A stretch of 64,000 nucleotides of DNA, taken from contig OZ024740.1 in assembly GCA_964016885.1 (NCBI GenBank), forward strand, positions 299,212,001-299,276,000. Direction: 5' to 3'. The translations under genes were made by a program, and so were the position numbers. The stretch is from Eledone cirrhosa (taxonomy: Eukaryota). The notes beneath the pieces were generated by a model. It had not been told where the DNA came from, ran no database searches, and worked only from the letters and a program-made list of their open reading frames with translations. This document shows positions 1 through 64,000 of this stretch, one piece after another; the first letter of the stretch is position 1, and every line of letters starts with the position of its first letter.

Positions 1-840
1 CAATAATATAATATACTTTTTGCTGAAGTTGCCTGTTATTGTTGTTGGCTATGTCGGTAGTGGTGCTGGGGCTTTTTATATTGTGGGTGGGGAAGGGGGG
101 AGCCAGCAGTGCCATAGTTGTTGATGTTTGGCCGGTGACCGGGTCACTAAGTCAATCTATTTATATCTTTTGCTAGCATCTCCCTTGTCTAGTGATACCG
201 CCACCTTCCTTTTTCTTAAGTTAACAGCAGGTAATGGGGAATAGTGGTGGTAGCAATGAAGGAGTGGTGGCGGCTGTGATGGGATAGTGGTAGCAATGAT
301 GGATGGAGTGGTGGCGGCGGTGGCGTTGTCGTTACTGAGTTTTGTTGAATAGACTGTAGTTTTGTTTGATCTGTAGTATCTATGCGTTTGTGTCGCGTAT
401 GTTTAATATATGTGTTGACATATTCTCTTAATATTGGAATTAAACATTTTGTTAAAACTTGAGACAATAATAATAGTAATAGTAATTATTATTATGATGC
501 TGGGATTGGTGGTGGTGAAATTGCCGTTATCTGGCTGTTGTATTTAGTGTGTACACAGCGGGGTAATAGGGTAGGTGGTGTATCTAGTTTCTGGTGTTGG
601 TGAAATTGCTGTTATATAGTGTGTAGACAGTGGGGGTTTTCTTCCATTTATAACCATTTTCTTTTTTGAATATAAAATATATAATACAAAATTGAATATT
701 TGAGCGATATAACAATATATTATGGATCCGAATTTTTATGAGACTTGATTCGGTGATTTATGCATCATTTGTACTAAGAATTGTTATTTCACAATTGATT
801 TAAATATGTTAAAAATCAAAAACTTACAGGAGCGATTTCC
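1..840 (-). repeat. Unclassified ~850-bp interspersed repeat (inverted copy of 48300-49145)
   Basis: Reverse complement aligns by eye along its length to 48300-49145 (e.g. tactttttgctgaagttgcctgttattgttgttggctatgtc vs gacatagccaacaacaataacaggcaacttcagcaaaaagta); lies next to a (TTA)n tract. Confidence 0.85.
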
Positions 841-872
841 TGACCTTCTACCACCACGTGCGTCTTCTTCCC

Positions 873-954
<82 letters not shown>

Positions 955-1214
955 TATATGGAAAAAAGGAAATTTCATTTCTCACTCTTAGTACGGCTTA
1001 CTTAAATGTAAGTATGTATACGTACATACATATATGTATACAGACGTACATCAGTATGTATATACATACATACATGCACACATATATATATATGTACGTA
1101 TGGGTTTACCGAACATTTATTATAATGCTCTGTTTGTTTGTAAACAAACAGCCGAATTAAGCCGTACAGTGTTCGGCAACCATTGTTGCCATTTTGTTCA
1201 ACATTGACAAAGGA

Positions 1215-1257
1215 ACGATGAACTAGTTTCTAGCTCATTAGCTGTCATCAGCACCGT
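1215..1257 (-). ncRNA. Type I hammerhead ribozyme, family A
   Basis: Minus strand: acggtg CTGATGA cagctaatgagcta GAAA ctag TT catcgt; stem I pairs and loop III is palindromic. Confidence 0.75.
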
Positions 1258-1658
1258 ATACCTTGCTGTCAGATGAATGAACGTTTGAATGTATATACTT
1301 TCCCTATGCATATTAACGACTGAGTAGCCTGATTTGCATATCGAGTGAGTTATTTGGCCGGGCGTACCGAAAACGATAAATGGAAAAAATGAAATTTCAT
1401 TTCTCACTCTTAGTACGGCTGCTACCTAAATATAAGTATGTATACGTACATACATATATTTATACAGACGCACAGTAGTATGTATATACATACATACTAT
1501 GTATATACATACATATATGCACACATATATATATGTACGTATGGGTTTGCCGAACATTTATTATAATGCTCGCTTTGTTTGTAAACAAACAGCTCGAATT
1601 ATTAACCGAACAGTGTTCGGCAACCATCGTTGCCATTTTGTTCAACACTGACAAAGGA

Positions 1659-1701
1659 ACGATGAACTAGTTTCTTGCTTGTTAGCTGTCATCAGCACCG
1701 T
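1659..1701 (-). ncRNA. Type I hammerhead ribozyme, family A
   Basis: Minus strand: acggtg CTGATGA cagctaacaagcaa GAAA ctag TT catcgt; stem II is weakened. Confidence 0.65.
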
Positions 1702-1946
1702 ATACCTTCCTGTCAGTTGATTGAACGTCTGTACGTCTGTATACATATATGTATGTACGTATACATACTTACATTTAAGTATCAGCCGTACTAAGAGTAA
1801 GAAATGAAATTTCATTTTTTCCATTTATCGTTTTCGGTACGCCCTGCCGACTAACTCACTCGATATGCAAATTAGGCTGTTCAGCCGTTAATATGCATAA
1901 GTAAATTATATACTTTCAAACGTTCAATCAACTGACAGGAAGGTAC

Positions 1947-1989
1947 ACGGTGCTGATGACAGCTAATAAGCTAGAAACTAGTTCATCGT
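1947..1989 (+). ncRNA. Type I hammerhead ribozyme, family A
   Basis: acggtg CTGATGA c-agct-aata-agct-a GAAA ctag TT catcgt; stem I extends beyond an internal loop (actgaca/tgtcagt, aagg/cctt). Confidence 0.8.
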
Positions 1990-2242
1990 TCCTTTGTCAG
2001 TGTTGAACAAAATGGCAACGATGGTTGCCGAACACTGTTTCGAGCTGTTTGTTTACAAATAAACCGAGCATTATTATAAATGTTCGGTAAACCCATACGT
2101 AGATATATATATATATATGTGTGCATGTATGTATGTATATACATACTACTGTACGTCTGTATACATATATGTATGTATGTATACATACTTATATTTAAGT
2201 ATCAGCCGTACTAAGAGTCAGGAATGAAATTTCAATTTTTCC

Positions 2243-2283
<41 letters not shown>

Positions 2284-2768
2284 TATTTGAGATATGTATG
2301 AATGTGTATATGTCTACATGCGTTGTTGAAGTTTATGTGTGTGGATTATTTCTCGTACCTTAGCACTTCAACTAGAAGGGATCGATAATATAATTACTTG
2401 CGTCTGTAATTCAACTGTAGATGTTTGCAGCTGACATATTTCAATGTTTCCGGGGATGATGGTCAAAACCATAAGCGTATCATTGGCGAGGAAGATTCTT
2501 AATATCACGGAGGGTTAACAAGTTGAATAATTATGAAGTAAATATTTAAACAATATAATAGTCTCAGTAAATAATTCATGAAACAAGCAGTGCATTTCAT
2601 TTTATATGTGAAATAAACGCATAATTGTTTATTGCTTTATGTGTATCTATCTCTCTTTCTCTTTTTCGTTTCTACACACATGTATCTATCGATCTATATA
2701 CGTGACTCAATGTACTTTATCTATAAACACATGTATGCATATATATACATACATACACACACACACAC

Positions 2769-2827
<59 letters not shown>

Positions 2828-2916
2828 TATATATATATATATATATTTATAAATAAATATAGTAATACTATGTATTAATGTATAGTAATAATTATTTATT
2901 ATATATATGTATATAA

Positions 2917-2981
<65 letters not shown>

Positions 2982-3016
2982 TAGTAATACTATGTATTAA
3001 TGTATAGTAATCATTA

Positions 3017-3193
3017 TTTCTACTTTTGGCACAAGGCCAGCAATTACGCAGTGCATTACTGGTACTTATTTTATCGACCCCGTAAGGATGAAAGGCAAAG
3101 CTAACTTCGGCGGGATTTGAACTCAGAGCATAAATGGTGGTAACTCTTTGCTGCAAAGCATAGCGTCCAACCCTCTACCGATACTGCCAATCC
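3017..3193 (-). mobile_element. tRNA-derived SINE with Meta-domain-like core
   Basis: Minus strand has A-box tggcagtatcggtag, B-box gagttcaaatcc and core gcctttcatccttacggggtcgataaaataagtaccag. Confidence 0.85.
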
Positions 3194-3252
3194 ATGTGAA
3201 GACTAAAATCCGAATAGGGATCGATAAGGATTATATATATATATAATATTTG

Positions 3253-3438
3253 TTTCTACTTTTGGCACAAGGCCAGCAATTATCCCAGTGTATTGCTGGT
3301 ACTTTATTTTATCGACCCTGGAAGGATGAAAGGCAAAGTTAACCTCGGCGATATTTGAACTCAGATCATAAAGGGAGGTAACTCTATGCTTCAAAGCAAG
3401 GCGCCCGACCCTCTACCGATACCGCCAACCCACCGCCC
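3253..3438 (-). mobile_element. tRNA-derived MetaSINE-like copy
   Basis: Same A/B boxes and core as 3017-3193. Confidence 0.85.
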
Positions 3439-3460
3439 TATTATATATATATATAATATA

Positions 3461-4759
<1,299 letters not shown>

Positions 4760-4790
4760 TATATAAACCCGTAGAGCAAATATTTAATAA

Positions 4791-4905
4791 AAGAACAGAT
4801 TAAAGTTTAAGCAAAGAATCGCTGCTTTCACTCTTAACGGGATCTTCTGAAGATCCCATTAAGGGTGAAAGTAGCGATTCTTAGCTTAAACTTTAATCTG
4901 TTCTT
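4791..4905. repeat. Fold-back palindrome of the family C pLTR end, centred in the hammerhead core
   Basis: 57-bp arms around T4848 (gatcttc T gaagatc); the arms match the 3' half of the hammerhead at 11822-11897. Confidence 0.85.
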
Positions 4906-4923
4906 ATAATATATATATGTGTG

Positions 4924-5040
4924 AAGGCGTGTGGGTGAGTGGTTAGAGAATTGGATTCGCAATCGTGAGATTGTGAGTTCGATTCTCAGACCAGGCGATG
5001 CGTTATGTCCTTGAGCAAGACACTTTATTTCACGTTTCTC
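4924..5040 (+). mobile_element. Second tRNA-derived SINE family, head fragment
   Basis: A-box-like gtgggtgagtggttag, B-box gagttcgattc, then gtccttgagcaagacactttatttcac; a related copy lies near 36285-36400. Confidence 0.65.
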
Positions 5041-5290
5041 CTTCTACCTGGAGTTGAGACCGATAGATAGTATTAGCAATTAGAAAGACCAATGGAAACA
5101 TTGTTTACTCGGTCCGATTTTTCGAAAGTCGATCGCTCCTAAAATATATATATATTTGTTGAATAGCTCTAATATCGAGTCAATTTAATTATTTCGATTA
5201 TTTTGTCTCTCGTAGACATAGAGCAAAACTGGTTAAGATCGACACCACACACACTCACATGCTTGTGAGGAAAAATATATATACATATAT

Positions 5291-5372
5291 AACGAAGGAA
5301 GTTTGGTAAGGAACCAGGTGGACCATAACGCACCAGAGTACTGAATACTTAGGGTAGTAGAGTGGGTAATAG
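5291..5372 (+). repeat. Family E repeat end (also at 8115-8192 and, inverted, 34408-34490)
   Basis: aacgaaggaag...ggaccataacgcaccagagtac...gtagtagagtgggtaa occurs three times, each abutting (TA)n. Confidence 0.75.
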
Positions 5373-5643
5373 GAAATGTTTCTCTTTGCTCCTTGACCAC
5401 AGACGAATCATTAGATTCTTTACTCCCACGTTAATTCAAATGATCTAACCCTTCTAGGAAGTCTACCAATCATTATCCCCATCATGCTCTTGAGGTTCAA
5501 GATGTTATCTTTTATCACTGAGTGTCAACGAGGGAGGTTTTAATCCTATTGCTATTTGCTAGAAAGAACAAGACAATATTCTTCACATTACATCCTATCA
5601 TCTCAAAAAGATTATTATTTATAAAAGTGGACAGATATTTTAG

Positions 5644-5749
<106 letters not shown>

Positions 5750-5768
5750 ACACACAGACACACACACA

Positions 5769-5859
<91 letters not shown>

Positions 5860-6157
5860 CGACATAAACACAGAAACACAATGAAAATATATGCAAAGGA
5901 CTCTTAAATTCACTTTATATACCTTTATAATTTATTTCGTGCTGTCAAACTTTTGTCGTCAGTGTGTGAATTAATGAAGTGAAGTGAATTGAACAGTTCT
6001 TTTTTTTTTTTTTTTGAATGAATAAGTACAACTCTGAAAGGACATCGATATGTTATGCATAATGGAAAGAAAAAGAAACCAGACATGATGTACACAGTTG
6101 AAACGCCTTCCATTATCGGTCTCTAGTGTCAAGGCTGACATGGGGTTAAATAATGAT

Positions 6158-6378
6158 TTCTGATTTAGGCACAAGGCCAAACATTTTTGTGGGAGGAGAA
6201 CGTCCCTAGTACATTATAAATAGACCTTAGTACATTACTGGTGCTTTGTTATTCGATCCAGTAAGGATGAGAGGCAATGATAACCTCGGCGGGCTTTGAA
6301 CTCAGAGACAAGAAATCCCGAACGAATACCGCAAAGCACTCTATTCGATATTCTAACGACTTTGCCAATTCGCAGCCT
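6158..6378 (-). mobile_element. Diverged MetaSINE-like copy
   Basis: aaggatgagaggcaa...ctttgaactcag core on the plus strand. Confidence 0.7.
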
Positions 6379-7299
6379 TCATGGGGTGAAAAATAATGAT
6401 AACCCTGTAGCTATCTACCTATTATCGTTTCTAAGTTGATAATAAATATACAAGGGCTGGTAACTGAAATATCTTTCTTTTTCACTATATTCCAATATGG
6501 TTCACCTACAACCATAGCCGCTAACATTTCTTATTTTATGCTATACATAATTACTAACTTTCTTGAAAATATCGATGGAACGGACACATTTGACTCCTAC
6601 CAAAACTAATTAACTGGATAGAAGACTCATTTTAAAGTAGTAGAATTTCTCTGAACAGAAATGTACCACTAGTTGTAAGGTTCCATATATTCAGGAAACA
6701 TCTCTTTAAAAGTCTTCTGCCTCTAGATTGAAGATACCCATACAGATAGCTCGAGCCAATGGGAAAGCTTCTATTATGCAGGCATTCAACATACTAGAGA
6801 TTGCGGCTAGATCTCATTTCAATCACACCCTAACATTTTAAAAACGAAATGACATAATGATGATGGGAGGATCATGACGAGAATGTCTTTGATCAGAAGA
6901 TTAACAAAAACAAGTATAAAACAAGAAAAAGACATTCCAGATATTATTATACTGATAAGTCCAACCTTTTAACAATTGGGTTGTTTATATTAACTCGAAA
7001 AGGTTTCCAATGTACTCACATCCCTTTTGAGCACAGATATAAAAAATACCCAGTAAAGAAGAGCCATGCGTATGACACCACTACGTATCTCAAAACACAT
7101 ACATATAAATACCTTCGTGTACCACCCCACAACGCTTGGTCCCGTAATTCCTGATGGAGTTGTAAGGGCGCCGTAGTCACATACGGCGTTTCTCGAGCAA
7201 TTTGAGCCTGGTGGAATCCATCCCTCTTCAGGCAGATTTCTTCCAGAGAAGGATAAAAAGTGACAGGAGGGAGGCGAGAAAGTGATACAAAGGAAGAAT

Positions 7300-7450
7300 C
7301 GACTCCAGTACTATACTGGTAATTTGTTATCGACCTCGAAAGGATGAAAGGCAAAGTTGGCCTTGGTAGGATTTGAAATCAGAGAACAGAAAGAGAGAAC
7401 GAATACCACAAAACATTCTATTCGGCGTTCTAATGAATCAGTCAATTCAT
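7300..7450 (-). mobile_element. Diverged MetaSINE-like copy
   Basis: tatcgacctcgaaaggatgaaaggcaaagttggcc...ggatttgaa. Confidence 0.65.
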
Positions 7451-8190
7451 CGACTATACAACGCTGTATACTATTTAATAAAAACAATGGCGATCTATAC
7501 GACAATTTTTTCTCCGAAATACTTTCTTAAAATCTACAATAAATATTCATACAGTATAATACTAAATTTTAAAGAGACTTGACATTTGCAAAACTCGTCG
7601 TCGCCGCCATTGTTATTGTACTCTGAAGTCAATCCTGACCGTTAGGTCTGTGAAGAAGGGCAAACCAATCGTAACTAACCTATCATTTATGGAGTATTTA
7701 GGATTACATATTCTAAAGCAATTTCTCTTTATTGCAGGTGTTAAGTAATTAGAGATTTGGCTGTTTACAAGTCGGGTGATCATATAGCTTCACCCTCGTT
7801 AGCCATATATATGAGGGACGGGTGGGTCAAGTGAGTTTAACTGGTATAACGTTGAAACAACTAATAAATATGTCATATATGTTCATCCTGCATTGGATTT
7901 GATCTTTTCCGATTCCTAAATAGAGTTTACAATAACACACACGCGCACACACACACACATACACACACCCTTATACTCACACATACACACACACACATAT
8001 ATATATATATACGTGTGTGTGTGTGCGTGTGTGTATATATATATATATATATACATACACACACAGACACATATATTTGTAAGTACTGATTTGTAAGTGT
8101 ATATATATATATATAACGAAGGAAGTGCTGTAAGGAACCATATGGACTATAACGCACCAGAGTGCTCAATACTTAGGGTAGTAGAGTGGG

Positions 8191-8245
<55 letters not shown>

Positions 8246-8372
8246 CATAATTTGGGAGGGTCATGTTGCCAATAAGAAACACACGCACCAGTTGCTTTCA
8301 CTTCAATTTATTATAATAAATTTATAAATTTCTGGTTAGTTGGTTCCGCAACCAGATGGTTGTTTATATATT

Positions 8373-8415
8373 GTCACAGTTCTTTCGTCACACATTCTGT
8401 GACCTCTTCAGTGAC
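8373..8415 (-). ncRNA. Type I hammerhead, family B (pLTR), cleavage site mutated
   Basis: gtca CTGAAGA g-gtcaca-gaatg-tgtgac GAAA gaac TG tgac; H17 = G violates the NUH rule. Confidence 0.65.
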
Positions 8416-8706
8416 TGGGGCTTCTTTTCTTTGTTTCTTTGCCTCTCCTTTGTTCTGTCCTACGCCATATTGTTTTTGTGAGTGTTTTGTGTGCTTAGTT
8501 TGCGCATGTGTTACATCCCATTATGTGTTACATCCCATTATGCCAAACCAATGACTTCCAAATATCTGATCCACCGAAACTCAGCTGTTTCGGACCATAC
8601 CAAAATCAACATACTGATTGCGGATTTGGTACGGGTGATGAGAAACGTGTCCCGCATGTGAAACCTCAAAGAACTATAGAGACACATACAACACTTCATC
8701 CACCGT

Positions 8707-9273
8707 ATGCAGTTCTCTGGTTACAATCGGAGAGATAAAATCAGAGTGTATAGAGGAGCCAGAACCAAATGGGAAAAAATGGTAAATAATGACACAAATG
8801 GGACCTGCCCCTTGTATAAGAGCAAATTTTGGAATAGAATAGAAAGAACTAGGAATAAGGCTAATAGAATAAACTCATGGTATGATAGCAATAAATACCA
8901 GAGTGTAATGTTCATCGATACAACCCCTAGAGGTGAATTAGCTTACAAATTTCGAAGGGGCCTAGATAAACATAAACTCAATATTAAGATAGTAGAAAGA
9001 CCAGGTACCTCCATAAACACACTTATTAGCAAGACATACCCTTTTCAAAGACCTCCCTGTATAGATAAGAAATGTATAATCTGTAAATTAAGCCCCCATA
9101 TTAACTATAAAACTAGAAATATAGTACATAGCATAAGATGTACTGAAGGACAATGTAGAGATAAAAATATAGTGTACATAGGTGAGACAGCTCGTAGTAT
9201 AGGAGAACGGATAAATGAACACTGGCGAGACCTTCAAGATAGTAAAGAATCATCTACCAACATGCTAAAATAG
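8707..9273 (+). pseudogene. PLE RT thumb/linker + GIY-YIG endonuclease fragment
   Basis: MQFSGY...CIDKKCIICK...VHSIRC...VYIGETARSIGERINEHW; frameshifted relative to the 30669-31826 ORF. Confidence 0.85.
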
Positions 9274-9635
9274 AACATAAGTGTAAATTAGAGAACATAG
9301 AAATAAAAATAGAATCTACACACAGAAAAGACGCAATGTTTAGACAAATCACAGAGGCAATAAACATAAATAAATTACAACCAAAATTAAATAGAAAACA
9401 TGAGTGGAACAGCAACATCACAACTTACAATTAAGGACAAAATGAAAACACACACACACATAGAACAAACAACCAACCAGTAACATGTAAATAAACAAAT
9501 AAATAAACGAATATAAACACACACAGACACCCGGATGTAACACATGCGCAAACTAAGCACACAACACACACACAAAAACAATATGGCGTAGGACAGAACA
9601 AAGGAGAGGCACAAAAAACAAAAAAAGAACCCACA

Positions 9636-9678
9636 GTCACTGAAGAGGTCACAGAATGTGTGACGAAAGAACTTTGAC
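9636..9678 (+). ncRNA. Type I hammerhead, family B (pLTR)
   Basis: gtca CTGAAGA g-gtcaca-gaatg-tgtgac GAAA gaac TT tgac. Confidence 0.8.
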
Positions 9679-10062
9679 ATATATAAACAACCATCTGGTT
9701 GTGGAACCAACCAACCAACCAGAAATTTATAAATTCCTAAATTTATAAATTTATTATAATAAATTGAAGTGAAACACTGGTGCGTGTGTTTCTTATTGTC
9801 AACATGACCCTCCCAAAGTATAACAATATCGGTTTCAACACACGTTTTCAAATAAAGAATCTTGATAAACAAATTCAGAAACGAAATATATATATATAGA
9901 TAGATAAATATACACGGGTGTGTATGATTGTGTATAGAAGATTATATTAATAAAAGGAATTCCAACTTTGTCTGATTTACTCGTTTTATTTACAATCCTT
10001 TAAAATTTATAATGTTATTATAATGAAATAGTTTGATAGAATATTAAATGTTAAGTGTTAAT

Positions 10063-10101
10063 TGAACAAGTAGATTCATGCTTTCGCAATCTTCAGGTTC
10101 A
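10063..10101 (-). ncRNA. Minimal hammerhead-like motif lacking stem II, family D
   Basis: Mirror copy of 10336-10374. Confidence 0.55.
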
Positions 10102-10335
10102 TAATGTGTGGTGACAGTCAAGTTTGCAATTTTCAACTGTAATGAGATGGGTAAATTTTGTACCTTATATACAGTGAAAAGTGGCTTCAGAATGCTAAAT
10201 CTAGCAAACTGTATTTCGACCAATACAGTTTGCAAGATTTAGCATTCTGGAGCCACTTTTCACTGTATATAAGGTACAAAATTTACCCATCTCATTACAG
10301 TTGAAAATTGCAAACTTGACTGTCACCACACATTA

Positions 10336-10374
10336 TGAACCTGAAGATTGCGAAAGCATGAATCTACTTGTTCA
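10336..10374 (+). ncRNA. Minimal hammerhead-like motif lacking stem II, family D
   Basis: tgaac CTGAAGA ttgc GAAA gcatgaatctac TT gttca; 5-bp stem I. Confidence 0.55.
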
Positions 10375-10489
10375 ATTAACACTTAACATTTAATATTCTA
10401 TCAAACTATTTCATTATAATAACATTATAAATTTTAAAGGATTGTAAATAAAACGAGTAAATCAGATAAAGTTGGAATTCCTTTTATTA

Positions 10490-10589
<100 letters not shown>

Positions 10590-10676
10590 TTTTATTAATA
10601 TATATATATATACGTAATAATAATAAATTTGAAGATTAATATATATATATATGTATATACCTATATATATATATAT

Positions 10677-10784
<108 letters not shown>

Positions 10785-10795
10785 TTAATAAAATA

Positions 10796-10871
10796 ACAGA
10801 TTAAAGTTTAAGCAAAGAATCGCTGCTTTCACCCTTAACGGGATCTTCTGAAACTAACAAAGTCAATCTGT
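10796..10871 (-). ncRNA. Type I hammerhead with CAGAAGA core, family C
   Basis: Mirror copy of 11822-11897. Confidence 0.65.
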
Positions 10872-11821
10872 AAACGCAGAACTGGATATTTCAAAAAACG
10901 TTGCAACCGGAGGAAGACAGGAAGACGATACTTTGGTTCGTGGTAACGTTCGCTGGCAAAGAACGGGAAAAAACGAATAATACGTCATTAATAGGAGCGG
11001 TGAAAAACAATTACGCGCAAAGACAAAACCACGTTTATGGTATAAAAGAGGTCGTAGACTAATGTTCTCTTAGGTGGTGCATAGAGACGTTCTCTGGCAA
11101 TGAACGAAAAAACGAAGATAATAAGTCATATGTGGAGCGTGGAGAACAATAGCACACAAAGACAAAACCACGTAAATGGTATAGCAGAAATCGTAGACTA
11201 AAATTCTAACTAGGAGACCAAATGAATCTCCGCTACAGAGTTAAGAACAAAGTAAATAAATACAATACAGAAGTAATAGAAACAAATAAATACATACACG
11301 CGAACAGATAGGTACGTACACAAGCATACGCAAAACCTTACCATGGGTATACAAAACCACGCACATATAAATATGTGTGTGTGTGTATGCTTGTGTACAA
11401 ATAAATAAATAATTATATAAACGTATATAAGTAAATAAATACGTAAATAACAAGCGCACACGCATACCTACATATACATCTAGTTAGAATTTTAGTCTAC
11501 GATTTCTGCTATACCATTTACGTGGTTTTGTCTTTGCGTGCTATTGTTCTCCACGCTCCACATTTGACTTATTATCTTCGTTTTTTCGTTCATTGCCAGA
11601 GAACGTCTCTATGCACCACCTAAGAGAACATTAGTCTACGACCTTTTTTATACCATAAACGTGGTTTTGTCTTTGCGCGTAATTGTTTTTCACCGCTCCT
11701 ATTAATGACGTATTATTCGTTTTTTCCCGTTCTTTGCCAGCGAACGTTACCACGAACCAAAGTATCGTCTTCCTGTCTTCCTCCGGTTGCAACGTTTTTT
11801 GAAATATCCAGTTCTGCGTTT

Positions 11822-11897
11822 ACAGATTGACTTTGTTAGTTTCAGAAGATCCCGTTAAGGGTGAAAGCAGCGATTCTTTGCTTAAACTTTAATCTGT
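11822..11897 (+). ncRNA. Type I hammerhead with CAGAAGA core, family C
   Basis: acagattga ctttgtt agttt CAGAAGA t-ccc-gttaa-ggg-t GAAA gca-gcgattctt-tgc TT aaact ttaatctgt; stems I (bulged), II and III all pair. Confidence 0.65.
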
Positions 11898-12003
11898 TAT
11901 TTTAATAAATATTTGCTCTACGGTTCTTATATATTTGATATATATTTTCCTTATCGAGCCCTCTTTGGATTTTAGTCTTCAACTTTATTATTATTACTAT
12001 ATA

Positions 12004-12125
<122 letters not shown>

Positions 12126-13071
12126 ATATACATATTCACTTGTATATACAAACGCGCACATATGTGTAAATGTATGTTCACGCGAATTTATTTGTGAATA
12201 TGCAAAGAGACGTAGATTGAAAGAAACAATCAGAAGACAAATACGAATGTCATGACTTTTAAAAGATGGCCTCAAAAATTGTCTCAAAATGGCCGAAGAG
12301 ATGAGAATTTACCATAATGAAAATGAAAAAAAAAAAAAATTAAAACAAACAAAAGACTAAGCAAAATGTAATTTATTAGGAATCAATAATATTTATGGAA
12401 ACAAAAGTGAAAGCAGAATTTACGAAAAAATATGAAATGAAATAAAATGAATATTAATTAAAATTAAGATTTTAGCATTTTTAACTATAAGAAAAACAAC
12501 AACAACAACAACAATTATAACAAAAGAAACAATAACCACAACGAATAAATTCCGCTCCATAGATACGATCCTGATTGACTAAAAGAAATCACCGAATTGT
12601 AATAATAGGATGAAAGAGGTGGTCTTGCGAGAAATTCCATCTCTATTCTAGAGGAAATTACATTCTTGCTATAGTGTTTGAATGCGTTACGGTCGGAATT
12701 TTGAATAAGTAATATAACAATGTTATTACCTTGTTTCTTTGTTGTCCAATTCCTGCTGAAAATTCATGTATTTTCGTTGAAGTTACTAATCTCAGATTCC
12801 AAATTATTCCAAACCAGCTGTCATTTTACCAGAGATTTGTCATTAACAACAAAAATGGTCTCCCCTTATTGTTTCGTAGAGCACACATTCTATCCACTGA
12901 CAGTGGAATAGCATCCAAAACGTTAACCCTTATCCAACTGTATCAAGCGTTAAACTAATACACCACCATTTTATTATATTTTTCTCCTGAAATGTTTTAC
13001 TTTTTGAGCTTTCATACCGATACAAACAAACAAACAAACACACACACATACACACACACAGATAAATATAA

Positions 13072-13171
<100 letters not shown>

Positions 13172-13272
13172 ACATATGTGTGTGTGTGTATGTATGTGTT
13201 TGTATGGGGGGGGGGGGGGGGGCATGAAAGCTAAAAAAAGTAAAACATTACAGGAGAACAATATAATATAAT

Positions 13273-13459
13273 TGTTTCTACTATTGGCACAAGGCCAGAA
13301 ATTACCCAGTACATTACTGGTACTTTATTTTATCCACCCCGTAACGATGAAAGGCAAAGTTAACCTCGGCGGGATTTGAACTCAAAATAGCAAGGGCCGT
13401 AACTCTATGCATCAAAGCATGGCGTCCGACCCTCTACCGATACTGCCAATCCACCGCCA
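13273..13459 (-). mobile_element. MetaSINE-like copy
   Basis: Full A/B boxes and core. Confidence 0.85.
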
Positions 13460-13530
13460 TAATATAATATAATATATATATATATATATATATATTTTAA
13501 AATCTACTGTCAATAAATACACCAGGATTT

Positions 13531-13591
13531 TTTCATTCTGATGACTGAAAGCACATTTTGTTTGCTTTCAAGAAACCACTGGTAAATGAAA
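13531..13591 (+). ncRNA. Type I hammerhead ribozyme, solo (family F)
   Basis: tttcatt CTGATGA c-tgaaagca-cattttgtt-tgctttca-a GAAA ccactgg TA aatgaaa; 7-bp stem I, 8-bp stem II, GUA triplet. Confidence 0.85.
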
Positions 13592-13692
13592 TAATTATCT
13601 TATGTTGTTTATTACATAACTAATAAGCTCTGTAACCTACATAGAGCACACTTTTTTCCGGGACCTTTCCGACGGAATTACTTCACACACAT

Positions 13693-13729
<37 letters not shown>

Positions 13730-13732
<3 letters not shown>

Positions 13733-14198
13733 CACTGAGGTTGTCTGTCTGTATGTCTGTCTGTCTACTAAATCCGTCGGCACACATCTCCTCCTAAACC
13801 CTACGTTCAAATTTCGGTGAAATTGCTACACTTATAGATGAAGGTCCGGCGGAGACATCGGTCAACAAAATGTTCATACCGACCCACGCCAAGTGCAAAA
13901 ATCGAATTTGTAATATATTGATTTTTCAGTTCAAATGTATAAATAGAGATGAGAGACGAGTTATTTCCCTTTTGTGGCGTCATTTGAATATCTATTTACG
14001 TTACGAACAAACTACGCGTACAAAAATACGCGAACAGTTTTCGGGCCAGCAAAATTTTAACCTCCAAAATTCATGAGTTGGAAGTTTCAACATTGAGCTT
14101 CCATTTTGCTTCATTTCCATTAAAAAGTCTTTTAAAACAATATTTTAGCGCATCAGCCACGCCATCTCCCGAGGCAATGCTGCGAGTGTGCTGGCTAG
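13730..14198 (+). mobile_element. Possible non-autonomous Helitron-like element
   Basis: 5' (GTCT)n tract followed by aaatttcggtgaaattg motif; 3' GC-rich segment ending in ctag. Confidence 0.35.
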
Positions 14199-14733
14199 CC
14201 TAAAAAATCATTAGAGAGGTTGCCCAGTACTCGCGACGTTGCTGTCTTTTGCTCTGGTGTTGGCTCCGTTGTTCAACTCTTCCTTTACTATTGTAGCATT
14301 GAAGGAATATATATTTCATTGTATCATCCTTTGTAATGTTACCGATGCATTTGTAATGTTATTTATGTATATATTTAAAACATATTTGTTATGTAATTCT
14401 ACTGTAAATTTATTTATATTCTCTGTTTATATTTTCATTCTGAAGGAATTGCAAACGATTTGTAATGTTGTTTGTGCAAATATGAATAAAATATTTTTAC
14501 TTGAAAACTAGCCTATTTGAATACACTACTACCCTAAAAAATCTATGAAACTACATACATGTTGCAACTCTCTCTATATATATATATCACACACACACAC
14601 ACATATACATCTAAAGAGAGAAAGGGAGATGTAGAGAGAGAGAGAGAGTGAGATAGGTCGTTATACAGAGAGAGGTACAAGATAATCAGATAGAGAGACA
14701 GAGAGAGAAAGAGAGAATGGCGACGAACGCTGG

Positions 14734-14795
<62 letters not shown>

Positions 14796-14945
14796 TATAT
14801 AAAGACAGAGAGAGAGAGAGATCTGCGCGTTCTTTATTGTTCTCCATTCTGTAGAAGAAGAGATAGAGAGGGGGTATGAATGAGAGAGAGAGAGAAAGAG
14901 AGAGGGAGGGTATGAGAAAAAAGGGCGAGGGGTTGAGAAAGAAAG

Positions 14946-15290
14946 AAAGTTTAAGCAAAGAATCGCTGCTTTCAAAATTAACGGGATCTTCTGAAACTAA
15001 AAAATTCAATCTGTGATCGCAGAATTAAATATTTCGAGAAACGTTGCAACCGAAGGAAAACAGGAAGACGATATTTTGGTTCGTGAAGACGTTCCCTGGT
15101 AATGAACGTAAAAAAAGTGAGGATAATACGTCGTTATATGGACCGAGAAGAACAATTTCATGTAGAGATAAGACTAAGTTTATGGTGTAAAAGGAGTCGT
15201 TAGACTAATATTCTATTTAAAATAACCGAATGATTTCCAGCCCCGGAGTTTAAGAATGATGTAAATAAAATTATAAACGAAATTGACAGA
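14946..15290 (-). mobile_element. Diverged family C pLTR copy
   Basis: aaagtttaagcaaagaatcgctgctttc...gggatcttctgaaacta matches 10803 onward; hammerhead stem II disrupted. Confidence 0.75.
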
Positions 15291-15479
15291 GGTTATTAAA
15301 ATAGTTGTTTCTACTTTTGGCACAAAGCCAGTAATTACTGGTACTTTATTTTATCGACCCCGTAAGGATGAAAGGCAAAGTTAACCTCGACGGGATCTTA
15401 ACTTTGCCTTAAAACGGACATACATATACATATACATACGCACATACAAATAAACACACACACACACACACGCGCGCGT

Positions 15480-15917
15480 GTGTGTAAACCTTTTGTATTT
15501 CTACAGTATTTTCACCAAACTTAAGACATAAGTTACTTATGTGCTTCGGATGGTCATGGGCACTTTCATTTTTCTAGATATTGATTATAGAGCCTCCCGG
15601 CAGATAACCCCCTTTAACCACTTCTTTGGAGTCGACTGAAGCGCTGCAGTGCAATGCAACAAAGCTTCATAACTTCTGGAGTTCGCAACTGATTTTCACC
15701 AAACTTGACACACGGGCTACGTTTGTTCTACAGGTGAATGTGAACTCTCATAATTGGCACATATTGAGTAGGGTACCCCTGGGGGGCAGGAACCCCCTTT
15801 TGGAAAAAGTCGATGATTTTGTAAAAGTATAGTTTTCGAAGCAGCACTGAAGTATTGACATAAATGGTATACATAACTGGTATTTAATACCCGAGCAACG
15901 CCGGATGCCTCTGCTAG
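15480..15917 (+). mobile_element. Helitron-like 3' portion
   Basis: Ends cccgagcaacgccgg...CTAG|T, the same terminus type as at 3461; 5' end uncertain. Confidence 0.5.
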
Positions 15918-16046
15918 TATATATATATATGTCGCGCGCATACACACACATATTTTTTTTTAGTATAGATTGAAAGTTTAAGCAATGAATTTCAGCTTTC
16001 ACACTCAGCGAGAGCAAATGAAACTATATATATACAAGTATTTGAC

Positions 16047-16090
<44 letters not shown>

Positions 16091-16595
16091 GTCAAATACT
16101 TGTCTAAAATAACAGTGTTTATAGTAAAAATATAATTAACTATTGACCATAACATTCTATACGAAGCCAGACGCCTGCATCTCGAGTTCCCATGTCTTCC
16201 ATAATTTTCAATCTGTCTCTTCTTCTTCTTCTTCTTCTTCTTCTTCTTCTTCTTCTTCTTCTTCTTCTTCTTCTTCTTCTTCTTCTTCTTCTTCTTCTTC
16301 TTCTTCTTCTTGTCGCTGTATATTTACTATCATTTTAAATCAATTATAGTAACACAAACCATCATATAGACCGTTTACACAGTGGTACAACAACTGAAAT
16401 AACTATAATAGGCAACAGGAACAGACATATAGTTAGGTACTATGATATGATAGATAAATTGGTAGTTACGTATATTGGAGGTAGGTCGAATGGTAGGTAG
16501 GTAGATTATTGCTTTGGTTGGAAACAAATACACAACCTGCTTATGAAGTGTGCATGTATGTACGTATATATGTACGTATGTATGTACGTATGTAT

Positions 16596-16789
16596 GTCGG
16601 GTCACTCTTGAGTGCTATTGGTAACATGTAACCTAGTTCAACTTGTCGCATGGTCGGGTCGTCGGCGACTAAACCGGCAACCCCACCAAGTTTACTTGGT
16701 GAGGAGGGTGATTTTGGACACCCTGCAGGACAAAAAACAAAACCTGACAAAGGGCGGAAGAACTCATAAGAGTCAACGGGCATCCAAAA
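16596..16789 (+). mobile_element. 5' part of the RTE-derived non-autonomous element
   Basis: Similar to 44660-44850; preceded by (TATG)n. Confidence 0.75.
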
Positions 16790-16849
16790 GTGTGTAAATA
16801 TGTATATACACATGTACATATGTATGCATATGCGCGGGGACATAGAAAT

Positions 16850-17181
16850 AATCAGGTAGGATACCCGAACGCGCGGTTAAACCACTTGGAGTGAAGGAGT
16901 GCTAGCCTTTGTCAGGGCATTCTTCTAGGAGAAGACAACTCAGGAAACTGGATAACTCCGATATATAACCTGCGAATCTGTAGTTACTGATGATCTTGAT
17001 CTTTTCTTCTTTTCGGGTTATAGCTACTGTCGCTCAGAGAGTGGGATTGGCTCAGTGCACAGTCTTTCCTCACTTTAAAAAATATCTTCACTCACAGGCA
17101 TTGCACGATAGAATTAATTAATAATTATTAATAATGGTATATCGTGCAATGGCCATACTCGATAACGAGGGGGCAGCCATC
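16850..17181 (+). mobile_element. Related RTE-derived short element
   Basis: Shares tagcctttgtcagggca...tctaggagaag and the 3' end ggccatactcgataacgag...ggcagcca followed by (ATGT)n. Confidence 0.6.
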
Positions 17182-17244
17182 ATGCATGCATGTATGCATG
17201 TATGTATGTATGTATGCATGTATGTATGTATGTATGTATGTATG

Positions 17245-17276
<32 letters not shown>

Positions 17277-17596
17277 ATTTAAATTTTAGCCATGTTATAT
17301 TGAGATGTAAGTAAATGTAAAATGTAAAATATAAATAAGGATTGCTCTGCTAAAATATACTAAAATATTTGTGTAACTTACACAAACTTCTGTCGTATTA
17401 TTATTATTATTACTTTTTTTTTTTTTTTTTTTTTCAAATTCAATGATGTTCCAGAACAATATAAAAGAGATAATTGGCAATTTAGGTTCTGGAACAAAAA
17501 AGATCATTGGCAATAAGGGCAGGGGCCCCAGGTTATCACAGCCTGGGCCCGCTCGCCATCGTGCCATTGTAATAGAGATGGTCATCTTACGGAATT

Positions 17597-20220
17597 TTGT
17601 GGAGAATATACATTCTTCTGGAAAGGAAGAGATGAAGGAACCAGAAGAGAGGCCGGGGTAGGATTTGCTGTTAAGACTGTGCTTGTGAACAAATTAGAGG
17701 AATTCCCAGTAGGGATTAGTGAGCGTCTTATGTCCATGAGAGTTCCGCTGGACAAGGGAAGATATGCTACCCTGGTGAGTGTGTATGCTCCAACTATGAG
17801 TTCTGTCGATGAGGAAAAGGTGTCCTTTTACCATGCCTTGAAAGGTGTTTTAAGAAATATCCCCCAGGCAGACAAAGTCATCGTGCTTGGTGACTTTAAT
17901 GCTAGAGTGGGTAGGGATTTTAACACATGGAATGTAATCGGAAGGCATGGGGTGGGAAAGTGTAACAGCAATGGGATGCTCCTGCTGTGTTACCAACACC
18001 ATGTTCCAACAAAAGAACAAATTCAAGACCACATGGATGCATCCTGCATCTAAGGAATGGCATCTTTTGGACTACGTGCTAGTCAGGATGCGTGACAGAC
18101 AGGATGTGCAGTGTGTTCGTGTTCTTCGTGGAGCTGAGTGCAGGACGGATCACCGCCTGGTACGCGCAAAAGTGAAACTAATCACTAAACGTAAAATCCG
18201 GGCTCCTGGTGTTGCCCTGCCCAAAAGATTGAATGCTGGTCGTCTTAAGGATAAAAATGTGAAGAGGACATTGGAAGAAGAGATGCAGGCTGCAGATCTT
18301 GGTGAGGATTGGCCGACCCTTAAAAAGTCGGTTTATGATGTAGGCAGGCGTGTTCTGGGATTGGCGCAGAGGAAACATCAGGACTGGTTTAATGAGAATG
18401 ATGTACATATAGAGGACTTGTTGGCTGACAAGGGGCGTGCTCTGTCACGCTATTTGACGGCAAAACCACAGGAGAGGAATACGTTGCATGAGGAACTCAG
18501 GGATATAAAATCACGTGTTAGGCGGAGTCTTTCTCAGATGAAGGATCAGTGGTGGAGTGAGAAGGCTGGTGAGATACAAACTGCGTCTGATTCCAATAAC
18601 ACAAAGCTGTTGTACAGTCTCTTGCGTGAGGTTTATGAACCGTCTTCTTCTCTGGTGACACCGCTCCGCAGCAAGGATGGCAAAGAACTTCTTCGTGACT
18701 CACAAGGAATTCTACGAAGGTGGCGAGAGCACTTTGATGATCTTTTGAATCAGCCGTCTGTCGTCAGTGAAGATTTCCTCAATCTCATTCCAGAAAGTCC
18801 TGTGAAAGTAGCTCTCGCAGAACCTCCGACGCTTGTGGAGGTTGCAGTGGCTATTTCGAAGCTGAACAGTGGAAGATCTCCAGGTATGGATAGCATACAT
18901 GCTGAGCTCCTACAATAGGGTGGTGAGAGACTCCTGCAACATCTGCACTCTTTGTTTGGAAGGATATGGGCTAATGAATCCGTAACTGAGGATTGGAGAG
19001 ATGCAGTAATGGTGGTCTTGTACAAGGGAAAGGGTAACAGGAACGATTGTGGGAACTACAGAGGTATATCATTGCTTTCTGTCGTAGGGAAAGTTTTATG
19101 TAGGGTGCTTCTGGACCGTCTGCTGACACACATTGCAGATTGTGTTCTTCCTGAAAGTCAATCTGGTTTTCGTGCTGGACGCGGCACTACTGATATGATC
19201 TTCTCAGCTAGACAGCTCCAGGAGAAGTGCATGGAACAAGGCTTGGATCTGTATCAGGTTTTTGTCGATCTGACAAAAGCTTTCGATACTGTTAACAGAG
19301 ATGCATTATGGAAGGTTCTCCAGAAACTTGGTTGCCCTGAGAAGTTCCTTGCTTTAGTTAGGTCTTTCCATGACGACATGAAGGCTTGGGTTAATGTCGG
19401 GGGTAACATGTCGGAGCCTATCTCAGTAAAAAATGGAGTGAAAGAGGGGGATATTCCAGCACCGACCCTGTTTGCCATATACTTTACAATGGTTTTCTGT
19501 ATTGCATTCAGGAATTGCGAGCATGGTGTTTACATCCGATATCGAACCTCAGGCAGCATATTTAATATCAGGCGCTTTGCTGCGAAGACAAAAGTATTTA
19601 CATCAATCATAAGAGACCTCTTGTATGCAGATGATTGCGATCTTGTAGCGCACACAGAGAGAGATATGCAGCACATTTTGAATGCATTTTCTGACGCTTG
19701 CACTGCCCTAGGTCTGACTGTCAGTCTCAAGAAAACCGTCGCCATGTACCAACCTGCCCCTGGTAAGCAGTACACTGAACCAAACATCTATGTGTATGGC
19801 AAACGACTTGGAGTGGTTGATCAGTTTGTCTACCTGGGAAGCACTGTCAATCGATACAGCAACCTTGACAGTGAAATCTCACTTAGGATTAGGAAAGCAA
19901 GTGATGCTTTCGGAAAGCTAGAAAGGCGACTCTGGGGTCGGCGAGACATATGCAGGAGGGCAAAGGTAAAGGTGTACAGGGCATGTGTGCTCTCTTGTCT
20001 TCTTTATGCCTGCGAGACCTGGGTCACATATCGACACCACCTTAAACAATTGGAGCGTTTCCATCAGATGTGTCTCAGACGGATCCATGGCGTTCACTGG
20101 AGGGACCACATCAGTGATGTCGAGATTTTGGAAAGCTCTATGTGTGACAGTATAGAAGCTCTTGTGCTTAAGCAACGACTCCGTTGGAGTGGTCACCTTG
20201 CCAGGATGAAGGATTCTAGA
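17597..20220 (+). mobile_element. RTE-clade (BovB-like) LINE, APE endonuclease + RT, disrupted
   Basis: SVYAPT, VLGDFNARVG, LLDYVLVR, TDHRLV (APE); NYRGISLLS, FVDLTKAFDTV, LLYADD, FVYLGS (RT). Frameshift near 17990, in-frame TAG at 18916-18918; the 3' end runs into (ATGT)n. Confidence 0.95.
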
Positions 20221-20285
20221 ATGTATGTATGTATGTATGTATGTATGTATGTATGTATGTATGTATGTATGTATGTATGTATGTA

Positions 20286-20712
20286 TGGCCATCCAAAATC
20301 ACTGGGAGAGATGACCCCTTAGCCTTTGTCAAGGCAGAATTCTAGGAGAAGGAAAACTCTGATATAACACCTGCAACCCTGATGGTATCCAATGATGTTG
20401 ACTTGTTCTTCTTTTTGGTAAATATCATCTTGGTTAAGAGAGTGCGACTGGCTTTGTGCAGTGCCTTTGCTCACTATAAAAGCTTCACGGAACAGGCATT
20501 GCTTTATATCTGGAGATCTCTCTGCACTTGTCATCACATGGTACCATGGTCCCAGCACTGTATCAATAATTGTCACAAGTGTAGTGTTTGTACCAGAGTT
20601 TTCAAGTCGCTGGCTGGACTAAAAAGTCACACTCGTTCAGCGCAATGGTAGGGTTTCTCCTACATGGATATAAAGTAGTGTCCGTACTCGAAAACGAGTT
20701 GGCAGCCACCAT
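20286..20712 (+). mobile_element. 3' part of the RTE-derived non-autonomous element
   Basis: Near-identical to 44838-45266; retains C2H2-like remnant CSVCTRVFKSLAGLKSHTR. Confidence 0.85.
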
Positions 20713-23498
20713 GTTTATATGTATGTAAGTGTGCATGTATGTACGTGTGTGTTGGTGGGGTGGGGATCCACACCCCTCAGGCCTAAGAGTTTAGACGATT
20801 TCATAATATGGAAGAGACTTCCACGTAGGTTGGGGTTATACTTCTACATTTGCCTTTTGTTTAGCAGCAAATGTTTCATGAAAGCTGATTTGTATCACTA
20901 AAACAATACTGATATAATTGAATCTTTCGTTCAATAGCAGTTCTCCCTCACAAGGTTCTACACAACTTCATGGATGGGATGGCAAATGCTGTGCTTTTAT
21001 GCGGTGGCCATTAAAGTTTTGAAGGTCCCATTACACACCAGAAATCAAACATTGCAATGAGCGGCAAAATGCTATTAAAGCTAAGTAGAAATCAACTATA
21101 ATGAGGTGCTGTTAGTTTCTAATGGTCATGAAACATGCTGAATATCAATGTTTTTTCTTCTATTTTCCATTACGAGAAACTGAGCGAGAAAAAGAGAGGT
21201 AAGCATATAAAAGCTAATGCGATGAAGCAAAGTTTTCAGACAGAACAGAGAATATAGAAATCAAGAGAACATAGAACTAAAGAAATGGAACAAAACAATT
21301 AAATAGTTGAACCGAAACATAAGATCGATAAAAAAGGCTTTTTTTTTTTCAAAGGCTTGAAATGAACAAAGAAAATGTCAATTTGAAAGGAAGTTTAATG
21401 TAAGAAGCAAGTCAATAAAAGGCAACAGAGCCGCGCGGAATTCAGGCGATTTTTGAGAAATGCTACGCCGGAAATATCATGTTACAGATGGAAAGCATGT
21501 ATAATGGTCAATGCATAATAACCCATTGGCATTTTAAAATAATTCTATACCTTTCGTCATAATCTTTTACTTTTCAACAACAATTCTCACTATTTCGGTT
21601 TCTACAATTTTCTTCAGTTACTTGGTTAAGAACAAAAGACTGAATCGATAGGAAGAGAAAGAAAGAGAAGCAAAAGAACATGCAACGAAAGAAAGAAAAA
21701 TAGTTAAGACGTGTATAATATGACTATTTATCTGAAACAAGATGTTGATGTCGGGTGGGAATTGCGAGATTTGTGGCCCCTATTTCTAGCAGATCGAGCG
21801 ATCAACACTATTGGGGCTGCGTCTTTGGTTGTGTTGTCTAAATTAATTGTATATTAAGTAAAAACCCAGTTCTTTCAAATATCATAAAACTGCTCCTATG
21901 CTTGCCGATTATACGAAAATACAATCAGTTGCATGAAAAGGGAAATCTACTAGAGATACATTTACAAATGAGTTGCTAATGCAAATTGGTTTCATATACT
22001 CGTGACTATTGTAGTTTCGTTTGGCAAAATATATTTGTATACACACTAGATAAATGTATTTTCATTCCTACTTTCTTGCAAACCTCTGATGGAAATAGCT
22101 CCAGATGTAATCTTATTACCTATTAGCGATTACATACTTCAATTTGCCCTTTTGATTTTAAAAACAGTGTGGTAGATTTCCTATCTGAGTGAGTGAGCAA
22201 GTAGAGGTTCTCTCATTGGCTCGTTGAATGGTCATTGGATTGCAGGTTGAAGGACCTGTATTTGAATCAATTGTTCCACGCGGTATTAATGGACTAGATC
22301 ATATTTTTCAATAAAGACAGCAACAGCCTTTCGGGGGCGTTATAGAAATTTTATTTTGGTGGTGGTGGCCAACTAAAATTCGAAAACGTTTTAGACATTT
22401 GCACATTATAAGCCTAATGTCGTGTTGCGGATAGAGTTGTCTATTTATCAGATGTAAAGCGGTCGTTTGAGCGAAAATATTTGAGAACCACTGGTCTATG
22501 TATTCTTGCTGGTAAGCCCATTAAAATTGAAGACACCATAGTTTACAGCTTAAGCCTGCAAAGAACAAAACCCATTGTTGACCAGGTTTTCGTTAATAAT
22601 CTCTGCTTAATTCAACTTCTTATTGCCCGCAGCAATCATACCAACCTTTTCTAATGCTTTCATATTTTCTGGAAAGGTGCTGGAGATACTTTAGATATAG
22701 GATCACCAGGACACATCTTTTTTTTATCCTCTCAATGATTTAAGTATTATACTATGGCATACAATATATGAAATACAATACCACTAAACACTAGCTATTT
22801 TCATATGGATTTGTGAGTTTACTATGTCCCTATAAAACCGACAAGTAGACTTGCTGCTTCTGTTCACAAAGTAATGTCAAGTACTTCTCGATTTGCAAAG
22901 TACAAATTTATCGTGAAGAAAATAAAATAATGTAAAAAGTAAAACATACGTACCTTACACTAACAATACAATTTTATGTCTAAAGAAATAGGATTGTTAT
23001 GTAGCTAAAAGATATAGAAATAAATACCAAAAAATATACCAATAAAACAAAAATACAATATCTCAAGAAAGAAACATTCCGTGAACCAAATTCCTTTTAT
23101 CATGGCATTTCCTTGATGTCGAATGACTTGATAGACTTCCTCGTATCTTTCAAGAATGGAACGAGAAATGTTAAGTTAAATTCTTTTTATTCCAAACACA
23201 ATACCGTTGTGTTTCTTTTATTATATTCTAGAAATAGTTTACTTTATACATCAATGTACTGGCTTTACGGAAGAATAAATAAGGATAGTGCAGAATAAAG
23301 GTTGCGCAATAAATATGCTCAAACCACACGTATGGTTAACGCACACACACAACGACATATATATATATATATACATACATATATATTATATATATATACA
23401 CACATATATATATAATATACATATAATATATATTATATATATGCACATAAACATACATAGATATATATTTATATATATATATATATATATATATAATT

Positions 23499-23674
23499 AT
23501 TTCTACTTTTGGCACAAGGCCAGCAATTACCAAGTGCATTACTGGTACTTTATTTTATCGACCCCGTAAGGATGAAAGGCAAAGTTAACCTCGGCGGGAT
23601 TTGAACTCAGAATGGCAAGGGCCGTAACTCTATACGTCAAAGCATGGCATTGCAGCCTCTACCGATACTGCCAA
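23499..23674 (-). mobile_element. MetaSINE-like copy
   Basis: Core, B-box and A-box present. Confidence 0.85.
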
Positions 23675-23973
23675 TATGTATATATATATATATACATATG
23701 TATCTTTGTGGATGCCTGTTTATTTAGATGTATTGAAGGACATATATGTATACATAAATGCACAGGGTTATACTTGAAATACTTACAACAAACAGAATTT
23801 TGACCGCATGTAAACCATTTGTATTATATTCTGTAGTAATATGTAGGAATGAATTATTCTACTATAAGACAATATGTATATATATATATATATATGTTGT
23901 GTGTGTGTGTGTGTGTGTACTTGTGTGTGTATTTATTGAAAAAACAAATGTTCCATTGTATGTATATATATAA

Positions 23974-24036
<63 letters not shown>

Positions 24037-24149
24037 TACAATGGAACATTTGTTTTTTCAATAAATACACACATATATATATATGTCTGTGTGTGTACAT
24101 ATATATATATGTATGTGTGTGTGTGTGCGTGTGTGTACAGATGTGTATA

Positions 24150-24317
<168 letters not shown>

Positions 24318-24546
24318 GATGTGCATATGTGTCTATGTGGGCGCCTGTGTATTTATTTATATGTATCGACGCACATTTATGTATATATAAATGCACAGGG
24401 TTATCCTGGAAATACTTACAAAAGATAGAATTTTGACTGCATGTAAACCATTTGTATCATTTTCTGTAGTATGTACGAATGAATTATTCTATTATATATC
24501 ATATGTGCATGTATATAAATATATTTGCATGTATGTATGCATGTAA

Positions 24547-26666
<2,120 letters not shown>

Positions 26667-26977
26667 GACGTAAATAAGAAAGTTATGAAAATTGTAAATT
26701 TTAGTAAGTAAGTCAATTTTCATAACTTTCTTATTTACGTCTTTCATATAATTGTTCTGCATTCCCCTGCATAGAACTACAAAGTTACTAAGACAAAACA
26801 TATATATCTGCTAGCATAGGTATGCATCTGTATACATATGTCGGTAGATATATTAATTCTTTATATATATATATATGTATATAAATGTATATGTATGTAT
26901 GCATGTATGTATGTATGAATACACACACATATATATATATATACATATACATATACATACATATATATATGCATATA

Positions 26978-27047
<70 letters not shown>

Positions 27048-27081
27048 TATATATATATATATGCATATATATATATATGTA

Positions 27082-27119
<38 letters not shown>

Positions 27120-27133
27120 TATATATATATATG

Positions 27134-27169
<36 letters not shown>

Positions 27170-27600
27170 TACACTTCTTATCGATAAATATAGTATTTCT
27201 GCTACTGAACTTAATATTAAAAGAATAGACGATATTATTACAGTAGCTTCTAACAGATAGTTACAAATATTGCCCAGCTATGAGAATGATTCGTTTAAAT
27301 GCTTTCAAACAAAAGATTCGTTATCCTGACCCTAAAATATTGGTCTGTATTTTGTGCTGAGATGTAATAGTTTTGTATTTCTTTACGAGTCACACTACCT
27401 CTCCAGCTAATAGGGTGTCGGTGACATACCAAAAAATTATTTCATGTTGAATTAATCAAGGCGCTCCGTTTCCAATGACTCTGTTCACATAGTGTTAAAT
27501 TTGTATTTTGTTGTTATATACAACATCATCTAAATAGTATATTTTTTTACCCTGATTCCCTGATGCAAAACTTCAATAAAAAATGAGTTTGTATTACGTT

Positions 27601-27728
27601 AAGAAGAAGAAGAAGAAGAAGAAGAAGGAGAAGAAGAAGAAGAAGAAGAAGAAGAAGAAGAAGAAGAAGAAGAAGAAGAAGAAGAAGAAGAAGAAGAAGA
27701 AGAAGAAGAAGAAGAAGAAGAAGAAGAA
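27601..27728. repeat. (AAG)n microsatellite
   Basis: Direct reading; one example of many (TA)n, (CA)n, (TAA)n, (ATGT)n, (CT)n and (AAG)n tracts. Confidence 0.98.
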
Positions 27729-28052
27729 TGTAGCATTTTACATTCGAAAATATTCATTTTGATTAGATATGCTTTGAGATGACTAAATATATCATTGCAA
27801 CTCTATTTTAATTATAAACATCATAGTACAGATCCTTGTCATTTGGAAGAGTTTCATGCAATTCTTAAATTGTACAAATTATTGGTGATATAGCAAGAGG
27901 CAATATTTTATTTAGTGAAGCTGATGACCTTTCTACGAAAGTGGAATGGTAAGTGTTGAATGGCCGACATCTCTTATGATATCGAAATGATATATATCAA
28001 AGTATAAAATATGAGATGTACTTAATATGATTAAGTACATCTCAGGGATCGA

Positions 28053-28890
28053 TTCTTCTTCTTCTTCTTCTTCTTCTTCTTCTTCTTCTTCTTCTTCTTC
28101 TTGAGAGGGTCGTGAAGGCTGAGTCTTTAAACACTTCTTCCATCAGATCCTGTCAGAAGCACTAGTCTCTAACTGATCCGCCTGGATCCTCAAGCAAGAT
28201 CAGCCAAGCTCATGGATGTTATACAACCCATTTGCTTGAAGTCTACCCCTGGATATCTTGTCGATTGGTTTTACACGTAAAATCTGTGCAGCTATTCTTT
28301 CCTAAGACATTCTAACCCCATGCTCATAACATCGGAGCTCTGATTCCTCAATTCAGACAAGTAGCGGCTCTACGCACACTATCGAGTAATGTTACTCGAA
28401 AGATCCTTAGAAGGAACCCAATTTCGTCAGCTTATATTCGAGATTGTATACTTTCGGTCATTACTCAAGCTTCATGACCATAGGTGTGGGTTGGTATGGA
28501 TAGTGAGTTTGGCTTTTACCCCTACCACACTTCTTCTGATTACTGAATGCGGATGCGGGCGCAATTACAGCACCAGCTTCTGGCTTTCTTTCAGGATTTC
28601 TTGCCGGATTTTCACTTCCCCCAGCGGTCTTGCCACATTTCAGCTCTTTAACAACCTCCGAGAGGTTAGTCATCGCTCCCAGATGCTCATCGTGTACATC
28701 AGAAGATGCTGTCTCTGCTGCGATTCTTCATTCCTGCTTGTACCGCGAGTGCAAGAAAGAGGACTTATTTCCAAGCCAAGCTTTGTAGGCCTCCTTCTTT
28801 GCTCGGATGGCATCTTTGATCTCTGGATTGAACCAAGGTGTCCTCCTGCCATCCGGTGCCACAACAATCCTTTCGACCGCTGCATTTAAC
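28053..28890 (-). mobile_element. Internally deleted RTE-type LINE remnant with (GAA)n tail
   Basis: Minus-strand peptides TPWFNPEIKDAIRAKKEAYKAW, EVVKELKCGKTAG and a degenerate VEPLLV..E..LR C-terminal block, with the RT core missing; ends in (GAA)n. Confidence 0.65.
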
Positions 28891-28997
28891 AGCTGAAGCA
28901 GAAATTGGTGCGCTGTAAATTTCCACTCAGAGACAGAGTGGATATTCTCATATATCATTAATGGAAAACACATTGTAATGATATAGACGTAATAATT

Positions 28998-29163
28998 GTT
29001 TTTACTTTTGGCACAAGACCAGTGCATTACTGGTGTTTTATCTTATCGACCACGTAAGGATGAAAGGCAAAATTAACCTCTGTTAGATTTGAACTCAGAA
29101 CGTAAAGGGCCATAACTCTATGCTGAAAATCATGTTGTCTGACGCTCTACCGATACTACCAAT
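28998..29163 (-). mobile_element. MetaSINE-like copy
   Basis: Core and B-box present. Confidence 0.8.
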
Positions 29164-30668
29164 TTCCAATGACATACGACACGATTCATTGTTGTTCCAA
29201 AAGAATAACAATAATGGGAACTTTTCCATAGAAAGCAAAGTTTATAAATGAATATGTAACAATCTGATGACGATCGCATTTAAAATTCATGTTAGTCACG
29301 TGAACTATTTTAGCCAATCTAAAGTTTTAGCTCATATACTAGTTGTCTTTAAATTTCCTTTGGCTAGTTCCATGTGATCATAGTAGCTTCACCGTTGACA
29401 CGTGACATATTTTGCCCTATCAGAAATTTAAACCCACAAACAACTAATCGTCTGCGGAGACTAATTTTGCCTGCAATAAATATGTAAAATTTGTTCAGAC
29501 CTATTGAGTTTCTCTTAAGTTATTCGCTCGGTACCAGACTATCTGGCCAGCTCTTCAGTTCTCTTTCCATTCTTTCATTGGAAGATTGTCTGTCCTTCTC
29601 CCCCACGCCGCTAGTAACCATATGTTCGTCTTGTTCTAGCCCCGACAGAATAATTTCAAGCAGATTAAATTCACATACGCTTAAATGATTTTTCTCTTAA
29701 CTGACCGTCTTTTATCTGCTTGTACACATTTAACTCTACGATACAAATGATTTCATTACCACGATAACATGAAATAATATATGTACATTTTCCCTAACAT
29801 TTCTACAACATAAATTATCTAATTGATTTATCGACGTACATTTTCGTGAGCACATTTATATAAACTTTGCTTTCATTGATCTTGTAAATTAAGATGTGAA
29901 TTTCCTATGTCTAAATTCTGCTCTGTTTTAATCTGTGCTTTCAAACCATGTGCTGTGTAATTATCATTGCGTTATCCTACCAGCAATGCTGGAAGAGGTT
30001 TATCTTTGTTGATATTTAGGGGGATAATAATAAAAAAAATATATAATATCAATATCGGCATGGATTCAACCTATCAGCTGGAACACATAATACAGTAATA
30101 GAGTAATTTTAGTTTTTATATGCACCCTCACCTATTTTCTTACAATTAGCAATCCAACGATCGAACAAAACAACCACGTTTCTAAATTAACTACTATGAT
30201 TCAGCCTGAATATTGTTACTCCGAATTTTCGATCAAGCATCTAAGTTTCTGATTAAATAGCTACGAATCAGTTTACAATTTGTGACGGAAAAAATTCGAA
30301 CAAATAAACATTGTTCTAGTTACAGAGATATATTTGAAGGATTGCAACAGCTCAGCATTAAATATTTTACGCAGTCAGACTACGAAATTTTCAATATGTT
30401 CAATTTACTGCCGTCACTAAAGTAACGTTACTACACCATTTCTTTTTCTAAGCTTTCCACTTAAATCTCTTTGGTGGTCGACCTAGTTTACTGTTTTCAA
30501 TATTTAAAAAAACAACTTTAGTCTGAGTAACCGACTCTTCTTAATTAGAAATAACAACAGCCAATTACGATGCAACGTTCATTGGTCATGTGGAACATGA
30601 CCAAATAAGGAATGTTGAAAGGTGTGATTTAAGTTAAAGAACAATTAGAAGACCCCTTAACCCTGATA

Positions 30669-31826
30669 ATGTACTCCCGCTACGTTGATGATATAAACAT
30701 CGTAGTTAAGACACCCCCACTAGAGAACAGTCAGGAACTAGAGAAAAACACAATGGAAAGCATCCAGCAAATAGCAAACTCCATCCTCCAGAGCATTAGA
30801 GTTACTATAGACTATCCAAGTAAACACCCCAACCATCGATTACCTGTACTAGACACAGAGCTCTGGTTAGATACCATTAACAACAAAAAACAAATCCTCC
30901 ATTCCCATTATGCCAAACCCATGACCTCCAAACATCTGATCCACCGAAACTCGGCCGTTTCGGACCATACCAAAATCAACATACTGATTGCGGATTTGGT
31001 ACGGGTGATGAGAAATGTGTCCCGCATGTGCAACCCCGAAGAACTAGAGAGACACATACAACACTTCATCCACCGTATGCAGTTCTCTGGCTACAATCAG
31101 AGAGATAAAATCAGAGTGTATAGAGGAGCCAGAACCAAATGGGAAAAAATGGTAAATAACGACATAAATGGGACCTGCCTCTTGTATAGGAGCAAATTTT
31201 GGAATAGAATAGAAAGAACTAGGAACAAGGCTAATAGAATAAACTCATGGTATGATAGCAATAAATACCAGAGTGTAATGTTCATCGATACAACCCCTAG
31301 AGGTGAATTAGCTTACAAATTTAGAAGGGCCTTAAATAAACATAAACTCAATATTAAGATAGTAGAAAGACCAGGTACCTCCGTAAAAACACTTATTAGC
31401 AAGACATACCCTTTTCAAAGACCCTCATGTATAGATAAGAATTGTATAACCTGTAAAATAAGCCCCCATATTAACTGTAAAACTAGAAATGTAGTGTATA
31501 GCATAAGATGTACTGAAGGACAATGTAGAGACAAAAATATAGTGTACATAGGTGAGACAGTTCGTAGTGTAGGGGAACGGACAAATGAACACTGGCGAGA
31601 CCTTCAAGATAATAAAGAATCATCTATACTCTACCAACATGCTAAAATAGAACACAAGGGTAAATTAGAGAACATAGAAATAAAAATAGAATCTACACAC
31701 AGAAAAGACGCAATGTTTAGACAAATTACAGAGGCAATAAACATAAAAGAATTACAACCAAAATTAAATAGAAAATATGAGTGGAACAGCAACATCACAA
31801 CCAACTTACAATTAAGGACAAAATGA
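30669..31826 (+). CDS. Penelope-like element ORF, 5'-truncated: RT (from YVDD) + Cys-rich linker + GIY-YIG endonuclease
   Basis: RYVDDI, LPVLDTELW, HYAKPM, RMQFSGY, CIDKNCITC, VVYSIRC...YIGETVRSVGERTNEH, ITEAINIKELQPKLN; open for 385 aa. The Cys-rich linker suggests the Neptune/Nematis group (inference). Confidence 0.92.
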   Translation: MYSRYVDDINIVVKTPPLENSQELEKNTMESIQQIANSILQSIRVTIDYPSKHPNHRLPVLDTELWLDTINNKKQILHSHYAKPMTSKHLIHRNSAVSDHTKINILIADLVRVMRNVSRMCNPEELERHIQHFIHRMQFSGYNQRDKIRVYRGARTKWEKMVNNDINGTCLLYRSKFWNRIERTRNKANRINSWYDSNKYQSVMFIDTTPRGELAYKFRRALNKHKLNIKIVERPGTSVKTLISKTYPFQRPSCIDKNCITCKISPHINCKTRNVVYSIRCTEGQCRDKNIVYIGETVRSVGERTNEHWRDLQDNKESSILYQHAKIEHKGKLENIEIKIESTHRKDAMFRQITEAINIKELQPKLNRKYEWNSNITTNLQLRTK

Positions 31827-32276
31827 AAACACACACACACACATAGAACAAACAACCAACCAGTAACATGTAAATAAACAAATAAATAAATGAACATAAA
31901 CACACACAGACACCCGGATGTGGCGCATGCGCAGACTGAGCACACAACACACACACAGAAACAAAATGGCGTAGGACAGAACAAAGGAGAGGCACAGAAA
32001 CAAAGAAAGGAATCCCCAGTCACTGAAGAGGTCACAGAGTGTGTGACGAAAGAACTATGACTATATAAAAACAACTATCTGGTTGTGGAACCAACCAACC
32101 AACCAGAAATTTATAAATTTATAAATTTATTATAAATTTATTATAATAAATTGAAGTGAAAGCAACTGGTGCGTGTGTTTCTTATTGGCAACATGACCCT
32201 CCCAAAGTATAACAATATCGGTTTCAACACACGATTTCAGATAAAGAATCTTGCTAAACAAATTCAGAAACGAAAT
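31827..32276 (+). mobile_element. PLE 3' pLTR (family B)
   Basis: Matches 9445-9885; ends at (TA)n. Confidence 0.9.
32018..32062 (+). ncRNA. Type I hammerhead, family B
   Basis: agtca CTGAAGA g-gtcaca-gagtg-tgtgac GAAA gaac TA tgact. Confidence 0.82.
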
Positions 32277-32429
32277 ATATATATATATATATATATATTA
32301 GAAAGTGAGGTTTTTTTTACGAAATGAAAAATAACCGGGGTGTCCTACACCAGTGAAAGTATAAGGAAAGAAGATGAAATCGAAAATTCAACTGGAGTCT
32401 TTTTAAAAAAAGATATATTTATTTGGTTC

Positions 32430-32465
32430 CTTTACCGGTTTCACAGTTCTTCTGCTTTTCAAAAG
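32430..32465 (-). ncRNA. Hammerhead with U3:A8 covariant core (family G)
   Basis: ctt TTGAAAA gcag-aagaa-ctgt GAAA ccgg TA aag; palindromic loop III; inside an island bounded by (TA)n. Confidence 0.55.
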
Positions 32466-32553
32466 TAGAATTGAGATGGAGGGTCTGTTGTTTTTCTCAC
32501 ATCTGGTTGGTCTTTGAATGTTACTTGTTTTATATGGAAATGCCCATATATAT

Positions 32554-32610
<57 letters not shown>

Positions 32611-32830
32611 CGTTTCTGAATTTGTTTAGCAAGATTCTTTATCTGAAATCGTGTGTTGAAACCGATATTGTTATACTTTGGGAGGGTCATGTTGCCAATA
32701 AGAAACACACGCACCAGTTGCTTTCACTTCAATTTATTATATATTTATAAATTTATAAATTTACAAATCTACAAACTTATAAATTTTTGGTTGGTTGGTT
32801 GGTTCCACAACCAGATAGTTGTTTATATAT

Positions 32831-32875
32831 AGTCATAGTCCTTTCGTCACACACTCTGTGACCTCTTCAGTGACT
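32831..32875 (-). ncRNA. Type I hammerhead, family B
   Basis: agtca CTGAAGA ggtcacagagtgtgtgac GAAA ggac TA tgact. Confidence 0.8.
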
Positions 32876-32988
32876 GGGGATTCCTTTCTTTGTTTCTGTG
32901 CCTTTCCTTTCTTCTGTACTACGAATGAGAAACAAAATGGCGTAGGACAGAAGAAAGGAAAGGCACAGAAACAAAGAAAGGAATCCCC

Positions 32989-33033
32989 AGTCACTGAAGA
33001 GGTCACAGAGTGTGTGACGAAAGGACTATGACT
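32989..33033 (+). ncRNA. Type I hammerhead, family B
   Basis: Identical mirror of 32831-32875. Confidence 0.8.
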
Positions 33034-33210
33034 ATATATAAACAACTATCTGGTTGTGGAACCAACCAACCAACCAACCAGAAATTTATAAGTTTGTAGA
33101 TTTGTAAATTTATAAATTTATAAATATATAATAAATTGAAGTGAAAGCATGGCGTCCGACCCTCCACCGATACTGCCAATCCACCGCCCTAGTAACTGTA
33201 ATAATAATAA

Positions 33211-33536
33211 CCCATCAGTGGTGGCATCCTCTGGACTGAAATCGGAGATTGAAGGACCGATTATATCAGCACAAGATCAGTGTCTGCCAACCAAAAATTA
33301 CCAAGCCAACATAATAAAAAATGGATGCAGCCCATTATGCCGTGTATGTAAAAACAACCAGAGACCATTGACCATATAATTTCAATGTGCAGTCCTATAG
33401 CTCCAACCGAATACCTAAACAGGCATGACAGAGCTGCACAATACATACATTGGATAATGTGTAAGCATTTTGACCTGCCCCATCAAAAGAATTGGTGGGA
33501 GCATCAACCAGCTCCCATACTTGAAAAAGATTACAT
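33211..33536 (+). mobile_element. Internal fragment of the R4/Dong-type LINE
   Basis: Near-identical to 52450-52776 (SAQDQCLPT...CRVC...YLNRHDRAAQYIHW). Confidence 0.9.
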
Positions 33537-33955
33537 ATGCAACACGGAACAGTGCCGTTTTATCCAATTCGACATCAATAATTACTACTCCTCCATCACT
33601 TTACCACTTCTCCTTAGAGCTATCAATTTCGCTAAAACACTCACAGTGGTTAAGGATTTCGAAGTTGATGTCATCCCCAATGCCCGTAAGTCGGTGATTA
33701 ATTTCGACGACTCTATTTGGATTAAAAAATCTAATAGTACCCTATTCGACGTGAGTATGGGTGCTAGCGATTCTGCGGAGGTTACTGATCTTGTCGGCCT
33801 TTTCCTTCTTTTCTCTATCAGGACGAATTCCCTAACGTGGGCGGTGGTTTGTACCGTGATGATGGTCTTTTGACCATGACTAAGTGCGGCCCACGTGCTT
33901 GCGACAGGTTAAGAAAAGAACTCACAGCCTTCTTTAAAGGCTTCAACCTCGCTAT
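33537..33955 (+). pseudogene. RT fragment of a different PLE clade (Naiad/Chlamys-like)
   Basis: FIQFDINNYYSSIT...WIKK...LFDVSMGASDSAEVTDLVGLFLL, then GLYRDDGL after a frameshift; clade assigned from recalled motifs, not from a search. Confidence 0.7.
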
Positions 33956-34278
33956 ACAAATAAATAAACAAATATAAACACACACAGACACCCGGATGTA
34001 ACACATGCGCAAACTAAGCACACAACACACACAAAAACAAGATGACGTAGAACAGAACAAAGGAGAGGCACAAAAACAAAGAAAAGTATCCCCAGTCACT
34101 GAAGAGGTCACAGAATGTGTGACGAAAGTACTTTGACAATATATGAACAATCGTCTGGTTGTGGAACCAACCAACCAACCGGAAATTTATAAATTCCTAA
34201 ATTTATAATAAATTGAAGTGAAAGCATCTGGTGCGTGTGTTTCTTATTGGCAACATGACCCTCCCAAAGTATAACAAT
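33956..34278 (+). mobile_element. Family B pLTR
   Basis: Matches ~9495-9828; ends at (TA)n. Confidence 0.9.
34095..34137 (+). ncRNA. Type I hammerhead, family B, palindromic loop III
   Basis: gtca CTGAAGA ggtcacagaatgtgtgac GAAA gtac TT tgac. Confidence 0.82.
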
Positions 34279-34292
34279 ATATATATATATAT

Positions 34293-34490
34293 AGGAAGGA
34301 GTAGGACCCCGACGGCTGAGCTCAAGCCGTTTCGACGGCTAATTCTGGACGAGTTTAGAATTAGCCGTCGAAACGGCTTGAGCTCCGCCGTCGGGGTCCT
34401 ACTCGTTCCTGTTACCCACTCTACTACTCTAAGTATTGAGTACTTTGGTGCGTTATGGTCCACCTGGTTCCTTACCACATTTCTTCCGTT
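34293..34490 (+). repeat. Family E end with 118-bp fold-back hairpin (34293-34410)
   Basis: 54-bp arms with 2 mismatches; right arm contains gccgtc GAAA cggc TT gagc. Confidence 0.85.
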
Positions 34491-36754
34491 ATATATATAT
34501 ATATATGGGTGTGTGTGAGTGTAAATGTGTGTATATTTAGCCGTAGCAGTCACACACCGAGTATTATAATATATGAAAGCAGGCACAGCATAGGTATGCA
34601 TGATAAACATACATAAGGTTGGTGTGAGTATTTTAAGCTTTTATTTTGTAATAGTTATCTCGCTATGACAACTCCTGAAAATAATGTTTTAGGATTCTGT
34701 ATCCATCCACCGTAACTTTACTCACTCGTTACTAAGGCAAAGTAAACTATAACTGATTTTTGTAAATGATACATTCATGGAGATGCTTATTTGCGTATAG
34801 TGCGGGCTTGGCTGGTTGGTATTAACTAGCAGTAGCTCTATGACAGAACATTATTTTCTCTAAACAGCTTTTGTTAGTTTTGCTTTACTGTATAGACAAA
34901 AGCATTGTCTTGTTGAAAATTGCTTCTTTGTTTATATATATATAAATATAGGAATTATATTTTGCAAGCTCGGAAATAACCTTTTCTCTAACAGCTTTAG
35001 ACATTTCCTGACAGTAATTCAATATTTTGCTATCATAAGTTCATAAAATCTATTGTTAGAAATGTATTCCATATCCCACATCTTTCATGCTTCACTTGTT
35101 TTTTAAACAAATTCAGGATGGAATTTCTCAACAGTTCCGCGAATGCAGGGTGACGGGGAATCACTATGTAACCCAAACTTTTACTTTTTGAAACCAATCT
35201 AAAAGTGTGACCGATTCTTAAAGATTTTAGTAGAGGCTTCTTGATAGATATTTTACCATAATGGCTAAACTCTCCAAACCCCCATGAAATGGTCCTTCTA
35301 AAGACAGCCTTGATTTAGGGATTGTAAAGTCTTTTGACTGTTGCTGGAAGATTTTCATTCTTTCTTAAAGAACTAAGAATATCAGGCTTCTCTCATCTGT
35401 ACTTCCAGTAGTTCTAGACCTGCCAAGCTCTACCTTTCTGACAGAAGACCATATTTCAAGAAGAGTAAACCTATTCTCTTTATGGTAGGCATGGTAGGCA
35501 TGGAGATAGAGATTTTGTCTTTGTCAGTAGCTTTTGGGTTTCAGAATATGTAGCGTCTGTCTCACGAAGAATAGCAATTTAATTTTTGATACCCGCACCA
35601 GCATGGTATTACATTGTCTCTGAATGAATATTTATAGCAACAGAAAGAAACATAAATTAATCTACCTATTCAAGTTGTGATTAGAATCATTTACGCAAAA
35701 TGTTTAATGCTGCTTCTTTTTCTCATTCACATTCAGGCAGGACACAAAACGCGAGCGCCTTGGTTTATAAATGAACTCGGAACGAGGCTCGATGGTCATG
35801 TCTTCGTGGCCTTACTGCTTTAGTTGTTGCATGTTCTTTGTAACAAATAGAACTAATTGTTTCAGTATATTTGAATGCTTTGGTTTCTAACCAAAATACA
35901 CCTGTTCAAACTGTCTATTCAAATTACATATTTTGGCTACAAAAATATTTCTAACAATAGTTCTACTGCCACCAACACTATGTTTCAGCTAAAGATCTAA
36001 CGTCAACAATACTTAACAACATAGCTTCTTCCTAGCTTCAGCTATAACCTGAGGCGGTAGCATTTTATTATCTGTCGAGAGAGAATGAGAAAAAGATAAA
36101 CCAAGAAAAGTATTGTGTAATTCTTTAACGTTCTAAAACTCAACACAACGAACTACATTCCAAAAGATATTCGCAAAGGACATTTTATATAGAAATATCA
36201 CAGGAAGAAGAAAAGAAACATTTTGCACTGAGAATAAACGCCTAACAATTCATTTGTCAGTGTATATACATTAGTTTTGAGGTGCGTGGCCTTGTCGTAA
36301 GGACAATAATAATGTGGGTTCGATTCCTGGACTGGGATGTGTGCTGAGTTCTTAAGCAAAACACTTATCCCACGTTGCTTCAGTATGCTCAGCTGAAAAT
36401 GAGTATCAGCAAGGAGTCTTGTGCTTTCAGCCGCTTCAAGCCACGAAACCTGGATAAGCACTGGCCTGACGAACCTTCTGGCTTGAGAGAGACTTCCTTT
36501 AGAGTTTCAAATTCTATGTATGGCAAGTCAGTGTAAAAACCTCGATCAACTGAGACTATCATTGCAATTTCACGACCAAGACTTTCTTTCGGAACAAACA
36601 AGGGAGTGCTCAAAGTTCCAGCTATGGCCACCGATTTTCTGGTATGGTATTTTTATTATTTTATAATCTGGTTTGTCTTTCCATTTTCTTAAAATCGTAG
36701 GGTCCGATTAACAAGAGATTTGACTGTTAATTGTAATTTGCTATATTATTGTGC

Positions 36755-36916
36755 AAGGCAGCGAATTTTTCGGAGTCGTTAGAACATCAGATAGAGTGCT
36801 TTGTGGTATTCATTCTGGCTCTCTGCTCTCTGAGTTCCAATTACACCGAGGTCAAATTTGCCTTTCATTCTTTGGAGATCGATAGAAAAATTACCAGTCT
36901 AGTACTGGGGGTCGAT
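36755..36916 (+). mobile_element. Diverged MetaSINE-like copy
   Basis: ctgagttccaattacaccgaggtcaaatttgcctttcattc...gatcgatag. Confidence 0.65.
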
Positions 36917-38230
36917 TCTTCTTTTATGTCCCTTTTTCACTTCCCCTTTCTCACATTCTATTTTTTACTGGAAGAAACCTGCTGTACTCTGGCCTGCGGA
37001 GCGATGAGTTCCGCCAAACTTAAAGATACCCAAGTCATACCCAAGACACACCGCATGTCACCCTACGACTCCATGCACGCCATACATGTTATCGTGAAGA
37101 AATTATTTCATTGAGACAATTGTTGTTGATTTTGGAAGAGTGGAAAGTAAAATCTGCGTCTACTGAATTTAAATTTGGATGCTCTTTGATCTGAACTCCA
37201 GATTATAAAGCAGCTGGATTATTTCTTTATCGCCTTCTCAAATAATGAAGATTACTAATGACCCTATTCAAAATTTCAACGAATTCTTATTTATTTTAAA
37301 GTTTCCTTCGCTGCAAAAACTCTGAAAATCTTCAAATAAAGTTAGAGAGTACTGTAAGAAATCCAAGAGAATAACTGGCTGACATTCCCAGTGGTTTAAT
37401 AGCTACATCTAGGAATAAGAAAATTGGCCGAGAATTTATCACGATAGTCACGGGATTATTTAATAAACATTTTACTAGATGCATGATTGGTTGATTAGTT
37501 TACAGAACTTAACGGTGTCTTTGTTGTACTATTCTATAATACATCACAAACATTGTATTACAAGAAAATTCAGTCTGTGTTCCGTTCCTGTTTAAAGTTT
37601 CATGCGAAATGTTTAGAACAATAAGTTTAGCTATTAGCTATTTAGATTAAATTCTGGGCGTTAGTATTAATCATTCTTTTTGTTAGAGCAATGCGTAGAT
37701 GAGACAGAAGCATACATACGACACAAAAGCAAACTCCCTTCAGAATTTGCTTAGAAACATAAAGGTTTCAAAGAATTTTGAATTATACATATGGACTGTT
37801 ATTTCCAATTTCCCTGCCTATCGACTATTTTTAAAATTAGTGTAGAATTTATTGTCACATTATACGCACATTCATCACATACACACACAGCACCTACACA
37901 GATACGTACGCGCACACACGCATTTATTTAATATATATAGAGGTGTTTTCACGTGCGTAGATGCTATAAAACATCTTAGAAAATAGTGACGACTCATAGA
38001 GAGAAAAAAAGATTGGCCTCAACGAGATAATGTACCTCGTATCACACAAATACCGGCAAGGCGCTTTGCACCATTAGTGGTCGACAACAATGTCTCTTTC
38101 AGTTTCTAAGGTTCTTCACCCAATTTTACAAGGCCTCTTATAGCCTCTCCGTGCATGAACACACCACTCTTTATATCAATTTCATCCCCTCAACGCTACG
38201 CAAAAGTCAGAGTGATCAGTTATTTATATA

Positions 38231-38299
<69 letters not shown>

Positions 38300-38508
38300 A
38301 AAGAATAGAGGTGTAACACACAAGTTATTATATATTGGTAAACGGAATAGAAAATGCTGACAAATTGTTCACAGTTGAAAAATGGTTTAATTAGGAATAA
38401 AAGAGTATTAGTGATTGTATGGGTTAGTATTCAGTTGTGGTTTTAAGTTTTTAAGTTTTTACCGGTTGCGCATTTCTAAATGCTTTTCAAAAATAATTTT
38501 GAGATAGA

Positions 38509-38552
38509 GTGTCCGTGCTGTTTGCTCTGATCAGAGCAAACAGCACGGACAC
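38509..38552. repeat. Perfect 44-bp palindrome without spacer
   Basis: gtgtccgtgctgtttgctctga|tcagagcaaacagcacggacac. Confidence 0.95.
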
Positions 38553-38879
38553 ATTAATTAATAATTAATAATTAATAATTAATAATTAATAATTAATGGC
38601 AAACAGCACGCACACATTAATTAATAATTAATGGTGCTGCGATCGAATGTGGCTTCTTGGCTCAGAGAATGATCTAAAATGTCTTGCACAGAGTTAGCAA
38701 CCATGTTAAAAACATTCCCTGTTAATAGCCGGCTGTGGTTTGAGCCCTCCTGCTGATCTACACTCTTTTCCACATGTTTGATAGGTATGATGAGTAGCAT
38801 CTCCGATAGCAATCTGGTAGTCAACCACTGCTCTCACTTTATGACTGCGAAGATGACTTTTGAGGCCACCAAATTCCCC

Positions 38880-39031
38880 CAGTGCATTACTGGTGCTTTA
38901 TTTTATCGACCTCGTAAGGATGAAAGGCAAAGTTAGCCTCAGGGGATTTGAACTCAGAACGTAAAGGCTCATAACTCTATGCTACAAAGCAGAGTGTCTG
39001 ATGCTCTACTGATTCTGCCAAACCATTACCC
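38880..39031 (-). mobile_element. MetaSINE-like copy
   Basis: Core and B-box present. Confidence 0.8.
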
Positions 39032-41515
39032 TGGCCTGTTTACATCCTCAAATCTGGCAAAAACTCATTGATACGGAGTTCGATTCCTTGCAGCAGCCCC
39101 TGCCTACTTTTTCCGTCTCTAACTGTATTTCATTCAATTTTCCCAACTACTATTTATAGCGATCCACTACTTTTATGGTCATTTGCCAATAAGTTTCTGT
39201 AGGAAAAAAAGGCAGGTTTGCAATTACAGATTATTGAGACGCTGAAGAGAAAGGATCGGGTAATGTGGCTCGTGAAAAGTGTATGACGAGAGCAGGAGTA
39301 GCTTATGTGCCGGGGTAACTAGCTTCGCTGAAGGTGGTAGCCACGGAGAGAAGAGGTAGTTGCAACAGAGTGAAGTGATGCCATTTTTGGAGGGGTGTGG
39401 TCTATTTTTCTTATGTAGTTGTGAATGCAGTGACCTAAGTTTGGAAGCAGTATTTTCTTGTGGGTCTTACTTGAACTTTCAGGAGAGTTAGCAATTGTTC
39501 TGAAAATGGCGAAGATTTTTCTACTCAAGATGTCTGTGGTAAAATAACAAATTGAAATGAAGTTACATTTATAACAAGCTAGGTATGTTTAAAATCAATA
39601 CTGCTAGTGAGTAATCTAAGAGTTACATGAAAGATTCCACTCACGTGTTTCATTGACAGTAGAAAAATACAGAATATAACTCATCACTCGACAACCACTA
39701 AGTACATACAGCCAAAACATTGGTTTGAATAAGATAAACAATCAATTATATTTCGGTGTTATGTTTTCCATATATAAGTTAGAAAGTTATACTACTTGAG
39801 CATTAAATTATGTTTAATGACTTATTAAACCTTATGGTCGATTGTACGTATTTCCGGATGTTTTTGTGTGCCCAATCCACAGATGAATATAGCAGACGTT
39901 ATGGCCGTTTGTTCAACATGTTTAAGCCTAGATACTTAATGCTGTTTACCTTATATTTAACAAACATATGCTAGGCTTGTGTCCAACTCATGGTAAATGC
40001 CTACTTTGGATTTATAGAGGTACCCAAGTGGATTTCAAATGTCCTGAATGCATGAGCTGCTGGGTATCTAACTAACATAGATCGCTTTTGTTTTATTAAA
40101 CAAGGACGGAAAACATGCATAAAAAACAAAACGATAATGTTCGCTTTCACTACGACAAAGATATTTAGGGGAAACTGTGATATTGATTTAAATGTATATT
40201 GTAACGGGAACTACACATGCTAGCACATACGTACATTGAGCAGATTATTGTTCACCCGTACGAAGAGCAACACCACACAAACACGCATGAACTTATTAGT
40301 TTTTAATAATCTGGCTAGTATTTCTAGCAAGCCAAACGACCGCGCCATGGTGAGCTGTATAACTAAACGTATTTTTACAGCTAGTTGAACAGTGGATACG
40401 TCACATCGCCCGTGAGCTTGTACGAACTCTGGATCATTCCAGATGACATTGCAATACATATCTAATCGACCATTTCATAAGATGTCAGATGTATATTTCC
40501 CAGGGATATCTTCATATTTTACCAAATTCTAAATAACAGTTACTTTACTTTTTGCTTCCTTCCAATATTTCCTCTCATTTTATGTGATTACCAGGAAATG
40601 TAATTGTACATCAACCATTAAATGCACGTGATTGCTATTATAGTGTTTTATTGAAAAAAAAAAGGCATTTAGAATGAATATTGGAAAAAAGCATTTTCAA
40701 TGAATGGAAAAAAGCATCTTCAATGAAGTTCCATTCTAACATAGTGAACAAATTTTCCTGAAGTGATTTAAAAATATTCTTTTTTGGCTGATAATGGCAT
40801 TTTTCACAAAACGAAATATTTTATCGAGGTTTATAATGATTTCTAACTTTAAACACAAGACTGCATGTTTGACGAAAATGGAATAATCGATTAGCTTGAC
40901 CCCAATACATAACTGGTATTGATTTAATTGATCCGAGTAGGATGAAAGACGTGCTTTGAACAAAATTCAAAGAGTTAATTTGATACTACAAATTACATCG
41001 GCCATTTTAACGGCGTGCTGACCTGCTGACAAAAGAATGGTTTCTAGCATTAGCCCAGGGATCCTTTAGTATCCTTCAGTAGAGCCCAATGATTAAATAT
41101 ACATAAGTACCCAACTTGTACATATTTTATGGACCAACGGTTGGGGTTATTTCCAAGGAATACAGCTAAACACCACAAATCATTTTATGTAAGGTAGAAA
41201 TTATTCTTCCCAACCACCGTTCTTATATAAATATCTATACTGTTTGATTGAAAAAATACAACCCAGTTTTAAACTTAATGTTGAGGATACACAACTCACT
41301 CTTAAGCTGCTATCATATCATTGTTGTTCATTCCTCCCTCGTCTGAAAGTTGAAATAATAAGTGGTAACTGTTGAAATATGTCACATTTGAACTCAGACT
41401 GTCAACATGATAGAAAGAAAGAAGGTGAGACTGAGATAGCTAGGTAGCTAGAGAGAGTAAAAGAGAGTGTGAGAAAGAGTGAGTGAGAGAAAGAGCGTGT
41501 GTGTGTGTGTGCGTA

Positions 41516-41553
<38 letters not shown>

Positions 41554-42448
41554 GGAGGGAGGATGTGGGAATCAGTTTGTGTTAGAAAGAGAGAGAAAGT
41601 GAAAGCGGGAAAGTGAGAGAGAGAGAGAGAGAGGGGGGGGGGGGGAGATAGATAGATAAAGATATGCAAAGAGCGATAGAATGCATTTAACTTTGTGTTC
41701 TAACTCGTGAATCAATTCGCATATCTATCGCATGCTGGTCAACAGAACCTCCGTCTACAACAAATTATAGTGTCAAAGTAACACTTATAAACATGGATAG
41801 CCATACAAGCGATAGTTTACATTTTCTTGTTTAAGCTGTAAATGGGTTATATAAAATCTATATTTAACCGTTTATCATAGAACTAATGTATTCAATATTC
41901 TACATATAGTTTGCATTGCGGGACACTCCATTAATCAGCTGTCAATTCGAAGTCTCGGTGGTTCCAGCAATTTTCGTCAATATTACTTACTTCCTATAGT
42001 AGTACTAATCCTACAATGGACTGGCATCCTGTCCTTGGGGGATTCTTATACTATCCCTCGTCTAATGCAGATGAGTCTGACGGCTTGGGACGACAGACGT
42101 TCACATTATAATAGAGGTGCCAAGCAGCGGTATGCTTCCAGGAATTGACCATCCTTTATAGCTCCCTCTGTAGCGCTGTTTTCTGCGTCATCTATGTCGT
42201 TATCAACAGAATCTTGATACTGGTATACTCACTCAGATCATTCAGGCATTAGGATGATGAGGGTTTGCTCTCTACTTGCAGGTATTTCAATCAAATGATT
42301 TTGCAATATCCATATTGAAACTTTTTCGACCTCTCTCTCCAGTTTTTTAATCCTCTCACTACTCTCTTTCCCAAGTCAAATGCCAGCCAGGTGGGTCACA
42401 CGCACACACACGTGAGCATACACATATAAAACGTTAATTCACCTAGAC

Positions 42449-42783
42449 GAGGGGCGTAAAACAGGCGGCCTGCCGGCCACAATCCGTCTCGCCGCCAGAC
42501 CAGTCAGTGGCCCGCGATGACCGTTTTCAATTTTTACCTTGTAAGCTTATTTATAATTTTTTTCGTAACTGTAATACAATTTTCTGTTAGTTGACTTATA
42601 CTAAAGGACTTCACTGATAGGGTTATGTGTGTTATAATTTCCCACTTCCATATGGAAAGAAGTTGTGATGAATCTTTGGAATAGTGGTTTTCATTAGATT
42701 ACATATTGTTGACAGTGACTGGCCCTAAAAGTTGTTCCAATGTTCAAAAGTGGCCCGCCAATGGAATACGATGTACACCCCTG
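42449..42783. mobile_element. hAT-type MITE
   Basis: Degenerate TIRs gaggggcgta / tacacccctg, subterminal ggccac / gtggcccgc motifs, 8-bp TSD acctagac/atctagac. Confidence 0.7.
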
Positions 42784-43214
42784 ATCTAGACTATACGCAT
42801 ATTGGTTATAGGTAAACATTATTGAACAATGCTTAATAAAAATCCATATTAAATGCAAAAATGGACCTAGTGAAATAAATTAAAAATACTTGTCCTATAG
42901 TCAAGCTTTTCTCAAATGTATTGTTGAGTTGTACTTTTCACTCTGCCTAGGTTTGGAGACATTGCGAGGGGGAGAGGGAGAAGGAATAAGACGGAGAGAC
43001 ACTATGGTGGTGTAGGAACTGAAAATAGTGTCTTAAATATGTTTCTTTAAACATGAGTTGTCGTTGTTTAGTTTCCAGGCAAGTCCAAATCGAATACAAT
43101 TTATCAGAAACCTGTGGCACTCAGGTATTTTAAATGATTACAAACGGGACGTTAAAAAATCCTTAAACCAGAATCTTGGTTTGTGATGCGGTGTGGATTT
43201 CCACATACAAGTAG

Positions 43215-43307
<93 letters not shown>

Positions 43308-43330
43308 GAATGTGGTAAAACTACTATGAC

Positions 43331-43655
43331 TACAATGACATCATGGGAATAAAGAAAAGACGAAGTTCAGTGACGACAAACACACAAATAAATAAATTTC
43401 AAAAAAAAAAATAAGCCACAGTGATAACGATGAGTAATACGTCTTAAACGGGAATGAAGCCTCAGGCAAGTAAAGGTACCAAGTCTTAACACTTAAGGTG
43501 ATATATGAAATATGTGTAATGTAATAATCAGTTATATCCAGTGAGCCGGGAAATCAGTACCAACCAATCAGCCACCTAATCAGTCAGCCAGTCAAACAAT
43601 CATTACGTACAACATGAATCTGATACATTGTTTTTCATTAGTGATTGTTCATATT
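43331..43655 (+). repeat. 325-bp direct repeat, copy 1
   Basis: Near-identical to 57922-58247. Confidence 0.92.
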
Positions 43656-44157
43656 CAGTACGTAATGAAGGCTTAACAAATACATAAATATATATATATA
43701 TATATTCTGCTTCTTCCGTAGCATATGTGGAGGTTCAAAGATGCGTTACTGGTGTCATTTATTTGTGAAACATATATATGAGAGAATATATAAATATACG
43801 TATGGGTATGGGATAATTAAATAGATTCTGGAATTGAAAAAAGAATAACAATAGTTAGTGTAGTAGAAAACAAATGGTGTTTAGGATTTAGGTTTCATAT
43901 GAGCGTAACACTAACCAAAATAGAAAGAAAGAACGACTAATGGAAAACAAGATTAGATTACCAAGGATGATTAGGTAGGTTGGGTGGTGTGTATGTACGT
44001 TTGTATGCATTTTCTTTTGGTTTTATCATTTTATAAAATTTCACCAATAGAGAGCTGGATTCTAATATAAAAACATTACTCTTTCATTGAAATTTAGACA
44101 TCAATTAGGTAAACATATATTTATCTTCTTCTGGTTTCATTATTTTATAAATGTTTA

Positions 44158-44267
<110 letters not shown>

Positions 44268-44659
44268 TAGAGAGAGAGAAAGGAGTCGGTTTCTAACATA
44301 CACAATACACTTTCATTTGAAAATATGTGTGCTAGCAAAATATGTATGCAAGTGGGCATTCGTGCGTGTGTGTGCAGGTATGGATGTTATTCTATATGTG
44401 GATCTGTATGTGTTGAGTTGTATGTGTAGACGTGTATATGTTTTGTATCTATATATGTGTGTATGCAGTTATAACATGCAGAAATTTTCGAAGGTTTGGA
44501 ATGAATTCTACTTGTACCTTCCTAACTAGTCGTGTTCTTTCTGCTTCTGTGAAGCCCGTCTTATCAAGATGTGTACTGAAACAGTTGTATGTATGTATGT
44601 ATGTATGTATGTATGTATGTATGTATGTATGTATGTATGTATGTATGTATGTATGTATG

Positions 44660-45266
44660 TCAGGTCACCAGTTGGTGCTACTGGTAACATGTATCCCAGT
44701 ACAACCTGTCTCATGGTCGGGTCGTTGGCGACTAAACTGGCAACCCCACCAAGGTTTCTTGGTGAGGAGGGTGACTGGACATCCTGCAGGACTAAAAACA
44801 ATACCTGTCAAAGGGCAAAGGAGCTCTTAAGAGTCAATGGCCATCCAAAATCACCGGGAGAGATGACCACTTAGCCTTTGTCAAGGCAGAATTCTAGGAG
44901 AAGGAAAACTCTGATATAACACCTGCAACCCTGATGGTATCCAATGATGTGGACTTGTTCTTCTTTTTGGTAAATATCATCTTGGTTAAGAGAGTGGGAC
45001 TGGCTTTGTGCAGTGCCTTTCCTCACTATAAAAGCTTCACAGCACAGGCATTGCTTTATATCTGGAGATCTCTCTGCACTTGTCATCACATGGTACCATG
45101 GGCCCAGCACTACTTGTCAATAATTGTCACAAGTGTAGTGTTTGTACCAGAGTTTTCAAGTCGCTGGCTGGACTAAAAAGTCACACTTGTTTAGCGCATC
45201 AGTAGGAGTTCTCCTACATGGATATAAAGTAGTGGCCGTACTCGAAAACGAGTTGGCAGCCACCAT
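44660..45266 (+). mobile_element. RTE-derived non-autonomous element (~607 bp), copy 1
   Basis: Flanked by (ATGT)n; carries an RTE-like C-terminal Zn-finger remnant and 3' end. Confidence 0.85.
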
Positions 45267-45287
45267 GTATGTATGTATGTATGTGTG

Positions 45288-45893
45288 TCAGGTCACCAGT
45301 TGGTGCTACTGGTAACATGTATCCAAGTACAACCTGCCTCATGGTCGGATCGTTGGCGACTAAACTGGCAACCCCACCAAGGTTTCTTGGTGAGGAGGGT
45401 GACTTTGGACATCCTGCAGGACTAAAAACAAAACCTGTCAAAGGGCAAAGGAGCTCTTAAGAGTCAATGGCCATCCAAAATCACCGGGAGAGATGACCCC
45501 TTAGCCTTTGTCAAGGCAGAATTCTAGGAGAAGGAAAACTCTGATATAACACCTGCAACCCTGATGGTATCCAATGATGTTGACTTGTTCTTCTTTTTGG
45601 TAAATATCATCTTGGTTAAGAGAGTGGGACTGGCTTTGTGCAGTGCCTTTGCTCACTATAAAAGCTTCACGGCACAGACATTGCTTTATATCTGGAGATC
45701 TCTCTGCACTTGTCACATGGTACTATGGGCCCAGCACTATGTGTCAATAATTGTCACAAGTGTAGTCTTTGTACCAGAGTTTTCAAGTCGCTGGCTGGAC
45801 TAAAAAGTCACACTCATTCAGCGCATCAGTAGGGGTTCTCCTACATGGATATAAAGTAGTGGCCGTACTCGAAAACGAGCTGGCAGCCACCAT
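45288..45893 (+). mobile_element. RTE-derived non-autonomous element, tandem copy 2
   Basis: Direct repeat of 44660-45266 separated by a short (ATGT)n. Confidence 0.85.
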
Positions 45894-46119
45894 GTATGTA
45901 TGTATGTATGTATGTATGTATGTACGTAAGTCCATGTGCATGTATGTCTGTCTGTCTGTATGTATGTAAGTCTGTTGAAGCGGTGGTATGTAGGTATGGA
46001 AGTCAAAAATTTGGATTAGCAAGTAGATAGATTGAATAAAAGCGATGGGTGATCAAACAACGAGCGTAGAAGAGATGAATAAGAAAATTCCAAGAAGAAA
46101 ATGAGAAAAGATATGGATT

Positions 46120-48157
46120 AATAATAATAATAATAATAATAATGCTTTCTTTATTAACCACAAGGGTTTACACAAGGTAGACATTAAGGACAGTACAGGA
46201 CAATACAGGACGGTACAAATGGGCATTTCTGCGTGTAAGAACAAAAAAACAGAGGATGTAATAATAGAACAATGAAAAATTCCCCAATAGGGGGGAGACT
46301 TCCGAGGGCCAGCGTGGAGAAGGCCCATTAAAAAAAGCCACGGTGACCCTGACCACAGAGGGCAATTGTCCTCTCCCAGTTTTCCACCTTCAATTTACAG
46401 GCATATGCTCAGAGTAGGTCCACTCACTCGGGCCATTCTTGCTTCTCTCACCCATCTTTCAACAAAAAGCGGGGAAGAGCGCACTTCACTCTCTGCCCTG
46501 ATTTTCCTTTACAAATGAAATTGGAAAAAATTAATCATGGCATCACCGAAGAAGTAAGTGCTCGTCTTCAGCCCTTTCAGCCACGTCCACCATACTAACT
46601 CTTTCGCCATGGCCACCAGCAGATAAAAACTGCCTGCCCTTCCCGGCTAAAAGAAGAGGGCGGGGCAATCCTCACGATGGACTCAGCGGATCCGTTCAAC
46701 ACGCGACAGCAGATGTTCGACATAAACCCACAAGTCAGCAATGTTCGGACACTGGACGAGTGCATGCAGGACAGTTTCGTCGCCCTGCGCGCATCTCGGA
46801 CATGCCCGGCTGACGGCACCTCCATGCCTGTAGAGTTTATCCCGAACTGGCAAAGCTCCTCGGTAGCACTGCCAGGCCAGAGATTTGTGGAAGTCCTCCA
46901 TAGGCCCTGGCCCGAAAGTCCTTCCGAAGAGATTGGCTAGTTGATTTTCGTCGACGCCTAGACTTTCCCCAAGTACGTCGTCGCTCTTCCCCTCCACTAA
47001 TCCTCTATAGAACGCCAAGGTGGAGTTTCCACCGATCACATTGCCCGATTGGTCGAGGGCTGTGAGCGCCTGAAAACATTCCAATCTCCAAGCGCTCCCT
47101 CTCGGTCTTCGCTTGACCCAGGACTGCAGCTCCGTCAAGGAGAGGAGCTGGGGAAAGACGCGTCTAGCAAACGGTGACCACACCTGATCACCGTCGTGGA
47201 AGAGGTGGAAATGTCGTAGTCTGAGCGCGTGTCTGCGCATCATTAGCCACAGCATGCCCAGCCCTCCATGTAGCGGGTGTTGACAGCAGATGGAACGCCT
47301 GACCATCGGAGCGCGTCCCTTCCACAAAAAGCGAAAGAGCAAACGCTCCAGCGCAGTCAGGCGAGGCTTAGGACAAGGCACGACGGTCGGGCGGTAGTAG
47401 ATGACGGACACGATGTACGCGTTAGCCACCCCCACCGACCTTTCAGGGATAGCTTCCTCTCCGCCCATTTCTGGGTGAGAGAAGCCACCCTACTCGTCAC
47501 CTAGTCCCAGTTTTTATCCGTCTGGAGGTCCGGACCGAACCACACCCCTAACAATTTAACTGGTCCATCCGTCCCGCGCCCGACGACGCCGTTGGACGGC
47601 AAGGACCTGCCTCTCCAGGTGCCGAGCTGCAGGCCCACTGACTTTTCCTGGTTGATCATTGCTCCTGTCACCGCTTCGTATTTTCTTAGTGTAGTGCCGA
47701 TCGCCTCGATGTGTTTGGCGTTCGACACCACTACGGTGACATCGTCCGCATATGTTGACACGGATCTTCCGCATCCTAGCTCCCGCGGGACCCCGCTCAA
47801 CGTCTCCAGTTTGTGCAGTAATGGCTCGAGAGTCAATACGTACAAGAGGGACGAGAGGGGACATCCTTGGCGGACCGAGCGCATGATGTTGAACGGTTCC
47901 GAAAGGTGACCGTTCACTCTCACCACAGAGCAGATGTCGCTGTGCATGGCAGCGATCCAGCCTCTGAAGACGGGCCCAAAGCCATCCGCCCTCAGGACTG
48001 CCGCCAGATAACGATGGTCGACCCTATCGAAAGTTTCGACTAATCTAAATTGATCAAGGATCCACCCGTGCCAGGTTCCCTAGCTACCAGCTCCACGATG
48101 TATCGCATGAGGTGGAGGTTGTCGTGGATGGATCTGTCGGGAATGGCGCATGTCCGC
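46120..48157 (-). mobile_element. L1/Tx1-clade LINE, 5'-truncated ORF2 remnant
   Basis: FDRVDH, SVRQGCPLSSLLYVLTLEPL, YADDVT, LLGVWFG, YRGALPVRDKL, CPRC...ETVLHALVQC; 3' AATAAA then (ATT)n on the minus strand. Confidence 0.9.
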
Positions 48158-48299
48158 CAAGAGGCCTCCGAACAAGTCTGGCATCTGTACGTAAAGTTCA
48201 TAGGGCAGACCATCCAAACCAGGCGAATTACCCCTTGTGCAGCCAGTCATTGCCTCCGATACTTCAGCAGGAGACGCACGTGGTGGATAGAATGTTATG

Positions 48300-49145
48300 A
48301 AACCGCTCCCGTAAGTTTTTGATTTTTAACATATTTAAAACAATTGTGATATAACAATTCTTAGTACAAATGAGACATAAAGCAACAGACACACCTCTCA
48401 GAAAAAATTCGATCCATAGTATCCTGTTATATCGCTCAAATATTCAATTTTGTATTATAAATTTTATATTCAAAAAAGAAAATGGTTATAAATGGAAGAA
48501 AACCCCCTCTGTCTACACTATATAGAACAGCCAAATAACAGCAATTTCACCAACACCACAAACTAGATACACCACCTATCCCATCGCCCCTCTGTGTACA
48601 CTAAATACAACAGCCAGATAACGGCAATTTCACCACCACCACCACCAATCCCAGCATAATAATAATAATTGTTATTATTGTATCTCAAGTTTTCTCAAAA
48701 TGTTTAATTCAAATATTAAGAGAATATGTCAACACATATATTAAACATACGGGATAAACCGCATAGATACACAGATCAAACAAACGCATACTACTTCAGT
48801 CTATTCAACAAAACTCAGTAACGACAACGCCATCACTATAGTCACCGCCGCCACCACTCCATCATTGCTACCACTATCCCATCACCGCCGCCACCACTTC
48901 TTCATTGCTACCACCACTATTCCCCCACTACCTTCTGTTAACTTAAGAAAGGGGAAGGAGGCGGTATTCCTAGACAAGGGAGAGGCTAGCAAAATATATA
49001 AATAGACAGATTTATTGACTCGGTCAAACGTCAACGACTATGGCACTGCTGGCATTCCCCTTCCCCACCAACAATAGAAAAAGCCCCAGCACCACCAGCG
49101 ACATAGCCAACAACAATAACAGGCAACTTCAGCAAAAAGTATATT
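48300..49145 (+). repeat. Unclassified ~850-bp interspersed repeat
   Basis: Inverted match to 1-840; diverged partial third copy at ~53360-53810. Confidence 0.85.
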
Positions 49146-49161
49146 ATGTTATTAATAATAA

Positions 49162-49302
49162 TAAGGATGAAAGGCAAAGTAAATCTCGGTCTGAGTTCAA
49201 ATCCCGCCGAGGTTTACTTTGCCTTTCATCCTTACAGGGTCGATAAAATAAAGTACCAGTAATGCACTGGATAATTGCTGGCCTTGTGCCTAAAGTAGAA
49301 AC
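49162..49302 (+). mobile_element. 5'-truncated MetaSINE-like copy with 5' inversion
   Basis: taaggatgaaaggcaaagtaaatctcgg is the reverse complement of the downstream ccgaggtttactttgcctttcatcctta. Confidence 0.85.
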
Positions 49303-49397
49303 AATTATTAATAATAATTTCATTCTTAAGCCACGCAATGCTCACATTGAGGAACCACTCATGATAATAACAATTTAAAAAACAACAAAAAAGAAAA

Positions 49398-52300
49398 CCC
49401 CGTGACCAAGAAATACCGGAATGGCGGCCGGCGGGGAATAGCCGTCTCTCTAGGGGAGGACGACCCCTCTAGTCTTGGTTGACACTCGTCCTAGAAGTGG
49501 TAACACGAAATGATTACCCCTTGGCGGTTAAGGATAAAACGCGACAAAATAAAGTAAATGTCAAATGATAAAATCTCATACCGGCTCGGCCGTCACTCGG
49601 ATCAAAAAGGGCCGCGTCCCTCAGAGAGGAACCAGACTGGGGTAGAAAAATCAGCTAATGGTTCAAACCTTCCCATCACTTCGGAGCTGGGGACCTCCCA
49701 TAACCGGAATACTCCTACTGTTGGCCCTCCATGCTCACCACCAAGAAATCCAAAGAAAAAGAGAGAAAAATGGTCAAGGGAAGACAATAAAGAAGTTCTT
49801 GTGGCTTTCTACACTGCCATGTACTACCCATCAAATACATCGAATACAGAACAGACATATATCAACTGTAAAAAGAAACATCCCGAAAACAGAGGCTATA
49901 ACAAACTAGCCAATATACGAAGAAATATTTAAAAAAAAAGTTACTAACTGATATAGAAATTGATCAGATCAAGCTATTAGCACAAAGTCAGCGAAGGGAA
50001 AATGAAACATGTGTCAGTGAAAACGAGGTAAATTGTAACACTTCGAATCCCAGGGTTGGGGCAGAATCACTGACAACAAAACAAATTAAAGAAAGGATTG
50101 AAAAAGTGGAGGGAGTGCATGCTCAAGATGAAACTACAAATGAAAACAATGAGATCGTAAATGATAAAGAAATGAATGAGAATGAACTTGCCAACTTGAA
50201 GGATGAAATTATGATCGAATGGATGAAAATGAAAGAATCTGACATGGGGGAACGAGACACCGTCCCTAAAATCCAGAACTGAAAACAGAACCAAAAGATA
50301 ATACACAAGACTAACATAATTCTCAAAAACATTATTATCACAAACAAACTAAACATTACTGATTTAAATCATCTCTAGTATGCATCGGCTAAAGTCACCA
50401 CTCACTTATGTGGAGTGAAAATGAAAAAACAAAGGAATTCCCATAAGAAATCTACTTGGCAAGAGAACATCAATCGCCAAATAAACCTTCTCCGATCTGA
50501 CATAGAAATTTTAACAAACTACAAAGTAGGTGAACATGTTAAACAAACTAAACTTAGAAAATTTAAAAGAAAATACAGTATAAAATCAACAAATGACATA
50601 GACATGCTGTTAAAAATAATCAAGCAAAAAGTGTCGACCAAAGCTGCTCGTATAAGGCGCTTTGAAAAACGATTTAGATTCTATAAGGACAATAATATGT
50701 TCAAAAACAACCAAAGAAACTTCTACAGAAAAATTGGCAAGTCATCAATAACTGCTAAATCAATACCACCCAAAGAGGAAGTGCAAGAATTCTGGGAAAA
50801 GATCTGGGCTGAAGATAAAGTTCATAATATACATGCCCCATGGAAAGACAGACAAATGAAAGATTCAGCTCACCTTGAGGAACAAATATGGGAAAATATA
50901 ACAGTTGAACAGTTGCGTCTGGCTCTAAGAAAAACCAGCAAATGGAAATCCCCAGGAAAAGACAAAATACCAATTTTTTGGATAAATGCCTTCACAGAGT
51001 CTCATGAGCTGTTAGCCCAACTTTTCAATGAAATAGTTAAGGAGCCAGAAAAATACCATCATGGCTAGTTAACGGCATTACATTCCTGCTTCCGAAGAAT
51101 GATGAGACAAACAATCCCAACAATACAGACCGATAACTTACTTGACCACAATGTATAACATTTTAACATCAGTCCTAACTGAATATACATATGACCACCT
51201 GATAACAAATGACCTATTTCCTAAGGAGCAGAAAGGGTGTAAACGAGGCTCATATGGCTGTAAGGATCAGCTTTTGGTTAACAAAATGATACTGGAAGAT
51301 TGTCATAATAGACACAACAATCTATCAATTGCTTGGATAGATTATAAAAAAGCATTCGAGTGTTTGCCACCAAGTTGGATTGAAAAATGTTTTAGTGATT
51401 TTCAAAATATCTCCCGTTGTCAGGAGGTTCCTGTCATTCAGTATGAAGACATGGAAAATGATACTCCTTTTGAATAGTGGAAACTAATCACTGGAAGCTG
51501 GAGAAGTTAATATTAATTGTGGAATTTTTCAGGGTGTCTCTTTATCACTGCTTTTATTCTGCATCGCACTTATACCATTAAGTAAAATGCTCAATGAAAC
51601 AAAACATGGATATAAAGTCTATGACAAAACCATTAATCACTTGTTCTACACGGATGACCTGAAACTATTTGCAAAAAATGATGAACAATTGCAAGGGCTA
51701 TTATCCACTGCGATGACATTAAAATGGAGTTTGGACTAGATAAATGCGCCAAAGCAACGTTCACCAGAGGAAAGCTGCTGAAAAGTTCAGACATTAATCT
51801 TGATCGGGGGAATGTGATAAGAGAACTTGATCAAGAGGAAACTTACAAATATCTAGGTGTTTGTGAAGGAGGCGGAATCAAGCACTCGACAATGAGGGAA
51901 AGGATAAGGAAGGAATGTTACCGCAGAGTAAGAGCAATCTTAAGAACGGAATTGAATGCAAGGAATAGGATCGATGCCATAAACACGCTTGCCATACCAG
52001 TAGTAACCTACAGTTACAATGTCATCAACTGGTCAAGCACAGAGATCCATGCACAGAATGCATCACGCTAAGGCAGATACAGATAGAATATATCTCCCTA
52101 GGAAAGAGGGAGGACGTGGGTTAATCCAGTTAGATATTGCGTTGAAAACTGCAACAATTGCATTATCTACATATCTAAGGGAATAATTGGATGATCAAAC
52201 TCGTTTTGAAACACGAAAGCATCAGAAGATCATACTCCATTACAAAAGATGCACAAAGATACAGTAATGGACTACAAATTTCAGAAGTCCCATTTACTGC

Positions 52301-53289
52301 TGCAATGGAAAACACAGAAAAAGCAAAGCAGGTAAAAGTAACTGCAAAGAAAGAACTGCTGCAGAAACTGGCTAAGAAATGGCAAGAAAAGCCTCTGTAT
52401 GGAAAATACCCAGAACGAGCTAACAATCCTGATGTTGACAAAACTTTAACCAATCAGTGGTTGGCATCCTCTGGACTGAAATCGGAGACTGAAGGACTGA
52501 TTATATCAGCACAAGATCAGTGTCTGCCAACAAAAAAATTACCAAGCCAACATAATAAAAAATAGATGCAGCCCATTATGCCGTGTATGCAAAAAACAAC
52601 CAGAGACCATTGACCATATAATTTCAATGTGCAGTCCTATAGCTCCAACCGAATACCTAAACAGGCATGACAGAGCTGCACAATACATACATTGGATAAT
52701 GTGTAAGCATTTTGACCTGCCCCATCAAAAGAATTGGTGGGAGCATCAACCACCTCCCATACTTGAAAAAGATCACATCTCAATCTTGTTGAACTTTAGC
52801 ATCCAAACAGACCGAAAAATAGATGCAAATAGACCTGATATAATATTGAAGGACTTTAAAAAGAGGGTATGCCTGCTAATTGATATGTCCGTTCCAATAG
52901 ACAAGAATGTATCTATAAAAACATTTGAAAAATTGAGCAAGTATAAGGACCTGGAGATAGAAATTGGAAAAATGTGGAAATTGAGAACTAAAACAATACC
53001 AGTGGTTGTAGGCGCTCTAGGAATGATACCTAAGGGGTCTAATGATTACTTATCGCAAATCCCAGGAAACCCGCGTATAGGAGAAATACAAAAGATAGTA
53101 CTAATGGGAACTGCCCACATACTAAGGAAGATTCTGTCAATATAAGTACATCACAAGTCTAAACACCTAAAGATGCATGTGTGTGTATGTATGTTCTTTC
53201 TTGAACATGGCGGACCTTGTTGTCGCTTGAGGTCACTGGTTGTGACTTGGTGATAACTCGTATGAACATAAAGCAAGATAAATGCAACT

Positions 53290-53348
<59 letters not shown>
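49398..53348 (+). mobile_element. Near full-length, disrupted R4/Dong-clade LINE (RT + CCHC + REL endonuclease) with (TAA)n tail
   Basis: WKSPGKD, EQKGCKRGSYGCKDQLL, AWIDYKKAF, MEFGLDKCA, YKYLGV, LKSETEGLIISAQDQ, RHD, NRPDIILKD, EKLSKYKDL, VVVGALG; many stops and frameshifts. Confidence 0.93.
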
Positions 53349-53349
<1 letters not shown>

Positions 53350-54069
53350 TATTGTTATAAGGCTCAAATATTCAAATATTCAACTTTGCATTGTACACGG
53401 TATATCCAAAAAAGAAAATGGCTATAAATGGAAGAGGAACCCCCCCCTCCTCCTCTGTCTACACTATATAGAAAAGCCAAACTCACCAACACCAGAAACT
53501 AGATACACCACCCACCCCATCACCTGTGTACACTAAACCACCACCGCTCACTACGGCCATCATTACAACCATTATCCCATCACCGCCGCCACCACCCCTT
53601 CACTCCTTCACTGCTACCACCGCTACAGCACCATCACTACAGTAATACGGCCACATCACCACCACCACTGCCTCGGTATCGACATCACCACCACCACTGT
53701 CTCAGTATCGCTACCGCCGCCAGTCTCCCACTTCCAAAAGCTGGCTGCTGCCACCACATTATAGAATCCCTACTGCTAAAAAAGAGGAAGGCATCAAAAT
53801 ATATAGATAGACTCAAAAGAAAAAAGAAAAAACAAACAACAAAACCAAAGCAGCACAGCAATAACAGCAAAAAACGAGAAAAACAAACAGAGAAAAACAA
53901 AAACGAAAACCCCCCCCCAAAAAACCCCAAAAAACGTAAAGAAAATAAGAATGAAAAGAGAAGCAGGCGGACGGACAGAGAAGAGGGGGGAAAAACTAAA
54001 ACTTAAAAAACAAAAACTAAGTCAGACATTCGAACACTACATTACAATGAAACTTATGCTTATTCATTT

Positions 54070-57000
54070 TTGGGGCCCTTTCTGCCTGTGTGTTTGTTTG
54101 TTTATGTGTGTTCGTATACAGCGTGGTGATAATGCCACACAAGGGCCAAGTGGAATGGCGGATCCACAGATGGATATGTAACCATACATTCGCCAATCCT
54201 CGATAAGAGTGTTTAAATATCGAACATAAACAGTTCGAATAACAGTGAAATGGAGACTAGAACGTCATGTGACAGACTCTCACCCAACAGGTGCCCCCTG
54301 GCTCAGCAGCAGGAACCTGACTGTCAACCAAATACTGCTGATGTTGGAGGAAGGAGAAGAAGGAAAGGGGCCAGAACCAACTGGACGAAAGAATTGAATA
54401 GAACTGTTATGCAATGTTACCTGAAAAGTAACCCCAAGGAGAGGGGCTACAGGAGACGGATGCATAACATCTGGAACGAGATTGGTTTATTTAAATTAGA
54501 TGAACAAAAATTGGCCGGGCAGGCTCGGGTAATAAGAACTAATGGATGGATAAGCGAGCTGGAACTGGAGGAACTGAGCAGAGAGAATGGCTTGGAGATG
54601 GCGGGTGTAGTATGCCAGACAAGCGAGCCAGTGGGAAATGAAGGTGAAGAGGTCCTGAGGAACCACCCGAAGCAGACAATGATCTGAATACTGAGATAAT
54701 TAATACCTGGAACAGAGATACGGCCACTGAGGAGATGAATGCTGACGGGCTAGGACAAGATTCGGTTGACATCCTAAATTTAGTGGTAGATGAATTGAAC
54801 AATGATAGTGGGAGACCTATGAACCTAAGATTTGTAGACAGGAAAAAGTTAAAAGAAACAACAGCTAAGGTAAACAAAGTCATCCCATACCTTGAGGCGA
54901 GGAGCCTTCACCAGTGCAACAATATCCTCAAAGCAACAGCAAATACGGTGAGGAAACTACTTGGTATAAAAGCGAGAGGAAACAACAGACAAGAAAGAGC
55001 AGAGCCGTGGTAGAAGAAGCGACTGAGTGGGCAAATCGGGGAAATGAGAAATGACATAGGAAAGCTTGAGTCACTACTGAATGGGACACTAAAAAACATA
55101 GGCACTAAAAATAGACTCGAAATAAAATACAAAACTAGGAGGAAAAAGCTAAATATTATCATAGAGGAACGGAAGCAACGCATTGTAGCAAAGAGTGCAA
55201 AAATCAGGCGATACGAGAACAGAGTCAGTCAGTATAAACAGAACCGCATGCTCGACAACAACCAGAAGATGCTGTTTGGACAGCTTGAGGGGAAAGAAAG
55301 AGGCAACGACTTGATCCCTGGGGCGGAGCAAACTAAAACATCCTGGAGAGGAATATGGGAGCAGGATGTTAGACACAATGCCCAGGCAGGGTGGATTGAG
55401 ACAGTACAGAGGGAGATCGGTGAGCAGGCACAACAACAAACTGATTTGAGTATCACAGTTGAAACTCTTAAGGGGCAGGCCAAAAAACTAACCAACTGGA
55501 AATCACCAGGCCCAGATGGTGTGCAGGGGTATTGGATTAAACATTTAACATCCCTCCACCCGAAGCTGACGGCCATGTTCAATGACTGCTTGGTGTCGGG
55601 TGAGGTGCCAGAGTGGTTGACAAAAGGTACCACAGTTCTGATAATGAAAGACCGAATCAAGGGTAATGATGTTACCAACTATAGACCTATCACATGTCTG
55701 TCCGTAATGTGGAAACTGTTGACGAGCATTGTGTCTGAGGAAATCTACCATCACCTCCACAAACAACTTGTTACCGGACGAACAGAAAGGATGCCGAAAG
55801 AAGTCACGTGGTACAAAGGACCAGTTACTTATTGATAAGATGGTAATGGGGAATTGCAGGAGGAGACACACTGATCTTGCCATGGGATGGATAGACTACA
55901 GAAAGGCATTTGACATGGTGCCTCATTCCTGGATCACCAAAAGCCTGGAGATCTTCAGGGTGGCAGATAACATCAGACAGTTGCTAGGCAGGAGTATGGG
56001 GTCCTGGGAGACAGAGTTAACATCAACTGGAGTATCCTTGGGAAGCGTGAAGATCAAGAGAGGTATCTTCCAGGGAGATAGCCTGTCCCCTCTGTTGTTT
56101 GTCCTTGCCCTGATGCCCTTGACCATTATGCTGCGAAAAGTGAGAGCAGGATACAAGTTGGGAAGGGGAGAGCTTACCATCAATCACCTCCTCTTCATGG
56201 ACGATCTTAAGCTCTTCGGGAAAAGTGAGAAGGAGTTGGATGTGCTTGTTGAGACTGTCCGTATTTTCAGCAGTGATATATGTATGTAGTTTGGTATTGG
56301 TAAATGTGGAGTCATTGTGATGAAGAGGGGTAGGTTGAGCAGAAGTAACGGGATCCAGATACCAACAGGTGAGATGATAAAGGAAATTGACTCTGAGGAA
56401 GGATACAAGTATTTGGGCGTTCTGGAGGCTGATGGCATAAAGAACAAAAAAATGAAGGAATTGTTAAGAACTGAATACATTCGGAGAGTAAGGAGCGTAT
56501 TGAAGTCACATCTGAACAGCAGAAATGCCATAAGCGCAGTAAATTCCCGAGCTGTGTCTATTATTAGGTACAGTGCGGGAATTCTGAGATGGAATGTTGC
56601 TGAACAAAAAGAAATGGATAGGAAGACTAGGAAGCTATTGACTATCTACAACATGTTCCACAAGAGGAGTGATGTCGATAGACTCTACCTAAGGAGATCT
56701 GAGGGTGGAAGAGGTCTTATCAGCATAGAGGACTGTGTTCAGATGGAGAAAAACAACCTATACAAATACGTGACCTATAGTAAGGAGCCAATGCTCAGAA
56801 CTGTACTGAAGGAGGGGACAGTAGGCCAGGGGATGTCCAAGGAGGAAATAACATCAAGGAGGAAGAGCAACCTTAAGGGAAAATCCCTTCATAGTACCTT
56901 CTTTGAGAAAACTGAATTTAGAGATCCACAGACATGGAACTGGTTGAGAAGAGGAGACCTCAAAAAGGCTACAGAAGGAATGCTAATGGCTGCGCAGGAG

Positions 57001-57716
57001 CAGGCCCTCAAAACGAAGTGGTTGAAGCACCATATCTACAAGGAGGAGGCTAGCCCACTGTGCAGGATCTGTGGAGAGAGAGAGGAGACTGTGGCTCACA
57101 TTGTGTCCGAGTGTAAACACCTAGCCCAGACCCACTATAAGGGCTGGAGACACGATGTGATGGGCAGGGTGATCCACTGGCACCTGTGCAAAGTAAACAA
57201 TTTACCACATTCTGAGAAATGGTATGAGCATAGGCCAGAGGCGGTGATGGAGAACAATCAGGTGAAGGTGCTGTGGGATTTTAGGATACAGACGGACAAA
57301 AAACTGGAACACAATAGACCTGACCTGGTGGTTGTGGACAAAGAAAAAAGATCGTGTCTGATTGTGGATGTGGCCTGCCCGTTCGACACGAGAGTGCAAG
57401 AGAAGGAGAGGGAGAAAATTAACCGATACCAGGACCTAAAGTGGGAGGTGAAAAGGATTTGGAACTGCCATGAAGTCAAAGTGATCCCGATTGTCATAGG
57501 CGCACTGGGGACTATCTCCCAAACTTTCCAGGGATGGTTAAAGAAAATCGGCCCCTTCACGCTTTTTGGAACGCTTCAAAAGGCATGCTTGCTTGGAACA
57601 GCAAGAACCCTCCGATACGTCCTGAATATCTGAGGCTGCAGGTAGTGGCTTGATATTCAATCCAACGGACTTTCCAGTTAACCAACATCAATGACTGAGA
57701 TTCAAGGAATAACAAC

Positions 57717-57766
<50 letters not shown>
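54070..57766 (+). mobile_element. Second, distinct R4/Dong-clade LINE with (TAA)n tail
   Basis: [48 protein letters not shown]...HIVSEC, RHD, NRPDLVV, VIGALG; TAG stops at 55011 and 56287 plus frameshifts. Confidence 0.95.
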
Positions 57767-57768
<2 letters not shown>

Positions 57769-57921
57769 CAAATAAACGAATGATACATAATAGTTTGTTT
57801 CGACGTATCCGAAATGGAATTTGACACTGATATTTTAAAGTATTCTAAGAATACTGATATTTTAAAGTATTCTAAGAAAACATTCGAAGACATTCCTCAC
57901 ATTTCTAGTATTAACAAGATT

Positions 57922-58247
57922 TACAATGACATCATGGGAATAAAGAAAAGACGAAGTTCAGTGACGACAAACACACAAATAAATAAATTTCAAAAAAAAG
58001 AAATAAGCCACAGTGATAACGATGAGTAATAAGTCTTAAACGGGTATGAAGCCTCAGGCAAGTAAAGGTACCAAGTCTTGACACTTAAGGTGATATATGA
58101 AATATGTGTAATGTAATAATCAGGTATATCCAGTGAGCCGGGAAATCAATACCAACCAATCAGCCACCTAATCAGCCAGCCAGTCAAACAATCATTACGT
58201 ACAACATGAATCTGATACATTGTTTTTCATTAGAGATTGTTCATATT
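57922..58247 (+). repeat. 325-bp direct repeat, copy 2
   Basis: Near-identical to 43331-43655. Confidence 0.92.
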
Positions 58248-59213
58248 TGCTATAAATGAAGTGTTTTACTAAATGAGGATTGCTTTTAGAATACACACAC
58301 ATACGCACACACACACATATACACACACACTCATACACAGGCATACACATACACACACACACATATATATATGTATATAGTGTGTGATTCAGGGAATTAC
58401 TAGTGGTGGTACCAAGACAAGTACTCTATTCACAGACAGAGTGAAAGAAGAACGATTTCTATAACAGATATTTTGTAGTTTAAAATACATCCAATATTTT
58501 GTCCGCCATGGTTTGCTAATTCAATTAACGTCCAATTGAGAATATAACTTATTACTAAGATAGTTAGAATCTTGATCCATATTACCATATTTTTATTTTG
58601 CATTTAGCCTCGATATAATTATAAATCTCATGTATCTATATTTCTTCCTAACTCTCTTCTTTCATTTTTGTGTGTTGTAATCTGGTTCTTTAATTCCAAA
58701 GTATCTGTTTATTCTAATTCTATTATCTCTCATTTTATATTTTACATAATATTAGTGATCTTAATTTTCATTTTAGCAAGTTGTGCCAAGGCATCTGTAG
58801 GGAACTTATTTTTGGTTCGTCCAATAGTTGTGGTATATTACGTGCAGGATGATTGATAGCATGATGAGACGTAACAGCATGTGATAGGATGAGGTTTACA
58901 AATATATACATGTTCTGGAGCTGTACCCTATTATAAGTGGAGATTCATGGTACAGAACGAAAAGCCCAGTTTCTAACGCGTGCGAGTAAAAGTTAGTTGA
59001 TGGTCTTTTAGGTAGAAGAAAAAAAATGAACAATGAAAGTGGGTAGATAACACTAGTAGGTGGACGAAAATTAGAAGATTCCAGTTGACGCTACTACTGC
59101 TTCCAGAATGTTGTAGGTTGTAGATCTGATGTTATCCAGAACAAAAGAAGTCGTCTCGTTTTCTATGTCAAAGACAACAGTGTTTAAGCCAAGTGATCTT
59201 GCACTCCTAGTGA

Positions 59214-59805
59214 TGGCGGTGAATTGGCAGTATCGGTAGAGGGTTGGACGCCACGCTTTCTAGCATAGTTACGTCCCTTTACGGTGTGAGTTCAAATTCC
59301 GCAGAGGTTAACTTTGCCTTTCATCCTTACGGGGTCGCTAAAATAAAGTACCACTAATGTACTGGGTAATTGCTGGCCTTGTGCCTAAAGTAGAAACAAT
59401 TATTATTATTATTATTGTAGATCCTCGGGCAACATGCTTTGTGGCATAGACTTACGCCCCTTTACGTTCTGATTTCAAATCCCGCCGTGGTTAGCTTTGC
59501 TTTTCATCCATACGGGGTCGATAAAATAAAGTACTGGGCTCGATTTAATCGACTTTCCCTTCGACCAAAATGTTTGACCTTGGGACTACATCAGAAACCA
59601 AGGGTGGTGGATTGGCAGTATCGGTAGAGCGTCGGGCAATATTCTTTACGGCATGTAGGTACAGCCCTTTACAATCCTAGTTCAAATCTCACCGAGGTTA
59701 GCTCTGATTTTCATCCTTACAGGGTCGTAAAATAAAACACCAGTAATGCGACTTACCCCCCTCCCCCCTTCTTTCAAATTGCTGGCCTTGTGCCTATAAT
59801 AGAAA
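59214..59805 (+). mobile_element. Cluster of three head-to-tail MetaSINE-like copies
   Basis: The core tttcatcc...gggtcg occurs three times (~59315, ~59500, ~59710), each preceded by a B-box. Confidence 0.85.
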
Positions 59806-60944
59806 TTATTATTAGTTATGAAATGGGAAATACAGTAGAACGCCAGACTGAAACTATACGGCCGAATTTACGTACCAAGCAGTTGAAATCCAAGTCGATC
59901 TAATTCTCTATTCATCTTTATACAAAAGGATGAAATAGAAGAACCATTTGGAATAACAAGACATTCCTAAATGCTTCAGCTGGTCTTGGAACGCTACATA
60001 TTCAGAGCATATGATCAGAACATCCCCAATATCATTGTTTTAAAATAACTAACACATACTATTTCTTATCACCAAATATTTGTGCTGGATCACATATGCA
60101 AACCAAATATCTTAAGACATAATCGGTAAATATTGTAAATCCTATAATTTTATGGTAATCCTATTTAATCTTATAATCTTATCATCCGATTTCTACATTT
60201 CTTTACATTTACAGTTTATTTCTGTTCTGATACCAAAATAAGATTCAAAAGGAATATTTAAATATAATATGCTCCCTTTTTCGTTCTTTAACTTTTGTAT
60301 GTAGACATGTAGTGGTTCTGATACAAAGAATTACTATATTTATAGCGATGTCTATAGAGGTTACGATGTTATTCGGAAAGTTCAACGTAGATGGCAACTT
60401 AATGTCCAAGGCTGAACAACATTCTCTGATTAAGAATATATCAAACGCTGTAATGAATTCAATACTACACAAAATCTCTGACAGTATCTAAACTCGCAGT
60501 ATTGGTTTCACCGAGAAAAGCATTTTATGGTAATTTTCCACAAGAAAAATTGTTAGATTGCTCTTAAAATTTCTCGTTATTTTGACTTAAGACAAGATAT
60601 TAGATATTTCATGGCTGTTTCATTTGTGTTGTTGAAAATGTCTTGGTTATCATGTTTAACAAACCACAGAAAGTGTTTTCTCACGTTCTTATACACGACA
60701 GATTTGATGTTAATATCTGGGATTCCATCATATTCCGAATGTAGAAAAAAAGGGAAGTAGCCTATCGTCAGATCAAACCAATGAAAGAATGTCTCCAATG
60801 GTCTCTCTTTTGCTGATACTTTCTGCCGGCCACATCTCCTGGCAGAAGGAGGTGGGATATAACCTCAGATCTCGCGGAGTCGGATCCGATTATGCAAAGC
60901 ATCCCGCCTATCACTTGAATAATTTTGCCAATCCCTGATCGCTT

Positions 60945-61075
60945 GGATGGTACTTTAATTATCGATCCCGATAAGTTAAAAGCAAAGTTGACCTTTGAGG
61001 GATTTGAACTCAGGGAGCAATGAGCTGGAACAAATACCGAGGCATTTACTAAACTTATTAGCGCCAAATTTACCG
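60945..61075 (-). mobile_element. Diverged MetaSINE-like copy
   Basis: ggtactttaattatcgatccc...gcaaagttgacct...gggatttgaactcag. Confidence 0.6.
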
Positions 61076-61133
61076 TATAAATGGTAGAAAAACTTATATT
61101 GCAGGCAGAGCCGTGTTTGCATAAATGCACACA

Positions 61134-61171
<38 letters not shown>

Positions 61172-61285
61172 CACACACACACACACAGAGGCACACACAC
61201 ACAGAGCTACACACCCACACACAGCAATGTATATGTAAACATAAATTTGAATATATTTTCAAATGTTATTTTATATGCACACTCA

Positions 61286-61490
61286 TGGCGGTGGATGGCA
61301 GTATGGATAGAGGGTCGGACGCCATGCTTTGCAGCATAGAGTTACGGCCCTTTATGATCTGAGTTCAAATCCCGCCGCGGTTATCTTTGCCTTTCATCCT
61401 TACGGGGTCGATAAAATAAAGTACCAGTCACGCACTGGGGTCGATTTAATCGACTTTCCCCTCCCCCAAAATTGCTAGCCTTGTGCCTAT
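61286..61490 (+). mobile_element. MetaSINE-like copy, full length
   Basis: A-box tggcagtatggatag, B-box gagttcaaatcc, core gcctttcatccttacggggtcgataaaataaagtaccag. Confidence 0.88.
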
Positions 61491-61889
61491 ATAAAACCAT
61501 TATATTTATGCACACACAAATATGAATATCCGGATGACTTAAGAAACATTCAGATAATGTAAACTTAAAAATGTAGCCTCTATTCACATCTAACTACATT
61601 TCATCTGCCATTGACATTTCTTCAACTTATCCCTCACCACCACAGTTTTTCTTACATCACCACATAAGTAATGAAACATACACACACACACACACACATA
61701 TATGCGCAGTCACACACAACAACACATTCAACCACTCCCGGAAAAAAATATATTAAAAAATACATAGACACAAATATATATGACTGTCCAAATGTGTGTG
61801 TATCTGTATGTATGCCTGTATAAGCTGTCCATATAAGGGTAACGGTTCTTAATAGATTGGTGAAGAAAAGTTTTAGAATAAATTGATTA

Positions 61890-61969
<80 letters not shown>

Positions 61970-61971
61970 CA

Positions 61972-62014
<43 letters not shown>

Positions 62015-62086
62015 GTGAATAATGGAACGGGAACAAAACAGGGAGGCAGTACGAACAAAGGTTTATTAGTTTCACGCTCTTGAGAG

Positions 62087-62149
<63 letters not shown>

Positions 62150-62340
62150 CAATTTATATGGACCCTTATATGGACAACGCGTGTGCATGGGCGACTGCTG
62201 GTCTTCCACAAACAACCTTATATATATATATATATATAGTATAGAATTAGGAACTAGCTTCATGCATAGCTGTATACAGATACGTATTGAAATTTCGTAT
62301 TTCTAAAGAAACACGGTAAGTTGATGGATATATATATATA

Positions 62341-62452
<112 letters not shown>

Positions 62453-62792
62453 TTACTACTTTCCTCCCCAGTATGATTGCATTGCACTCATTCCTAAATC
62501 CCAGGTCAACCTAGTAAATCATATTGGATCTACATACCTACGACATCCCATCTACTGGAAGCATTGTACACTTCCTTTCTTGTGCTCTATACAATTCCCC
62601 ATTGACTTTATATTAGAAGCCCTTCCATTCATATATCTACTCCACATTGCTTATGCAAGGATCAATCAGTTAAAAAATTAGGAATTTCTTTTGTAAAAAC
62701 AAGCGATAACATAAGGCCAGGGTGTTGGTTCCCGAGCGCATTTATCAAATCTACCTTCACGTTATTAACGCTCGGCAGATGCCGCATTCGCC

Positions 62793-62848
<56 letters not shown>

Positions 62849-62852
62849 CCCC

Positions 62853-62904
<52 letters not shown>

Positions 62905-64000
62905 TTTTATATCTCCCTCTCTCTCTATCTGTATCTATCTCTCTTCATACCCACGTACACATTTATAATAACGTGTTTTAATATATTCAGTAAATGTATA
63001 CACATATGTACACACACACACACACACACACACATGCAAACACACTTGCAAACATACATGCACACGCAAGCACACATACATGCACACGCATAACTACATA
63101 TCATTTGTGACATGATTTGGTTAACCTTTACGTGTAAATAGGCAAACAGATAATGTATAGTTTTAAGTAAACGCATGATATAAACAAAACACCAACCATG
63201 TAACAAAATGCAGTTTTGTCATGTTGTTCATTTTGTACATTTTGTTCATTTTGTTCATTTTGCGAAGGACAAGGCACACACGTAGCTGCTTAATTGCACT
63301 GACATACGGGCATACGCATGCGCATACACACAAGTGCATTTTTGTATTTTGTTTAAAGTAACTGAATTTATACGCATTTATTTCATGAAAGTATTTATAT
63401 ATGATGATCAAGTATGTTTAGTGACACCTATATTAAAACAACTTTGGGAAATACATGAAAAAGCATTGAAAAACATCTGACTGTAAATGATTCAAAGCAT
63501 TTTGGAAAACCTGTGTCTAAATAAGAAAAAAACGGCATATGTGAATATGAAATGTTTACTAGAAGTTGTTCATGGCTGATTGGCACCTATTAGAATGAGA
63601 GTGCGGAAACTTTAAACCACTCCCTGTCTATAGCAGGTAACGTGCATATCCACTGCTTTTTATTCATTATTTTTGGTTTGAATATATTTGAAATTTGTTT
63701 TGTAACAGCCCCAAACTATAATTAATATATAACATAGTTGGGTTGGTGCCTATCTAAGTCGATAGGTCCCAGGTTAGTTTCTTACCGGTATTATACATAT
63801 TCAACTGTGGTCTACTTAAATATTTGTAGGTATTGCAAGGTAATACAATCGGCTACTGCTGATCTATTAGCACGCAATGTGCAGTTGAATTATTCGAGAA
63901 TGGAAAGCTACTTACAATAAATTAGGTTTTCATCTAGAATGGAAATTTGGATTTCCTGCGCCTCGCATTGCGAAAACGGATGGCAATCCATGGATCCATG

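What the first reader, a model, noticed from the sequence alone, without database searches (positions are those of the whole stretch)
32941..34278. Chimera of four retroelement classes between two ribozyme-bearing pLTRs
Order: pLTR(+HHR), SINE head fragment (antisense, ~33147-33189, joined through shared aaagca), short (TAA)n, 325 bp of R4/Dong LINE interior, ~420 bp of Naiad-like RT, then pLTR(+HHR). Dong and Naiad-like pieces are fused in frame (ORF 33385-33873) with no tails or TSDs. Inference: serial template jumping by a PLE RT. The two sense hammerheads ~1.1 kb apart could excise the cassette as a remobilisable unit, a route to domain shuffling.
Basis: partly seen in the sequence, partly recalled or inferred. 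Interest (0 to 1): 0.75.

Follow-up and report, generated by a model that had tools for sequence, protein, structure and literature searches.

The report
Penelope insertion copied nearby repeat patchwork
This 1.3-kb stretch is part of one young Penelope-type jumping-gene insertion that holds a near-exact copy of an older pile of broken repeats lying 37 kb away, likely copied from that neighbouring DNA while the break was being sealed; it looks like a one-off accident, not a new mobile unit.

Summary
The parts are real and in the stated order, but the story differs. Window 33143-34280 is a 1134/1138 copy of a locus 37 kb away, inverted. That source has no upstream pLTR. There the SINE is whole, sits in a Dong (TAA)n tail and has a 15-nt TSD, so SINE and (TAA)n were genomic neighbours, not jumped-to RNAs. 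The patchwork is several times older than the copy. The 'Naiad' piece comes from a Hydra-clade element. The copy sits in the forward arm of a young head-to-head Penelope-like insertion with one long and one short end, as in 56 of 56 counted sisters. Two of 57 sampled sisters also hold copies of neighbouring DNA without any pLTR, which favours a local DNA template; RNA read-through with one jump remains open. The hammerhead-to-hammerhead unit (1,105 nt) would lack both sites where this family's copies end, and its junction occurs once in the genome. The ORF lacks the catalytic YRDD frame. The architecture matches published pLTR captures in a rotifer. The scan noted similar Penelope captures elsewhere in this genome.

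The parts
32546..32608 (.). (AT)n target tract, left side
32605..32923 (-). Inverted arm of the young PLE subfamily (B), long end with the 60-nt tail, reaching -258 from the short end; carries a hammerhead motif on the minus strand
32928..33149 (+). Forward arm of the same B insertion, pLTR positions -271 to -56; type I minimal hammerhead motif, predicted cut after 33028
33143..33149 (+). GAAAGCA microhomology joining the B arm to the copied patchwork; junction found once in the genome
33143..34280 (+). 1,138-bp copy (4 differences) of the locus at G000:C1:299,207,172-299,208,309, minus strand, about 37 kb to the left
33143..33189 (-). First 47 nt of a SINE that is complete at the source (tRNA-type A and B boxes read by eye)
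33194..33208 (+). AACTGTAATAATAAT: Dong 3' end and (TAA)n tail, duplicated as the SINE's TSD at the source
33208..33535 (+). R4/Dong LINE interior (between RT and REL endonuclease), two 1-nt deletions shared by both copies
33534..33958 (+). RT interior of a high-copy Hydra-clade PLE; 11 private changes shared by both copies, one a 1-nt deletion before YRDD
33953..34280 (+). Older (A-type) pLTR of the same PLE family, positions -353 to 0 (short end); hammerhead motif, predicted cut after 34133
33385..33873 (+). Chance fusion ORF (162 aa from ATG): Dong remnant plus partial Hydra RT, leaves frame before YRDD; no Pfam hit below E 0.07
34277..34293 (.). (AT)n target tract, right side
30628..32280 (+). 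Separate 5'-truncated copy of the same PLE family (RT end plus GIY-YIG); not part of the insertion

Best explanation
Window 32605-34280 is one head-to-head insertion of a young Penelope-like subfamily in an (AT)n tract, and its forward arm holds a 1.1-kb copy of an older repeat patchwork 37 kb away, likely made by DNA-templated synthesis at the element's own break. Shown: the source, its priority, the copy's limits, the long/short end pattern and the junction microhomologies. Inferred steps: (1) the right DNA end carried up to 54 nt of pLTR end, as fresh cDNA or as an arm already in place; (2) it paired with the nearby old pLTR, which is identical over those 54 nt; (3) it was extended 1.08 kb through pLTR, Hydra, Dong, tail and SINE head; (4) it rejoined the B arm at the 7-nt GAAAGCA match, next to where it had left. 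The result looks like a pLTR-flanked cassette but is a dead, single-copy accident. About 0.9 for 'local copy of a pre-existing patchwork'; 0.5 for the DNA-template route.
For: Second copy 1134/1138, inverted, longer at both ends: whole SINE on one side, 60-nt tail on the other. Differences split 2 and 2 between the copies. Patchwork older: 11 private changes in 425 nt of Hydra shared by both copies. A random site would fall within 37 kb of the source with probability about 2.5e-5. End types fit the family rule: 56 of 56 counted double-ended insertions have one long and one short end; the window has long-left and short-right although the source has the long end. The B arm stops at -56 and the first source-specific base is -55 (T; B arms have A in 91 of 96), so the copy is in register. 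Sisters copy neighbouring DNA that has no pLTR: 3.9 kb from 1.2 kb away, 99.3% and 35 nt from 1.1 kb away, inverted. No A>G excess in the 3.9-kb case (4 of 14 substitutions). L1 insertions with sequence templated from nearby DNA are reported (PMC11702581, passages).
Against: Only 54 nt of identity on the invading side, with closer pLTR copies within 1 kb. The new strand passed about 220 nt of roughly 80-90% similar pLTR without annealing there. The two sister captures sit between the arms' 5' ends, not at an arm's 3' side, so they are not the same geometry. The copy ends exactly at an RT start site and is in the sense orientation, as RNA-templated synthesis predicts. The 3.9-kb case was read as one insertion from its end types and ages; two single-ended insertions plus a duplication are possible. 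Two double-ended insertions outside the count break the end rule (L092 short/short; a long/long one that ran off its locus). Timing of arms against copy cannot be separated (2/207 against 4/1138, p=0.23).
Confidence: 0.5

Rival explanations
1. RNA route. A read-through or nascent transcript from the source, carrying the old pLTR with its tail, was primed in trans at the short start site by the young element's RT; after 1.13 kb the RT jumped once onto the B RNA at GAAAGCA and ran off its 5' end (or the cDNA replaced the last 54 nt of a B arm already in place).
For: Copy is sense and ends at one of the two family end sites. Internal initiation at two adjacent sites on uncleaved RNA, with both DNA strands cut and extended, is shown in vitro for another PLE (PMC11167929, parts 1-2 of 4). 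The B arm starts at -271, in the family's cluster of 5' ends at -259 to -283 (23 of 139). pLTR-driven mobilisation in trans is proposed in PMC3846280.
Against: Needs a local bias to explain 37 kb. No host exon was found to give a transcript (67 of 239 candidate frames scanned, 0 Pfam hits). Landing at -56, beside the first diagnostic base, is then partly coincidence. Sister captures lack a pLTR.
Confidence: 0.33
2. One reading: one PLE RT jumped serially over pLTR, PLE RT, Dong, SINE and pLTR RNAs, making a ribozyme-bounded unit that can move again.
For: All junctions have 2-7 nt microhomology; Hydra and Dong pieces are interior, sense and lack their own 3' ends. For the source alone, two jumps (pLTR to Hydra to Dong) are about as likely as nested insertions with two deletions (inference).
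Against: SINE with TSD and Dong tail are genomic at the source; two ages; junction counts 1, 2 and 2 in the genome; cut unit lacks both end sites; 1 of 139 arm ends lies within 10 nt of the cut site.
Confidence: 0.04
3. Assembly artefact: the source stretch was pasted into a repeat by mis-joining.
For: No listed contig piece spans the stretch; no junction-spanning piece was listed in three other runs; the left junction is untested.
Against: Four differences, two derived in each copy; flanks are not duplicated; the ends follow the family rule; in run X1 the window-only base G33951 is covered at depth 19 and a 69-nt piece private to the patchwork at depth 35, as two copies would give. X1 may be the assembly's own sample, single-copy depth was not measured, and the source allele at 33951 was not listed.
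Confidence: 0.06
4. A PLE-independent inverted duplication or ectopic conversion that happened to land in a B arm later.
For: Other local duplications exist in the region.
Against: Both limits fall on PLE landmarks (short end; in-register GAAAGCA). It is the only dispersed pair above 99% and over 1 kb in 314 kb.
Confidence: 0.07

Closest known systems
pLTR-flanked captures in Adineta vaga (PMC3846280; section 9 and passages read)
   Same: Foreign DNA between two direct pLTRs with one inverted pLTR upstream; optional tail at one end only.
   Different: Cargo is repeat debris, not a gene; no TSD can be read in (AT)n; here the source is found, lies 37 kb away and already has the downstream pLTR but not the upstream one.
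Canonical PLE insertion structure and two RT start sites (PMC8557442 passages and section 11; PMC11167929 parts 1-2)
   Same: Head-to-head arms, (TA)n target, two fixed ends 60 nt apart, copies run through the hammerhead site.
   Different: Forward arm is interrupted by 1.08 kb of foreign sequence and finished by another subfamily's pLTR.
L1 insertions with locally templated sequence or two-RNA chimeras (PMC11702581, passages)
   Same: Microhomology junctions; DNA copied from near the site; template switching as the rival route.
   Different: Different enzyme; source 37 kb away; entry through a solo pLTR.
Animal non-LTR retrozymes (10.64898/2026.07.22.740005, part 1 of 5; PMC4209133 passages)
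   Same: Two sense type I minimal hammerhead motifs in one stretch.
   Different: Not tandem, not a family, single copy; the two pLTRs differ by about 20%.

Membership tests
Naiad PLE (donor of 33534-33958) | GIY-YIG endonuclease N-terminal to RT | tested here: not met
   YIG lies after YRDD in 21 of 28 donor loci, before it in 1; long ORFs show RT then EN
Hydra PLE (donor of 33534-33958) | C-terminal EN with CxCX5C linker | tested here: met
   C.C.{5}C in 25 of 28 loci; CNCRNRVDC; definition
Hydra PLE (donor of 33534-33958) | RWK and DKT motifs; CxxC and CxH around E and N; no CCHH | tested here: met
   RW[RK] 14 of 28, DKT 20 of 28, C..C..E 21 of 28, loci cut at 1.5 kb flanks; absence of CCHH judged by eye
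Hydra PLE (donor of 33534-33958) | Placement in the clade by RT phylogeny | not tested
   No reference sequences held; the paper's supplementary alignments were not read
R4/Dong LINE (33208-33535) | RT plus REL endonuclease | tested here: met
   RVT_1 E 4.6e-21 in the neighbouring Dong; CCHC and PD..D..K motifs read by eye
R4/Dong LINE (33208-33535) | (TAA)n target or tail | tested here: met
   18 of the 19 loci that show the 3' end (of 28) run into (TAA)n; feature from PMC7998251 passages
Canonical C-terminal EN+ PLE, Neptune/Nematis type (pLTR family) | RT, CX2-5CxxC linker, GIY-YIG with CCHH, tandem pLTR structure | tested here: met
   Full 4,084-nt tandem unit in L226 with these motifs; choice between Neptune and Nematis not tested
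Canonical C-terminal EN+ PLE, Neptune/Nematis type (pLTR family) | Inverted 5'-truncated arm, tail at one end only | tested here: met
   56 of 56 counted double-ended insertions among 94 classed in 85 loci; window conforms
Type I minimal hammerhead | CUGAnGA and GAAA cores, helix II, helix I, short helix III, UH triplet | tested here: met
   Both motifs keep the cores and helices. No Rfam match at gathering score; fold z-scores -0.9 and -1.0 are not significant
Type I minimal hammerhead | Self-cleavage (as dimer or protein-assisted) | not testable with these tools
   Such motifs cut poorly in vitro
Non-LTR retrozyme | Multi-copy, tandem hammerhead-bearing units | tested here: not met
   Left junction 1 copy; inner junctions 2 copies
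pLTR-mediated capture (A. vaga type) | [quoted passage not shown] | tested here: met
pLTR-mediated capture (A. vaga type) | TSD and empty allele | tested here: inconclusive
   Both ends lie in (AT)n; no empty allele could be sought

The most novel reading that the evidence does not exclude
Penelope-like insertions copy neighbouring chromosomal DNA into their junctions in a few percent of events, and old solo pLTRs nearby act as landing pads. This would produce the published 'two direct plus one inverted pLTR around foreign, intron-keeping DNA' without any RNA of the cargo, and this locus would be a before-and-after pair of that process.
Probability: 0.3. Interest if true: 0.6.

Novelty: new member of a known kind. 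Interest (0 to 1): 0.33.

Why it matters
The locus itself is dead repeat debris. Its value is that donor and product both survive: the donor had only the downstream pLTR, and the upstream pLTRs were added on insertion. How Penelope-like elements pick up foreign, intron-containing DNA is unexplained in the papers read. With about 2,600 matches to this one young subfamily, source distance and editing marks can be surveyed genome-wide to decide between DNA and RNA templates.

Tried and rejected
Rfam at gathering score: nothing. Pfam on the fused ORF: nothing below E 0.07. No RNA holder listed; this says nothing about expression. Reads were laid on 33138-34480 only, in 4 of 24 listed runs; no junction-spanning piece was listed for X4, X5 or X22, which does not show absence. 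A DNA search with the forward arm returned nothing because its words are too common. The idea that the Dong piece is a duplicate of the neighbouring Dong: five variants private to that neighbour are absent; one shared variant (G at window 33484) is in the source copy only, so it was dropped as unsupported. Staggered-break inversion: rejected, the source keeps both flanks. Integration of a circle closed at GAAAGCA: disfavoured by the source-type T at -55. Search for sources of single-ended junctions within about 10 kb each side in 19 groups: only the 3.9-kb case was a capture. A 109-nt filler in L172 has no other match. Host exon search: 0 hits in 67 of 239 candidate frames. Literature: five searches listed no paper on locally DNA-templated capture by PLEs; only open-licence papers are searched. 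Supplements were not read; those of PMC8557442 bear on the clade labels.

Full report
Observation. The pieces are present in the order given: forward pLTR piece 32928-33149, antisense SINE head 33143-33189, (TAA)n, Dong interior 33208-33535, PLE RT interior 33534-33958, pLTR 33953-34280. The ORF 33385-33873 is open. Both hammerhead motifs keep the CUGAAGA and GAAA cores; predicted cuts are 1,105 nt apart. Rfam gives no match and the folds are not better than shuffles, as expected for minimal motifs.

A source exists. A search of the own genome found a second copy 37 kb to the left, just outside the window, inverted. It matches 33143-34280 at 1134 of 1138 bases. It is longer at both ends. Upstream it continues into the rest of the SINE and a long Dong LINE, with no pLTR; downstream its pLTR runs 60 nt further. 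The pLTR-SINE junction occurs once in the genome, the Dong-Hydra and Hydra-pLTR junctions twice each, at up to one mismatch.

Two ages. Both copies share 11 private changes in 425 nt of the PLE RT piece and about 6 in the Dong piece. They differ from each other at 4 of 1138 sites, two derived in each. The patchwork therefore formed well before it was copied. The donor comparisons use the 28 best-scoring family copies, which biases them towards the query.

Labels. [quoted passage not shown] The pLTRs belong to another PLE with a CX4CxxC linker and CCHH, Neptune/Nematis type; no tree was built. The Dong call rests on RT, REL-type motifs and (TAA)n tails. The fused ORF leaves the RT frame before YRDD, and the Dong frame is broken just upstream; both breaks are shared with the source. 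That the genome is octopus-type is recalled from the SINE and from earlier notes, not tested.

The insertion. The left pLTR is a young subfamily, B, with 2,600 matches to a 76-nt pattern. I fetched 85 regions covering the first 100 listed places, all on C1. Of 94 insertions classed (those under 90 nt or touching a locus edge were dropped), 56 are head-to-head, and all 56 have one long and one short end; 38 are single-ended (52 of 52 in the first 80 regions). Two exceptions lie outside that count. The window fits: long end left at 32605, short end right at 34280, although the source has the long end. Arm 5' ends cluster at -259 to -283 (23 of 139), likely the RNA start; 1 of 139 lies within 10 nt of the hammerhead cut at -171. 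The forward B arm stops at -56 and the first source-specific base is -55.

Ribozyme unit. A cut-to-cut RNA would hold pLTR -171 to -56, the cargo and -353 to -171. It would lack positions 0 and +60, where this family's copies end. In vitro, a PLE uses uncleaved RNA and starts at two internal sites; minimal PLE hammerheads cut poorly. With a single-copy junction, remobilisation is unsupported. Cleavage itself is not excluded.

Mechanism. Proximity (chance about 2.5e-5) demands a local template. Sisters show local copying without a pLTR. At C1:13.32 Mb a long-left, short-right pair of arms encloses 3.9 kb copied from 1.2 kb beyond the right end; copy and source differ by 14 substitutions in 3.9 kb and the arms by 7 in 3.9 kb, with no editing signature. 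L156 holds 35 nt copied, inverted, from 1.1 kb away. That is 2 of 57. I infer that the right end used the old pLTR as template through 54 nt of identity, was extended 1.08 kb and rejoined at GAAAGCA (0.5). Priming on a local read-through RNA with one jump is the main rival (0.33); earlier unreviewed notes describe RNA captures by PLEs in this genome, which I did not test. How the source patchwork formed is open: two RT jumps or nested insertions with deletions.

Reads. In run X1 the window-only G33951 is covered at depth 19 and a private 69-nt piece at depth 35; no listed piece spans the stretch, X1 may be the assembly's sample, and the left junction was not examined.

Known kin. [quoted passage not shown] Papers seen: PMC11167929 parts 1-2 of 4; PMC8557442 passages and section 11; PMC3846280 passages and section 9; PMC4209133, PMC11702581 and PMC7998251 passages; 10.64898/2026.07.22.740005 part 1 of 5; no supplements.

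Verdict. A real, single-copy PLE capture of nearby repeat debris; a new member of a known kind. Interest 0.33, mainly because donor and product are both visible and the question of template can be surveyed.

Noticed in passing
G000:C1:13,323,213-13,335,155 (L154, L155; source L155:8921 onward and L235): Long-left and short-right B arms enclose 3.9 kb copied (99.3%, direct) from 1.2 kb beyond the right end; junctions with 3-nt microhomology and an 8-nt filler.
   Followed up: yes
L156:5331-5391: 61-nt junction filler: 35 nt copied inverted from 1.1 kb away, then a short local duplication.
   Followed up: yes
L172:7212-7320: 109-nt filler between arms with no other match in the genome search.
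   Followed up: partly
L223:5045-6030 and L274:1550-2469: About 1-kb inverted duplication (98% over 779 nt) flanking an older double-ended PLE with two long ends.
   Followed up: partly
L185:2843-3699 and L225:4931-5881: The same ~0.9-kb element inserted at the same AT-rich spot of the pLTR (-73 to -84) in two loci.
   Followed up: no
window 8239-9891: Another head-to-head insertion of the same PLE family, short-left and long-right.
   Followed up: partly
window 34293-34410: 118-bp palindromic repeat, MITE-like and high-copy, right of the insertion.
   Followed up: no
window 24667-26613: Near-identical 616-bp tandem repeat (99.6%).
   Followed up: no
window 49900-53300: A further Dong copy, 94% to the one at the source over 3.4 kb and sharing one variant with it.
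   Followed up: partly
L041, L042, L047 (Dong 3' ends): The same SINE family sits antisense in the (TAA)n tail of 3 of 19 Dong copies, as at the source.
   Followed up: no
window 17517-20319: RTE-type LINE with endonuclease and RT frames (label by eye).
   Followed up: no
pLTR hammerhead helix III across copies: Loop differs by subfamily: GAAC in most A copies, GGAC in B, palindromic GUAC only in the source and its copy.
   Followed up: partly
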